64,000 nucleotides of DNA, from positions 352,001 to 416,000 of the forward strand of contig CAVZDU010000007.1 in assembly GCA_963774265.1 (NCBI GenBank), read 5' to 3'. Positions 1-64,000 of this stretch are shown piece by piece; the first letter of the stretch is position 1; every line of letters starts with the position of its first letter. The notes under the pieces are model-generated. The model saw only the letters and a list, made by a program, of their open reading frames with translations. It was not told where the DNA came from and did not search any database. The DNA is from an uncultured Chloroflexia bacterium. GTDB taxonomy: Bacteria; Chloroflexota; Anaerolineae; CG2-30-64-16. The translations under genes and the position numbers were made by a program.

Positions 1-851
1 GCCGCCGTCCACCGCAATCGTGCGGATGCCGACCTTGAGGCTGTATTGATCGTCGCCGTTTTCGCGATCGATCTTGACGGTCAGGTTATAGAGGTACGGG
101 TCCTTGTCCGACCACAGATGCGCGTTTGGCACGGCCAATACCGCCTCGGCCACGCCACCTACAAAAGTGAGGTCGGCCTCCATGTCGGTGACCCCGCCCT
201 TGAGCTGCACCGAGCCCTTCCCGTCCATCGTCGCATTCAGCTTAACCTTGACCTTGACCTGGGCCTCGGGTTCGATGGTAGTGACGACGGTGACATCCTC
301 GATGTAGGTCTGCGGGACGGTATACAGCACTACCGGGCGCTGCAGCCCGCAAAACGGGTAGAAGTCGAACGTGGTGCGCGGCGTGCTGGAGAGCGTGTCA
401 AACGCAGTTTTCGTCGGCATGTTGCCGGAGGGGACGCGATCGGGCTTCAGCACATTCTCGACGCTGATGGCGATGATGTTCTCTTCGCCCCACTTGATCT
501 GGTCGTTGATCTCGAACGCGAAGGGGAGATGCCCGCCTTCGTGCGAGCCGACCTTGATGCCGTTGACATAAACGGTCCCGAAGTAATTGGCCGAGCCGAC
601 GCGGAGGAACACGCGGTCGCACTTCCAGCTCTTGGGGATGTAGGTCGCCTTGACGTACCAGGCAAGGTCCAGGTAGCCGAAGAGATCTTGTACTGCTCGT
701 TCCAGCTGCCGGGAACGGCCATCGGCCGGGAGCCGATCAGCCCGTTGGCCCAACCTTCTTTCTCCCCAACCCAGTCGGGATCACACTTGAAATCCCAGAT
801 GCCGGAGATGTCGAGCTTGTTGCGGAAATTGTTCTGAATCGGATACAGCAC
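1..851 (-). CDS. GH2 beta-glucuronidase/beta-galactosidase, N-terminal part (runs off the window; frameshifted near 690)
   Basis: N-terminus LYPIQNNFRNKLDISGIWDFKCDP...MAVPGSWNEQY is typical of UidA-like GH2. Other frames give HEGGHLPFAFEI and DFFPYSALQRPVVLY. GTG at 851 follows an AGGAGG RBS. Confidence 0.85.
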
Positions 852-983
852 CGTCGCCTCCTTGAGATGTGTCATGGCCTACGCATTGCAAATCGCAGAT
901 TGAAGATTGAAGACAAGCCTGTTGTTGTCGCCCTCAATCTGCAATCTCCGCCCTGCAGGGCGTGTGGCGGATCGGGTTCTTTC

Positions 984-1017
984 CAGGTGCCCGGCACCTG
1001 CCAGGTGCCGGGCACCT
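984..1017. repeat. REP-like palindromic intergenic repeat (CAGGTGCCCGGCACC...GGTGCCGGGCACCT)
   Basis: Nested inverted repeat; a related copy lies at 62651-62686. Confidence 0.7.
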
Positions 1018-1094
1018 TCGCCTACGGGTATGGCAGGAGCGGCAGGCTCCCATGCCATCCGACGTAGCTGCCGCCCCTCATGTCGTCAGATGGT

Positions 1095-2413
1095 CTACTT
1101 CATCTGGCCGGCAGATTGAGCGGCCATCCTGGCCCTCCGCTTTTGCACGTCCTTGGGATAGGTAAAGTAGAACAGCGTCCAGAAGACGGCGTTGACCGCG
1201 TACGGCAGGCAGACCATGAAGAGAAAGACCCTGTCGAGGCTCCCCAGCGCCTTGGACAGCGGCTTGATCAACAGCAGGTAGATGGCCGTGATCGCGCCCT
1301 GAATGAAGGAGAAGAGCAGGGCGAACGTGGTGGCCGCATACTGCGGCTCAACGATCTGCCCGACCATCGGCAGCACCGCGCCCGAGAAGCCCCACGAGCC
1401 GATCAGGCCGGTCAGGAAGGCTATGATATAGACCGGAATGCCCATGCCCCAGTCGATCTGCGTGAATAGGTAGGTCATGATCGCCCAGGACACCAGGTAG
1501 AGCTGCATGAACATGACGCGGCCCTTGTCCCCGAACCTCTTCTGGAACCAGTCGCCGATGGTGCCGCCAGTAAGGCCGCCAACCGCGAAGCCGGCCATGA
1601 AGACCGTGTAGAGCACGGCCGCCGCGGGGGTCGACCACCCGCGCACCTTCACGAAGTAGGTGACCATGAACGCGAAGAACACCATCGAGGTGACGAACAG
1701 CAGCATGACCGCCATGAGCCAGAACGACGGGATCTTGGCGATCTGTTTGATGTCAGACATCTTGAACTTGCCGGCGTCCGGATCGCCAACCACGATGCGG
1801 CGGGGCGGCTCCTTGAGGAAGATCTGCAGCAGGAGGCCGCTCACGAGGCTGATGATGCCCATGCCGTACATGCCATAGCGCCAGCCGTTCTCGACGTTGG
1901 CGAGCTGACCGATGAGGGGTGTCAGGATGAGGCCGGCGCCCACGCCGATGGTGCGGAGGGTGCCGTACGCCTTGCCGCGCTCATCTTCATCGAACATGTC
2001 CACCATGAGGCCGTTCTGGATAGGTTCCGCGGCCACAGTGCCGATCGCGCCGATCGTGTACAGGATCAACAACTGGGTGAAGTTCTGCGCGAGGCCGGCC
2101 GCGATGGTCCAGAGACCCCAGACGCCGGTCATCCAGACCATGACCTTCTTGCGGCCGAACTTGTCGCCCGACGATGGCCCACAAGGTGCCGAAGAGCATG
2201 CGGGCCCACTTGCTCATGCTGGACAGGGTGCCCAGCGCGCCGACGTCGAGGTTCAAGGCCTTCGAGATCACCGGGAACAGGGTGTTGATGAGGCCGCCCT
2301 CCATGCTGTCGCTCATCGTTGCCGACCGCGAAGGCGAACATGGCCCCTGGACGAGTCTTCTTATACTCCGGGGTGAGAACGGAAGGTGGTGCTTTGACTT
2401 CTTCTACTGCCAT
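1095..2413 (-). CDS. MFS transporter (frameshifted near 2170 and 2320)
   Basis: Three overlapping ORFs (2129-2413, 1987-2316, 1095-2141) join into one multi-TM protein. MFS loop motifs DKFGRKKV and GDWFQKRFGDKGR are present. Confidence 0.85.
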
Positions 2414-2567
2414 GAGACACTCTCCTTGGGTAAAATATGGTGAGCGGATGACCCGCTCCCTGGGCGTGATTTAGAGCCGCTGGCAAGGCGGACGGATGTT
2501 GCCACAGTGATACTCCTTCGGGCGACGCACCTCACGAGGTGGGAGAGGGTCGCGCCTACTGCGGGTG

Positions 2568-3854
2568 TCAATCCCCAACAACCGGCGGCGTCCGCAACAA
2601 TTCATCCACCAGGAGCGCGGCTGCGCCCAATCTGCAGGCCTCTGGGCCGTGCCCCGCATGAACGATCGTCGGGGGCGCCACCCCGCGCCGCGTCAACTGC
2701 CGGCGGACAGCCGCTGGCAGGTCGAGTTCCGCGCTCAAAGCGCGCATACGCGTGTGATACTCGTCCGAGAGCGCCACACTGGCCCAGCCGATGACCACCA
2801 GCTCTGGGTCGAAGAGGCGCACAAGATTGGTGATTCCGAGTGCGTGGTTCATCTGAACCGCGCGAATGACGTCCATCGCAAGCGTGTCACCCTCCACGGC
2901 TGCCTCCTGGATGGCAGAGTGATCGAGCGCCGCGCCACCCGGGTGGCGGCCGTTGGTGCGGCCCCGCAGAACGCTGGCCTCGCCAGCAGCGAGTCTTGCA
3001 GCGGCCAGCTCGACCTCGTGTTCCACGTTCACCGCGGCCTGCCAACAGCCCCGCTGGCCGCAACTGCAGAGCGGTCCGTTGGGGTCGAGGATCATATGAC
3101 CGACATCCACCGCCAGGCCCCGGGCGCCACGGTGCGGGTACCCGTCGGTGACCACGGCGGCGTCGACGCTGGCCCCTACATCCGTGCCGATGCTGACGTA
3201 GACAAAGCTGGCAACTCCCTGGGCGTTGCCGCTGAGCAGTTCGGCCATTGCCGCGGCTCGGGCCTTGTTCTCCAAGATCACCGGCAAAGCAAAGCGCTGC
3301 TCCAAGAACTGCCTGAGAGCCAGCTCCTTCCAGCCGAGGGCCGGCGCATTGACGAGGCCCTGGGGGCCCGGATCGACGATGCCAGGCACGCCTACCCCGA
3401 TGCCCAGGGGCGGAATATCGCGTTCTTGGGCCTGATCGATGGCTTCGGCGATCAATGCCTCCGTCTGGGCTAGAATCGCCTCCAGATCGCTGCCAACCGG
3501 CGTTAGCGTGGAGCGCTGCCACAACGGTTCTCCGCAGAGGTCGGTCAAGACGGCTGCTGAGTAGTTGGTGCTGATTTCTACGCCGATCGCGCAGCGTGCC
3601 AGCGGGTTGAGTTCGAGGAGCATGCCGGGTCTGCCGAGCCCCGTGCGGTCTTGGCCGGCCTCGCGGATCAGGCCCAGGGAGGCCAGGTCCGCGCAGATCG
3701 CCGACACCGTTGCTTTGGTCAGGCCGTTGCGCTGCGCCAGCATCGCCTGAGAAAGCGGCGCATGGCGCCAAAGGTCGCGCAGCAGAACTGAGGTGTTCTG
3801 CTGGCGAGCTTCTTTTTGTTGGGAGTACGGCGTCTTCGGCATGTGATAGCTCAT
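2568..3854 (-). CDS. ROK family (XylR/NagC-like) transcriptional regulator
   Basis: N-terminal HTH (LSQAMLAQRNGLTKATVS), GIGVGVPG, and the ROK Zn motif GHM...CSCGQRGCW. Confidence 0.92.
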   Translation of the reverse strand: MSYHMPKTPYSQQKEARQQNTSVLLRDLWRHAPLSQAMLAQRNGLTKATVSAICADLASLGLIREAGQDRTGLGRPGMLLELNPLARCAIGVEISTNYSAAVLTDLCGEPLWQRSTLTPVGSDLEAILAQTEALIAEAIDQAQERDIPPLGIGVGVPGIVDPGPQGLVNAPALGWKELALRQFLEQRFALPVILENKARAAAMAELLSGNAQGVASFVYVSIGTDVGASVDAAVVTDGYPHRGARGLAVDVGHMILDPNGPLCSCGQRGCWQAAVNVEHEVELAAARLAAGEASVLRGRTNGRHPGGAALDHSAIQEAAVEGDTLAMDVIRAVQMNHALGITNLVRLFDPELVVIGWASVALSDEYHTRMRALSAELDLPAAVRRQLTRRGVAPPTIVHAGHGPEACRLGAAALLVDELLRTPPVVGD

Positions 3855-3873
3855 CCTGCTATCTTAAGTTCGC

Positions 3874-5616
3874 CTACAGCTTCGCCTGCCACTTGCCGGC
3901 CCAAACGAGATCGTTCGGCTTGCCCTTGAACTCGGACTCGCCCATGATCTTATCGACGACCTGTTTGATGATCTCCGGGTTGCTGTGGTAGGCGTTGATG
4001 TAGCACTTCACCATCGTCGCATCATGCAGGTGGGTCGTGAAGTTCAGCGACACCATGACGGTCGGCACTTCCTGGACGTACCAGGGGCACTCGTTGCTCA
4101 TAGCGGTCTTCCACTGGATCCGGTAGTTGTTCTGCGCGCCGTAGCCGACGACGTCGGCAACGATGAGCGCCGCATCATAGTTCTTGCGATAGTCCAGCGT
4201 GCGGCCTTTCACGCGGGTGGTGCCATCGTTCACCGTGACTTCAAAGCCGCGCTTCTCCAGCTCGGCTACCACGGCCTCAAGGACTTTCGCCCCGGCTGCC
4301 GCGATGCCGCCGACTTCACCCTGCAGGTAGTACACGCGGATGCGCTTATGGGTCTCCGGCCGGATGGGAAGCTGGTTGAAGGTGTTTTTGACGAGCGTGA
4401 TCCCCTTATCCGCGGCATCGGCGCGCATCGCCAGGTGCTCCGCGCAGCCGACGACTTCCAGATCTTTCTCGGTTTTTAGCAGCGTGCCCGCTGCCCGTTT
4501 CTTGTGCAAGTTCAGCTTCGCCTTCAGCCCCAGGACTCTCCGAACGGCATCATTCATGCGTTCTTCCGTGATCACGCCCTTCTTGTACCCGTTCAGCATG
4601 AAGTTGAAGTCTTCTTCCATGTCATTGAAGAACAGGAACATGTCGCAGCCGGCCGCGATCGCGCCCGGCACGTAGTCTTCGCGACGCATTGCGGACGTCA
4701 TGCCCAGCATGTGGCTGGCGTCGGTGATCACCATCCCGTTGAAGCCCAGCTGCTCTTTTAACAGGCCCTGGATCAGTTCTTCCGCCAGCGTGGCCGGCAG
4801 GATATCCTTGTCTTCCAACTTGGGGTTGAGCTTCTGCTGATAGTAGGGCAGCGCGATGTGGCCAGCCATGAACATCTCTACGCCGTCCTCGATGTGGTGC
4901 TTGTAAACACGACCGAACGATGCATCCCACTCCTCGGGAGAAAGCTCGTTCACCCCCAGCACCAGGTGCTGATCGCGCTCTTCGGTGCCATCGCCGGGGA
5001 AGTGTTTGATGCAGGTGACCATATTGCAGCGGCCATCGTCGCCGGCGCCGGCGCGGTATCCTTCGATGTACGCACTGGTGTATTTGATCACATCGTCTGC
5101 ATTGGTGCCGTAGGCGCGGGTGTTGACGATTGTGTTGCGCCAGTTGATCAGGATATCCACGCAGGGGTCGAAGTTCACGTTGACGCCCAGGGCGCCAGCT
5201 TCCCGGGCGGACACATAGCCGGCGTTGTAGGCCACCTTCGGGTCGCCTGAGGCCTCACATTGGGCGCCGGAGGCGATATAAGTGCCGTCCGAGCACGCGC
5301 CGTTGCCGCCGGCATCACAGTTAGCTGCAATGAGCAAGGGGATTCTCGAGTCTGCTTGCAGGCTGTTCAACAGGTCCTGGCACATTTTTGCCTTGCCACC
5401 CTGCCACCGGGCGCCACCGATGTGATATTTCTCCAGAATCTGCGCGTTGGTCAGCTCATTGCCGCTGAAGGTGTCTTTCCCGAAAAAGAACAGGCTGGTG
5501 AAGAGCTGGCCTGCCTTTTCCTCGGCGGTCATCCGGGCCAGGGTCTCCTCCACCCATTGGATCTGTTCGGCCGACAGGTTGTAGGGTTTCGCTTTGAGGT
5601 TCACGAGTCTCGGCAT
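3874..5616 (-). CDS. GH3 glycoside hydrolase (beta-N-acetylhexosaminidase/beta-glucosidase type)
   Basis: KHFPGDG, ITDASHM nucleophile region and AGCDMFLF; AAGGAGG RBS. Confidence 0.92.
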   Translation of the reverse strand: MPRLVNLKAKPYNLSAEQIQWVEETLARMTAEEKAGQLFTSLFFFGKDTFSGNELTNAQILEKYHIGGARWQGGKAKMCQDLLNSLQADSRIPLLIAANCDAGGNGACSDGTYIASGAQCEASGDPKVAYNAGYVSAREAGALGVNVNFDPCVDILINWRNTIVNTRAYGTNADDVIKYTSAYIEGYRAGAGDDGRCNMVTCIKHFPGDGTEERDQHLVLGVNELSPEEWDASFGRVYKHHIEDGVEMFMAGHIALPYYQQKLNPKLEDKDILPATLAEELIQGLLKEQLGFNGMVITDASHMLGMTSAMRREDYVPGAIAAGCDMFLFFNDMEEDFNFMLNGYKKGVITEERMNDAVRRVLGLKAKLNLHKKRAAGTLLKTEKDLEVVGCAEHLAMRADAADKGITLVKNTFNQLPIRPETHKRIRVYYLQGEVGGIAAAGAKVLEAVVAELEKRGFEVTVNDGTTRVKGRTLDYRKNYDAALIVADVVGYGAQNNYRIQWKTAMSNECPWYVQEVPTVMVSLNFTTHLHDATMVKCYINAYHSNPEIIKQVVDKIMGESEFKGKPNDLVWAGKWQAKL

Positions 5617-5649
5617 GGGTGTTTCCTCCTTTTGGGTTTCAGGTTACAA

Positions 5650-6579
5650 CTATTCCCACTCCATTTTCCCCAGCTTCTGCCACGGGGGCGTTTCGGGCAG
5701 CAGTTTTTCGAACTCAGCGATCAGCGCGGCCTCATAGTTGCCCTCATAGGTGCCGTCAAGGAATTTGCCTAGCGCCTCATCGTAGAAGCGTTTCCACGAC
5801 CGATCCTCACCGCCCGGGTTGATGGGGTAGTAGAGCACATCGACGCCCTTGGCGGAATCACGGTCGCCCGGCGCATCGCCAATCAAGAGGATATGGTCGT
5901 CGTCGTACTTCCCCTTAGCCGCGAACTGGAGATGCTGCTTCTTCGTGCCCATCTCTTGCCCGGCTATCACGCCCATGTATTGGGCGATCCCATGCTCGCC
6001 CCACTCGCGTTCGAGCGCCTCGACCGGCGTCGCCGAGACGACCATCAGGTCGACCTTGCCTTGCATCTTCTGCAGGCTTTCGCGCACCCACGGGAACGGC
6101 GGCACGCCGTGCACCATCTCAGCGATCGCTTCGTCGACGGTGAGCGACCACTGCACCGCTTGATCGAGCTCCGGGTCCGGGTGATCGGTCGCGTACTGGA
6201 CCATGCCCTTGTGGCTCAGTGGGTAGCCTGAGTCGATGAACTCCTTGAGCTTGTCGCCCTGGGGCACTTTCGCGTTGCGTGCCTTCACCTCAGGGCGCTC
6301 CCTCAACAGGTCGAAGACCCTGGTCAGCGCGATCCAGCGGTTCAGACCGCGGGTCTTCGAATACAGGTTCACGAATTCGCACGTCTCGCGCGCGTACTTC
6401 GAGACGGCCTGCAGCCCCCAGACTTTAACGATAGTGGGGGTGAAGCACTCTTTGTGCTTGAGCTCCATCGCATCGAACGCGCAGCCGTCCGAGTCAATCC
6501 CCACAAAGAAGGCTTGCTGGGGTTTGAAGTCGATCAACACGTGGGCCGCTTCCGGGACTTTTGCCGCTACTTTAGCCAT
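5650..6579 (-). CDS. HAD family hydrolase (paralog 1)
   Basis: Motif I GIDSDGCAFD, motif II VVSAT, motif IV IGDAPGD. Confidence 0.9.
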   Translation of the reverse strand: MAKVAAKVPEAAHVLIDFKPQQAFFVGIDSDGCAFDAMELKHKECFTPTIVKVWGLQAVSKYARETCEFVNLYSKTRGLNRWIALTRVFDLLRERPEVKARNAKVPQGDKLKEFIDSGYPLSHKGMVQYATDHPDPELDQAVQWSLTVDEAIAEMVHGVPPFPWVRESLQKMQGKVDLMVVSATPVEALEREWGEHGIAQYMGVIAGQEMGTKKQHLQFAAKGKYDDDHILLIGDAPGDRDSAKGVDVLYYPINPGGEDRSWKRFYDEALGKFLDGTYEGNYEAALIAEFEKLLPETPPWQKLGKMEWE

Positions 6580-6703
6580 CGCGATCTCCTTTGAGTTGAC
6601 GGTTATTGGGAAGTAAAGTCGAAGATTGAAGGTTTTCGGGTGACAGGTTCCAGGTTTCAGGTTACAGGTTGCAGATTACATTACGGGTTACAATCTGCGA
6701 CCT

Positions 6704-6751
6704 TCAACCTCGAACCTTCAAATAGTAGGGCTTCGCTTTCAGTTCTACTAT
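6704..6751 (-). pseudogene. 5' stub of a second GH3 gene (start codon appears mutated to ATA)
   Basis: AAGGAG RBS, then ATA-VELKAKPYYLK, matching the neighbouring GH3 N-terminus VNLKAKPYNL. Confidence 0.55.
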
Positions 6752-6921
6752 GATTTCTCCTTCGAGTGAATTGAAAAACAAAGGAAACGAAATTGAACAG
6801 GAAAAGGTGGAGTGGTGAGTGTCGCCAAGTGGGGCGCAAAAACGCGCAGCAGAGGTGTTCTGCTGAGCGCGTCTTCGTGTAAGGAGTGCGGCTTCTTCGT
6901 CATGGTATATTGGCGAATTGA

Positions 6922-6970
6922 TTAGTTTGTGTAGTGGATGAACGATATAATAAATCAGGGCCGTTGTCAA
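6922..6970 (-). promoter_or_regulatory. Sigma70-type promoter with overlapping XylR-type (ROK) operator
   Basis: Minus strand TTGACA-N17-TATCGT. Plus strand TTAGTTTGT-N7-ATGAACGAT at 6922-6946 resembles the Bacillus XylR operator TTAGTTTGT-N7-ACAAACTAA. Confidence 0.65.
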
Positions 6971-7043
6971 GCAGGTAAACCTTAAAGATGTATGAATGAC
7001 GCAAATTGCTCTGCAAAACAGAAACTATGAGGGGGAGAAATGG

Positions 7044-7076
7044 ACGAGGCCCCTCAGATTATCTGAAGGACCTCGT
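7044..7076. terminator. Imperfect hairpin downstream of the 7100-7402 gene, possible terminator
   Basis: ACGAGG-CCC-CTCAGA/TCTGAA-GGA-CCTCGT inverted repeat; U-tract is weak. Confidence 0.4.
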
Positions 7077-7099
7077 AGTGCGTCAGGAGTTCAAGCCAG

Positions 7100-7402
7100 C
7101 TATTCTATGAAGTACAGCTCGGCCTGATTGCTCAGCACGATCCCGACCTGTTCGCTTCCCAGGGCCTGCCATTCGGGGTCTGCCAGCGCCTTCTCCAGGG
7201 TGGTCAGATAGGCCCCCAGGCTGCTCCAGTCACGTTCGATCACGCGCGTATTGGTATCCATTGAGCCGATGTAGGCGCGATACCGCCGCGACGGCGGGTA
7301 GCCCAACCGAGCCTCGATGACCTCGTAACGCTTCTCCATTGCGAGCTTCTTCGCCCAGCTGCTGCGATCCACCTTCTGGATCAACCGTTCCATGATTCTC
7401 AT
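7100..7402 (-). CDS. Small hypothetical protein (NIPSNAP/dimeric alpha-beta barrel-like)
   Basis: 100 aa with AGGAGG RBS; the pattern VIERDWSSLGAY...ADPEWQAL resembles NIPSNAP-like proteins. Confidence 0.6.
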   Translation of the reverse strand: MRIMERLIQKVDRSSWAKKLAMEKRYEVIEARLGYPPSRRYRAYIGSMDTNTRVIERDWSSLGAYLTTLEKALADPEWQALGSEQVGIVLSNQAELYFIE

Positions 7403-7432
7403 GAGCCATCCTCCTTCCAGAGATGTGATAGC

Positions 7433-8077
7433 CTACTTGGACTTGGCGGGCAGAAGGGCCAGCGCCTTGAGGATCAGATCGACCGCGGCCTCCGGCGTGA
7501 GCTTGGCCGTGTTGATGACCAGGTCGAAGAGCTGGGGATCGTGAGAGTCGAGGTCAAAGTAGCGCCTGATCCAGTCGACATCACTCAGATCACGCTCTTT
7601 TATCTTTTGCTGCGCCTCTTCTCGCGAACAATGTTCGCGCTCCATCAGGCGCTGGATTCGTACTTCCAGGGGCGCCATAATGCGCACGTGCAGCACGTCG
7701 GGCTTGTCCTGCAGTGCGGCCATCCCGCCGCGGCCCACGATCACCACGTTGCCTTTTTTGTAGCCGGCGTTGATGATATCCATGAGGCTCGCTATCGAGA
7801 GGTCCTGGAGGGCGTCGGCTCGAGCCGAAAAAGTCCAACTCGAAGGGTCACCGCCGGTGATCCTCTGGGTGCTGCCGAACCACTTCTCCAACACGTTCTT
7901 CGGTGGGGGTTGGTAGTCCGCAATGGCCTTGGCGACATTGGCCGCAAGACCCATCTCTTGGCCGACCTGTGCCATCATCTTCTTGTCAAAGCGCGGATAG
8001 CCCAGCTTCTCGCAAAGCAAGTTCGCCACATCGTCGCCCAGGCTTTCCAGTTGCCGAGAGATCGTGATTACAGCCAT
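7433..8077 (-). CDS. Cytidylate kinase-like family protein
   Basis: MAVITISRQLESLG, VIVGRGG, HVRIMAPLEVRI, FDLVINT. Confidence 0.88.
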   Translation of the reverse strand: MAVITISRQLESLGDDVANLLCEKLGYPRFDKKMMAQVGQEMGLAANVAKAIADYQPPPKNVLEKWFGSTQRITGGDPSSWTFSARADALQDLSIASLMDIINAGYKKGNVVIVGRGGMAALQDKPDVLHVRIMAPLEVRIQRLMEREHCSREEAQQKIKERDLSDVDWIRRYFDLDSHDPQLFDLVINTAKLTPEAAVDLILKALALLPAKSK

Positions 8078-8218
8078 GATAAGTCTCCTTTTTGAAGATG
8101 TGTTCGCTGTTGAGCCTGACTCTTCAGGTCCTGTCAGAAGTATACGGCAGGCCGCGCTTCATAGGCGCTTCAGGAAGCCTATAGGCCACACCGATAAAAC
8201 ACCTGCATAGCGTAAAGG

Positions 8219-9118
8219 CTACTTCTTCCACGGGGGCGTGTCCGACAACAACTCGTCGAACTCGGCGATCAGCGCAGCCTCGTATGCGCCGGCATACGTG
8301 CCGCTGAGGAACTTCTCAGACGCCTCCTCGTGGAAGCGCTGCCAGGACTGCTCTTCGGCGCCCGGCATGATGGGATAAAACAGTGCACCCACCGCCTTCG
8401 CCGCGTCGTGGTCGCCGGGCGCATCGCCGAGCACGATGATGCGATCGTCCGGGTATTTCCCCTTGGCCGCCCACTCGAGGTGCTGCCGCTTCGCACCCAT
8501 GTCTTGGCCGGCAATCACGGCCATGTATTGGGCGATGCCGTGCTCGTCCCACTCGCGTCGCAACGTTTCAGAGGCTGTCACCGAAACCACGATCATATCG
8601 GCCTTGCCCTGGAGCTTTTGCAGGCTCTCGCGCACCAGGGGGAAGGGCGGCACGCCGTGTACCGTCTCCGAAACTAAGGCATCGATGGCCCGCGTCCACT
8701 CCAGTGCGCGCCACAGCTCCTCCTCTCCATGCCCGGCAGCGATGTAGGACTTCAGCCCCGGTTCGCTCAGCGAAAAGCCCGAGGCAAGGAACTCCTTGAG
8801 CGCTTCGCCCTCCGACACCTTGATCCCGCGCGCCTGCACTTCAGGGCGTTCGGCGAGCAGCTCGAACACCTTCACCAGGTTGGGCCAGCGGTTCGCGCCG
8901 CGCCATTTGGAGTAGAGGTTTACCCACTCGGCCGTCTCGCGTGCATATTTGGAAATCGGCTGCAGGCCCCAGGCCCGGATCGTGACGGGGGTGAAGCACT
9001 CTTTTTGCTTCAGCTCCATCACGTCGAACGCGCAGCCGTCCGAGTCGATTCCCACGAAGAAAGATTGCCGGGGCTTGAAATCGATCAGCACTTGAGCTGC
9101 CGGCGGGATCTTAGTCAT
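8219..9118 (-). CDS. HAD family hydrolase (paralog 2)
   Basis: GIDSDGCAFD and LGDAPGD; tandem near-duplicate of 9148-10047. Confidence 0.9.
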   Translation of the reverse strand: MTKIPPAAQVLIDFKPRQSFFVGIDSDGCAFDVMELKQKECFTPVTIRAWGLQPISKYARETAEWVNLYSKWRGANRWPNLVKVFELLAERPEVQARGIKVSEGEALKEFLASGFSLSEPGLKSYIAAGHGEEELWRALEWTRAIDALVSETVHGVPPFPLVRESLQKLQGKADMIVVSVTASETLRREWDEHGIAQYMAVIAGQDMGAKRQHLEWAAKGKYPDDRIIVLGDAPGDHDAAKAVGALFYPIMPGAEEQSWQRFHEEASEKFLSGTYAGAYEAALIAEFDELLSDTPPWKK

Positions 9119-9147
9119 GTGGTGTCTCCTTTGACTTCAGACAAATG

Positions 9148-10047
9148 CTACTTCTTCCACGGGGGCGTGTCCGACAACAGCTCGTCGAACTCGGCGATCA
9201 GGGCAGCCTCGTATGCGCCGGCATACGTGCCGTTGAGGAACTTCTCAGATGCCTCATCGTGAAATCGCTGCCAGGACATCTCCTCGGCGCCCGGGTTGAT
9301 GGGGTAATACAACGCGTTCACCGCTTTTGCCGCGTCGCGGTCGCCCGGCGCGTCGCCGATCATCAAGATACGATCATCCGGGTATTTCCCCTTGGCAGCG
9401 TACTCGAGGTGCTGCCGCTTCGTGCCCATATCCTGGCCGGCCATCACGGCCATGTATTGGGCAAAACCGTGCTCGCCCCACTCGCGTTTCAGCGCATCAG
9501 AGGCTGTTGTTGAGATCACCATCAGATCGGCCTTGCCCTGCAGCTTTTGCAGGCTCTCGCGCACCAGGGGGAAGGGCGGCACCCCGCGCACCGTCGCCGC
9601 AACCAAGGCATCGATGGCCCGCGTCCACTCTAGCCCGCGCCACAATTCCTCATCCCCATGCCCGGCAGCGATGTAGGACTTCAGCCCCGCTTCGCTCGGC
9701 GAAAAGCCCGAGGCGATGAACTCCTTGAGCGCTTCGCCCTCAGGCACCTTCACCCCGCGCGCCTGCACTTCAGGGCGTTCGGCAAGCAGCTCGAACACCT
9801 TCACCAGTGCGGGCCAGCGGTTCGCGCCGCGCCATTTGGAGTAGAGGTTAACCCACTCGGCTGTCTCGCGCGCGTATTTGGAGATGGACTGTAGACCCCA
9901 GACCCTGATGGTGCTGGGAGTGAAGCACTCTTTTTGCTTCAACTCCATCGCGTCGAACGCGCAACCATCCGAGTCAATCCCCACGAAGAAGGATTGCTGT
10001 GGCTTGAAATCAATCAGCACTTGAGCCGACGGAGGAATTTTGGCCAT
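9148..10047 (-). CDS. HAD family hydrolase (paralog 3)
   Basis: GIDSDGCAFD and IGDAPGD; 299 aa, same length as paralog 2. Confidence 0.9.
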   Translation of the reverse strand: MAKIPPSAQVLIDFKPQQSFFVGIDSDGCAFDAMELKQKECFTPSTIRVWGLQSISKYARETAEWVNLYSKWRGANRWPALVKVFELLAERPEVQARGVKVPEGEALKEFIASGFSPSEAGLKSYIAAGHGDEELWRGLEWTRAIDALVAATVRGVPPFPLVRESLQKLQGKADLMVISTTASDALKREWGEHGFAQYMAVMAGQDMGTKRQHLEYAAKGKYPDDRILMIGDAPGDRDAAKAVNALYYPINPGAEEMSWQRFHDEASEKFLNGTYAGAYEAALIAEFDELLSDTPPWKK

Positions 10048-10075
10048 CTCGTGTCTCCTTCTGTAGTTACTTGAC

Positions 10076-13000
10076 TCAATAGTTGAAGGAAGTTTCCAAT
10101 TCGGCCAGCACGCGCGCCAGATCCAGGGCCCCCGGGTGGTCCGGGATCAGCTCCGAGACGTCCGGCAGCGGCGGTGGGTCAAGCAGGGTTTCGCCGGTCA
10201 GCTGCCGATACCTCTCCCGGCACTCTTCCGCGCCCGTCTCGGCGTGCTCCGAGCGATAGAATGCCGTCGTGGCGCTCCGTGAAGCATCATCTCCCGGCGC
10301 CAGCCGCCACAGTTCATAGTTCAGCTCAGCCTGCCGGTGTGGCGCGGTCTCATGGCGCAGCAGGTCCCGGAGCTCTGCGGCCGCCTCCGCCACCGAACTT
10401 TCGCCCAATGCACAGCGCAGTCGCACGCCCAGTAACCGCGCATCGAAGCGCGTGTCCTCGCCGGCCAGACGCTCACCCGCCACGCTGGAGATCTTGGCCA
10501 TCGCTTCGCCGTAGAAGTCGCGCGCCTCGGCGGCGCGGCCTCGCGTCAGCAACAGCCGCGCCAGGCTCACGAGCATCCCGGAGAGGTAGCTGGGAATTAC
10601 CAGGCGCTGTCCGAAGCCGATCGCCTTTCGATACAGCGATTCGGCCAGATCGACCCTCCCCAGGCGCTCGTTGACCGCAGCGAGTCCAGCGACGTTGAGG
10701 CAGGCGGTCCAGCGGTCGCCGATTTCCCAGGCGTTGCGCAGGCTGCGCTCGTATCCGGAGATGGCGCGCAGGTAGTCGCCGCGTTTCGCCAGGACCAGGG
10801 CGATGTTGGAGGCTGACCACGACAGAATCCGCCTGTCATCGATCTGCTTGGCAAGCACGCCTGCGTGCAGGTACCAGTACACGGCCTCGCCGAACCAGTG
10901 CTGCGAAGACCGGACATTCCCGAGGGTGATCGAGGCGCGCGTGATGATCTGCTGGTGCTCCAGCGGCCCGGCGATCCTGATGGCTTGCAGGCAACAGTCC
11001 GCGGACCGCTCCCAATCACCTTGGCTCCAATAAATCATGCCTGTGGTCTCCAGCGCCTCACAGATGCCGCGTTGGTCGCCGATCTCAGTGGCGATCTGTC
11101 GCTGTCGCTCCAACACGGCAAGTGCCTGTGGGTGGTCGCCTTTGAACCAGTAAATCTGGCCCATGGTCCAGAGCGCGCTGACCACGCCGCGCCACTCGCC
11201 TGTCGCCTTGAACCCTTGCTCAGCCCGGGCCAACCATTCCAACGCCTCATCATAGTACCCCAGAAGGTGCAGCACATCGGCCAAAGCGCGCTGGGCCTGC
11301 GCCAGTAAACGGGCGTCGTCCAAAACCTCGGCCTGGGCCATGACCTCCCGATTGAGGGTCTGCGCCCGGGCCCATCGCCCGGTCACCCGCCAGACCTCGG
11401 CTAGCGCTAGCCTCACCTCGCACGTGTCTGCGGCGGACAAGCCGGACCTGAGCTCGCCTTCCAGCAGGTGATGATATAGACGTACGGCCTCGTCGTTGGC
11501 ATAGATGCGTTGGGCGGCAGTCGCTGCCCGGCGATAGAACTTGATGGCCGGTTGCGTCTGACCAGCCTGCTCATAGTGGGCCGCGATCTGGCCGCTGAGC
11601 GCATCGAGGTCATTGTCGTGGAGCGACTCAAGAGCCTGAGCCACGCGCAAATGCACGCCGCGCCGGTGGATGGGGCTGATCTCGTCGCAGGCCACGGCGC
11701 GAATCCCGTCGTGGCTGAAGTCATACGAGTCGGCGCCTTGTTCGCGCACGAGCTGGCGTTGCCACAGTTCATCCAGGCCTTGGGCCACTGCTGTCGCGTC
11801 CTGGTCGCTGGCTTGGACCAACACGTCGAAGCTGAACCTGCGGCCGATCACCGCTGCTGTTTGCGCCAGCGTTTGTGCAACCGGCGAAAGCAGCGCCAGC
11901 CGCCACTGGATCATCGCGCGTACCTTGGGCGGCAGCCCCGAGGCGGGTCCCCCTGGCTCCGCGTCCCGCGCGAGTCCTGCCCGCGTCTCCCCACCCTGCG
12001 CGAGGCCTCCCAGCGTCTCCGCTTCTCCCTGTTGTCCCGCCTCTCTATCTCCCATGCCCGCGCGCACCATCTCGACCACGAACAGCGGATTGCCCTCGCT
12101 GTCGTGAAAAATCCGCTCTGCCTCCCCAGCCTCCACATTTCTCCCCGCGACACTGGCGGCCAGGCGAGCGGTATCCGTCGCGTCGAGCGGCACGAGGGGA
12201 ATCTCAGCCGACAGGCCGGCGCGCGTCAACGCCAATCGGGGCGCCGTCAGTGGGTGATCTGGACTCACTTCGTGCCCTCGCACCGTGGCCAGGATCAGCA
12301 AGGGCGCGTCATGGCTGTAGTGCAGGATGTAGCTGAGCCAATCCAGCGTCTCACGGTCGGCCCACTGCAAGTCATCGAGGAACAGCAGCCGCGGCGCACC
12401 TCTGCCTGGAGCAGGGCCGAGCATCGCGCGCGCCAATGCCTCGAACAAGCGCGTGCGCTGCCAGGGTTCGGTCAGCGGCCCGGGGGGTCTGAGGTGTGGA
12501 TGGTCGGTCAGCAGCGTAGGAAGGATGCGGGCGACTTCGACCAGCCAGACGTCATCCAGTCCGGCCAGGCTGGGCCGAAAGGACGGATCGCTCAACCACT
12601 CGGCGACCGGTGCATACGCCAGCCCGCCGATGCCAGCCTGGGGGTAGCAGTGCGCCGCGGCTGTTGTGGCGCCCTGCCGCGCCACCCAGGAATGCAATTC
12701 CTCGGCCAGGCGCGTCTTGCCGATGCCGGCTTCGCCCGTCAGCAGAAGCATCTGCGGACGGCCTGCAGCAGAGGCATGCCAGGCGTCAAGCAGGCGCGCC
12801 CACTCGGCCTTCCGTCCGACCAGCGGAAGATCCGCGGGCTGCGCTTGGGGCGATCGACCGGGGATTGCAAGACCAGGTCGGTCTTCCATGCTGATCAATC
12901 GCTCGTAAATGTTTCGTGTCGCGCGGCCGGGCGCGGCGTCGAACTCCCGTTTCAGCATCGTCTCGCAGGCGTTATAGACGCGCCGGGCATCCGCCCGCTC

Positions 13001-13684
13001 ACCCAGGGCCAGGTGGAGGCGCATCAGGTGGCGATAGGCGGGCTCGTGGAGCGGATCGTGTTGCAGCAGGCGCTTCGCGTATGGGATAGCTCGGCCGTAA
13101 TCGCGCTCTTCCTCAAGCAGCAGAACCAGTCGCTCGAGGGCATCGCCGCAGGTTTGATGCACACGCTCGCGTAGGGGAAGGGTCCAATCGTCGTAGCAAT
13201 CGGGAAGCAAATCACCCGTGTAAGCGGCGACCGCGGCCGCGAATGCGCTCACAGCCGCAGCGCGCTCACCACTTGCTTCCGCCTCGGCCGCCTGGTGCAT
13301 GGCTGCTTCGAACTCCGCCACATCCAGTGTCAAGGGCGCGTCCCGGCGCCACTGGATGGTCTGGGCTGTGATCTCGATTGAGTGGTCCGAATCCGGCAGC
13401 GCATGGCGGAGCCGGGTGAGCAGCGTGCGGAAGTTCTTGAGGGCCTGCTGGTCCGGAGAGTCCGGCCAGAAAACGAAGGCAAGTTGCTGCCGGGAGATCG
13501 GAGCAGCTCGATGTAGCACGAGATAAGCCAGCAACTGCTGGAGGCGCGCCTGGTCGAAGCCGGCGACGGGCTGGCCGCCCTGGCGCAGGTGAAATGGACC
13601 GAGCAGTTGGAGGTGAAGGCGCGCGTCTGGCATCTGTCTGCATCCGCAGTACGGCTCACCGCGCTGCGTGTTCCGATCTCTCAC
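10076..13684 (-). CDS. SARP/BTAD - AAA (STAND) ATPase - TPR transcriptional regulator
   Basis: LQLLGPF...LLAYLVLH DNA-binding region, DPLHEPAYRHLM (BTAD), Walker A GEAGIGKT, Walker B LLFLDDLQWAD, GNPLF, C-terminal TPRs. True start may be the ATG at 13633. Confidence 0.92.
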   Translation of the reverse strand: MRDRNTQRGEPYCGCRQMPDARLHLQLLGPFHLRQGGQPVAGFDQARLQQLLAYLVLHRAAPISRQQLAFVFWPDSPDQQALKNFRTLLTRLRHALPDSDHSIEITAQTIQWRRDAPLTLDVAEFEAAMHQAAEAEASGERAAAVSAFAAAVAAYTGDLLPDCYDDWTLPLRERVHQTCGDALERLVLLLEEERDYGRAIPYAKRLLQHDPLHEPAYRHLMRLHLALGERADARRVYNACETMLKREFDAAPGRATRNIYERLISMEDRPGLAIPGRSPQAQPADLPLVGRKAEWARLLDAWHASAAGRPQMLLLTGEAGIGKTRLAEELHSWVARQGATTAAAHCYPQAGIGGLAYAPVAEWLSDPSFRPSLAGLDDVWLVEVARILPTLLTDHPHLRPPGPLTEPWQRTRLFEALARAMLGPAPGRGAPRLLFLDDLQWADRETLDWLSYILHYSHDAPLLILATVRGHEVSPDHPLTAPRLALTRAGLSAEIPLVPLDATDTARLAASVAGRNVEAGEAERIFHDSEGNPLFVVEMVRAGMGDREAGQQGEAETLGGLAQGGETRAGLARDAEPGGPASGLPPKVRAMIQWRLALLSPVAQTLAQTAAVIGRRFSFDVLVQASDQDATAVAQGLDELWQRQLVREQGADSYDFSHDGIRAVACDEISPIHRRGVHLRVAQALESLHDNDLDALSGQIAAHYEQAGQTQPAIKFYRRAATAAQRIYANDEAVRLYHHLLEGELRSGLSAADTCEVRLALAEVWRVTGRWARAQTLNREVMAQAEVLDDARLLAQAQRALADVLHLLGYYDEALEWLARAEQGFKATGEWRGVVSALWTMGQIYWFKGDHPQALAVLERQRQIATEIGDQRGICEALETTGMIYWSQGDWERSADCCLQAIRIAGPLEHQQIITRASITLGNVRSSQHWFGEAVYWYLHAGVLAKQIDDRRILSWSASNIALVLAKRGDYLRAISGYERSLRNAWEIGDRWTACLNVAGLAAVNERLGRVDLAESLYRKAIGFGQRLVIPSYLSGMLVSLARLLLTRGRAAEARDFYGEAMAKISSVAGERLAGEDTRFDARLLGVRLRCALGESSVAEAAAELRDLLRHETAPHRQAELNYELWRLAPGDDASRSATTAFYRSEHAETGAEECRERYRQLTGETLLDPPPLPDVSELIPDHPGALDLARVLAELETSFNY

Positions 13685-13830
13685 ATTATCCCACGGAGAC
13701 GCCCGACTGACAAAGCGTCTTGTGATGAGGAGGATTTCGCGCTGGGGGCGGAAGCCGGTATACTAAACAAATCGCAGATTGGGAATAAAGTGCTGCGAGA
13801 TTTTTTTGTTCTTTGGGAAGGAAGAAGGCG

Positions 13831-14202
13831 ATGCGAGATGTCGCGTGGGTGCTTTCGATCGTATTGGCGGTTATCTTCCTGGTGGTTGGTTACATCATGG
13901 CCTACCGTTATGAGCAGGCCAAGAAGTCCCTCCCGTGGGTCAACGAGCTGCCGGAGATCATTGTCAAGATTCTTGGCGGCCTGCAGATCCTGAGCGCCAT
14001 CGGGCTCATCGCGCCGATGTTCTTCCCAGAGTACGCCTGGATGACGGCCCTGGTGGCCAGCGCAATGGCCATGCTCATGTCGATGGCGGTGGCCTTTCAT
14101 ATACGGCGGCACGATTCCGATACAGCCTGGCTGAGTGGGCTGCTGGCAGTCATGGCGCTAGTCGTGGCCTATGCCCGCTGGACGACGACCAGGATGCCGT
14201 AG
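13831..14202 (+). CDS. DoxX family membrane protein
   Basis: Four hydrophobic segments; LPWV...GGLQILSAIGLIAP...MAVAFHIRR. Confidence 0.85.
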   Translation: MRDVAWVLSIVLAVIFLVVGYIMAYRYEQAKKSLPWVNELPEIIVKILGGLQILSAIGLIAPMFFPEYAWMTALVASAMAMLMSMAVAFHIRRHDSDTAWLSGLLAVMALVVAYARWTTTRMP

Positions 14203-14343
14203 TGGATCTGTTGCGTTTTTCACCTGGCATATGTGTTTTAGACCGACCCCCCTTGAGTGCGGCCCGGGCCCGCGCCTCCGCGACGTGGGCGACCTTCCTG
14301 ATGCGCGGCCAGCCGTCCGACGGGCTGATCCAGGTGCAGGCGG

Positions 14344-14712
14344 TCAAGTTCGTCCTTTGCTACGCGTGCCTAACGGCGAGCCGACACCGACACTTGGGCG
14401 CGGCACGCAATGCGCTGTGATCCAATCCTCCAGCCGTGTGAGTGCCAATGGGTAGCGGCGCAGCAGGGGCGCGGCGTCGAAGGTTGTGTCGTGGGTGTCT
14501 TCATACAAGGCCAAGGCCATCACCTGGCTCAGGCCGGGGTGCAGCGGTCGGAGGAGCGGTGACATGACCCGCAGCAACCCGCGGGGGACGTGAGACACCT
14601 TCGCCGGTCGGCCGGCGACCCGCTCGAACAGCGCCACCACCTCGTTGTTGGTCAGCTTGTTCTCCGGCGGTCCGCCAATCTCAATCGTCTGGCCAACGGC
14701 CTGTGGGTCATC
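14344..14712 (-). pseudogene. C-terminal fragment of an NmrA/SDR NAD(P)-binding protein
   Basis: DDPQAVGQTIEIGGP..LTNNEVVALFERVAGRPAKVSHVP; no Rossmann N-terminus. Confidence 0.65.
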
Positions 14713-14719
14713 CCAGACT

Positions 14720-14970
14720 ATCACAGCGCCAGGATGACCAGGGCAAACGCGCCCACCAGCTTGATGAAAAAGCTACGCGGCACCGACTTCCCCCGCCAGC
14801 TTGTAGCCCACCCCGTAGATCGTGAGGATTAGCGCGGGTTCTTCGAATCGGGCTCGATCTTGGCCCTGATGTTGCGGATGTGCACGTCTAGGGTCCGGTC
14901 GAAGCCTTCCAGGGGGCTATCCTGGATCTGCTGGAGCAGTTGCGCCCGCGGAAAGGTGCGCCCCGGGGCG
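14720..14970 (-). pseudogene. Remnant of an OmpR/BaeR response-regulator C-terminus plus a BaeS-like kinase N-terminus
   Basis: Manual translation gives APGRTFPRAQLL...FDRTLDVHIRNIRAKIEPDSKNPR(Y)ILTIYGVGYKL, then VPRSFFIKLVGAFALVILAL*. Confidence 0.75.
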
Positions 14971-15129
14971 ATACCGCCACTCTGCAATACTTCTGAGGCG
15001 GCGACTTCGCCATAGCGCCAGATTGTTAAGAAGTTGTTTGGATCTGCCCAAGAGGCCGTGAAAGTAAGGGTTGCCTTCGGGGCTGGTGCCAGGCGATTCA
15101 GATTCCCAGCGCCCGCTGCCTTGCCCCGC

Positions 15130-15507
15130 TCATTCGACGATCAGCTTGCCGCGCAGCATCCCCATCTGGCATTGGAAGCCATACTCGCCCGGCTTGTCCG
15201 GTGTGAACTCCACCGCGACCTCCTCGCCTTCGGGCAGCTTAGCGCTCTGGTTGAAGTCCGGGAAGAGCACCGTCTCGGAGCAGCTTGCGCTTTCTTGGCG
15301 GGTGAAGCGCAGACGCACCGGCTGCCCGGCCTTGACCACGATGACATCGGGCGTGTAGCCGCCCTTGACGGTGACCGCGACCTCTTGGACGCCACCCGCG
15401 CCGGCCGCGACGCGGGTCTGGCCTTTCGGCGCGAACCAGAAGAACCAGGCGATGAAGCCGCTGAGGGCAATCCCGGCCAACGTGACGATGATTTGACTTG
15501 CAGTCAT
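15130..15507 (-). CDS. Cupredoxin domain protein (CupA-like)
   Basis: N-terminal TM, VKGGYTPDVIVVKAG, ASCSE, FQCQMGMLRG; directly downstream of copA. Confidence 0.9.
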   Translation of the reverse strand: MTASQIIVTLAGIALSGFIAWFFWFAPKGQTRVAAGAGGVQEVAVTVKGGYTPDVIVVKAGQPVRLRFTRQESASCSETVLFPDFNQSAKLPEGEEVAVEFTPDKPGEYGFQCQMGMLRGKLIVE

Positions 15508-15527
15508 GATATGTATACTCCTTTGCC

Positions 15528-18211
15528 CTAGCGGGCGCTGAAGCGCGGCTTGAAGGCCCGCAGGCGGTTGGCGTTGCTCACCACGGTCACGCTGGAGAAG
15601 GCCATCGCGGCCCCGGCGATCAACGGGCTGAGCAAGATGCCGAAGAAGGGATAGAGCAGCCCCATCGCCACCGGCAGGCCCAACACGTTGTAGATGAACG
15701 CGCCGACCAGGTTCTGCTTGATGTTGCGCATGGTCGCCCGGCTGACCTCGATGGCCGTGACCACCCCGCGCAGGCTGCCTTTGATCAGGGTGATATCGGA
15801 CGCCTCGATGGCGACGTCCGTGCCGGTGCCGATCGCCAGGCCCACGTCGGCCTGCGCCAGCGCCGGCGCGTCGTTGATGCCGTCGCCCACCATCGCGACC
15901 TTCTTGCCTTCCGCCTGCAGCAGGTGGACGTTGTGCGCCTTGTCCTCCGGCAGCACCTCGGCCAGCACGCGATCCACGCCCACTTGCCGGGCGATGGCCT
16001 CGGCCGTGCGGCGGTTGTCGCCGGTGATCATCACCACCTCGATGCCCATGCGGTGCAGCGCCGCGATGGCTTCGGCTGAGTCGGCCTTCACGGTATCGGC
16101 CACGGCGACGATGCCGGCGGCCTGGCCGTCCACCGCGACGTACATCGGCGTCTTGCCCTCATCCGCCAACTCCGCGGCCTGGCTCTCCAGACTCCGTCCT
16201 GAGTCGCCGAGGCGTCCAGGGCGACCCTCGCGTTGCATCAGCTTGAGGTTGCCGATCGCCAGTTTGTGACCTTCGACGGTCGCCAGCACGCCATGGCCGG
16301 GGACAGCCTCGAACGCCGTCGGCTCGGTCAAGGTCAGGTTGCGCGCCTTGGCGCCTTCGACGATGGCCTCAGCCAGCGGGTGCTCCGACGACCGTTCCAC
16401 CGCCGCCACCAGGCGCAGCAGATCGTCGGCCAGCCATGCACCGGCCACAGCTACATCGGTCAGTTCCGGCTTGCCCTTGGTGATCGTGCCGGTCTTGTCC
16501 AACACCACGGTCTTGATCGCCTGGGCGGTCTGCAAGGCTTCACCGGAGCGGATCAGGATGCCATTTTCGGCGCCCTTGCCGATGCCGACCATCAGGCTCA
16601 TCGGCGTCGCCAGGCCCAGCGCGCAGGGGCAGGCGATGATCAGCACGGTCACGCTCGTGACCAGCGCGTACACCAACTGCGGCTGCGGGCCGAAGTTGAA
16701 CCAGACGACGAAGGTCAGCACGGCCAGGATCATCACGATGGGCACGAAGTAGCCGGAGATCGTGTCGGCCAGGCGGGCGATGGGCGCTTTGCTGTTCTGC
16801 GCGTCCTGCACCATCTTGACGATCTGCGCCAGGGCCGTGTCCTTGCCGACCTTGGTCGTGCGGAACTTGAACGCGCCGGTCTTGTTCAGCGTGGCGCCGA
16901 TCGACTTCATCGCCCGCCCTCTTGCTGACCGGCAGCGACTCGCCGGTGAGCATGGACTCGTCCACCGCCGAGCTGCCTTCCAGGATCACGCCGTCCACGG
17001 GCACCTTTTCGCCGGGGCGCACCTGCACCACATCGCCGACCAGCACTTCCTCGACCGGGATGTCAAGCTCCTGGCCGTCGCGGATCACGCGGGCGGTCTT
17101 GGCCTGCAGCCCCATCAGCTTCTTGATGGCCTCGCTGGTGCGGCCCTTGGCGCGCAATTCGAGCGCCTGGCCCAGCACCACCAGCGCGATCACCACGGCC
17201 ACCACGTCGTAGAACGGCTCCGAGGTGCCCTCGGGGAAGAGGCGTGGAAACAAGATGGCGACGGTCGAGTAGAGCCAGGCCGCGCCGGTGCCGAGCGCGA
17301 TCAGGGTGTTCATGTTGGCCGCGCGGTGCTTGAGCGCGGCCCACGCGCCGGTGAAGAAATGGCCGCCCGACCAGACCAGCACGGGCAGGGTCAGCAGCGC
17401 CGCAGCCAGCCACGCCAGGCGCAAGGTCGCCATGCTCCAGTCGCGCACGAACGGGATGTACTGCGGATAGGCCGTGATCAGCACCGGCAGCGAGATGATG
17501 GCGGCAAAAAGGAACTTACGGAACAGGCTGCGGTATTCGCGGTCATGCTCCGCCTCTTGCTTGTCGACCGGCTCCTCGCTCGCGGCCGGCCGGGCCTGGT
17601 AGCCCCAGTCCTCGATGACGTCGTGCAGTTGCGCCAGGGTGGTTTGCTGGGGCAGGTACGCGATAGTGGCTTCCTGGGTGCCGACGTTGACGGACGCGCT
17701 CGAGCACGCCCGGCGTCGCGCGCAGGTCGTCCTCGATGAAGCCGACGCACGAGGCGCAGCGCAGGTCCTCGATACCGATGCGGGTCTGCGCGCCGCCGGC
17801 CCGGAAACCGGCCGGCCGGAGGCCGCGGCCAGGGCCGCGGTGGTCGTGCGCTGCGGATCGTACTCGACCGTGACCACGCCCGCGCCGGCGTTCGCATGTG
17901 CGCTGCGCACGCCCGGTACGCCAGCCGCGGCGGCCTCCACGGCGCGGCCGTCGCCCTCCCGCTGTCAGCCCCAGCACCGGCAGCTCGATGCGCGCCAACG
18001 GCAGGTCGGGGTTGAAGCCGGTCGTGGCAGAGCCGGCCGGCAACGAGGCTTCCGTCACAGCCAGTTCTGCGTGGGTGTAGCGGTGCGGGTCGGCATCGAA
18101 CTTTTCGACGCAATTGGGTGAGCAAAAGTAAAACGTCTGTCCCATGCGCTCGCGGCTGGCGGCCGCGTCCCGGGGTTCGATATCCATGCCGCAAACAAGG
18201 TCTCTGACCAT
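15528..18211 (-). CDS. copA: Copper-translocating P1B-type ATPase with N-terminal YHS and HMA domains (about 4 frameshifts)
   Basis: [53 protein letters not shown] and MAFSS motifs across the joined frames. Confidence 0.9.
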
Positions 18212-18379
18212 GGTACAAGTCCCTTTCTCAGCGCCTTTGCGCCCAATGCCATGATAGCAGATCCAGCCCCCCGGCACACGCGCAGATTTATGGGCATTGA
18301 CACGCGCCGAACGGCCTGTTATCGTTGGGCATACCAGAACTCCAGTCGTGCCGTCTGGACTCCGCGCCAACCCAGTAAC

Positions 18380-18413
18380 AAAAAAGGCGGGAGATCCACC
18401 GATCCCCCGCCTT
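18380..18413 (-). terminator. Rho-independent terminator after the small YHS gene
   Basis: Minus strand AAGGCGGGGGATC-GGTG-GATCTCCCGCCTT followed by a T run. Confidence 0.75.
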
Positions 18414-18436
18414 CACGGCACCTGCCTCCAGGCACG

Positions 18437-18610
18437 CTAGTGCTTGTGCGTGCCGTGTTCCTCTGCCTTGCCGGCGTACTTGGCCGGCTCCTTGTCGAAT
18501 GCCTTCTTGCAACCGGCCGAGCAGAAGTAGTACGTCTGCCCCTGGTAGTCGGACTGGCCGGCGGCCTGCTTGGGATCTACGTCCATGCCACACACGGGAT
18601 CTTTAACCAT
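18437..18610 (-). CDS. YHS domain protein
   Basis: MVKDPVCGMDV...YYFCSAGCKKAFDKEPAKY, His-rich tail. Confidence 0.9.
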   Translation of the reverse strand: MVKDPVCGMDVDPKQAAGQSDYQGQTYYFCSAGCKKAFDKEPAKYAGKAEEHGTHKH

Positions 18611-18714
18611 GGGAACCTTCCTTTCCAGATTTGAACCTGCGTGTGAGGGCATTCGCTCTGGTGACCAAGCCAGCTCGAATACTTCACGCGCGCAAAGTCA
18701 TACTACCACGGGGA

Positions 18715-18981
18715 TCATCGTATGTGCAGCGCCAAATGCTGTGTCGTGAGCAAGCCCACGTCCAGGTTGGCCGAGCGCGCACGATGAGCGAGCGGGGGAT
18801 TGCACGCGCCCAGGATCACATAACGGCGGAAGTCCGCGTTGATTTTCTGCTTCAGTGTGGCCTTCACGTCAATCTGCGTCAACACGCCGAAGCCTTCTGC
18901 TTTGAGCGCATGGGTTGTTTTCCGGACGGCTTGCTCGTAGGGCAGGTTGATTCTAGCGCGCATACCAATATTAATCACCAT
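18715..18981 (-). pseudogene. DUF302 domain protein, 3'-truncated
   Basis: LKAEGFGVLTQIDV...YVILGACNPPLAHRA; homology is lost at VGLL, before the expected LPC motif. Confidence 0.75.
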
Positions 18982-18996
18982 AGGGATTCTTCCTTA

Positions 18997-19554
18997 TCAG
19001 GGTAGTGTTTTGAGGTAGACGATCACGTCGGCCAGATCATCGTCGCTGATTGTCCAGCGCGGCATGTCCAATTTCAACTGCGTGCCGTCGGGATCTTGAC
19101 CCTTCACTACCGCCAGGCGGAACTTTTCGAGATCGAATTCGCCCTGCAAGACCGACCAGCGAATGTCCTTGGCGTCCATCACTTGATTCATGCCCATGCG
19201 GTGTACGCCGCCACGCCCATCCGTGCCGTGGCATGAGGCGCACGCCAGTTGCCCGCTCCCCATCATCCAGCCGCTCGACGCTGGGCCGCCCGAGTAGGTG
19301 ACGGCCGTACCGCGTTCACTCGTGGCGGTGAAATAGATGCGTTCACCGTTCGAACGAAAGGCCCCCGCCCCCCAGGCAGTTCCACCAGACATCATCCCCT
19401 GTCCCGCGCCTGCGCTAGGCCCCGGTGATCCAGTGGTTCCACCAAGCCCCACGCCAGGTCCCGTTGCCCCGTTGGATGGCGTACAGCCTGCGAGCCACAG
19501 AGCCGTCACGACGAGTAATACGATGGCAATCGCTGGTTTTGTGTTCATAGTCAC
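18997..19554 (-). CDS. c-type cytochrome lipoprotein
   Basis: Lipobox LAGC, heme motif CASCH, distal MPRW. Confidence 0.88.
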   Translation of the reverse strand: MTMNTKPAIAIVLLVVTALWLAGCTPSNGATGPGVGLGGTTGSPGPSAGAGQGMMSGGTAWGAGAFRSNGERIYFTATSERGTAVTYSGGPASSGWMMGSGQLACASCHGTDGRGGVHRMGMNQVMDAKDIRWSVLQGEFDLEKFRLAVVKGQDPDGTQLKLDMPRWTISDDDLADVIVYLKTLP

Positions 19555-19638
19555 AAATTCACCTCCATCACCCCTTCACGCTCGTCCAGCAGACCCACCG
19601 GAGTAGCCGCGCGCATCCTGGACACCCGCACACCTGCT

Positions 19639-19968
19639 TCAACCTCGCTCTAGACAGAGTGTTGTGGATAGTAACAGCATAGCCGAAGGGATCAGCCCTG
19701 TCATCAGCGCAAACGATAGACCCGGTATAGCAAAAAGGCCGCTTATCTTGGCGGCCCCTTCAACTTCTATCGTACGATGTTTGGCGCCGACCTGGTTGGC
19801 CGGCGGCGCCGCGATGAGCTGTGAGTAGGTGGCTATGGCGATGATGCCGAGCAGCATGCCCAGAAGCAACCACGCTACAGCGGTCCAACGCGGAGCAGAG
19901 ACTGACCCGGCTGGGGATGTGGATATCACGGTGTCCGATGCTGTCGAGACGGATTCTTCATCGGTCAT
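19639..19968 (-). pseudogene. Probable N-terminal fragment of a membrane-anchored protein
   Basis: The ATG overlaps the stop of the upstream gene; one TM, then sequence that does not look coding. Confidence 0.35.
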
Positions 19969-20749
19969 GCGATTACCCATCCTTGAGGCTCGTCGTCTTC
20001 TAGCGTGAACGATCCAGCGCGGCGCAGCGACCTGTCCACGAAGGGCAGCAGCCAGAAGATCAGGCCGAACGCGGCCAGCAGGCCGGTGACCAGCCGCGCC
20101 AGGGAGTTGAAGGAACCCCAGGCATCCCCGGCGTAGAAAGTCGGCGGCAACAGGTTGCCGGTCAGGACGGCCAGCCAGGCGTTGCTCTGCCGAAAGCCGG
20201 CGGTCACGCCCCACAGATCGCTGAGCATGTGCGTGCCACCGTCCAGGGCCATCGGCAACATCAGCAACAGGGCTGCCTGCCAACGCAGTCCCCGGCCAAT
20301 CGGCCGCAACCTGCGCACCCGGCCGCGCAGCAGGCCGTAGAGCAGAGCGAACAGGAACCACCCGCCGTAGAAGCTTACCATCCGGTCACTCCAGGCGAGC
20401 TTCCAGCCCAGCCCCGGCGTGCCGAGGAAATGGCGCAATGCGAAAAAGTCGGCGCTCGGCGCCGCTCACCGCCCGGATCTCGGCCAGCGAGGGCGTGAAA
20501 CTCGGGCCGAACAGGAACCAGGAGCGCTGCGGCAGTTGGTGGCAGAACAGGCTATAGATGTAGTAGATCCACCAGGCTGGCCGGTACCAACCCAGGTGCA
20601 TCAAGACCGGCGCCAGCCAGGGCAGGAGCGTCCAGATGCCCAGAACCAGGCCGACAAAGAGCAACCAGTGCCGGAGCAATCCCTGGACGAAGCGATCTAC
20701 CCCTGCGGCCAGGGGGGAAGTTGGAGCTGGTGGAGGAGATAGCTGTCAT
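19965..20749 (-). CDS. DUF2085 membrane protein (frameshifted)
   Basis: PWLAPVLM, FCHQLPQRSWF and PMALDGGTH across ORFs 20386-20679 and 19965-20438. Confidence 0.82.
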
Positions 20750-20805
20750 CGTGTCACTCCTGTGTGCGTTCCGGCCAAGACTCCCTGATTTGGCCGGAAC
20801 GCTCT

Positions 20806-21255
20806 CTAATACACGGTGGCCGGAACAGCCCGCGCCGGGCTACGCTTGAGCCGTAGCACCCAGACGACCGCCACCAGGTAGCCGGCGTAGGCCAGGACTG
20901 CGGTCAGGGAAGGCACAGGGTCGTAGCCGAAGAGAGTCTTCAGTAACTGGCTGCGAGCGGAATTCGCGGGCAAGACGGCACCGAGGTTCCAGACCGGATC
21001 AACCCGGCCCGGCAGCACGGTCGCCTCCACCAATTCATGCACGCCGAGCGCCACCATCCCGGCGGCAAAGGCCAGTAGGAGGACGCCGCTGACACCGAAG
21101 GAACGCTTGAGGTCGCGACGCACAACCCCCGCGGAGCGCAGCACGCCCAACGCCACGGCCGCCTCCAGACCAGGGGCGGTCCCGATCAGCACCGAGGCCG
21201 TCCCAGTGTGGAAGGCGGCGGCGACCAACAGCAGGGCGAGCTCGATCCCTTCGCG
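20806..21255 (-). pseudogene. FTR1/EfeU iron permease, C-terminal fragment
   Basis: REGIE motif, GVHELVEA, LFGYDPVPS; N-terminal half absent. Confidence 0.75.
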
Positions 21256-21277
21256 CCTCCTGAAGATCCCTGATTTG

Positions 21278-22174
21278 TCATCGTTTGCCGGGCGTGCTGA
21301 CAGTACCCGAACCCGCCGTTGCGTTCGCATATTGCGGCCGCGTCAGCAAGTATGAGCTGAGTTTCTGGAGCTGCAACTGCCAGTCTGCCTGCCAGGCAAA
21401 GAGCTCATCGAGCAGGCGCAGCGCGTCCGGTCCGCGGTTGAGTTGATAGAAGATCAGGTCGCAGACCGACAGTCGGCACACCAGGTCCAGGCAGATCAGA
21501 TCGTCGAGCGCCTGTATGACCGCCGCCTCGCTGGCGCCGACTCGGTAGACCAGGTCGCTCAGCTCGACCGCCGACAACTTGAACCGGTACAAGTAGGCCA
21601 ACACGTCGCGCTTGACTGGCGAGTTGAGCGCATTGGCTGCCAGCGCAGCTACCGCCGGCTCCAGCCCCTCGAACACGTCGAAGGCGACTGGGTCTCGCGC
21701 CGTGAGCTGGCGGACGCCAGCCGCCAGGGCTTCAGGCGCGGCCGGCCCCGAGAAGCTGAGGACCACAGTGCGGCTGCCTTGCCGCACGAAGTAGGCGCTG
21801 GCGCCGGACGGCAGGGTCAGCCCCTGGAACGCATCGGGGCCGCTATCGTGCAGAGCCGCCACCATGCCCTTGGCGACCAGCTCTTCCAGGCGGTAATCGC
21901 CTTGTGTCTGCACGACCCGGCCAGCCTCATCGTAGGTGGCAGCGCCCAGGAGCCGAGCCTTAGGCTTCAGCCGACTCAGCACAACGATCGCGGCCGTCAT
22001 CGGGATGGCATACCAGAAATGGCTGGCGAACGCGGCCAGGCCGCCTTGCCAGTTCCCGTGCATCACCAGGAACATCCGCAGCGCATCCAGGCTCCACCCG
22101 GCCAACGCCAGGAAGGCGATCAGAAGCCAGGTGTCTGCCCGGAGGAGTTTCTCACGGATATCAATCCTCATCAC
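21278..22174 (-). CDS. Hypothetical membrane protein with a C-terminal winged-helix-like domain
   Basis: Two N-terminal TMs; C-terminal NSPVKRDVLAYLY..LSDLVYRVG..VIQALDDL..LV..FYQL has a wHTH pattern. Confidence 0.6.
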   Translation of the reverse strand: MMRIDIREKLLRADTWLLIAFLALAGWSLDALRMFLVMHGNWQGGLAAFASHFWYAIPMTAAIVVLSRLKPKARLLGAATYDEAGRVVQTQGDYRLEELVAKGMVAALHDSGPDAFQGLTLPSGASAYFVRQGSRTVVLSFSGPAAPEALAAGVRQLTARDPVAFDVFEGLEPAVAALAANALNSPVKRDVLAYLYRFKLSAVELSDLVYRVGASEAAVIQALDDLICLDLVCRLSVCDLIFYQLNRGPDALRLLDELFAWQADWQLQLQKLSSYLLTRPQYANATAGSGTVSTPGKR

Positions 22175-22251
22175 CAGTCCCTGCGAAGTTCGCCCGCCAG
22201 CGCCGCCAGTTACCCTCCCTCTTTCCCGGTTCCCAGATTGGCAGCGCGGCG

Positions 22252-22533
22252 TCAGTGACAGGCAGCGCTCCCCTTGCCGCCGGTTTGCCCGACGCCGGCC
22301 TCGGTGTCCGGTCGACTGGCGGCGTCCGCCGCGCGGTCATTCTGCCTGCGTCCCATCATCAGCACGTGGCTCAGCGGACAGAGCAAGATCAGGCCATAAG
22401 TTAACACCTGGGGCGCCGGGATCTTCAGCACAAAGATCGCGGCCAGGGCCACCGCTGGGACCAAGCAGCATAGGATCATCAGCAGCACATGCCGCTTGCC
22501 GTGTAACATACTGTGTTCCATGTGCACCCCCAT
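22252..22533 (-). CDS. DUF2933-like small membrane protein
   Basis: HVLLMILCCLVP and LLCPLSHVLMM motifs; ends in CH. Confidence 0.8.
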   Translation of the reverse strand: MGVHMEHSMLHGKRHVLLMILCCLVPAVALAAIFVLKIPAPQVLTYGLILLCPLSHVLMMGRRQNDRAADAASRPDTEAGVGQTGGKGSAACH

Positions 22534-22641
22534 TCGGTCGGGCGAAGTGGCGTCTGGCGAGCAAATCCGCGCCGAATGGCCGCGGCATGCCAGAACGGTT
22601 CACGGTTAGCGAACGCCGCGTAAGCCAGCAGTCGAAAGCGT

Positions 22642-22860
22642 TCAGCGCGCAGGAAAATCGCGGGAAATGTCAGGCTCATCGTCAACGGCCAGCAGCGCCA
22701 TCAGCCGCCGGGCCAGTAGCACCAGCGCCAGCAGTCCGGTCGGGGCCACGAGCCACACCGGCGCGGCCAGGTAGAACACCGCGACGAGCGCCGCCAGCGG
22801 CACCAGGCAACACACGGCGAGCAGCAGGACGAGCGTCTTGGAAATGGTCTGGTTGTGCAT
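22642..22860 (-). CDS. Small membrane protein with a CCLVP motif
   Basis: GAGGTG RBS, two TMs, LAVCCLVP similar to the downstream gene. Confidence 0.55.
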   Translation of the reverse strand: MHNQTISKTLVLLLAVCCLVPLAALVAVFYLAAPVWLVAPTGLLALVLLARRLMALLAVDDEPDISRDFPAR

Positions 22861-23057
22861 GGCCGTCTTCACCTCACCCCTGATATGCTCAGGCTTGTGA
22901 AGTCGATCATAGTACAAAGCTGGTGCGCTGTGCAGCGCCAGGCGGCGGGTCTTGTGCTCAGCCATTCGGCGCGGTTGTGGGAAGCGGAACGAGGGGGCCG
23001 TTGCGCTGCGGGAGGAGGTGCATTTGAGCGATGGCAGATGGGCGATCGGTGGGCAAT

Positions 23058-24779
23058 TCAACGGAGCAGCGGGAGCTGCGCTGTAATAGTGACGCCCTGA
23101 CCGGGGCTGGACGTAATCGTGAGCTGCCCACCGTAGAGTAGAACACGCTCGCGCATGCCCATCAGACCGAAGTGGCCCTGGTGGGCCAGGTCAGCCGGCT
23201 GCTCCGGCGGGGTAAAGCCGACGCCATCATCCCCTATGACCAGGGTGAGCGTAGCGGCTGCAAAGGTGACTTCCAACCAGGCTCGGCTGGCCTGGGCGTG
23301 AGCGGTCACGTTTGCCAGCGCCTGCTGCACGATGCGATAGGCGGCCAGTTCCAGATCGGAGGCCAGGCGAACCACCTGACCATGCACCGCTAGATGTACG
23401 CTCAGGCCATACCGCTCCTCGGTCTGGTGCGCCAGCATCTCGAGCGCGGGCACAAAGCCGAGATCTTCCAGGTAGATCGGTCGCAGGTCGCCGATGATCC
23501 GGCGCAGGCTCGCGACCTCCTCGTCAATCAGGCTGTTCAGCTCCTGGAGCCGGGCCTCGACACGGGCCGGGTCGCGGCCGAAGGCTTTCAACGCCATCTG
23601 GCCGCGCTGCTTGAGAGCGATGAGGCCCTGGATGGTGACGTCGTGCAGCTCGTGGGCCAGGCGGGTGCGCTCCGCCTCTTGGCCTTGGGTGATGGCGCTC
23701 AGGTAGTCCCGCATGCCACTCTGGTAGGACCGGATCCGCTCGGCCATCTGGGCCAGGGTGACGCGCAGGTCGTCTATTTCCTGCACGCCACCCACCGGCT
23801 GCTCGACTGCGTCGAAGTCCCCCCAGGCGACCCGCGCGGCCCGCCGATCCAGCTCCTGCAATGGCCGCACAACGCTGAGCACGCCGAAAGAGACAGCCAA
23901 CAGCGCGACCACTGCCACGAAGAGCAGGAGCAACGGCAGCACCTCGACCGCGCTCATGCCCATCGCGGTGATCGTGTGGACATCCTCGACGGTCGCCAAG
24001 GTCCAGCCCGGGGGTTCCACGTGCGCATAGGACACGAGCAGTTCCCGACCCTGGCGATCGCGCAGATAGGTCGAACCGGTGCTGGCCGGTGGCAAGCTGC
24101 CCAGCACCGCCGGATCCACAGCCAGACCGGCAGGGTCATGGTGGTGAACGCGCCGCCCGGTCTGGTCGAGGACGAACATGGCGCCCTGCATCTCGCCCTC
24201 TAGCAGCAGGTTGCTTTCGGCCAGGCTCAAGGCCTCCACCGGCAGCGCGCCGACCAAGACTTTCCCGCCGGACGCCGGCACGGCAATCAACAAGCGCGCG
24301 GCATCGTCACTTGACAGATCAGTCTCGTATTGCGTCTGGCCGACAGCCGCTGCGCGCGCGGCCAGGAGACGCGCCGTGTTGCTCGCCGCCCAAGCAGTTG
24401 CGGCCGGCGAAGCGGCCACGAGTGCGCCCTGGTCGTCCAGCCAGGCCAGACCACCGGTGAAACTGCCAATAGCATCAAGTGGTTGATCGGATAGGGTCGC
24501 AGGGAGCTCGGCAGCGGGTAATGTCGCCGCCAGGCGGGCCAGCACGGCAACCTGTTGCGCGATCTCGCGGCCTAAGCGGTTCGCTTCGGCGGCCGCCACG
24601 CCCCGGTCGCGATCTTCTACCAGGCGCGTCATCGCCTGCCGATGGCGCGTGACACCGGCGAGTGACAGTACGATCAACACCACTGCCAGCGGCAGGATGG
24701 TCCAGAGCAACAGTTGAGCGCGGAGACCGCGCAGGAGCCGATGGCGCCCGCGTGGCGGTCCGGTTGAATCAGGCGTCAT
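23058..24779 (-). CDS. Sensor histidine kinase (Cache-HAMP-HisKA_3)
   Basis: ERTRLAHELHD H-box, YRIVQQALANV, DDGVGF, GLMGMRER. Confidence 0.92.
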   Translation of the reverse strand: MTPDSTGPPRGRHRLLRGLRAQLLLWTILPLAVVLIVLSLAGVTRHRQAMTRLVEDRDRGVAAAEANRLGREIAQQVAVLARLAATLPAAELPATLSDQPLDAIGSFTGGLAWLDDQGALVAASPAATAWAASNTARLLAARAAAVGQTQYETDLSSDDAARLLIAVPASGGKVLVGALPVEALSLAESNLLLEGEMQGAMFVLDQTGRRVHHHDPAGLAVDPAVLGSLPPASTGSTYLRDRQGRELLVSYAHVEPPGWTLATVEDVHTITAMGMSAVEVLPLLLLFVAVVALLAVSFGVLSVVRPLQELDRRAARVAWGDFDAVEQPVGGVQEIDDLRVTLAQMAERIRSYQSGMRDYLSAITQGQEAERTRLAHELHDVTIQGLIALKQRGQMALKAFGRDPARVEARLQELNSLIDEEVASLRRIIGDLRPIYLEDLGFVPALEMLAHQTEERYGLSVHLAVHGQVVRLASDLELAAYRIVQQALANVTAHAQASRAWLEVTFAAATLTLVIGDDGVGFTPPEQPADLAHQGHFGLMGMRERVLLYGGQLTITSSPGQGVTITAQLPLLR

Positions 24780-25437
24780 CCAACACTAGCCAGCCCAGCT
24801 TCAGCGCCTTCGTCACCGCCTCGGTGCGGCTGGCAACCGCCAGCTTGCCGTAGATGCTGGCTAGATGCCCCTGCACCGTGCGATCGCTGACGCCCAATTC
24901 GGCAGCAATTGCTTTGTTGGTCAGGCCGTGGGCGGCCAGGCGCAACACCTCCAGCTCGCGCTCGGACAGTGGCTCGACCTGCTCGGCGGCCGCCGCCGGT
25001 TTGCCGGAGGTCATCTGCGCAACCACCTTAGCAGCGATGTCTGGAGCCAACACCTTGCCGCCGCTCGCGACCGTCTTCACTGCCCGCACCAGGTCGTCAG
25101 GGTCGCTGTTCTTCAGCACGTAGCCGTCGGCGCCGGCGCGCAGCAGGGCGAAAACGTACGGATCCTCATCGTAGGCGGTGAGGATCAGCACCCGGATCTC
25201 AGGGTAGGCGGCCTTGATCTGGCGCGTGGCCTCGATCCCGTTCACGCCGGGCATCTGCACGTCGAGCACGGCCACGGCCGGCCGGTATTCGCCAGCCAGG
25301 CGCACAGCCTCGGCGCCGCCGGATGCCTCCGCCACCACCGTGACCTCGCCGTCCTCTTCCAGGAACTCACGGATGCCTTTGCGCACGATGGCGTGGTCAT
25401 CGGCGAGCAAGACACGCAACGGCACAGAACCCATCAT
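24769..25437 (-). CDS. NarL/LuxR family response regulator
   Basis: LADDH, LDVQMP, LSERELEVL..GLTNKAIA. Confidence 0.95.
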   Translation of the reverse strand: MMGSVPLRVLLADDHAIVRKGIREFLEEDGEVTVVAEASGGAEAVRLAGEYRPAVAVLDVQMPGVNGIEATRQIKAAYPEIRVLILTAYDEDPYVFALLRAGADGYVLKNSDPDDLVRAVKTVASGGKVLAPDIAAKVVAQMTSGKPAAAAEQVEPLSERELEVLRLAAHGLTNKAIAAELGVSDRTVQGHLASIYGKLAVASRTEAVTKALKLGWLVLDDA

Positions 25438-25466
25438 GGCACACCGTCCTCTGTCACGCGACAGTA

Positions 25467-25895
25467 CTAACGTTGAACCAGGGAGCGTCCGCTGGCTTCC
25501 CAGGCGACCATGCCGCCGGTCAGGTCGTAGACGTGCGTGTAGCCCATCTCGACCAACCGCCGCGCGGCGATGTCGCTCATCCGTCCGCTGCGACAGTATA
25601 GCACGATCTTGGCGTCTTTGTCCGGCAGTTGCGCCAGGTGGGCGTCGATCTGATCGTAAGGGATCGAGAGATCGGTTCGCGGCAGGTCACCCTCAAAGGG
25701 AATGTGCACGTTGACCAGGGTGAAATCCTTCGGCCCCGCCAACATCCGAGCTAACTGGTCCGCGGTGAACCGGGTGATCTCTGCGCTGGCAGGGGTGGCA
25801 AGCCGCGCCGTGGTCTGCGGCAGTGGGGCCGCCGCACAGGCGCTCAAGATCACAGCTGCGGCGAGCCACAGCATGACAAGGTTCGGTATCTTCAT
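25467..25895 (-). CDS. Rhodanese-like lipoprotein
   Basis: Lipobox LSAC, active-site [16 protein letters not shown]. Confidence 0.9.
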
Positions 25896-25915
25896 GGCTA
25901 CACTCTAATCTTACG

Positions 25916-25956
25916 AACGAAGCTGCGAGGATCCAACTCATCCTCGCAGCTTCATT
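25916..25956. other. Strong intergenic hairpin (14-bp perfect stem)
   Basis: GAAGCTGCGAGGAT-CCAACTC-ATCCTCGCAGCTTC between the SHOCT and rhodanese genes. Confidence 0.6.
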
Positions 25957-25960
25957 CGTT

Positions 25961-26200
25961 TCAGGCGCTAAGCTTCTGGCGCAGCGCATCGAACTCCTGC
26001 GCTGTGATCTCGCCGGCTGCCAGCCGGCGGCGCAGCGTTTCCAGCGCGGTGTCGGGCGGCGTGCTGCGGCTCGCTCCGCTCTGGCTCGAACGCGTCAGCG
26101 TCACGACCAGCCAGACCGCCAGGCCGATGATCAGCCCCCAGAACAGGAGCATACCCAAGCCGCCCAAGAGGCCCATACCCCAACCCCAACCACCCATCAT
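25961..26200 (-). CDS. SHOCT domain membrane protein
   Basis: MMGGWGWGMG, one TM, ALETLRRRLAAGEITAQEF. Confidence 0.88.
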   Translation of the reverse strand: MMGGWGWGMGLLGGLGMLLFWGLIIGLAVWLVVTLTRSSQSGASRSTPPDTALETLRRRLAAGEITAQEFDALRQKLSA

Positions 26201-26468
26201 AAATCTACCCTCACTTTCTCCAAGAGAGGCGGCATCGTATCACGCGACGCTTCGCACTTTCACCCTATATCATCGCGCAGCCGGGGCGGGGTGCCAGGGC
26301 TTTTTGGCGTAGATCGACATTAGGCCATTCAGCGCGGTCACTGCATGTGTTCCGTGCGCAACGCTATCATCACGCCAAATGGCGCATTCCCATCACGCCG
26401 GACGGCGCTTACCAGCGCGACGCCCGGTTGGTATACTACCGCTGAATGTCCGTATCAGGAGTAACCCT

Positions 26469-26901
26469 TTGACAAAACGACTTTTCCTTCTGCTTCCGGT
26501 CCTGCTGATCAGCAGCCTTTTGCTGGCCGCCTGCGGCGGCGGGCAAGCGAATCCCCAGGTCAAGCTGGCCCCCGTCTCGGCGCTGCCTATGCAGATGCAG
26601 CAAGCTCCTGCCGCAGTCCGCACAGCCTACCAGTTCGCCGTCGACCAACCCGGACGCCCTGCGGAACGTGCCGTGCTACTGCGGCTGCGGCGCCATCGGG
26701 CACAAGAGCAACCTGGCCTGCTACATCAAAGAGTTCGGCGCGGACGGCAAGCCGGTTTTCGACGATCACGCCATGGGCTGCAGCATCTGCGTGGACATCG
26801 CCACCGATGTGATGCAGATGACCGGCGAAGGCAAGTCGCCAACCGATATCCGGCAGCAGATCGTGGATACCTACAGCAAGTTCGGGCCGGCGAACCAGTG
26901 A
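26469..26901 (+). CDS. PCYCGC motif lipoprotein (frameshift near 26645)
   Basis: AGGAG RBS and TTG start, lipobox LAAC, AYQFAV, PCYCGC..GHKSNLACY, HAMGCSIC. Confidence 0.88.
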
Positions 26902-26927
26902 GCACGATGGCAAATGGCAGATAGCAG

Positions 26928-27388
26928 ATGGTGCTGAGCATGAGCCGAACACAATGGTGGGCGGGTGGCATTACCGTGTCACTCGTGCTGTTAACCTTGC
27001 TGGCGCCGCTGCCGGCGATGGGCGCGCCGCCGCAGGAGCGGCACATCACGATCTCGGCCCGCAGCTTTGCGTTCGAGCCAGGCACCGTGCGCGTGAACCG
27101 CGGCGATACGGTGATCGTCAACCTGGAATCAACCGATGTGGTGCACGGGTTGTACGTGGATGGCTACGGCGTCGCGACCCAGGCCGAGCCGGGCCGGCCG
27201 GGGCAAGCTCACCTTTCGTCGCCGACCGGAGCGGAGCCTTCCGCTTCCGCTGCAATGTGGCGTGCGGCAACTTGCACCCGTTCATGATCGGCAAGCTGGT
27301 CGTCGGCCCGAATCTGACCTGGCTGCGGGCGATCGCGGCCACGCTGATCACGGCGGTCGGCGCGCTGGCCGTCTTCTGGAAACGCTGA
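26928..27388 (+). CDS. CuA-type cupredoxin (COX2-like) protein with C-terminal TM (frameshift near 27210)
   Basis: DVVHGL plus CNVACGNLHPFM (H...C-x3-C-x3-H-x2-M). Confidence 0.82.
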
Positions 27389-28750
27389 TGCGCTACGCCA
27401 TTTCGGAGATCCCGGTCATCAAGCGCGTGCTCCGCGTCGCGCTGGCTCCAGTGGAGTCTGACCGCGCTCACGCTGCTTTTCTTCGTGCTGGCGATCATCG
27501 CGGGGCTGGTCGGCACGCCAGCCGGCAACCGCAACTTCGGCATCGTCTTCGTCTGGATCGTCTGGTGGGCGCTGCTGATCCTGCTGCTGGTGCCGTTCGC
27601 GGGCCGGCTGTGGTGCGGCGTCTGTCCCATCCCGGCGCCGGGCGAATGGCTCCAGCGCCGCGCCCTGGTCCAGCCGCGGCCGGGCGGCAAGCTCTACACG
27701 CTGGGCAAGAAGTGGCCCAAGGCCTTGCGCAACATCTGGCTGCAAAACGCCGGCTTCCTGGGTGTGGCGCTCTTTTCCAGCGTCATCCTGACGACGCCCA
27801 TGGCCACGGCGCTGGTGTTGCTCGGCTTCATGATCGTGGCCATCGGCACGAGCCTGGTCTTCGAGCGGCGCACCTTCTGCCGCTACCTCTGCCCGGTCGG
27901 CGGCTTCATCGGGCTGTACAGCCAGGTCGCGCCGATCGAGCTGCGGGTGAAGGACACCGATGTCTGCGCCAGCCACACCGAGAAGACCTGCTACACCGGC
28001 AGCGACGAGGGCTACGGCTGCCCCTGGCTGGTCTTCCCCGGCGGCCTGACGAACAACACCTACTGCGGGCTGTGCACCGAGTGTCTGAAGACCTGCACGC
28101 GCGACAACATCGCCATCTTCGTGCGCCAGCCCGGCGCCGACCTGCTGAAGACCACCGGCCACAAGCTCGATGAAGCCTACAAGGGTCTGATCATGCTGGC
28201 CTGCGCGTTCATCTACTCGACGGTGCTGATCGGGCCGTGGGGCGTGCTGAAGGAAACTGCACGGGCGGTGGGCACGCCGGGCTGGTTTGCCTACGCCGGT
28301 ATCTTCCTGGCGCTGAACCTGGCGATCCTGCCCGGTCTGTTCTGGCTGGCTGTGCGCGGCGGACAACTGATCGGCAGCCCAGCCAAGACCTCCATCCGTA
28401 AGCTTTTCGCCGATTACGCGGCCGTGTTGGTGCCGTTGGGCCTGACCGCCTGGGTCGCGTTCTCGCTGTCGTTCGTGTTGATCAACTTCTCCTATGCCTG
28501 GTCGGTGCTCTCCGACCCGCTGGGCTGGGGCTGGAACCTGCTGGGCACGGTCGGTCTGAAATGGACGCCCTACATCCCAGGGCTCGTGCCCTATCTGCAA
28601 GTGCCGGTGCTGCTGCTCGGCCTGACTGCCGCGCTCGCGTTGGCGCTGCGCACGGCCCGCCAACACGGCCAATCGCCGTGGGCCGCGACGCCAGTGGCGG
28701 TCTTCTGCACCGCCGCGACACTGGGGCTGTTGGGCCTCTACCTGGCCTGA
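27388..28750 (+). CDS. Membrane polyferredoxin (NapH/NosR/FixG-like 4Fe-4S binding protein); frameshift near 27435
   Basis: GRLWCGVCP, RTFCRYLCP, CGLCTECLKTC, multiple TMs. Confidence 0.88.
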
Positions 28751-28787
28751 GGTCGGGCAACGCATAGACAGGGGCATAAGGAAAACG

Positions 28788-29800
28788 ATGGCACGCGGTA
28801 GATCACGGGGCAAGGGAGAGCTTTTTGCGCTGGGCGTTGTCCTGCTGGTGCTCGTGGCCTTCCCGGCCGGCATCTTCGGCTACCAGGCGTGGCGGGTGGC
28901 CTCGGCTGGCGTCAAGGCTGTGGACATCATGGCCCGCGCGCCGGAACAAGGCGGGTTCAGCCCGGATCGGCTGAGCCTCCGGGTGGGTGAGACGGTCGGC
29001 TGCGCATCAGCTCGCCGGACGTGGTGCACGGGTTGACCATCCCTGGCCTGGGCGTCAATGTCGATGAGATCTACCCCGGCAAGGTGGTTGAGGTGGACGT
29101 GACGCCGGACAAGCCGGGGCGTTATGCCTTCGCCTGCACCCGCTGGTGCAGCGTTGATCACTGGCGCATGCGCGGGGTCATCGAGGTGACAGGCGATGGC
29201 CGGCGCGGTCCTGCCGACGGAACAGCCGCCCCTGTTCCAGCAGCTCGGCATCGACATCGACGCCATGCGGCCTGCGGCGCAGGCCACGCCCGAACGCCCG
29301 GCCCTCGATCGCTGCGGGTGCAGCGTTGAACGCGAAGCTGCCGCAGGATCTGACCGACCCGGCCAAGCGCCGCACGCTGACACCCGCCGACGCGTTCCAT
29401 AATCTGCGGGCCGATCCCGCCAACGCCGCGCTGAGCGACGCCGACGTGTGGAACCTGGTGGCCTGGGCCTGGCTCAAGGATGTGCCGCCCGACCGCGCTG
29501 GCGCGCGCCGAGACGCTCTACGCCCGCGACTGCGCGGCCTGCCACGGCCCGGATGGCAAGGGGCAGGGGCCGGCCGGGGTGAATCTGCCCGGCAAGGCCA
29601 AGATGGACCCAGCCATGCCCAAAGGCCCGGCGGACTTCACCGAGGCCGGTGCGATGCTGGCGGCCAGCGACGTGCTGCTCCAGGGCAAGCTGCTGCGCGG
29701 CGGCATGGGCACCGGCATGCCGGAGTTCGGCTCGCTGTATTCCGATGAAGAGCAGTGGGCGATGATCGCCTATCTGCGTACATTTCTGTTCGAGAAATAA
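28788..29800 (+). CDS. CuA cupredoxin-cytochrome c fusion (several frameshifts)
   Basis: N-terminal TM, DVVHGL, CTRWCSVDHWRM, then CAACHG...GTGMPEFG. Confidence 0.8.
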
Positions 29801-29828
29801 CACCACGGCTGACAAGAAGGAGGAATGG

Positions 29829-30345
29829 ATGCCTAGTAAGACCAATCAACTACCGAAGGGCGGGAAGGTCAATACCCCGCCCGCGAAGCGCAACGTTCTG
29901 CCGCTCTATCTGGGCGGCGGCGCGCTGCTGGTGATCATCATCGGCGTCGTGCTGATGGCAAATGCCGGGCGCGGTTCGTCCGGTTCGAGCGTTCCGGCAC
30001 AGGTGACCGGCAAGCCAAGCCTGCCTTGTCGATCGAGAGCAGATCGACTTCGGCAAGGTGCCGCTTGACATACCGGTCAAGGCCACCTTCAAGCTCAGCA
30101 ACGTCGGCGATCAGCCGCTGCAGATCCTGAGCCAGCCGGTCGTCGAAGTCAAGCAGGGCTGCTGACCGCCCAAAGCTGTCGTCGGTTCGACGACCATCAA
30201 GCCCGGTCAGAGCACGGAGCTCTCGATGGAATTCATGATGCACAAGGGCATGGAAGGCGCACACGATTTCCGAGTTAAGGTAAAGACTAACGATCCGGTC
30301 AATCCGGAGCAGGAACTGGTCGTGCTATCGGATTGGGGGAAGTGA
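29829..30345 (+). CDS. DUF1573-like Ig-fold membrane-anchored protein, predicted selenoprotein (TGA at 30163-30165); frameshift near 30025
   Basis: AGGAGG RBS; TM; IDFGKV..FKLSNVGDQPLQI..EVKQGC-TGA-PPKAVVGSTTIKPGQSTELSMEFMMHKGMEGAHDFRVKVKTNDP..SDWGK*. The domain continues in frame past the TGA. Confidence 0.8.
30178..30194 (+). promoter_or_regulatory. Bacterial SECIS-like hairpin
   Basis: GTCGTCG-GTT-CGACGAC perfect 7-bp stem with a G/U loop, starting 12 nt after the in-frame TGA. Confidence 0.7.
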
Positions 30346-30506
30346 TCAAACGGGACGATAAACATGGCTGACGAGCAGACGCGCGTAGAAATGCGGATCA
30401 ACTGACACACGAGAAGCGGCGGGGTCGGCGGTCGTTCTCGGTTAGCGGCCTGGCCCAGCGACCACCACTCGATAATATTATCACTTGGCTTGACACGATC
30501 TGGGGT

Positions 30507-30562
30507 GAGACGTGAAACGTGATTACGCAGCACGCAGCACGCATCACCCATCACGCATCACG
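30507..30562. repeat. Heptamer tandem repeats
   Basis: GAGACGT GAAACGT GATTACG CAGCACG CAGCACG CATCACC CATCACG CATCACG. Confidence 0.65.
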
Positions 30563-31502
30563 CCCCACACACCTTCACCCACGGCTCGCTCAAGTCATAC
30601 TCCGTGAAGCCCAGGCTGGCGTATAGCGAGCCGGCGGCCTCCGAGTAGGAGCCGACCGCGCAGAGGGTGGCGCCCAGGTCGGCCACGCGGCGCAGCCCTT
30701 CGGCCATCAGCGCCCGGCCCACGCCGCGGCGACGGTGGTCGGGATGCGTGCCCACCGGCTCGAACGCGGCCGTGCGGGTCACGTCGTCGAACCAGAGCGT
30801 GCAGAACGCGGCCAGCTCGCCATCGGGTGCGACGGCCACCAGGTCGAGATCGCGGCGGTAGAGCGGCGCGTGCTGCACGTTGCGATACCAGGTCCAGCCC
30901 TCGTACTTCTCATCCGGTTCGTCGGGGTGGAACGCCCGCCACGAGACCCAACTGCGTGCCGGGTGCTCATCCACGTCGCCCAGCGCGCGCACCGTGTAAC
31001 CGGCGGGCGGGGCGAGGTCGGGGATGGCCGCCGCAGCCATGCGGCGGCGCTGATATTCAGGGTAGTCGCCGCGCGTGTAGCCGCGGCGGGCCAGCAGATC
31101 CTGCCGCACCGCATCCGCCTCATGCGCCCAAATGACCAGCCGCCGGCTGTCGTCGGCCTGGGTGACGGCGAACTGCGTCTCGGCGGCCGAGATCATCACC
31201 TCTTCCAGCTCGGCCGAGCGGAAGGCGGGGTGGACCTGCAAGACCGCCTCGCCCGCGCCCTCGGGATGGAGCACGGCCGCCAGCCGGCCCTCGCCGGTCT
31301 CCCACAGGAACACGGCCGCGCCCAGGTCGAACCGGAAGATGTTCTCGTTGACGTGCCAGCGCCAATAGTCCCAGCGGTACAGCGGCCAGCTCGCCTCGCG
31401 GCGACCGTTCAGCAAGAAAACCTCGCGCAGGAACGCGCGGATCGCCCAATAATCATCCTCCGAACGGTATTTGCGGCGGCCTGGGCGCGGCTGGACGCGC
31501 AA
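30558..31502 (-). CDS. GNAT family N-acetyltransferase
   Basis: FEPVGTHPDHRRRGVGRALM acetyl-CoA motif, LYASLGF. Confidence 0.9.
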   Translation of the reverse strand: MRVQPRPGRRKYRSEDDYWAIRAFLREVFLLNGRREASWPLYRWDYWRWHVNENIFRFDLGAAVFLWETGEGRLAAVLHPEGAGEAVLQVHPAFRSAELEEVMISAAETQFAVTQADDSRRLVIWAHEADAVRQDLLARRGYTRGDYPEYQRRRMAAAAIPDLAPPAGYTVRALGDVDEHPARSWVSWRAFHPDEPDEKYEGWTWYRNVQHAPLYRRDLDLVAVAPDGELAAFCTLWFDDVTRTAAFEPVGTHPDHRRRGVGRALMAEGLRRVADLGATLCAVGSYSEAAGSLYASLGFTEYDLSEPWVKVCGA

Positions 31503-31728
31503 TCATGGTCAGGCCATGTTGGCCGGCTTGTGTAAGTTGCACAGCGGATGCTTTGAGCATGCCTGGCACCAGCTCGCTAACAACTGAAGAGTCACCGACA
31601 GTTCTGCGCTATACTCATAACTTGAGCGGCGGGTTTTGCCTTCTCACCGCAGGCAGGCATAATAGGCTGGCCGAAGGGGGCGTCCGCCGCAGCGAGGCGC
31701 CGAGCACATCACGCTCAGGAAGTGATCA

Positions 31729-32874
31729 ATGACGTTACCGTTGCGACCCGTGGTCCCAGGTCTATCAGGCGAGCGCTTCAAAGTCCACTACCAGATTGCT
31801 GGTGCCGAGGCTGAGGCGCGGTCACTGGCCGAAACAGCCCGAGTTGAGCAGAGCGTCGAATTCCCCGCAGAGCTCGTGCCCGATGGCGACATCCGGGATC
31901 GCATCATGGGCCAACTGGAAGCGTTCGAGCCATGCGGCGAGGGGCGCTTCCGAGCGACGATCAGCTTCGCGGTGGAGAGCGCGGGTACCGAGCTGACTCA
32001 GCTCATCAATCTGCTGTGGGGCACGGGCAGTTTCTTCCCCGGATTCCGGGTGGAACGCGCCGAGCTGCCAGCGAGTCTCTTGGCCTACTATCATGGGCCG
32101 CGCTTCGGGGTCACGGGCCTCCGGGCGCGGGTCAAGATCTACGACCGGCCGCTGCTTTGCACCGCAATCAAGCCGATGGGGTTGACGCCGCAGTATCTGG
32201 CCGAAATGGCCTATGCGTGCGCGCTCGGCGGCATGGACCTCATCAAAGATGACCACGGCATCACCGATCAACCGTTTTGCCGTTTCGAGGAGCGGGTGAC
32301 TCAATGCGCCGAGGCGGTCGCGCGCGCCAACCGGGAGACGGGATTCTCCTGCCTCTACGTCCCGAATGTCACCGGGCCCACCGACCAGATCCTCGCCCGG
32401 GCCCGGTTCGCCAGCGAGGCAGGCGCGGGCGGGATCATGATCAGCCCTGGGCTCACCGGCTTCGACGCCATGCGCCAGGTAGCCGATGACAACCGGGTGA
32501 AGTTGCCGATCCTCAGCCACCCCACCGGCACCGGGCACTGTGTGCTGCACCCAGAACACGGCTTTTCGCATTATCTTTTTTACGGCCAGTTGCAGCGCCT
32601 GGCCGGCGCCGACTCCAGCATCTACATCCAACAGGGCGGTCGTTTCCAGGTGCGCCCTGAGGACTGTTTTGCAGCGCGCGACGGGTGCCGAGACGAGCTG
32701 GGCCACATTCGGCCGATCATGCCCATGCCGGGCGGCGGCATGACGCGGGAACGAATCGCAGCACTCAAGGAGATGTACGGCGCTGAGGTCATCTTTCTGG
32801 TGGGAGGCGGGCTGCACAGGATGGGTCCCGATCTGGCCGAAAACGTTCGCCAGTTGGTCAGCGCCGTGCGGTGA
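31729..32874 (+). CDS. RuBisCO-like protein (form IV, DeepYkr-like)
   Basis: EQSVE, GPRFG, AIKPMG, GGMDLIKDDHG carbamate motif, PGGGM, GGGL. Confidence 0.92.
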   Translation: MTLPLRPVVPGLSGERFKVHYQIAGAEAEARSLAETARVEQSVEFPAELVPDGDIRDRIMGQLEAFEPCGEGRFRATISFAVESAGTELTQLINLLWGTGSFFPGFRVERAELPASLLAYYHGPRFGVTGLRARVKIYDRPLLCTAIKPMGLTPQYLAEMAYACALGGMDLIKDDHGITDQPFCRFEERVTQCAEAVARANRETGFSCLYVPNVTGPTDQILARARFASEAGAGGIMISPGLTGFDAMRQVADDNRVKLPILSHPTGTGHCVLHPEHGFSHYLFYGQLQRLAGADSSIYIQQGGRFQVRPEDCFAARDGCRDELGHIRPIMPMPGGGMTRERIAALKEMYGAEVIFLVGGGLHRMGPDLAENVRQLVSAVR

Positions 32875-33297
32875 TGCCGATGATACACACCGAGAAACAT
32901 GTCTTGCTCACCGAAGGCGGCTTTCAGGCCTTCAACGTCACCGAAAAGGCGCGCGCCGCTGTCAAGACTGCCGGCATTCGGCACGGCTCCGTGCTCGTCT
33001 ATTACACCCACACAACCGGGGCTGTGATCGTCGTCGAGCACGAAGCCGGCATCATTGTTGACCTCGAAGACGCGCTGAACAAAATCGCGCCGCCGGACGG
33101 CGAGTACAAGCACCATCTGCGCGGGTTCGACTTCAACGGCTTCGCCCACATCGGCACATCGCTGCTCGGCGTCTCGGTGACCGTCCCGGTGCTCGATGGC
33201 GATCTGCTGCTCGGCGCCTACCAGGAGATCCTAGTGATCGACATGGAGCCAGCGCGCCAAACAGCGGACCATGGTGATCCAGGTTTCAGGGGAGTGA
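32871..33297 (+). CDS. yjbQ: YjbQ/UPF0047 family protein (frameshift near 33257)
   Basis: HTTGAV, YKHH, NGFAHI, LGAYQEI; the corrected frame ends RTMVIQVSGE*. Confidence 0.85.
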
Positions 33298-33299
33298 TT

Positions 33300-33913
33300 G
33301 TGGCGCCACGCATTACGCGCTTGACATTGAAGGTCGGCGAGGTGGTTGTGCCGTCCTTGCCTGAAGCGGCCGCGTCGCTCCTGGCGCCGGGCGTCGAGCT
33401 GCCCCTCCGCGGCGCCGCGCCCTGCTGAACGCAGCGCTTGCCTGTGCCGAAGGCCGCGAGTCGCCGGACCAGTTCTGCGCTGCCGCCGTTGCAATTTGCG
33501 GCGAACGCAGCGAGACAGCGGCCGGCAGGCTGTTCGAGCGGTTGGCGAGCGAACTGGCGCCGCTGGAAGGGATGCCGGCGCTACTGTCGGATCCGGCGCT
33601 GACCTGCGAGCTGTGCCTGGTTTCCGACTACCCTGCCGAGTGGCTGCTGCCAGCATTGACGCGAGGCGGATTAGCGCGCATCTTCCCGGCCTGCAAGATA
33701 GCGTACGTGGCCGATCTTGGGGGATTCTCGGGGCTACTCGACGCGCTGGTCGAACGCGGCGTGATCATGCCCGGCCAGACCCTCTGGGTGGACGCTCACT
33801 CGCCCCACACCTCTGCGGCGCTGCGCAAGGGCATCGACGCGGCCATCTTCGAGGATGCCTGGCGGTTACGGCGCGACCTCGGCATGTGGGGCTTGCTGCC
33901 CCTGTCCGTCTGA
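33300..33913 (+). CDS. Degenerate HAD-fold protein (frameshifted)
   Basis: PLEGMPALLSD..LVSDYP..LWVD..AALRKGIDAAIF..LRRDL is HAD-like; the motif I Asp is absent (LTLKVGEVV). Confidence 0.55.
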
Positions 33914-33961
33914 GGCACAGGAGAAGCCCGCTGCGCTCACCATGCGGACACCGGTAGGGGT

Positions 33962-34027
33962 TGGCTGGGCGGGGAGGGACTCGAACCCACGACCTTACGG
34001 ATGTGAACCCAGTGTTCTAACCCGCCC
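33962..34027 (-). pseudogene. D-arm-less tRNA-Val(CAC)-like sequence
   Basis: Acceptor stem GGGCGGG/CCCGCCC, loop TTCACAT, T-arm GTGGG-TTCGAGT-CCCTC; D arm missing. Confidence 0.7.
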
Positions 34028-34422
34028 CCGATAATATCTACGATAAGGCTGCTTCAGCAGGCCGTGGGTACTCCACCATTACCATCCGTGCGCACTACAC
34101 ATGCGGTGTAGTTTCACGTCGCACTACGGCGTTGGAGTTAACATAACACTGTGCCCCCAAAGGGATACGAACTTATCCCCTGCACCAGATGGCGGGGGAA
34201 TTGGCGGACAGTGACGTTGTGAGATACGAATTTCCGCACACCGATGGCACACGGGCTGTCTGTCGCGACGGGACTGCGGTCTTGGATACCGTTGGTGAGG
34301 GGGTTGAGCCGTGTCAGGATGTACGTGCCACCGATGTTGAGTACTACGTCAGCTATGACCGCCAGAGTCTCCGAGGCTGCACTGCGTTTTTATAGGCACG
34401 CCCAAATAACTTATGGGCGTGC

Positions 34423-34700
34423 CTATATACTTGGTGCAAGCTCGTAATATGCACCTTTCCGAGTCCCTGATTGAACTAGCAGACTTTTCTCCTCCATCCG
34501 TGTCAAAAGACGTTTGGCCTGCTCAGATTCCAATCGACATAATTCAGCGGCTTCGCTGCGGGTGATGCGTCCCTGCGCGCGCACGTATTGCAGGACCATC
34601 TGCTCTTGCTGGATCGGACCAAAGCCCGCTTGTCGGACATAGTCGGCCCCCTGGCCGAGCCGCTTGTAGACCTGTGCGCTCAACGTGTACGTCCGGGCAC
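34423..34700 (-). pseudogene. C-terminal wHTH fragment of an AlbA/RecG-C-type ATP-binding regulator
   Basis: RTYTLSAQVY...QQEQMVLQYVRAQGRITRSEAAELC...GAYYEL; N-terminal part absent. Confidence 0.7.
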
Positions 34701-35088
34701 GCGTGCAAGCAACCAGAACCATACCATGTCCCGGCCACGCGATCGGCCTGGATCTCGTCCAGCGTGCTATCAAGTGTCAGCGCGGGACGGGCGGCGGGCG
34801 CACGGTAAGGACGGGACCACCGATGTGTTCCTGAACCTTCTTCGAGTGGCAGCGAGTCAGCTCCCGGAAGATTGTCGGTGGTTGTAGTATTGGCGGGAAG
34901 TACGATTTCGATCTCAAAGCGCCCACCCGTTATCTCTCACTGATGCGATAGCCACCCTCACGCACCAACGCAGCCAATCAGGAGGACAGGGAGTTGTTAC
35001 AGCGAGCGCCTGTCTTGCACCGAAACCCCCGGATTAACGCGTCCAAACCTCTACACTGACTCCGCCCTTAAAATATGAGTGAAACCTA

Positions 35089-35156
35089 TTGACAACCCTA
35101 CCAATCTGACGTATGATACCGGTAACATTACCGGAAATGTTACCGGGAATGTTACC
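35089..35156 (+). promoter_or_regulatory. Sigma70 promoter with tandem LacI-type operators
   Basis: TTGACA(35089)-N17-TATGAT(35112), then TACCGGTAACAT TACCGGAAATGT TACCGGGAATGT TACC with a 12-bp period. Confidence 0.8.
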
Positions 35157-35223
35157 AGCCGATGCAACAGCAGCGTAGATTCTTCTATCCCAACATTCCT
35201 AACCCATCCAGGAGGCTACAACC

Positions 35224-36642
35224 ATGAAGAAGTCCCCGTATGTCATCTGTGTGCTTCTGCTCGCCGCGATCCTGATCGCGGGCTGCGCGGGCGCACAGCC
35301 CGCCGCCCCGGCGCCGACGGCCGCTCCCGCTGTCGCCGAGCCGACCAAAGCGCCTGAACCGACTGCCGCCCCGGCCGCTGCCGAACCGACCAAGGCGCCC
35401 GAACCGACCGCCGCCCCAGCCGCCAAGCAAAACATCACCCTCACCTACATGGCGAGCCAGGACTGGATCAAGGATGCCGAGCTTGAGTTGGCCAAGAAGT
35501 TCGAGGCTGAGACCGGTATCCACATCGACTACCAGATCATCCCGGCCGATCAATACTTCAATGTGCTGAAGACGAAGCTGAATTCCGGCGAAGCGACCGA
35601 CATCTTCGGTGGCCAGGCCGGCAAGAGCGATCTCAAGCTAAACTACAACGTCGAGCAAAACGCGGTTGATCTCACCGGCGAAGAATGGATCACGCGCGCC
35701 GATCCCAACTCGGTCGATATGGTCTCTTTGGATGGCAAGGTCTATGGCGCCGAAATCTGGGACATCGTCGGCGCGAACTACTTCGTCGTGAACTACAACA
35801 AGGCGATCTTTGAGAAGCTCGGCATCAGCGTGCCGAAGACCTACGCCGAATTCAAGGCCGCCAACGACAAGATCCTGGCCGCTGGCATCACCCCGATCTA
35901 CGAGCCGGTCTCGGACGGCTGGCATCATGTGTTGATGTTCCCGATGACGGGCCCGCGCTTCGAGGAACTCACCCCCGGCTTGTCCGATCAACTGAACGCC
36001 AATAAGACCACGTTCGCCGCAAGCAAGGACATGCTGCTCGCGCTCACGCAGTTGCAGGAAATGTACAAGGCGGGTTACTTCGGCGCGAACGCGTTGGCAG
36101 ACACCTACGCCGACACGCAAAAGGCGATGGCGAGTGGCAAGTATGCCATGACCGTGGCGCCGCTGGGCATGCCCGCCGACATCGAGAAGGCCTATCCTGA
36201 CACAAAGGCCGACACCTTCGGCTTCTTCACGATGCCGCTGGTGGATAACGCCCTGGCCCCCGCCCATCCTGCGGGCCCGGCCAAGTTCATCTACTCCGGC
36301 TCGAAGCACATTGCCGAGGCCAAGCAGTACTTTACCTTCCTGATGAAGCCGGAGAACCTGCAGTATCTGCTCGACAACACGCCGCAGTTCCCGGGGCTGA
36401 ACTTCACCGGTCTGAAGGAGAAGTGGACGCCGGCGCAGGAAGAGTATCTCAAGAACTATCCGGCCAAGGCCATCGTGTACCAGGATTCGGTCAACTACCT
36501 GAACCCGCAGTGGATGGACATCGGCAAGGACTTGACCGCGATGTTCACCGGCGCGCTCACACCGGAAGACGTGCTGAAGAACATTGATCAGCGCCGCGCC
36601 GATATGGCTACGACCGCGAAGGATCCCGCCTGGGCCAAGTAG
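35224..36642 (+). CDS. Carbohydrate ABC transporter substrate-binding lipoprotein
   Basis: Lipobox IAGC, duplicated EPTKAPEPTAAPAA linker, YNKAIFEKLG, PKTYAEF. Confidence 0.92.
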   Translation: MKKSPYVICVLLLAAILIAGCAGAQPAAPAPTAAPAVAEPTKAPEPTAAPAAAEPTKAPEPTAAPAAKQNITLTYMASQDWIKDAELELAKKFEAETGIHIDYQIIPADQYFNVLKTKLNSGEATDIFGGQAGKSDLKLNYNVEQNAVDLTGEEWITRADPNSVDMVSLDGKVYGAEIWDIVGANYFVVNYNKAIFEKLGISVPKTYAEFKAANDKILAAGITPIYEPVSDGWHHVLMFPMTGPRFEELTPGLSDQLNANKTTFAASKDMLLALTQLQEMYKAGYFGANALADTYADTQKAMASGKYAMTVAPLGMPADIEKAYPDTKADTFGFFTMPLVDNALAPAHPAGPAKFIYSGSKHIAEAKQYFTFLMKPENLQYLLDNTPQFPGLNFTGLKEKWTPAQEEYLKNYPAKAIVYQDSVNYLNPQWMDIGKDLTAMFTGALTPEDVLKNIDQRRADMATTAKDPAWAK

Positions 36643-36692
36643 TCGTCAGGATCAGTGAGAAGCGGAACGTAGCTGCTTAGAGCTGCGTTAGT

Positions 36693-36836
36693 TGCCCCCT
36701 CCCTTCCCGCCGCGGCAGGAGAGGGAGATACGAAAGGGGTTTTGCGGGCGGCCGCGCCGCCCGCAAAACCCTCGAAGAAGATTTCCCTCGCCTTCAGCAT
36801 CCCCCGTGGTTGCGGGGACGCCGAAGGCGAGGGGGC
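36693..36836. repeat. Cluster of three intergenic hairpins (REP/BIME-like)
   Basis: CTCCCTTCC..GGAGAGGGAG; GGGTTTTGCGGGCGG..CCGCCCGCAAAACCC; CCCTCGCCTTC..GAAGGCGAGGG. Confidence 0.65.
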
Positions 36837-36914
36837 AGCGCCTCATACCTGCGCGAGTCGGCACCAAGAGAATTGCTCTGCCACCCATGGTCCGCCTGTA
36901 CCGCGACGAAAGAT

Positions 36915-37788
36915 ATGAAAAGCAAACCTTACCCGTTCTACCTGATCATTCCCGCGCTGGCGCTCTATTTGACTCTTCAGCGTCATCCCCAGTGTGATGG
37001 GCTTTTTCTATTCCTTCACGGATTGGAACAGTTTCTCGAGTGAGATCAATTTCGTGGGGCTGGATAATGTCAGGCTGATCTTCTCGGCCAATCGAGGTTA
37101 CCTGGCAGTCATTCAGCACACCGTCGTCTTCACTATCGCCACCATCATTATCAAAACGGTGATCTCGCTCGGGCTGGCGTTACTGTTGACCAGAGGCATC
37201 CGGCGGTTTGCCAACTTCCACCGCGTGATCATCTATCTGCCAGCGGTCTTGCCGATGCTGGTCATCAGCCTGGTCTTCAAGTCAATCCTGAACCCGGCCA
37301 CCGGTCTACTCAACACCTCCTTGCGTGCGATCGGGCTGGGCGCGCTCGCGCAAGGCTGGCTGATTGATCCGAAGTGGGCTATGCCCTCGATCATCGGCGT
37401 TGATGTCTGGCGCGGGGTGGGCTACCTGATGGTAATCCTGATCGCAGGTATTCAGGCGATTCCCAAGGACTACTACGAAGCCGCGGCCATTGACGGCGCA
37501 AGTGGCTTCGCAGTATTCCGCTACATCATGCTCCCGATGCTGATGCCGGTGCTCGCTGTGACCACCGTGCTGAACCTGCTGTACGCGCTCAAAGTGTTTG
37601 ATGTGGTGTTTGTGTTGACCAACGGCGGACCTGGGCGCGCAACCGATACCGTCTACACCGCCATCTTCGACGAGTTCTCCAAAGGCAGATACGGCGTCGC
37701 CACCGCCCTGTCAACGATTCTCTTCCTCATCATGATCGTGCTGGGCTATTTTGTGATCAGGTCGATGCATCGGGAGGAGATCGGGTGA
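36915..37788 (+). CDS. Carbohydrate ABC transporter permease (frameshift near 36975)
   Basis: YSFTDW, FVGLDN, EAAAIDGAS, LTNGGPG. Confidence 0.92.
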
Positions 37789-38615
37789 TGACCACGATAA
37801 AGCGCCAACTGGCGCACTTACCCAATCATGTGATAGCAATCGGCGTCAGCCTGTCCATGTTTGTCCCGATCTATCTGCTGATCGTGAACTCGCTCAAAAC
37901 GAGAGCCGAAGCCAGCTCGATGGGCGTTGACCTTCCCGCCGCCTTGCGATGGAGCAATTTCGCCGTCGTGGTCGAGAAGGGCAAACTGGCTACGGCGTTC
38001 GGCAACAGCCTCTTGTATGCCGTCGGCGCGACCGTGATCGGCACCATGCTGGCCGCAATGGCCGCCTATGCGCTGTCGCGCAACCGTACGCGCTTCAATC
38101 GAGGGATCTACTTCCTGATCGTGGCCGGCATTGCGATGCCCACCAACTTCGTCACCCTCACCAAGGTGATGCAAGTGACGCATTTGATCAACACGCAGTT
38201 CGGCATCATTCTGCTTTATGCTGCCATGCAAATCCCCTTCAGCGTATTCCTGATATATGCCTTCGTCGAGACGCTGCCGCGCGAACTGGATGAGGCTGCC
38301 ATCATGGACGGATGCAGCCCGCCCCGGCTGTTTTTCTCGATTATCTTCCCGCTGCTCACGCCGGTGCTGGTTTCTGTGGGTGTGTTGAATCTGCTCAACG
38401 TTTGGAATGAGTTCTTGCTGCCGCTGTATTACCTCAATCGCAGCACAAACTGGCCGATGACCCTGGCGGTCTATAATTTCTTCGGACAATACTCGTCCGA
38501 CTGGAGTCTGGTCTCTGCTGATGCCGTGCTCACCGTCCTGCCGGTCATCATCATTTACCTGCTCGCGCAACGCTTCATCATCGCTGGCATGACGACCGGC
38601 GCGGTGAAAGGCTGA
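37785..38615 (+). CDS. Carbohydrate ABC transporter permease
   Basis: ELDEAAIMDG, WNEFLLP, GMTTGAVKG. Confidence 0.93.
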   Translation: MMTTIKRQLAHLPNHVIAIGVSLSMFVPIYLLIVNSLKTRAEASSMGVDLPAALRWSNFAVVVEKGKLATAFGNSLLYAVGATVIGTMLAAMAAYALSRNRTRFNRGIYFLIVAGIAMPTNFVTLTKVMQVTHLINTQFGIILLYAAMQIPFSVFLIYAFVETLPRELDEAAIMDGCSPPRLFFSIIFPLLTPVLVSVGVLNLLNVWNEFLLPLYYLNRSTNWPMTLAVYNFFGQYSSDWSLVSADAVLTVLPVIIIYLLAQRFIIAGMTTGAVKG

Positions 38616-38620
38616 AGGGC

Positions 38621-39691
38621 GTGAACGAGCTTCTTTGGAAGGAAAACTGGGAGGAATCCCGGCAACACTACCTGGACTGGTGGGCCGGACACGGCCTGGT
38701 CATCAGCATGTGGGAGCACCTGCCCAAGGAAGGCGTGCCGCATGAGGAGGTGCCTGCCCCCGCGCCGGCCAGGGACTGGCAACAGTACTGGTTCGACCCG
38801 GAATGGCGCGCCGCCAATCTTCACTACCAGTTATCCCGCAGCTCGTTCAAGGCCGACATCCTGCCGGTGGCCAACACCCACCTCGGACCGGGCTCGCTGG
38901 CCGCGATCCTCGGCGCTGAGCTCGAGGGCGGCGAAGATACCATCTGGATCCATCCCCGCGCCGAACAAAGCGACGCCATCGTCCTCGATGAAAACAACCG
39001 GTGGTGGCGCACGCATCTCGACCTGATCCGCGCATGCAAACGCCGCGCGCAGGGCCGATACTTCGTCGGCTGCCCGGACTTGATCGAGGGCCTCGACACG
39101 CTGGCCGCGCTGCGCGGCACGCAGCCGGTGCTGCTGGATATGATGGATCGGCCCGCAGAACTGGCGCAGCAGGTGCAGGCGATCAACGACATCTGGTTCC
39201 AGGTCTTCGAGCGGATCTACGGCGAGATCAACGAAGGCGGCGAAATGGCCTTCTGCTACTTCTCCATCTGGGGGCCGGGCCGGGTGGCCAAGCTCCAGAG
39301 CGACATTTCGGGCATGATTTCAACCAGGAATTTCCGCCGGTTCGTGCAGCCGTTCATCCGCGAACAATGCCAGCGGTTGGACTATTCGCTCTATCACCTG
39401 GATGGGGTGGCCGCAATGCGCCACCTCGACGCACTGCTGGAAATCGAGGAGCTGAACGCCATCCAGTGGACGCCCGGCGTCGGCCAGCCGCAGGGCGGGG
39501 ATCCGTGTTGGTATGACCTGTACAAGCGGATACGCGCCGGGGGCAAGGCGATCATGCCCTGCTGGGTGGAGCTGAACGAATTGCAGCCCCTGCTCGACGC
39601 AGTGGGCCCGGCCGGGGTGAATGTGCTCATGCACTTTCAGTCGGAGCGGGACATCGATGCCGCACTAGAAATCGCGGCGCATTACCGGTGA
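38621..39691 (+). CDS. URO-D/MtaA-CmuA-like TIM-barrel protein of unknown function
   Basis: GPGSLAAILG, DTLAALRG, LQSD..MIS..F..FV.P, YHLDG, IQWTPG. Confidence 0.75.
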   Translation: MNELLWKENWEESRQHYLDWWAGHGLVISMWEHLPKEGVPHEEVPAPAPARDWQQYWFDPEWRAANLHYQLSRSSFKADILPVANTHLGPGSLAAILGAELEGGEDTIWIHPRAEQSDAIVLDENNRWWRTHLDLIRACKRRAQGRYFVGCPDLIEGLDTLAALRGTQPVLLDMMDRPAELAQQVQAINDIWFQVFERIYGEINEGGEMAFCYFSIWGPGRVAKLQSDISGMISTRNFRRFVQPFIREQCQRLDYSLYHLDGVAAMRHLDALLEIEELNAIQWTPGVGQPQGGDPCWYDLYKRIRAGGKAIMPCWVELNELQPLLDAVGPAGVNVLMHFQSERDIDAALEIAAHYR

Positions 39692-39781
39692 CATTTGGAA
39701 TCAAGCTTTCAAGAAGCTACAGTGTTGCTTCTTGAGGGTCATTCTGAGACCGCCATCTATGATTGGATTCGAGAACATCTG

Positions 39782-42199
39782 ATGTCCACATTGACCTACG
39801 AAGTCCGCCCTGATGGGTTGTATATCCGCAGCGATCGGGGTCGGCTGGCGCTTACGCCTTACACACCGCGTGCGATCCGCGTCCGTTACACCCTGAAACC
39901 GGATTTCAGCGCCCGACCGAGCTTGATGGTCGTCTCGCAGCCTGAAGCGGACATCCGCTTCAGCGTCGAGGAGACGCCGGATAGCCTGCTGTTCACGACG
40001 TCCGAGCTGATCGATCGAGATCGACCGGCAGACCGCCGCGTTCACCTATCGGGATAACCAGGGCCGCCTGCTGACCCGAGAACCCGCCCGCGGCGGCAAG
40101 ACATTGGAACCGATCGAGGTGGCCGTCTCCGTATTCGACGATGCAACCATGACCGAGGACGAGAAAGCGTCGACGGCGTGCGCATCCACGCGCGGAATGT
40201 GCGCAAGGTTGTGGATCGGCAAGCGTATCACACCAAACTGGCGTTCGAGTGGGCGGACGGCGAGGCACTCTATGGCCTCGGCTCGCACGAAGAAGGCATG
40301 CTGAACTTGCGCGGCCAGCACCAATACCTGTACCAGGAGAACATGAAGGCAGTCGTCCCGGTGCTGGTCTCCACCCGCGGCTACGGGATCCTGCTCGACA
40401 GCGCTTCGCTGATGACCTTCCACGACGACGCCTTCGGGTCCTACCTGTGGACCGATGTGGCGGATGAGCTGGACTACTACTTCGTCTACGGGCCTGAGCT
40501 CGACCAGATCGTCCATGAGCTGCGCGGCCTGACCGGCAAGGCTCCGATGTTGCCCAAATGGGCGTTCGGCTACGTGCAGTCCAAGGAACGGTACGTCTCC
40601 CAGGAGGAACTGCTCCAGGTCGTCCGGGAATACCGGGCACGCGGTCTGCCGCTCGACTGCATCGTGTTGGATTGGAAATCGTGGACGGGCGAGCTGTGGG
40701 GACAGAAGACGCTGGACCCGGAGCGCTTCCCCGATCCACAGCGGATGACGGCCGAGCTGCACGCCTTGCACGCCAGGCTGATGATTTCCATCTGGCCGAT
40801 CATGCGGCCGGGCGGCGCGAACTGGCAGGAGATGCACGAGCAGGGCTTCCTGCTGGGGAACCAGGCCACCTACGACGCGTTCAACCCGGCGGCGCGCGCG
40901 TGCTACTGGAAGCAGGCCGACGCCGGCCTCTTCTCCCAGGGGATAGACGCCTGGTGGTGCGATTGCACCGAGCCTTTCGAGGCGGATTGGCAGGGCGCGG
41001 TCAAGCCCGAACCGGAAGAACGGCTGCGCATCAACACCGAGGAGGCCAAGCGCTATCTCGACCCGGCATTGATCAATGCATATTCGCTGCTTCATTCCCA
41101 AGGCATCTACGAAGGGCAGCGCCGGATCACCGACAGCAAACGGGTGGTGAACCTGACCCGCTCGGCCTACGCGGGGCAGCAGCGCTACGGGACCATCACC
41201 TGGTCGGGCGACATCGCAGCCAGTTGGGAGACGCTGCGCCGGCAGATCGCCGAGGGTCTCAATTTCTGCACGACCGGATGCCCCTACTGGACCGTGGATA
41301 TCGGCGCGTTTTTTGTGAAGCGCAAGCCCGATCTCTGGTTCTGGCAGGGCGACTACGATGCGGGTGTCGAGGATCTGGCTTACCGGGAGCTGTACGTGCG
41401 CTGGTTCCAGTTGGGGGCGTTTCTGCCGATGTTCCGCGCGCACGGCACCGACACCCCGCGCGAGATCTGGCGCTTCGGCGAGCCGGGCGAACCGATGTAC
41501 GACGCGCTGGCGAAATACCTGCATCTGCGCTACCGGCTGCTGCCCTACATCTACTCGCTCGCCGGTTGGGTCACGCAGGACGATTACACGCTGTTGCGCG
41601 CCCTGGCCTTCGACTTCCGAGCTGACCCAGCCGTGTACGACATCCGCGATCAGTTCATGTTTGGGCCCGCGTTTCTGGTCAATCCGGTGACGCAGCCGAT
41701 GTACTACGCCGTCGGATCTACGCCGCTGGCGGGCGTCGGCACAGACGCCGCACCGTCTATCTGCCGGCCGGCTACGACTGGTACGATTTCTGGACCGATC
41801 GACGGCTTGCCGGCGGACAGACGGTGCTGGCGGACGCCGCGCTCGACATCTTGCCGCTCTACGTGCGCGCCGGATCGATCGTGCCGATGGGCCAACCCAT
41901 GCAATACGCGGATGAGTTGCCCGATGCGACCCTCGAGCTGCACATCTATCCGGGCTGCGACGGCAGCTTCCTGCTTTACGAGGATGAAGGCGACAGCTAT
42001 AATTACGAGCAAGGGGCTTTTTCCACGATCCACATTCGCTGGCAAGATACGGCCAGACGCCTGCTTCTGGATGCACGCACCGGATGCTACCCCGGCATGC
42101 AGGAGCGGCGCACGTTCCAGGTGGTCCTGCACGGCGAAGGACAGCCGGAGCACCAGACAGCTCGTCTACGAAGGCGAGCCGATCATGTTAGGGTTTTGA
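39782..42199 (+). CDS. GH31 glycoside hydrolase (alpha-xylosidase-like), several frameshifts
   Basis: YGLG, LTGKAPMLPKWAFG, WWCDCTEP nucleophile region, WSGDI, FRAHG, LYEDEGD. Confidence 0.92.
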
Positions 42200-42229
42200 T
42201 CTGTTTTGATCTGAAAGGAAAGCCAGTCA

Positions 42230-43272
42230 GTGGCAGAGACCTGCAAAGCTCAAGAAGACGACCATCGTAGACATCGCCGAGGCTGCTGGGGTATCCGTGT
42301 CCACGGTTTCCCGCATCCTCAACAACAGGCCGGATGTCGCCGAGGAAACCCGCCAGCGCGTCCTGCAGGTGATCGAGGAACAACGGTTCGCACCGCAGGT
42401 CGCCTGGCAGCAACTGCGTTCAGGGAAAAGTCGCGTGGTTGCCTTGCATTTTCCGCAGGACTTCAACCCGCCATCGCAAGACATCATCACCGGTGCGGCG
42501 CTGCACTGCGCAGGCGTGAATTATTCCCTTAATCTCATGGCCCAGACACTCACCGAACCCGATCTGTTGGCGGTCTATCGCCAGCGGCCAGGCGGATGGC
42601 ATGATCCTGATGGAGATCCTGACGCGCGACTGGCGGGTTGAACTGCTGCGCAAACACGGGCTCCCCTTTGTGATGATCGGCCGCTGCGAGGATAACACGG
42701 GCCTGAGCTACGTAGACGTCGACATCGCCCGCGGCGTGGCCGACGCCGTCCGGCATCTGTTTGAGCTGGGACACCGGCGGATCGGCTTCGTCACCATTGC
42801 GCCGATCCTGCAGCGGCGAGAATACGGGTACGCAACCTGGGCCCTGAAAGCCTACCAAGAGACCTGCCAGCAATTCGGACTGCCGGGCCTGTGGCAGGCA
42901 GTTGATCTCAAGTCGAACCACGTCCACGACGTCGTTCTTGAGTTTCTTGGGGAAAATCCTGAGATCACGGCGATCGTGACGCCCCAGGATGCGGGCGTGC
43001 CGGGCATTTTGCGGGCCGTGCGGTCGCGCGGTCTGCGCATCCCGCAAGATATCTCGGTGGTCGGGTTGCTGAGCGATTCTCTGGCCGAGTTCATTACGCC
43101 CCCCTTGACCTCGATCAATTTCCCCTCGCGCGAGATGGGGCAGGAAGCGGCCAACATCTTGATTGCTCAGTTGGAAAACCGCCTGCACACGGTCCAGCAG
43201 GCCTTACTCCCGGCCGCCCTGCGCGTGCGCGGCAGCACGGGGCCGGCGCGAGCTGTATCTTCGGCTCAATAG
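42230..43272 (+). CDS. LacI family transcriptional regulator (frameshifted)
   Basis: TIVDIAEAAGVSVSTVSRILN, LGHRRIG, IPQDISVVG, PPLTSI, VRGST. Confidence 0.92.
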
Positions 43273-43293
43273 CCTGTTCGTATTGCGAGGAGT

Positions 43294-43498
43294 ATGTGTC
43301 AAGGACATCAACGACGTCCTGGCCTTAGGCCCCTTTGCACCTTCATGGGAATCGTTGCGGAGCTTCACCATCCCTGGCTGTTATCAGGATGCCAAAGGGC
43401 GCGCTGGTTTAACGCAAGGAGCCAAAGCGTTGGTCGTCACGATGCCGGATCGCCCGCCCTGCGAGCACGCCTTTGCCCTGCGCATCACACCGGCCTGA
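43294..43498 (+). pseudogene. GH29 alpha-L-fucosidase remnant with a large internal deletion
   Basis: N-terminal GPFAPSWESL..IPGCYQDAK is joined directly to C-terminal ALVVTMPDRPPCEHAFALRI. Confidence 0.7.
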
Positions 43499-43880
43499 GG
43501 TCGCATTGGACCGGGTGTCAATGTGGGTCGATGCGGGTAGTTTCCGGTCACATCAAAGGCCCGCTTGTCTCGTTTCAAAAACCCTCGAACGTGCGCCGCT
43601 GCGAACCACTGGCGATCATTTGGGCGTGAGCTTGGGCGGCGCGGGCACGGCAGTCGACGCAGTTCACCAAGATGAAGCCAGTACCGATCGCGGTGGGAAG
43701 AGTAGCAACAACCAAGGCGACAACCGGCGTGAACCGCCCAGGGATAACAGGATTGCCGCATTGGAGGCAACCTTTTTCATGTCCTGAGGATGGTGAAGCA
43801 TGCAAACCAGCCGACCGAGTTGGCGTGTTTGTATTGAGGCAACGCCGGGCGGGCGAATACGACCCCTCAACAATAAAAAG

Positions 43881-43953
43881 TGCCCCCAAGGGGATTCGAA
43901 CCCCTGCACCAGGCTTGAAAGGCCTGTGTCCTGGTCCTCTAGACGATGGGGGC
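43881..43953 (-). tRNA. tRNA-Glu (TTC)
   Basis: Cloverleaf GCCCCCATCGTCTAGAGGACCAGGACACAGGCCTTTCAAGCCTGGTGCAGGGGTTCGAATCCCCTTGGGGGCA; CCA not encoded. Confidence 0.95.
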
Positions 43954-44080
43954 GTCCTGACACATCAATTGTACCAGAGGGCGCGCGTAGGCGCAAAAAG
44001 CGAGTCCCCTTCGCCACGCTCATTTCCGCCACCGTCCCGAAGAATGCTATAATTGCGCTGAGACCCATCAGAGGAGCGCC

Positions 44081-45106
44081 TTGATGAACGATACTGACCT
44101 CGACCGGCTGGGGTGGCAAAAGTTGGTCGCCCCATTTGCCAGGCCCGATCTGCCAACTGGCATCTGGCAAATAGTCAATACGCTCGGACCTTTCATCGTC
44201 CTTTGGCCGCTGATGGTCTGGAGCCTTAACATCTCCTACTGGCTGACGATCGCCCTTGGCCTGGTCACCGGCGCCTTCTGGATTCGCACCTTTATCATCT
44301 TCCACGATTGCTGCCACGGCTCGTATTTTGGGTCCCGCCGGGCCAACGAGATCACCGGGATTATCCTCGGCGTCTTGACGTTCACCCCCTTCTACCAGTG
44401 GCGCCACGATCATGCGATCCACCACGCCACCGCCAGCAACATCGACAAGCGCTACACAGGCGACGTTCCTACGATGACCGTCCAGGAGTACCTGGCCAGC
44501 CCCTGGTGGAAGAAGGCCGGCTATCGCATCATGCGCAACCCGTTCTTCCTGTTCACCCTCGGCGCCCCGGCCATGTTCACCTTGATTCAGCGATTCCCGA
44601 CCAAAGGGGCAGCACGCCGTGAATTCCTCAGCGTCATCTATACCGACATCGCCCTCGCCGCCTTGCTGATCCCCGCGGGACTGCTGATTGGGTGGAAGTC
44701 GCTGCTACTGATCATGCTGCCCGTCGTGGTTCCAGCCACCGCCACGGGCGTCTGGATGTTCTACGTTCAACACCAATTCGAGGGCGTGTACTGGGAGACC
44801 AAGGAGCGCTGGAGCTTTGTCCGTGCGGGGCTGCAAGGGAGCTCGTTCTATCGCCTGCCCAAGGTGCTGCAGTGGTTCACGGGCAACATCGGCTTCCACC
44901 ACATCCATCACCTCGGTCCGAAGATCCCGTCCTACCGCCTGGAGGCATGCCACAACGCAAATCCGCCGCTGCAGGTCAAGCCGCTGACGATCGCCAACAG
45001 TTTGAAAGGTGTGCGCCTGCACCTGATCGATGATACGACGCGGCAGTTGGTGGGGTGGGATGCGCTCAAGGGGGCCAAAGGCCGGGTTGGGATGGGCGCA
45101 GGCTGA
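44081..45106 (+). CDS. Fatty acid desaturase (Bacillus Des-like)
   Basis: His boxes HDCCH, HAIHH and HHIHH; YVQHQFE. Confidence 0.93.
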   Translation: MMNDTDLDRLGWQKLVAPFARPDLPTGIWQIVNTLGPFIVLWPLMVWSLNISYWLTIALGLVTGAFWIRTFIIFHDCCHGSYFGSRRANEITGIILGVLTFTPFYQWRHDHAIHHATASNIDKRYTGDVPTMTVQEYLASPWWKKAGYRIMRNPFFLFTLGAPAMFTLIQRFPTKGAARREFLSVIYTDIALAALLIPAGLLIGWKSLLLIMLPVVVPATATGVWMFYVQHQFEGVYWETKERWSFVRAGLQGSSFYRLPKVLQWFTGNIGFHHIHHLGPKIPSYRLEACHNANPPLQVKPLTIANSLKGVRLHLIDDTTRQLVGWDALKGAKGRVGMGAG

Positions 45107-45330
45107 GGTTTGCGCGAGATGCACCCATCAGCGCGGGGGCAGGCCAAGCCTATCACATTCGACCCGCCATCGTTGCCGTCATAACTCCCGTATCCCACGA
45201 ACACCTCCCCACCCGGTATCCTGAAGACATGATAAGGTCGGGCCCCTCGTCGGTGAAATAGGCGGTGCGGCGAAGTTTCGGGATGCGCAAGTCGGTGCGC
45301 GGGTTGTGACGCTCACCCCCCTGTGTTAGA

Positions 45331-46584
45331 ATGACCGCCGATACACCACCCAGGGTGCAGAAAGGCCGGGGCGTGAGCAAGGTTATCATCGCATGCGCGC
45401 AGCAGCAGATGCGGCTATTCGATTCGTCGGACAGCTTCCGCCGCGAAATCAGCCGCTTCCTGAACATGGCGCGAGCCAAGGGCGCGCAGTTGGTGGTCTT
45501 TCCGCCGCTCACGGGGGTCATGGCGGCCAGCCCGCGTGTCCAGGGATTCAGCATCAACCTGCTGAAGCAGGCGGCGGAGCGGCAGCGCGGTCGGGGGTCA
45601 TTCTGGTCGCGCACGCGCGGCGCTGTGGCTGAGGGCACCGCGTCACTGTTGGGCGCGAACTTTCGCAAGGCTTTTGCGCAATTGCTTGACAGCGAGCCCG
45701 CGGGGCTGGTCGCAGACTATGAAGATACGTTTGCGGAGATGGCGCACACCTATGAGACGACCATCGTCGCCGGCAGCGCCTATCTTCCCGATGCGAACGG
45801 CGTGATCCGGCATCGCGCAAGCGTGTTCGGCGCGGACGGCAGTTTGCTCGGCCGGCACGACAAAATGATTCTCTCGCCTGAAGACCGCTCCATCGCCGAG
45901 CCCGGTGATGCCTGGCACGTGATCGGCACACCTGTCGGTCCGTTGGGACTTCTGTTCGGCGAAGAGGCGCTGTACCCGGAAACCGGGCGCATCCTGGCTT
46001 ATCAGGGGGCGGAGCTGTTGATCACGCTCGGTGCGGTCGGCGATGAGTCACTGGCCGCCCATGTCCGGTACGCCGCGATTGCCCGCGCGCAAGACAACCG
46101 TAGCTTCGGCCTGGCCAGCTTTCTCGTAGGGCGCAACTACATGGCGGCCGAGGAGGGCTCAGCAGCCACGTTCATGGGAAAGTCCGGGATCTATGCGCCG
46201 CTGGAGATGACCCCCCGCTATTCCGGCGTGCTGGTGGAGATGGGCACCGCGAACACCGAGGGGCTCCTGACGGCAGAACTGGATCGGGAAAAATCTCAGT
46301 GGTTGTGGATGCACGGCAGCAGTCCGGTGCGCCGCGACATACCGATGGCATTATTTGGCCGCTATCTCCCGGCACTGTATGGCAGCGGCAGGTCACTGAC
46401 CGATGTGTGGCCGGACGGAACGGTTGAGGGGGATGAGGAAGAGGCGCTGCCAGAACACACCCTGGATGCGATGGAGGGTGCACCGGCTGAGGCAGACGAG
46501 GCGGAGATGGCGGCCCGCGAGCCGGAGATACTCGACGAGGCGGACCAAAGCAGCGAGCTGAGAGGCGAGGGCGAAGGGATCTGA
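45331..46584 (+). CDS. Carbon-nitrogen hydrolase (nitrilase) fold protein lacking the catalytic Glu and Cys
   Basis: GAQLVVFPP, HDK, GLLFGEEALYPE, GKSGIYAP; acidic C-terminal tail. Confidence 0.82.
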   Translation: MTADTPPRVQKGRGVSKVIIACAQQQMRLFDSSDSFRREISRFLNMARAKGAQLVVFPPLTGVMAASPRVQGFSINLLKQAAERQRGRGSFWSRTRGAVAEGTASLLGANFRKAFAQLLDSEPAGLVADYEDTFAEMAHTYETTIVAGSAYLPDANGVIRHRASVFGADGSLLGRHDKMILSPEDRSIAEPGDAWHVIGTPVGPLGLLFGEEALYPETGRILAYQGAELLITLGAVGDESLAAHVRYAAIARAQDNRSFGLASFLVGRNYMAAEEGSAATFMGKSGIYAPLEMTPRYSGVLVEMGTANTEGLLTAELDREKSQWLWMHGSSPVRRDIPMALFGRYLPALYGSGRSLTDVWPDGTVEGDEEEALPEHTLDAMEGAPAEADEAEMAAREPEILDEADQSSELRGEGEGI

Positions 46585-46615
46585 GTCCCTTCACCCACTG
46601 CGACCTCAGCCGCGG

Positions 46616-46849
46616 TCATTTAGGCCTGAAGATCTCGTCAAACTGGCGAACAAGGCCAAGCAAGGCGACGCCAATCTTGACGTAGTCACTGGCGCCTGCC
46701 TGAATCGTCGCTGGTGCACGGAAACCGAGCGTGGTCGCTGGCAGATTCGATTCCTGTTGGCGGATGTAGGTCCAGCCTGCGAGTGCGCCGAGGATGGCTC
46801 CAATCAGGCCGCCGAGCAAGATGGCTGTGTTTCGAGAATTCACAATCAC
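46616..46849 (-). CDS. Small membrane protein
   Basis: ILLGGLIGAILGALAGWTY glycine-zipper TM; overlaps the upstream stop. Confidence 0.65.
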   Translation of the reverse strand: MIVNSRNTAILLGGLIGAILGALAGWTYIRQQESNLPATTLGFRAPATIQAGASDYVKIGVALLGLVRQFDEIFRPK

Positions 46850-47142
46850 ACCTCTTGTCGCTTGATAAGGGAGGTTGTTCCCCGCCACAGGGCGTTCACT
46901 TGAGCGTTCGCGGCGCTGGCAGCAATGAACGGCGAAGCAGCTTTATCGCTTGCCTGGCGCGTCGCCCGATTCACCGTGTGGAACACCCCCTGCACTTTAG
47001 GCGAGACCTCCCGCAGCTTCTTTTCCAGCGCACGCAGTCCCTTGATGGAAAAGAAGATGATCGCCCCAGGGATCAAAGTCATGATGAACGCCTCGAGGCA
47101 CAGCAGGACGACCGATAGATCACGCCAAAAGGCCAGGTCCAT
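46846..47142 (-). CDS. Hypothetical membrane protein
   Basis: GGAGG RBS, N-terminal TM, helical C-terminus. Confidence 0.65.
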   Translation of the reverse strand: MDLAFWRDLSVVLLCLEAFIMTLIPGAIIFFSIKGLRALEKKLREVSPKVQGVFHTVNRATRQASDKAASPFIAASAANAQVNALWRGTTSLIKRQEV

Positions 47143-47279
47143 GGAATCCTCCCAGTTTGTAAATCAACGTACAACATTGTAGCAGAGGTGCACAAGCCGG
47201 GCAAGCACCAATCTGATGTGAGAGGTGGGCAATCAGCGCAAAAACCAGAACGACATCCGGGCTCAGATGGCGCAACGTC

Positions 47280-48368
47280 GTGCCGGTGGCTGCCGCGGCC
47301 TTGTTGGTCTTGCTGCTGGCCGGTCGCGCCGGACGGCCCTGGGTGGAGTTTGGTCCTCAGCAGCATGTGACCACCACGAATCCGAAGATGGGAGTCCACA
47401 CGCGGCTCACCGACGAGGTGGAGCCGTGGAAGATTCAGCGCACGTTTGAGATGGTTCGCGAGATGGGCGCGACCTGGGTGGTCGAGTATTTCCTGTGGGC
47501 CGCGCACGAACCGCAGCGTGGGGTCTACGACTGGTCGCACGCGGACCTGGTCGTGGACCACGCAGTCAACCAGGGGCTCACCGTCATCGCACGCCTGGGC
47601 TATGTGCCCGAATGGGCGCGGCCGAAGAATGCCACGCATCTGTACCTGGACGATGAAGGGTATGATGCGTTCGCCAGGTTTGCAGCGGCGTTCGCTCGCC
47701 ATTTCGAGGGGCGGGTGCGATACATCATTGTCTGGAACGAGCCAAACCTGAGCCAGGAGTGGGGTTACCGGCAGCCTGACCCGGGGGAGTACACGGAACT
47801 TCTCAAGCGAGCATATGCCGCGGTCAAGGCCGCGGCGCCCGAGATCCAGGTGTTGGGCGGCGCGCTGGCGCCCACGCTCGCACCGCCCGGCAGCGAGTGG
47901 GCCATGGACGATCTGGTCTACCTGCAAGACATGTACGACGCCGGGGCAAAAGACGCATTCGACATCCTGGCCGCGCACGCGTACGGCTGGACGTTTGCGA
48001 CGGATGCCGCGCCGGGCATCGACAGCGTCAACTGGCGCCGCGTCGAGCTTCTCCGCGAAATCATGGTGCGGAACGGCGACGCAGACAAGCATGTGATGAT
48101 CACCGAGGGCGGGTGGAACGACCATCCGCGCTGGACCAAGGCGGTGCGTCCCAGCCAGCGAGTGGCGAACAGCGTTGCAGCGTATAAGATGGCCCTGGAG
48201 GACTGGCCCTGGGTGGACGCCGCCTGCCTGTGGGCGTTCCGGTATCCCCGACCGGCGCGCACGTACCAGGATTACTACACGTTTGTCGACGGTGATTTTC
48301 GGCCCAAACCGATCTATAGTGCTCTGCAGCGGTACGCGGCCGGGCTGGACTGGCGGGAGGAGCCGTGA
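47280..48368 (+). CDS. Clan GH-A glycoside hydrolase (GH5/GH39-like), secreted or anchored
   Basis: VWNEPN acid/base, AHAYG, MITEGGW nucleophile. Confidence 0.85.
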   Translation: MPVAAAALLVLLLAGRAGRPWVEFGPQQHVTTTNPKMGVHTRLTDEVEPWKIQRTFEMVREMGATWVVEYFLWAAHEPQRGVYDWSHADLVVDHAVNQGLTVIARLGYVPEWARPKNATHLYLDDEGYDAFARFAAAFARHFEGRVRYIIVWNEPNLSQEWGYRQPDPGEYTELLKRAYAAVKAAAPEIQVLGGALAPTLAPPGSEWAMDDLVYLQDMYDAGAKDAFDILAAHAYGWTFATDAAPGIDSVNWRRVELLREIMVRNGDADKHVMITEGGWNDHPRWTKAVRPSQRVANSVAAYKMALEDWPWVDAACLWAFRYPRPARTYQDYYTFVDGDFRPKPIYSALQRYAAGLDWREEP

Positions 48369-49267
48369 GGCAGGCTGGCCGAGGGAAGGGATCGGTGCCA
48401 GGCAGCCAGCGGGATGGTTGGTCGACCGGTCGGCTCACCCGGACTGTGTTGCGCGGACGCCTTTTGGGCGGGCTCAAGAGCCGCCGATGGCTCCCGCTGG
48501 TTGGTGTGGCGATCCTCCTGGCAGCCGCGCTGATCCTGCTCAGCATCCTGGGGCGAGAGGGAACTCTCAAGGAGATTCAGGATCGGGGAGTTTGGCGGGT
48601 TGGCATGGATCCGAGCTTCCCACCCTTTGAGAATTTCGACGCGGTGACGGGTGGGGCAGTGGGCCTCGACGTCGATCTGGCGAACGCCATCTCGGGCGAG
48701 TGGGGCATCAAGACCGAAATCGTCAGCCTGGGATTCGATGAGCTGCTCGACGCAGTGGCCGCGCACCAGGTGGACGCGGCGATCTCGGCCTTGCCCATTC
48801 AGCCGGAGCGAACCGAGGAAGTGCGATTCTCGGATCCCTACGTGCAGGCCGGCGTTGTGCTTGCGGTGAAGAAGGGGAGCGAGCTCCTCGGGCCGGTTGA
48901 TCTCGCTGGGCGTCGCGTTGCAGTCGAATGGGGCAGTCAGGGTGAGGCCGCAGCGCGGCGCCTTCGAGAGGACACGGAGCTGGCGTTCGAGTTGCTTCCG
49001 CGCGAAACCGTTACGCTGGCGCTGGATGCGCTCGTGACAGGCGAAGCAGATGCCGCGATCGTCGACGCGATCAGCCTCGCGATCTACGATCAGGCCGCGC
49101 AATTGGTTGCGATCGGCGAGCCGCTGGTGTCCGACCCGTACGTGGTTGTCGTCCCAGCGGATGCGCCCGATCTTCTGCAGGCAGTCAACGACGCTTTGCG
49201 TGCGCTTGAATCCGATGGTACGCTTGACACTATCCGGGCGCGCTGGCTTCGCCCCGCGCAATCTTGA
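48365..49267 (+). CDS. Amino-acid ABC substrate-binding protein (SBP family 3)
   Basis: [34 protein letters not shown]. Confidence 0.9.
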
Positions 49268-49286
49268 GGCTTCGATTTTCACTCAG

Positions 49287-50108
49287 ATGATCCACTTCGA
49301 CATTTTCACCCTCTTTCCCGGGATGTTCTCCGGGTTCCTGGCCGACAGCATCCTCAAGCGCGCACAGGACGCTGGCATCCTATCCGTAGGGCTGCACAAC
49401 ATCCGCGACTATGCTGAGGGCCGTCACCGTGTCACCGACGACACACCCTATGGCGGGGGAGGCGGTATGGTGATGAAGCCCGAGCCCATCTTCCGGGCCG
49501 TTGAGACGGTGCTGACAAGAGAACCGGGCTGGGTATTTTCGCCGTCACCTGAAGCGCCTGAGCCGCCCACGGCGCAGGGACCGGTCGATCTGCCTCCTGA
49601 TGTGCCGATCATCCTGCTCTCGCCCCAGGGTCGCACGTTCACCCAGGCCGTCGCCGAGGAGTTGGCACAGCATCGCCGCATCGCACTGATCTGCGGCCGT
49701 TACGAGGGTGTCGACGAACGCGTGCGCGAGGGATTGGTGACCGACGAGATCAGCATTGGGGATTTTGTGATCTCAGGTGGTGAGCTGGGCGCGGCGATAC
49801 TCCTGGATGCGGTCACGAGATTGCAGCCCGGTGCGTTGGGCTGCGACATGGGCGCTTTCGAGGACTCGTTTGCGACGGGTGTATTGGAGTATCCGCATTT
49901 CACGCGACCAGCGCAGTTCAGGGGAGAAGGCATCCCCGACATCCTGACCTCCGGCGATCACGCGAAGGTGGCCCGCTGGCGGCGCGAGCAGGCATTGCTG
50001 CGCACCTGGCTGCGCAGGCCTGATCTGCTCAACTCCGCGCCGCTGTCCGATCTGGATCGGGCATTTCTGGAAAAACTGCGCGCGGAGGCGGAGGAGAACG
50101 AGGGATGA
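49287..50108 (+). CDS. trmD: tRNA (guanine-N1)-methyltransferase
   Basis: [48 protein letters not shown]. Confidence 0.97.
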
Positions 50109-50233
50109 ATTTGGCCAAGAAGTCCCGTCTGTGATAGAATCTCCTTTCGTGACCAATGAGGCGCCGCGGTTTCAGGCTCTGAGTCAGCCGAGCGGGTGGC
50201 CCAACGATGAACTCAAACGAAGGGTAGTAAATC

Positions 50234-50584
50234 ATGGCTAATCTTATTGATTCTCTTGCTGCTCAGGCCGTTCGACAGGACATGCCGGCGATCGCTGCCG
50301 GTGATACCGTTAAAGTGCACACCCTGATCGTCGAAGGCGATAAGGAACGCGTGCAGATCTTCCAGGGCCTGGTGATTCGTGTGCGCGGCGGCGGCGCTGA
50401 CAGGAACTTCACCGTGCGCCGGATCGCATCGCACGGCGTCGGGGTCGAGCGAACGTTCCTCTTCATGTCGCCTCGTGTCGACAAAATCGAGGTGCTTCGC
50501 CACGCAAAGGTTCGCCGCGCGCGCCTATACTTCCTTCGTGGCCGCACCGGCAAGGCGGCCCGCCTGAAGGAACGCGCCACGTAA
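50234..50584 (+). CDS. rplS: 50S ribosomal protein L19
   Basis: GDTVKV, EGDKERVQIFQG, FTVRRI, GVGVERTF, VRRARLYFLR. Confidence 0.98.
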   Translation: MANLIDSLAAQAVRQDMPAIAAGDTVKVHTLIVEGDKERVQIFQGLVIRVRGGGADRNFTVRRIASHGVGVERTFLFMSPRVDKIEVLRHAKVRRARLYFLRGRTGKAARLKERAT

Positions 50585-50611
50585 TTCTGGCAGGGCGAAG
50601 TTGAGCAGATA

Positions 50612-50647
50612 GAAGGCGTGGGGTGCGATAAGCCCTGCGCCTTTTTT
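50612..50647 (+). terminator. Rho-independent terminator after rplS
   Basis: AAGGCGTGGGG...CCCTGCGCCTT followed by a T run. Confidence 0.7.
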
Positions 50648-50667
50648 CATTAAGGAGAGGGAACAGG

Positions 50668-51319
50668 GTGCACGAGCAGCCAGGGCTGGCATTTGAGCTG
50701 GCGTTGTGGAGCGCGGGCAGACAGGCTGTCGCCGGCGTCGACGAAGTCGGCCGCGGCGCGCTGGCCGGTCCGGTCGTTGCCGCAGCAGTCATCCTGCCGC
50801 CAAGTCCTGATGCGCTGGCGCCGTTGTTGGGGCGCGTCGACGACTCGAAGCGACTGACGTCGCACCGAGCGCGACAAGCTTTACGACGAGGTGATGGCGC
50901 GGGCGCTGGCCGTGGGCTTAGGTCGTTGCGAGGCGGCCGATATCGATCGTCTGGGCATCGTGCCGTCAACCAGGCGCGCAATGACCCTCGCGCTGGCGGC
51001 TCTGAAGGTTCCGCCCGACTATGTTCTCCTGGATTTCCTGACGCTTCCCGATGTCACATACCCCCAGCGCGGAATAGCGCATGGTGATGCGCTCTCCCTC
51101 TCCATTGCCGCTGCATCCATCATCGCCAAGGTGACGCGTGACCGTTGGATGTGCGGGCAAGCGCGTGTTTACCCGGGTTATGGGTTCGATCAACACAAGG
51201 GATACGGCACGGCGTTCCACCGCGAGTCGCTGGAACGGCTGGGACCGTGCGATCAGCACAGGATGAGTTTCGCACCGCTGGCAGCGGGTCAGTTGAGGCT
51301 GATCGCAGATGGCGGATAA
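50668..51319 (+). CDS. rnhB: Ribonuclease HII (frameshift near 50865)
   Basis: [49 protein letters not shown]. Confidence 0.95.
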
Positions 51320-51719
51320 GATGCAACTGAAAGCTGCGGCTGACCCTCGGAAGCCGTTGGGACGATTGGGCGAGGCCCTGGCCGCCGAGCATCTGGAGCG
51401 GCTCGGCTGGTGGATCGTGGCGCGCAATTGGCGGACCCGGCGCGGGGAAATCGATATCGTCGCGCGCGATGGCGATTGGTTGGTATTCGTCGAGGTGAGA
51501 ACGCGCCGCGCCAGCCGGTCTGGCGGAGATCCCTTCCTGGGTCGCCCGGAGGATTCGGTCACCCCGAAGAAACAGCTCAGACTGGCGCATACGGCCGAGG
51601 CGTATTTGTTCACCCTGCCCTGGTCGGGTCCGTGGCGGGTGGATGTGCTGGCGCTGGAGCTTGGGGCCGATGACGCGGTCGTTCGGATGGCGCATTTTCG
51701 GGACGCAGTAGGGGGCTAG
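51309..51719 (+). CDS. yraN: YraN/UPF0102 family protein
   Basis: GRLGEALA, RNWR..GEIDIVA, VFVEVRTR. Confidence 0.93.
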   Translation: MADKMQLKAAADPRKPLGRLGEALAAEHLERLGWWIVARNWRTRRGEIDIVARDGDWLVFVEVRTRRASRSGGDPFLGRPEDSVTPKKQLRLAHTAEAYLFTLPWSGPWRVDVLALELGADDAVVRMAHFRDAVGG

Positions 51720-51720
51720 G

Positions 51721-52638
51721 GTGGACCTGCTCGTGATCGTTGGACCGACCGCTGCCGGCAAAACCGCGCTTGGCATCGAACTGGCCGAAGCGCTTGGCGG
51801 CGAAATCGTTTCCGCTGATTCGCGGCAGATTTACCGCGGGATGGATATCGGCACCGCGAAAGCGACCGCCGGGGAACGTGCGCGGGTCCCGCACCACCTG
51901 CTGGACATCGTGAATCCCGATCAGGTGTTGACGTTGGCGGAGTACCAAGCCCTGGCCTACCGGACGATCGAGGAGATCGCCGCGCGTGATCGTCTGCCGA
52001 TGCTGGTGGGTGGAACGGGACAGTACGTGTCTGCCGTGCTCGAAGGTTGGCGCATTCCAGGAGTGGCCCCGCAGGAAATGCTGCGCCGCGAGCTGGAGGC
52101 AGTGGTGGCTGAGGCTGGCCCACTGGCATTGCACGAGCAATTGGCCTGCCTCGACGCCACCGCCGCAGCCCGCATCGACTATCGCAATGTGCGCCGCGTG
52201 ATCCGAGCGCTTGAGGTGTGCCTGACAACAGGTCAGCCGATCAGCGAACTGCAGCGAAAAGAGCCCCCGCCCTATCGAGTGGTTCAGGTCGGGGTGACCC
52301 GGCCTCGGCCCGTTCTATACGAGCGGATCGATCGCCGCGTGGACGCGATGGTGGAGGCGGGGCTGGTCGACGAAGTGGGGGCACTGGTTCAAGCCGGGTA
52401 CGCGTGGGATTTGCCCGCGATGACCGGGCTGGGCTACCGGCAGGTCGGCCAGCACCTACGGGGCGAGGTAACCCTGGACGAAGCGATCGCTCTTGTAAAG
52501 AAGGGCACGCGGCGCTTCGTCCAGCAGCAACACAATTGGTTCCGGCCCGGCGACCCTGCGATTCACTGGATCGACCCCCAGGACACCTCGGCCGATCAGG
52601 TGCGCCAGTGGGTTGAGACCCGCCTGGCCCAGCAATAG
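51721..52638 (+). CDS. miaA: tRNA dimethylallyltransferase
   Basis: GPTAAGKT, SADSRQIYRGMDIGTAK, VGGTGQY, RVIRALEV. Confidence 0.97.
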   Translation: MDLLVIVGPTAAGKTALGIELAEALGGEIVSADSRQIYRGMDIGTAKATAGERARVPHHLLDIVNPDQVLTLAEYQALAYRTIEEIAARDRLPMLVGGTGQYVSAVLEGWRIPGVAPQEMLRRELEAVVAEAGPLALHEQLACLDATAAARIDYRNVRRVIRALEVCLTTGQPISELQRKEPPPYRVVQVGVTRPRPVLYERIDRRVDAMVEAGLVDEVGALVQAGYAWDLPAMTGLGYRQVGQHLRGEVTLDEAIALVKKGTRRFVQQQHNWFRPGDPAIHWIDPQDTSADQVRQWVETRLAQQ

Positions 52639-52666
52639 GATTTTCCACTGATGCAGTGGCGTGAGC

Positions 52667-53324
52667 TTAGCCTCGGCTGGCTTCGGCGGTGCCGTAGCGG
52701 TGTTGGTAGCGGTCATAGTTGGCCGCGATCTCTTCGGCCGGCAACGATTCCACCTGGCCCACCTGCATGGCCAACCACACCGTCTTCGCAATATCCTCGA
52801 CCATCACCGCGGACTTGAGCGCCTTCTCCACGGTGGCGCCGATCGCAAAGACCCCGTGCTGCCTCATCAAAACCGCCGTCGAAGCGCCGATGTGCGCGAG
52901 CGCGGTTTCGCCGATCCCTGTGCCGCCGATGCGAGCGTAGGGTGCGCAGGGGATTTCTACGCCAAATTCGTCCGCGATGGCCGTCAGGCACACTGGGATC
53001 GACTTGCCTACGGCCGCGAATGCGGTGGCATAGTTGGAATGCGTGTGGATGACGCCGTTTACGTCGGGCCGGCCCCGGTAGACGGCGCAGTGCGAGTGGG
53101 TGTCTGTGGACGCGCCGAGCGTCCCTTCTACAACCCGGCCTTCGATATCGACAATGACCATGTTGGCAGGCGTGAGTTCCTCGAACAGGACGCCTGACGG
53201 TTTGATGACGACCAGGCCGCTCTCGGGGTCACGTGCGGACGCGTTGCCCGCGGTCCACGTGACCAGGTTGTACTTTGGCAACGCCATGTTGGCGCGAAAC
53301 GCGTTCGCGGAGGTTTTCAAGCAT
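52667..53324 (-). CDS. araD: L-ribulose-5-phosphate 4-epimerase (class II aldolase); frameshift near the 5' end
   Basis: WTAGNASARD, IKPSG, STDTHSH, HTHS, QHGVF. The ATG at 53324 gives MLENLRERV in an adjacent frame. Confidence 0.88.
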
Positions 53325-53385
53325 CTTGGAGCCCCTATCGACAGAGTGTTGATTGCCCGAAATAGATGGCTTGCCATCTACTTGC

Positions 53386-54678
53386 TTAGTAGTAAGTCTG
53401 CAGGAATGTCTGGCCGAGAGCGATGCAGCCCTGGCGGTTGGCGCACTTGTCCGCAGTTGGCTCGACGTACAGGTCCCAGTTGTGCGAGCCGCCGTTGGGA
53501 AGCTGCGCAGCGACGCGGTAGCGCCCCACCCCTTGAAGTTCGAACTGATACCGCCCCGCCTTATCGCCCACTTTGCCCTCGACGCGGAAATTCTTGTCGT
53601 TGACCTGCACCGTGATATATCGTCCGATATGGTTCTCGATCACCAGCCACGCGAGGTTATTGTTTGTCGGCTGCTTGGGCGCGGGGGGTGGCGTCGGCGC
53701 GACCGCCACAGCCATCTGGGCGAAGTCGATCGACATTCCGAGATACTGCGTGCTGGCCCACGCCTCGCGTATCTTCGGCAAATTAAGCTTGGCCCATTTG
53801 CTGTCCTTGCTGCGACCCACGATGTCGACGCCGTCGCCCTTCTTCAGCGAGCCGACGATCGGGTAGTTTGTCCCCGGACCTGACCGCACATTAAGCGTAA
53901 CGGACGTGACGACGGCATCGGCAGCCGGCTGCGGCGTCGCAGTGGGCGTGGAGCGGCTGATGCTCTTCCGCCCCGGAATCGACGCCGGTTTGTTCCAAAG
54001 TCTGAAGTTATCGAAAGTGACCTCCAGTCCACCGTCCTTGTTCGTCCCAGCGATCAGGGCGATTTCGCCCTCTGTGAAGCTGCGATCCTGCACTCGCTTC
54101 AGCTCCTCATCGTTGGCCAGCACCACGATCTCCCTGCCGTTAGCAGCCACAGCCAGGCGGTTCTCGGCGCCTTCGCCCGCGTTCAGTGCGCCGGTTTCCG
54201 TCCAGTCAACCAGGCGGTCCAGCTCGCCGTCGATGTAGGCCAGCACCGCGAAGTAGCCCTCTGCGTCGGCCAGGAAGGCATAGAAATTGTCCGCGTCGGT
54301 ATAGCGGAAGATCATGCCCATCATGCCATCGGCAGGACCGTCGATGTGGGTGGCGAGGATCTCAACGTAGAAGTCTTTGAAGGCATCATCACTGTCGAGT
54401 GTCACCCAGCGGAACAATTCCCCCTCAGGCACCTGCACAGTCAAGCGCCCGCGGTTGATGAAGCTGAGCGCCTCGCTTCCGCTTTCGACATTCCACTGTC
54501 CCGAGTCTCGGCTGAAGTTGTCTTCGAGCGCCGGGTTGCCTTCGCGCCATTGGGACACGTCGGCGCCTTGCGCGGCGGCAAACCCAGGCTGCATGAATAG
54601 GACGAGGAACAACAGCGCGACGCAGCGCGCCGGGGGGATGGAATGACGACGCAACATATGCGGTTTCTCCTCAGGCAA
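53386..54678 (-). CDS. Secreted protein with a lectin/DUF1080-like beta-sandwich and an SH3b domain
   Basis: Signal peptide, VTFDNFRLW, Pro/Thr linker, LNVRSGPGTNYPIVG. Confidence 0.8.
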   Translation of the reverse strand: MPEEKPHMLRRHSIPPARCVALLFLVLFMQPGFAAAQGADVSQWREGNPALEDNFSRDSGQWNVESGSEALSFINRGRLTVQVPEGELFRWVTLDSDDAFKDFYVEILATHIDGPADGMMGMIFRYTDADNFYAFLADAEGYFAVLAYIDGELDRLVDWTETGALNAGEGAENRLAVAANGREIVVLANDEELKRVQDRSFTEGEIALIAGTNKDGGLEVTFDNFRLWNKPASIPGRKSISRSTPTATPQPAADAVVTSVTLNVRSGPGTNYPIVGSLKKGDGVDIVGRSKDSKWAKLNLPKIREAWASTQYLGMSIDFAQMAVAVAPTPPPAPKQPTNNNLAWLVIENHIGRYITVQVNDKNFRVEGKVGDKAGRYQFELQGVGRYRVAAQLPNGGSHNWDLYVEPTADKCANRQGCIALGQTFLQTYY

Positions 54679-54799
54679 CGCGTTGGGCTTGGAGTGCGGC
54701 CACTTCAGCCGAGGTGCGCTCAGGCGAGGGAGACTGAATGGTCAGTGTCAGGTGATGCATCGTTGCAGCTCCCGAGAAAGGTTAATGTCAGTCTACCAC

Positions 54800-55123
54800 G
54801 GAAAGGGTTGAATCACAAGCGGTTTCACGCAGGAGATAGTCGACAGGCCAGATGCATTCCAGATTGTCGAGCCGCTCGAAGTCAGTTGGGAAATTTGCAT
54901 AGGGTCATAGCGGAAGGGCAACTTCCAGGTCCGGTATCGCGCGGACGCCGATACCTCCAGCGGCGACAAGACCATCAATTTCGGCGATTTGTTAGGTCCG
55001 ACTGCCGTGAGTCTCTCCTCGTTGAGCGCGGTCGCCGAAGCCAATTCAGGGTCGCTGGCCGCGTGGGCGGCAGCGATGTTACTGGCTGCCGCGGGGTTGT
55101 TCGTGTGGAGATGGCGCGCGTAG
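54800..55123 (+). pseudogene. 3' remnant of a surface protein with a PTAV-type C-terminal anchor
   Basis: Manual translation ...INFGDLLGPTAVSLSSLSA...AAWAAAMLLAAAGLFVWRWRA*, with in-frame stops upstream. Confidence 0.6.
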
Positions 55124-55222
55124 ACGCACCGCCAGTCGGGTTTGAGGTGGAGGGGCCGCGCACGCAGCGCGGCCCCTCCTGTGTGCGGGTTATACGCGGG
55201 CGGTGGGTTCCGCCGCGGATCC

Positions 55223-55606
55223 TCAACCCAGGCGCCGTGTCTTCACGAAGTCGACCAGAATGTCGAGCATCTGCTTACGATAGGCCACAGCCTCCATAAC
55301 GTGGCGCTCATGCAGATCGTACACTGCCTGCGGCACGCGCAGCTCACCGGCTTCGAGCAGGATCGGAACAACGACGTACCGGTCGCCGTCGATGCTGATC
55401 TCAGTGCGAGCGATCTCGGCTTTTTCCGCCGTGATCTGAATGCCTGCGGACCCGTTGACGACTTGCACGTTGGTGGACACGGTCAGTTTGCTGCCGTCTG
55501 CGATCTGATCGGCAATGGCCTGCAGTGCACTGCGGATCGACAGCTCAGGGCTGGGATTGATCTTGTTGACGGTCGACGGGGTTTCGGCTTCTCTATTCTC
55601 TGGCAT
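55223..55606 (-). CDS. Hypothetical protein (paralog of 56428-56997)
   Basis: GGAGG RBS; LTVST..ARTEISIDGDRYVVVP..LHERHVMEAVAYRKQML. Confidence 0.75.
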   Translation of the reverse strand: MPENREAETPSTVNKINPSPELSIRSALQAIADQIADGSKLTVSTNVQVVNGSAGIQITAEKAEIARTEISIDGDRYVVVPILLEAGELRVPQAVYDLHERHVMEAVAYRKQMLDILVDFVKTRRLG

Positions 55607-55628
55607 TTTGGCAAACCTCCTGGAAGTT

Positions 55629-56426
55629 TCAGGCGAGGGCTGGCAGCGCCCGGAGCGCCTGCATTTGGTCGATGATCTGGCGAACGAAGCGATAGGCCGC
55701 GGGCAGCGCAAGAAGCGGCGTGGCGGCAAACAGGACGGCAAGCTGAATGGCGCCGCGCACCACGGTCAACGCAAGGCGGAGCCACGCGTCACGCGTGCGC
55801 AGGGCCAGGCTGACCGCGCGGATGTGCTGCCGCGCATCATCCGTGGACAGCCCAGACGCCCATGCCGTGCGCATGTCGCCTGTCCACGACACGCGCGTGA
55901 GCGCGGCCCGCGCGTCGCCGAGGCTTGTTTCAACAACGGTGAAGTCACGCACTGCCTCACGAACCTTGGCGAAGAAGGCTTCGGTCCTTTCAACGGCTTG
56001 CTGGAAGGCCGGCACTGCGGCGAGATCGTCCATCGGCTGACCGGGACGCTCCCGCAAGTCAAGATCGCCCGCGGATTGACTCATGGCGGACCAGGATGCG
56101 AGCTCCAGCTCCGGCGCCTCCAGCCCGGGCGCGATCGCTGGCGATGGGCCGCCTGCTGCTGCGAAGGCCCTGAGCCGGTTCTCAGCCTGCGGCAGGGCGG
56201 ATTCGGCGACGGCAAGGCGTGCTTCGGCCAGGTCCAGGGCCTGGTCTGCTGCGCTCCGGTCTTTGGGGAGCGCAATCAGCCACAGATTCACGTCGCCAGG
56301 TGCGTCGGCTGCGGCGGGGCCAACGCCGGTGCTCTCCAGGCCGGCGTCGCCTGGCGCAGCAGGGGACGCCGGCTGCCACACCCCCAGCTCGTCCTCCGCA
56401 ACGGCAGGCCCGATGAATGCGGCCAT
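55629..56426 (-). CDS. Hypothetical protein with a C-terminal hydrophobic hairpin
   Basis: Tightly coupled to both neighbours; ALTRVSWTGD..HIRAVSLALRTR echoes the motif in the neighbouring proteins. Confidence 0.7.
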   Translation of the reverse strand: MAAFIGPAVAEDELGVWQPASPAAPGDAGLESTGVGPAAADAPGDVNLWLIALPKDRSAADQALDLAEARLAVAESALPQAENRLRAFAAAGGPSPAIAPGLEAPELELASWSAMSQSAGDLDLRERPGQPMDDLAAVPAFQQAVERTEAFFAKVREAVRDFTVVETSLGDARAALTRVSWTGDMRTAWASGLSTDDARQHIRAVSLALRTRDAWLRLALTVVRGAIQLAVLFAATPLLALPAAYRFVRQIIDQMQALRALPALA

Positions 56427-56427
56427 A

Positions 56428-56997
56428 TCACTTGATGGTCGGGATGAAGCCGGCGATCAGCTCACCGACTGTCCTGAGCATCGCCTGGCGATGCGCCTGC
56501 GCCTGCTCGACAGTCTGAGAGTGAATCTGCCACAGCGCCTCGTCGATCTGCCCTGCGTCGACTGGCACGACGACCAGCGTGTCTCCGTCGAGTTTGATGT
56601 ACGTCATGGCGCGCGGCTGGGCGTGCGTGAAGCCCATTACGGCATCCGGGCGGACGTCCTCGATGCGCTCGGAGACGAAGGTGCGCACCTCGAGCGTCGT
56701 GACGTCATTCGCGAAGTCGATGAGCTTGTCGCCGAGCGTTTCGAGGGCCGACTTGAGTTTGTCCGTCACCTGTTTGAAGGGGCTGACCGTTGGCTCTTCC
56801 GTGCTCGTGCCCCCGAAGATGCTGAAGGCCTCAGGCGTGAAGGTTTCCAGGGCCGTCAGGTTTGACATCGCCTGGGTCGGGATGACCGTGATGGTGACGT
56901 GCCCCTGGGGACTGACCTGCACAGTCACAGGGCCCGCAGACGTGCTGGCTGGGGGAGCGATTTCCGCGCTGCCGGTGGATGGATCGGCTTCAGGCAT
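56428..56997 (-). CDS. Hypothetical protein (paralog of 55223-55606)
   Basis: LEVRT..AMTYIKLDGDTLVVVP..IHSQTVEQAQAHRQAML; GGGAG RBS. Confidence 0.75.
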   Translation of the reverse strand: MPEADPSTGSAEIAPPASTSAGPVTVQVSPQGHVTITVIPTQAMSNLTALETFTPEAFSIFGGTSTEEPTVSPFKQVTDKLKSALETLGDKLIDFANDVTTLEVRTFVSERIEDVRPDAVMGFTHAQPRAMTYIKLDGDTLVVVPVDAGQIDEALWQIHSQTVEQAQAHRQAMLRTVGELIAGFIPTIK

Positions 56998-57029
56998 GGC
57001 ATTCTCCCTGCGAGTAGGATGTGAGAGCA

Positions 57030-57103
57030 ATTATAGCACAAATGGCGCGCCGGGGTTCCTGTCAAGATCAACAGTTGACACCCTACCTGCCCTGTGCTAT
57101 TTT
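57030..57103. promoter_or_regulatory. Divergent sigma70 promoters
   Basis: Minus strand: extended -10 TGCTATAAT at 57030-57038. Plus strand: TTGACA(57075)-N17-TATTTT with TG extension. Confidence 0.65.
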
Positions 57104-57169
57104 ATCGTCGACGAAGGAGTTTCGTCCCCGTCACCCCGGAATCCACATCAGAGTCTTCAAGGAGGAAGC

Positions 57170-58207
57170 ATGAACCGCAAAGTCCAGACGCTCGTCTCGC
57201 TACTTTTTATCTTTGCTGTACTGCTGGCAGGCTGCGGTCCCGCAGCCGCACCGGCCAGCAAGGAAGTGAATGTGCTGTGCACCCCCCAGGAGGAGTGGTG
57301 CCAGGGCATGAAGCAGGAGTTCGAGGCCAAGTACGGCGTCACGGTCAACTACGTCCGCATGTCGAGCGGCGAGGCATTGGCCCGCGTCCGTGCCGAGAAG
57401 GAGAACCCGCAATTCGACATCTGGTGGGGTGGCCCCATGGACAGCTTCGTGGCTGCGAAGCAGGAGGGGTTGCTTGAGCCATACAACTCTCCCAGCTACG
57501 CGAATCTGCTCGACCAGGCCAAATACAAGGATGTTGATAACCAATACGCCGGCATCTACGTGGGAAGCCTCGCCTTCTGCACCAACAAGGACTGGCTCGC
57601 CAAGAACCCCGGCATGAGCGCGCCCAAGTCATGGGACGACCTGCTGAAGCCCGAGTTCAAGGGCCAGGTCATCGTGGCACACCCGTCGACCTCCGGCACC
57701 TCCTACACCGCGCTGGCCACCATTCTCCAGATCCGCGGCGAAACAGCGGGCTGGGAATACATCAAGAAATACGCGGGCCAGATCTCGCAGTACACCAAGA
57801 GCGGTGCAGCCCCCGCGAAATTCGTTGGCCAGGGTGAGGCGGTCGTGGGGATCGTCTTCTCGCACGACATCGTGAACGAGATTGACAACAATAAGATGCC
57901 CCTTGTGCTCACTTTCCCCGAGGAAGGCACGGGCTATGAGATCGGCGCGATGGGCATTATCAAGGGCGCCAAGCACATGGACCTCGCCAAGAAGTGGTTT
58001 GACTGGGCGTTGACCGCCGAGGCTCAGAAGCTGGGCCCGAAGTACAAGGCGTACCAGGCGCCGACCGTGAAGGGCGTCGAGCTCTCTCATCCCGAGCTGC
58101 TCCAGGTCAAGTTGATTAACTATGACTTCCAGTGGGCCGGTACGAACAAGAAAGCCTTCGTCGACAAGTTCACCAACGAGATCGCCGCGGCCGACCAACT
58201 TAAGTAA
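57170..58207 (+). CDS. AfuA/FbpA-family ABC substrate-binding lipoprotein
   Basis: AGGAGG RBS, lipobox LAGC, RMSSGE, DIWWGG, PSTSGT, FSHD, EGTGYEIG. Confidence 0.92.
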   Translation: MNRKVQTLVSLLFIFAVLLAGCGPAAAPASKEVNVLCTPQEEWCQGMKQEFEAKYGVTVNYVRMSSGEALARVRAEKENPQFDIWWGGPMDSFVAAKQEGLLEPYNSPSYANLLDQAKYKDVDNQYAGIYVGSLAFCTNKDWLAKNPGMSAPKSWDDLLKPEFKGQVIVAHPSTSGTSYTALATILQIRGETAGWEYIKKYAGQISQYTKSGAAPAKFVGQGEAVVGIVFSHDIVNEIDNNKMPLVLTFPEEGTGYEIGAMGIIKGAKHMDLAKKWFDWALTAEAQKLGPKYKAYQAPTVKGVELSHPELLQVKLINYDFQWAGTNKKAFVDKFTNEIAAADQLK

Positions 58208-58305
58208 TAGATTTCAAGATACGGAAGGAAGAAGGAAGAGTGAAGATCTTCCTTCTTCCTTTTGGCATTTTCCTTTTCGCCAGACTCCCCGGATCGAGGC
58301 TTTCC

Positions 58306-60621
58306 ATGGCGATATCCATGCCCGGCTCCCAAGACCGCAGGGAGATGGAACGCAGCTTGCGTGCGACGATGGTGAGGCGCTACCGGGAGTTCGCATTGAT
58401 TGCCCACGATCCCGTGCTTCTCATCAGCCTCCTCTACTGCGGCCTCTTCCTTTTCGTGTTTGTCGTCTTTCCTCTTTTTCGCGGCACAGCCAATGGTTTT
58501 CTGGACCCTGATCAATCGGGTCCATGGTTCACGCGGCTGAGTTTCAAATACATCGCCCGTTTCTTTGACTCGTACTACGGGCCGTACTCGCGTCAGGTCT
58601 TCGGAAATACGCTCGTCATGGGGCTTCTGACAGCAACTGGCGGCACCATTCTGGGTTTCATCTTCGCCTACACCATGGTCCGCTGCAATGCGCCGGGCAG
58701 CCGGATCATTCACGTGCTGGCTCTCGTGCCTACCGTGTCTCCCCCATTCGCCCTGGCCCTGAGTACGATTTTGCTCTTTGGCCGCAACGGGCTGGTTACA
58801 GCAAAACTACTCGGCATCGAATTCGTCCCGGGCATGAACGATATCTATGGTATGGATGGCCTGGTGCTGGTCCAGATCATCACGTTTTTCTCCGTTGCCT
58901 ATCTGATCATACGTGCGATGCTCGAACGGCTCGATCCCAGCATGGAGGAAGCTGCGCACAGCCTCGGCGCGGGAAAGCTGCACATTTTTCGCACCGTCAC
59001 ACTTCCACTGCTGATCCCAGGCATCGCAGGGTCATTTCTGCTTCTTTTCGTGGAGTCACTCGCTGACCTCGGCAACCCGCTCTTTATCTCAGGCAACGTC
59101 ACTGTTCTGTCGGCGCAGATCTTTCTGGCGGTCGCGGGGGAGTATGACTACCAGAAGGCGTCGGCCCTGGCGTTCGTCCTGCTCATCCCGACCCTGGCGG
59201 TCTTCCTCGTTCAGCGTTACTACGTCAGCCGGCGCTCTTACGTCTCCGTGACCGGCAAGCCGACCGGCGGCCACATCACTGTGCGTGAGCCATGGATCCG
59301 GTGGCCGTTCATCACGATCGCATATCTCACCTGTCTATTGGTGGTGATCCTCTATGCCGCCATCTTCTACGGGTCGTTTGCCAGCGCGTGGGGAGTTGAC
59401 TATACGCCCACGTTGTATTGGTGGAAGTTGATGGCCGCGCGCGGGGTCGAGTCGATCCTCGATACGACTTTCCTGAGCGCATTCGCGACGCCACTCGCCG
59501 CGCTCACCGGCATGATCATCGCCTTTCTCGTGGTGCGTAAGAAGTTCTCGGGCAAGGATGCGCTGGATTTCGTCTCCAACCTGGGCGGCGCTGTACCCGG
59601 CACGATCCTGGGTATCGGCTTCGTCCTGGCCTTTTCGACCGTGCCAACCTTTGTGGTCGGGCTGCTCTATGTCATGCTTGCGGTGTTTCTCGCCCGTCAG
59701 GCATTACCCGATAGACGGTCGCATTTCATCGTCGTGGCAGCAGGGAGCGCGGTCGGCCTGGGCCTGGCCCAACTGACCCGGTTCCTGGGCGAATCCGGCC
59801 CCTACTACCTCATCGGGGCTTTGTACCTTGTGTTCGGAGGACTGGCCTGGCTACGCGGGCGGTCCAGTGCAAAGCCTGCGCGATCGACTTTGGTGCTCGC
59901 AATGGGCGCATACGTGCTGATGGGTGGCCTGATCGAGTTCGTCGCACAGCCCATCGCGGTCCTGAGCCGTTCGATCCCCCCAGGTTTTTGGGCCAACTTC
60001 CTGTTCCAGTTTTCCGATTATCTGAAGGTCTTCTTCCAGACGCCGCTGCCCCTGGCGGCGATCGTGTTTGCGTTCCTTTCCTTGTTGATCATTGAGAGGG
60101 AGACCGGCAGATCTCGCATGGTCATCACCGGACTCCTCATCAGTCTGGTGGCAGCGCTCTGTTTCGCAGGCCAGCCGCTGGCGCTGATCGGCACGCCGTA
60201 CATCATTCTGGCGGCTTTCGCTGTACGCAGCCTGCCCGCTTCAGTGCGCGCCGGCGTGGCTGCGCTGCAGCAGATCGACCCATCCATTGAAGAGGCGTCG
60301 GGGATGCTGGGGGCAGACGCGCAGTACACCTTCCGCAAGGTGACGCTGCCGCTGATCCTGCCCGCGCTGCTCGCGGGCCTGATCTTTGCCTTCACCCGGC
60401 ATATGACCAGCCTGTCGGCGATCATCTTCCTGATCAGTGCGCGCTGGCGCATCGTGACCGCGTCGATCCTCAGTGAATGGGAGCAAGGCGGCATCAGTAT
60501 TGCCGCGGCGTATTCGACCGTGATTATCGTGTTGGTTCTGATCGCAATCGGCTTTCTGTACTATATCACCCGGCGAGTCCTGAAGGGTCGCGGCGACGTG
60601 GATCTGACGTTGGGAGCTTAG
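58306..60621 (+). CDS. AfuB/FbpB-family ABC permease (unusually long)
   Basis: Two EAA loops (MEEAAHSLGA, IEEASGMLGA), SPPF, DLGNP, PGTILGIG. Confidence 0.92.
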   Translation: MAISMPGSQDRREMERSLRATMVRRYREFALIAHDPVLLISLLYCGLFLFVFVVFPLFRGTANGFLDPDQSGPWFTRLSFKYIARFFDSYYGPYSRQVFGNTLVMGLLTATGGTILGFIFAYTMVRCNAPGSRIIHVLALVPTVSPPFALALSTILLFGRNGLVTAKLLGIEFVPGMNDIYGMDGLVLVQIITFFSVAYLIIRAMLERLDPSMEEAAHSLGAGKLHIFRTVTLPLLIPGIAGSFLLLFVESLADLGNPLFISGNVTVLSAQIFLAVAGEYDYQKASALAFVLLIPTLAVFLVQRYYVSRRSYVSVTGKPTGGHITVREPWIRWPFITIAYLTCLLVVILYAAIFYGSFASAWGVDYTPTLYWWKLMAARGVESILDTTFLSAFATPLAALTGMIIAFLVVRKKFSGKDALDFVSNLGGAVPGTILGIGFVLAFSTVPTFVVGLLYVMLAVFLARQALPDRRSHFIVVAAGSAVGLGLAQLTRFLGESGPYYLIGALYLVFGGLAWLRGRSSAKPARSTLVLAMGAYVLMGGLIEFVAQPIAVLSRSIPPGFWANFLFQFSDYLKVFFQTPLPLAAIVFAFLSLLIIERETGRSRMVITGLLISLVAALCFAGQPLALIGTPYIILAAFAVRSLPASVRAGVAALQQIDPSIEEASGMLGADAQYTFRKVTLPLILPALLAGLIFAFTRHMTSLSAIIFLISARWRIVTASILSEWEQGGISIAAAYSTVIIVLVLIAIGFLYYITRRVLKGRGDVDLTLGA

Positions 60622-60631
60622 GAGTAAGTCC

Positions 60632-61726
60632 ATGTACCTGGTGCTGCAAGACCTGGTCAAAAAGTTCGCCAGCAAAGGCGGCGGCGCCGCTATAAGCGGC
60701 GTGGGCGAAGTCACGGCGGTGAACGGCGTCTCGCTCAACATCAACCAGGGCGACCTGGTGACGCTGCTCGGGCCATCGGGGTGCGGCAAAACTACAACGC
60801 TGCGCATGATCGCCGGTTTTGAGTTTCCCACGTCAGGTCAGATCCTGCTGGACGGCAAGGCGATTAACGATTTGCCCCCACATCGCCGCGACATGTCGAT
60901 GGTTTTCCAGAGCTACGCTATCTTTCCGCACCTCAGCGTGTTTGAGAACATCGCCTACGGCTTGAATGTGCAACGTCTCTCTCAGGAGGTGATCCGCCAG
61001 CGGGCGGGCCGGGTGATGGACCTGGTGGAGTTGACGGGCTACGAGAATCGCCAGCCGAATCAGCTTTCCGGTGGGCAGCAGCAGCGGGTTGCGCTTGCCC
61101 GGGCGCTTGTGATGGAACCCAAGGTCCTGCTCATGGACGAGCCGCTGTCGAACCTCGACGCCAAACTGCGCGAACAGATGCGCACGGAAATCCGCCGGAT
61201 TCAGAAGCGGCTGGGCATCACCAGCGTCTACGTGACGCACGACCAGGTGGAGGCCATGACCCTGTCAGATCAGGTCGTCGTGATGAACCAGGGCCAGATC
61301 GAGCAGACTGGCACCCCTCTGGAGGTGTACAGGCGGCCCGCCACGCGCTTTGTGGCTGATTTCATCGGCCGGGCGAACTTCGTCACAGCCATGGTGCGCG
61401 ACCAAAGCAACGGCACCTTGGTCATGGATGCGTTGGGCGCGGTCGTCAGCGTGCCCGCCCCGGCAGAAGGCATCCCGACCGGCGCGGTGGTGACCCTGGT
61501 CGTGCGGCCTGAGATGGTGGAGGTCGATACCGACCGGCCCCATGCGCAGGCGATCGTGCGCCGGGCCGCGTACCTGGGCAATGTCGTGGAGTACGATCTG
61601 GAGGTCGGGGATCATCTGTTGACAGTGGCCGAGCACGATCCGCGACATGCCCGGGTGCATGATGAAGGGGCCACCATACCGATTCGGTTGATCGAAGACT
61701 GCCTGTACGTGTTGCCAAATGAATGA
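60632..61726 (+). CDS. ABC ATP-binding protein (AfuC/PotA type)
   Basis: GPSGCGKT, LSGGQQQR, MDEPLSNLD, TOBE-like C-terminus. Confidence 0.95.
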   Translation: MYLVLQDLVKKFASKGGGAAISGVGEVTAVNGVSLNINQGDLVTLLGPSGCGKTTTLRMIAGFEFPTSGQILLDGKAINDLPPHRRDMSMVFQSYAIFPHLSVFENIAYGLNVQRLSQEVIRQRAGRVMDLVELTGYENRQPNQLSGGQQQRVALARALVMEPKVLLMDEPLSNLDAKLREQMRTEIRRIQKRLGITSVYVTHDQVEAMTLSDQVVVMNQGQIEQTGTPLEVYRRPATRFVADFIGRANFVTAMVRDQSNGTLVMDALGAVVSVPAPAEGIPTGAVVTLVVRPEMVEVDTDRPHAQAIVRRAAYLGNVVEYDLEVGDHLLTVAEHDPRHARVHDEGATIPIRLIEDCLYVLPNE

Positions 61727-62639
61727 GCGCGTCTGCGACCTGCTGATGGTGGGTCACTTCGCCGTGGACCGCTTGATCGTGGATGGGGTAACAACGACAT
61801 CTTCCGGGGGTGGGGTCTATTACGGCGCGATCGCGGCGCGACGGTTGGGCGCGGCCGTGGCGGTCGCCACCCGCTTGCGCGCCGACGACTTCGAGCGGCT
61901 GGAGGAACTCCGTTCCGAGGGCATCCCGGTGTTCGCGACGCCTGCGGAAGAGACCTCAGGCATCGCCAACTACTACGACTCGGCCGACATGGAGCGCCGC
62001 ATCTGCATTCCAATCGGCTTCGCGGGCGCCATCCGGGCCGCTGACCTGCCGATCGATTGGGCGCATGCGCCGGGTTCGTCCGATGATGAGGGCATGCGCG
62101 CCGCCATCTACGTCATCTCGCCCATCATTGCCGGCGAGGTGGAGCTGTCATTGTTGGCGCGCCTGGCATCGCGCGGCCCCGTCGCAATGGACGTACAGGG
62201 GTTCGTGCGAGTGCGCGTCGGCAATGAGCTCCACTTCCGCACCTCACCGCAGCTTGACGAGACATTGCACCATGTGACCTATCTCAAGGTGGACCGTGCG
62301 GAAGCCGAGGCGCTGACCGGCGAGAAAGACCTTTCCCGTGCCGCGCGTGTGTTGGCCGCACAGGGGCCGCGCGAGATCGTCCTGACCGAATCCGCGGGCG
62401 TGACGGTCTTCGCCGATGGCCAGATACACCGCGCGCCGTTCCGTCCGCGCTCCCTGACCGGGCGCACAGGCCGAGGCGACACCTGTTTTGCCACCTACCT
62501 GGCCATGCGCCTGTCGCACAGCGCTGCGGAGGCATGCGCCTGGGCCGGCGCAGTAACGACCTTGAAGCAGGAACAGCCTGGACCCTGGCGGGGCGCATTG
62601 GCCGACGTGGTAGCGCTCCTGGAAAGCAGCAAGAGTTGA
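61719..62639 (+). CDS. PfkB family carbohydrate kinase
   Basis: GHFAVD, GGGVYY, MDVQGFVR, GRTGRGDT anion-hole motif. Confidence 0.88.
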   Translation: MNERVCDLLMVGHFAVDRLIVDGVTTTSSGGGVYYGAIAARRLGAAVAVATRLRADDFERLEELRSEGIPVFATPAEETSGIANYYDSADMERRICIPIGFAGAIRAADLPIDWAHAPGSSDDEGMRAAIYVISPIIAGEVELSLLARLASRGPVAMDVQGFVRVRVGNELHFRTSPQLDETLHHVTYLKVDRAEAEALTGEKDLSRAARVLAAQGPREIVLTESAGVTVFADGQIHRAPFRPRSLTGRTGRGDTCFATYLAMRLSHSAAEACAWAGAVTTLKQEQPGPWRGALADVVALLESSKS

Positions 62640-62650
62640 GGCGCTCGACT

Positions 62651-62686
62651 CAGGTGCCCGGCACTTCGAAAGTTCCGGGCACCTTC
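62651..62686. repeat. REP-like palindromic repeat (copy 2)
   Basis: CAGGTGCCCGGCACTTCGAAAGTTCCGGGCACCTTC, related to 984-1017. Confidence 0.7.
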
Positions 62687-62738
62687 AGCACGCGACACCT
62701 TCCGCGGCCCCGCAATCACCAACCCGAGGAGCTGCCTC

Positions 62739-64000
62739 ATGCCTGTCTCACCCAGAGCGTCGCGATCGTTGACTCCCGAAGATGTCGCAACCGTACCCCA
62801 GCCCGGCCTCGTCCAGCCGGTCGATTTCCAGTTCAGCCCGGACGACGCGCTGATAACATTCCTCCACAGCCCTGACCGTTCGCGGACGCGGCAGTTGTAC
62901 GCGTTCGATCCCGCTACGCGTGAGTGCGGTCTTTTTCTCGAACCACCGTCACAGGGAACAACGGACGAAAACGTCTCTTTGGAAGAGGCGTTGCGCCGGG
63001 AACGTGCGCGGCAGTGGGGCACCGGGGTGACCGACTATGCCTGGGCAAAGTTGGCCGCGCGGCTATTGGTCCCCCTGCCGGACGGTGTGTACGTCCAGGA
63101 TGCGGCGGGGCTGCGCAAGGTCGTCGACGGCGCGGTGCAGGATCCGCGTTTTTCGCCCGATGGCGCACAGATCGCGTTTGTCAGAGAAGGTGACCTGTGG
63201 GTCACTGACGTTCTCGACGGGGAAACCAGGGCTTTGACCCGGGAAGCTGCGAATTCCGGCGTCACGCGCGGCCTCGCCGAATACATCGCAGCCGAGGAAA
63301 TGGGCAGGCACGAAGGCTTTTGGTGGTCGCCGGATGGCGCCATGATCGCCTTCACCGAGGTCGACGAGCGTCACATCCCCATCTACCGCATCATGCACCA
63401 GGGCAAAGATGCGGTGGGTGACGGCGCTCAAGAGGACCACCGCTACCCGTTTGCAGGGAAGGCCAACGCTCGGGTGCGGTTGGGCGTGGTCATGGTGGCA
63501 ACCGGCGAGGTGCTTTGGATGAGCGAAGTCGCAGGTGGCCCGCAACCTGCGTCCGGGCTGCATTCTGCAGCCTGGGAGTACCTGGCGCGCGTCGAGTGGT
63601 TCCCCTGCGGTGACCTGCTCGCCCAGTTTCAGGATCGCCGCCAGCAGCAGCTCGACCTGATTCGCTTTGATCCGGTGACAGGCACGGGCAAACAGCTGCT
63701 TCGCGAGTCGAGTGCGGTCTGGATCAACCTGCACGACGTGCTGCATCCGCTGCCGGCGAATCACAAGCTGTGGCCGGGCGGATTCATCTGGGCGTCGGAG
63801 CGCACCGGCTTCCGCCACCTGTACCTTTATGATCGCGACGGCGGGTTGGTGCGTCCGCTCACCGAGGGCCAATGGATGGTGGATACGCTGGCTGGCGTCG
63901 ATGCGGCCCGCGGGATCGCGTACTTCACCGGCACACGGTCCGGAGCAACCGAGCGTCATCTATACCGCGTTGCGTTCGAAGGTGGGGAGCCGGCGCAGGT
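62739..64000 (+). CDS. S9B dipeptidyl peptidase IV-like protein (N-terminal part, runs off the window)
   Basis: GAGGAG RBS; manual translation gives EEALRRERAR, GLAEYIAAEEMGRHEGFWWSPDG, YPFAGKAN, SERTGFRHLYLY. Confidence 0.92.
   Translation, partial: MPVSPRASRSLTPEDVATVPQPGLVQPVDFQFSPDDALITFLHSPDRSRTRQLYAFDPATRECGLFLEPPSQGTTDENVSLEEALRRERARQWGTGVTDYAWAKLAARLLVPLPDGVYVQDAAGLRKVVDGAVQDPRFSPDGAQIAFVREGDLWVTDVLDGETRALTREAANSGVTRGLAEYIAAEEMGRHEGFWWSPDGAMIAFTEVDERHIPIYRIMHQGKDAVGDGAQEDHRYPFAGKANARVRLGVVMVATGEVLWMSEVAGGPQPASGLHSAAWEYLARVEWFPCGDLLAQFQDRRQQQLDLIRFDPVTGTGKQLLRESSAVWINLHDVLHPLPANHKLWPGGFIWASERTGFRHLYLYDRDGGLVRPLTEGQWMVDTLAGVDAARGIAYFTGTRSGATERHLYRVAFEGGEPAQ

Follow-up and report, generated by a model that had tools for sequence, protein, structure and literature searches.

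One DUF1573 selenoprotein is catalogued in the published lists examined, namely OS_HP2, with the motif UxC or UGC (PMC13188914, PMC9312934, PMC1976440, PMC2398784). It was predicted in Olavius symbionts in a 2007 survey (PMC1976440, Table 2). A survey from 2008 records it in GOS with the motif UxC (PMC2398784), and the surveys of 2022 (PMC9312934) and 2026 (PMC13188914) list it with the motif UGC. Table 1 of the 2026 survey holds 119 families, and a different position of the selenocysteine (Sec, U) is taken there to define a distinct subfamily. The same table gives the motif C-U for a set of metal-handling proteins: CopZ-like 2Fe-2S form 2, MerB-like SaoL, HgcA, SaoC, and MbdU (PMC13188914).

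The window, which is the whole stretch of DNA analysed (64,000 nucleotides from an uncultured Chloroflexia bacterium), contains what is almost certainly a real, misannotated selenoprotein gene. Its sequence points to a Cys-Sec variant of the DUF1573 selenoproteins, located in a CuA/polyferredoxin operon. The features of this gene, here called the C-U gene, are collected in Table 1 together with its neighbours. Its frame contains a TGA at 30163-30165 and then runs for 59 codons up to a second TGA at 30343-30345. Read through, it gives ...EVKQGC-U-PPKAVVGSTTIKPGQSTELSMEFMMHKGMEGAHDFRVKVKTNDP...SDWGK, and the stretch past the Sec can be followed as ...EVKQGC-U-PPKAVVGSTT...MMHKGMEGAHDF...TNDP...SDWGK. 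The preliminary description had found this TGA, a hairpin 12 nt further on, and the 59 codons, all of which stand; it had missed a frameshift near 30023, which is discussed below.

The predicted product is a membrane-anchored protein of about 171 residues, and it is very probably a selenoprotein. In the first part of the coding sequence, a basic N-terminal tail is followed by a single hydrophobic helix (V23-A44, 29895-29960) and then by a Gly/Ser-rich linker. The tail and the helix probably form a membrane anchor, with the domain outside. A scan for promoters and terminators between 27000 and 30700 returned nothing useful.

Table 1. Features of the C-U gene and its surroundings, in coordinates of the window.
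Feature	Position	Strand	Basis or remark
Histidine kinase	23058..24779	-	Divergent; named by likeness to neighbour clusters, no family scan
LuxR-type response regulator	24769..25437	-	Divergent; named by likeness to neighbour clusters, no family scan
Rhodanese-like protein	25467..25895	-	Divergent; named by likeness to neighbour clusters, no family scan
PCYCGC lipoprotein, Cys form, frame broken here	26379..26930	+	Orthologue, PF13798
Small CuA-type cupredoxin, frame broken here	26928..27388	+	Orthologue L125:3117-3557
NapH/MauN-like membrane polyferredoxin	27485..28750	+	Family scan of orthologue
CuA-type cupredoxin (C-x3-C-x3-H-x2-M) fused to cytochrome c, frame broken here	28788..29800	+	Intact orthologue L125:4985-5980
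Shine-Dalgarno-like AAGGAGG	29817..29823	+	Read from sequence; 5 nt ahead of ATG at 29829
Coding sequence, part 1 (frame of 29829)	29829..30022	+	Translation; same layout in orthologues
1-nt insertion relative to orthologues, frame shift +1	30021..30024	+	Alignment with L023 and L024
Coding sequence, part 2: DUF1573-like Ig-fold domain, 106 aa with Sec	30025..30342	+	Pfam, AlphaFold2, PDB 2qsv
Cys46-Sec47 dyad (TGC TGA), predicted, inside invariant G-C-U-P-P	30160..30165	+	Translation and family alignment
Putative SECIS hairpin, 7-bp stem, apical G-U-U with G and U invariant	30178..30194	+	Covariation
M-M-H-x-G-M-x-G-x-H-D-F loop	30235..30270	+	Invariant M76, G78, H80, F82; nearly invariant M72, H73, G75, D81
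True stop TGA, no hairpin behind	30343..30345	+	Sequence and translation

If the TGA encodes Sec, related genes are expected to carry either TGA or a cysteine codon at the same column, and this alternation had been suggested earlier as a check. Across the family, 102 of 122 genes have TGA at the Sec column and the other 20 have TGC or TGT, giving G-C-C-P-P; there are no Trp or Gly alleles. The 20 Cys loci are made up of 19 of the 80 named genome records and one further locus, L040. The named records as a whole divide into 61 TGA, 12 TGC, and 7 TGT alleles. A search of the genomes of 40 relatives found 14 homologous places in 12 genomes, each with a single TGA, at an identity of 58-89% that extends to the end of the query. 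In a sample of the phylum (401 genomes), matches came from 26 genomes, and one TGA was present in 31 of the 33 places. When the loci were extracted, E/Q-G-C-U-P occurred at one column in 42 of the 43 that belong to the family; the remaining one is L040, which has TGT. A further hit among the relatives, L035, belongs to the canonical DUF1573 proteins, with S-C-G-C-T, and was placed outside the family.

Database proteins give a similar picture. The closest entries are 110-117 aa long and cover about 40% of the query. The three short entries that were fetched stop at ...GC, and are therefore truncated at the TGA. The full-length database proteins of the Cys form that were fetched, on the other side of the alternation, read G-C-C-P-P. 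Two database proteins have other residues at the Sec column: Ser in P0002, and Trp in P0045, which loses similarity afterwards. Either a sequencing error or a change of one base in the TGA may explain these two.

Summed over 14 comparisons with the window, which are not independent of one another, pN/pS is 0.30 downstream of the TGA and 0.42 upstream. Judged by these ratios, the codons past the TGA evolve under purifying selection. A tree of 122 rows (102 Sec, 20 Cys), built with the trait column masked and without L035 and one locus that had too little flank, requires at least 8 switches between Sec and Cys, at least 4 of which are forced by well-supported branches. None of the sequencing runs listed contains this stretch (the best share of words was 0.11), none of them is of RNA, and the contigs that could be aligned are those of relatives; such contigs from four runs show no difference from the window at 30163-30165 among the rows listed.

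The hairpin after the TGA provides a second line of evidence. The preliminary description gave it as a perfect 7-bp hairpin, GTCGTCG-GTT-CGACGAC, lying 12 nt past the TGA, and the sequence confirms this: the two sides of the stem occupy 30178-30184 and 30188-30194, the loop 30185-30187, and the spacer 30166-30177. Folded as a single sequence, it has a minimum free energy of -9.8 kcal/mol (z = -0.89), and 32 of 200 shuffled sequences fold equally well. A search of Rfam gave no match to it at E <= 1. By energy alone the hairpin is thus unremarkable, and it is the comparison across genomes that places it above chance.

For this comparison, 42 TGA alleles were used, 40 of them distinct. The hairpin lies at the same offset from the TGA in all of them, 97.9% of cells are paired, and compensatory double changes occur in four of the seven pairs. 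For instance, GTCGTCG/CGACGAC in one allele corresponds to ACCATCG/CGATGGT in another. Cells in which both sides have changed number 49, as against 17.4 +/- 3.3 after shuffling, and none of 500 shuffles reaches 49; in controls slid along the sequence, 13-73% of cells pair. The apical G and U are invariant among TGA alleles. The changes in the stem carry over into the protein sequence (from V-V-G-S-T-T to T-I-G-S-M-V), and therefore the RNA constrains the protein.

The earlier expectation that the hairpin would be conserved in TGA alleles and lost from Cys alleles holds for all but one of the latter. Among the 80 named loci, TGA alleles keep a mean of 6.7 of the 7 pairs (minimum 5), TGC alleles 2.8, and TGT alleles 3.7. 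The hairpin was found in 61 of 61 TGA alleles of these records and is missing from all 19 Cys alleles there. The exception among the 20 Cys alleles is L040, which has TGT and retains the complete hairpin. Its sister is L041, a TGA allele from the same genus, and L040 looks in sequence like the outcome of a very recent change from TGA to TGT. The two loci are on G125:C13 (L040) and G143:C2 (L041), and genome G125 still has a tRNA-Sec.

The decoding of UGA as Sec depends on SelA, SelB, SelD, and the tRNA encoded by selC. All four had been named as something to look for, and all are present in the genome, as judged by profile scores and, for the tRNA, by score together with ARAGORN. The tRNA-Sec reaches 73.2 bits (cut-off 47) and is called tRNA-SeC with anticodon tca. 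The scores for selA and selB are 506 and 293 bits, the latter rising to 333 with a neighbouring piece. The selD match (L019, G000:C1:464620-465552; 382 bits) contains one in-frame TGA, and therefore SelD is probably a selenoprotein here too. Five other carriers were examined in the same way, four of the TGA form and one of the Cys form (G125), and all five genomes have a tRNA-Sec above the cut-off.

The original claim of a selenoprotein is thus borne out by the machinery, the conservation of the TGA, the Cys alleles, the covariation of the hairpin, and the pN/pS ratios. The TGA at 30163-30165 is very probably a Sec codon, which the genome's own SelA, SelB, SelC, and SelD would decode, with the hairpin in the coding region directing the insertion from 12 nt downstream.

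The domain that carries the Sec had been described as a DUF1573-like Ig fold, and both sequence and structure agree with this. The Pfam family DUF1573 (PF07610) matches with 42.2 bits, above its gathering threshold of 26.1 (E 8.6e-11). From a 45-row alignment, AlphaFold2 predicts an eight-strand Ig sandwich with a mean pLDDT of 96.7. Among solved structures the best match is 2qsv, from a functionally uncharacterised Porphyromonas protein, which aligns over 98 residues with a Z of 13.0 and an rmsd of 1.7 A (Foldseek E 2.5e-05). The remaining structural matches listed are generic Ig domains of the DUF1573, ASH, PapD, and HYDIN types, and a profile search against PDB sequences found only HYDIN/ASH-type repeats. 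Fifteen residues are invariant in the 45-row alignment: G10, N26, G28, P38, G45, C46, U47, P48, P49, G61, M76, G78, H80, F82, and D90. From the order of the strands in the model, loops 26-31, 45-50 (G-C-U-P-P), and 71-77 (M-M-H-x-G-M) are predicted to share one end of the sandwich. No known copper-chaperone family (PCuAC, CopC, CusF, and similar) matched in Pfam at E <= 1, and there is no copper-chaperone structure among the matches listed by Foldseek and VIA-align.

The C-U gene is the last of a conserved operon. In order, its members are a PCYCGC lipoprotein, a small cupredoxin, a NapH-like polyferredoxin, a CuA cupredoxin-cytochrome c, and the C-U gene. This arrangement was derived by clustering the neighbours of 80 loci, many of them on short contigs, and by family scans of one intact example, L125. 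The window shows the same order from 26379 to 30345. Within 5 kb, the PCYCGC protein occurs at 52 of the 80 loci, the small cupredoxin at 45, and the NapH-like protein and the CuA cupredoxin-cytochrome c at 46 each. All four partners are found beside Sec forms and Cys forms alike.

The small cupredoxin has the CuA-type motif C-x3-C-x3-H-x2-M, and the cupredoxin-cytochrome c has invariant H69, C105, C109, H113, and M116. The PCYCGC protein (26379-26930 in the window) is related to another catalogued family of (seleno)proteins, OS_HP4/CYCXC; its counterpart in L125 scores 71.5 bits with the model NF041379 OS_HP4_CYCXC, under the cut-off of 90. A search for Sec forms of this neighbour found only Cys in 60 of 60 motifs in the loci.

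Other frequent neighbours are a response regulator, a histidine kinase, DUF2085, Cys/His-rich proteins that fall into no known family, and a P1B-type ATPase, which is of the copper type near the gene in 15 loci. Relatives' loci are flanked by the same types of gene as the kinase, regulator, and rhodanese block of the window (23058..25895). The adjoining two-component system belongs to the LuxR/NarL type rather than to the known copper sensors. Downstream of the operon in L125 and its relatives are two conserved genes that match nothing in Pfam or NCBIfam (L125:6626-7063 and L125:7844-8860). Their Cys/His-rich motifs are C-P-C-P-H-H...C-D-C in one and P-C-C...C-N-H-G-M in the other, and both genes may encode additional metal-binding proteins of the cluster. 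Their counterparts do not adjoin the C-U gene in the window. Judged by eye, the open reading frames that follow there resemble an acetyltransferase (30558-31502, minus strand) and a RuBisCO large-subunit-like protein (31729-32874, plus strand).

The explanation that best covers the whole, and that is considered likely, combines the decoding of Sec with a copper site that serves the CuA cupredoxins. The product would carry a vicinal Cys-Sec dyad in the invariant G-C-U-P-P loop. The dyad and the invariant Met/His loop (M-H-x-G-M-x-G-x-H), both predicted at one end of the sandwich, would jointly bind a soft metal, with Cu(I) as the likeliest candidate. The C-U protein would then act as a copper donor or carrier for the CuA-type cupredoxins encoded just upstream. 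It would belong to an extracytoplasmic module for copper and electron transfer encoded by the operon, along with the PCYCGC lipoprotein, the two CuA cupredoxins, the NapH-like polyferredoxin, and the cytochrome c. The binding of copper by the Cys-Sec/Met-His site, as suggested by sequence and model, is the tentative part of this explanation and falls a little short of probable. The Cu(I) or redox function put forward in the preliminary description is plausible in view of the operon and of the conserved Cys-Sec and Met/His residues, and a copper-type ATPase near 15 loci also speaks for copper. Counting against copper are the lack of a copper-chaperone match in Pfam at E <= 1, the generic character of the Ig domains among the structural matches listed, and the LuxR/NarL type of the two-component system.

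Another model for the site is redox chemistry rather than metal binding. In this model, which is judged unlikely, the dyad would cycle between selenol/thiol and selenylsulfide. It could act as a reductant of the cysteines of the CuA site or of the PCYCGC protein, as TlpA does, or as the terminal catalytic site of a chain of polyferredoxin, CuA protein, and cytochrome c. Most bacterial selenoproteins are redox proteins, according to the parts of the 2026 survey drawn on here (PMC13188914). The operon encodes an electron-transfer chain that has no obvious catalytic subunit, and the exchange of Cys and Sec is typical of redox-active cysteines. Against this, the thiol-disulfide oxidoreductases in the catalogue, as far as its table goes, are UxxC or CxxU proteins on a thioredoxin fold, whereas the C-U protein has an Ig fold. 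A vicinal selenylsulfide forms an eight-membered ring, which is strained, and this also counts against a redox cycle. Likewise, the invariant Met/His loop would be left without a clear role in pure thiol chemistry. The metal reading is preferred because the C-U proteins in the catalogue's table are mostly metal-handling and the redox ones are UxxC or CxxU.

Alternately, the Cys-Sec protein may be the terminal reactive site of an undescribed extracytoplasmic respiratory or detoxifying chain, and not a chaperone, although this is quite improbable. The NapH-like quinol dehydrogenase would hand electrons to the two stand-alone CuA cupredoxins and the cytochrome c, and these would pass them on to the selenol, which would reduce or oxidise an external metal or chalcogen species, for example Cu(II)/Cu(I). 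If true, this would be the first selenoenzyme on an Ig fold that is fed by CuA centres.

As assembled, the two parts of the coding sequence of the C-U gene are in frames that differ by +1. A short, near-identical contig from run X2 (record 12: 29979-30115, 4 other letters, depth 3.5) is without one base at 30023. Frame breaks also occur in the PCYCGC gene, in both cupredoxin genes, and in selA, which is in two frames, and an elongation-factor-like match in the same assembly contains an in-frame TGA and TAG. The places concerned are 26379-29800 in the window, G000:C1:1423592-1424922, and G000:C7:12502-13233. The assembly consists of 10 contigs and has an estimated completeness of only 84%. This pattern fits the indel errors of a long-read assembly, and since the same kind of break is found in most genes of the operon and in selA, the frameshift near 30023 is read as an assembly indel. 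That it is an assembly error is quite probable.

Should the insertion of one nucleotide be real, this copy would be a pseudogene whose protein is no longer made, within a family that still consists of true selenoproteins. The extra base relative to two orthologues and to the near-identical metagenome contig speaks for such a loss. It is nevertheless a doubtful reading, given the breaks in nearly every gene of the operon, in selA, and in elongation-factor-like matches, the pattern of indel errors in an incomplete 10-contig assembly, and the lack of decay in the downstream codons.

It is scarcely credible that the TGA is a normal stop codon or a miscalled base, with a chance or decaying frame behind it, or that it is read as Trp or Gly: gene callers do end the protein at ...GC, and one database protein each has Trp and Ser at the column, but TGA recurs there in many genomes, selection and covariation persist beyond it, the other alleles of the family have Cys and not Trp or Gly, and the genome has the complete Sec machinery. 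The gene itself also terminates in TGA, which therefore does not serve generally as a sense codon here; together with the Cys alleles and the Sec machinery, this led to the rejection of an alternative genetic code in which TGA is Trp or Gly.

The C-U genes enlarge the bacterial selenoproteome by a large subfamily that spans the phylum. Chloroflexota account for most of it, and it also occurs in records with the labels Actinomycetota and Acidobacteriota. The TGA form is present in a record labelled Litorilinea aerophila (L072). The TGA with its hairpin outside Chloroflexota was seen in records labelled Acidimicrobiia, Actinomycetes, and Acidobacteria (L076, L077, L126, L134). Four Gemmatimonadota records (L087, L097, L111, L119) have the same operon with a Cys form of the gene. 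Because gene calls cut the protein off after about 110 residues, the annotation and the selenoproteome counts for these lineages are wrong. The carriers are abundant, mostly uncultured bacteria of soil, sediment, and wastewater. In them, a selenol would be placed beside a thiol, probably outside the cell, within an operon of stand-alone CuA proteins. This offers a testable tie between the use of selenium and either copper handling or extracellular electron transfer.

The relationship to OS_HP2 can be stated from profile scores and from the position of the Sec. The OS_HP2 model NF041425 gives the C-U gene 35.8 bits, and 34.4 in the genome search, against a cut-off of 100; the other selenoprotein models of NCBIfam have no match to it at E <= 1. 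With hhalign, E-G-C-U pairs with C-G-C-T of the canonical S-C-G-C-T DUF1573 domain, the alignment being to that domain and not to an OS_HP2 sequence, and by this pairing the Sec therefore lies three columns after the OS_HP2 Sec position. Under the rule on Sec position given in PMC13188914, the C-U subfamily is therefore distinct, and uncatalogued in the published lists examined. No description of the subfamily or its operon was found in the literature covered, and supplementary selenoproteome tables could list it. A DUF1573 selenoprotein with U-x-C was therefore already known, and it is the C-U subfamily that is new relative to the published lists, supplements aside.

OS_HP2 and the C-U family, as far as the published lists describe the former, share the DUF1573-like Ig fold, a Sec in the same Cys-bearing loop, Cys homologues, and a prediction that rests on TGA and SECIS. 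They differ in that the Sec of OS_HP2 replaces the first Cys of C-G-C, while that of the C-U gene follows the residue aligned to the second Cys. The C-U family also has the vicinal C-U dyad, an invariant P-P, the Met/His loop, and an operon of its own. With CopZ-like form 2, SaoL, HgcA, SaoC, and MbdU, compared here by the motif column of the table, it shares the vicinal Cys-Sec, a proposed role as a ligand of soft metals or organometals, and Cys-Cys homologues. Their folds and families are unrelated, and none of these proteins is an Ig-fold, membrane-anchored member of a CuA operon.

In function, the nearest comparison would be with the assembly factors of CuA. These are PCuAC, whose ligands are Met/His, and Sco/TlpA, with Cys ligands in Sco. 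The proposed job of the C-U protein is the same, namely to supply a CuA cupredoxin with Cu(I) outside the cytoplasm while tethered to the membrane, or to reduce the cysteines of the cupredoxin. In contrast, there is no match in sequence at E <= 1, and no such fold is among the structural matches listed. To our knowledge, no PCuAC or Sco/TlpA member contains selenium.

Finally, the bacterial SECIS within a coding region is exemplified by that of E. coli fdhF. The hairpin of the C-U gene resembles this type in being short, in lying inside the coding sequence 11-12 nt past the UGA, and in its conserved apical G-U. It differs in its stem, which is perfectly paired over 7 bp and lacks the bulged U.
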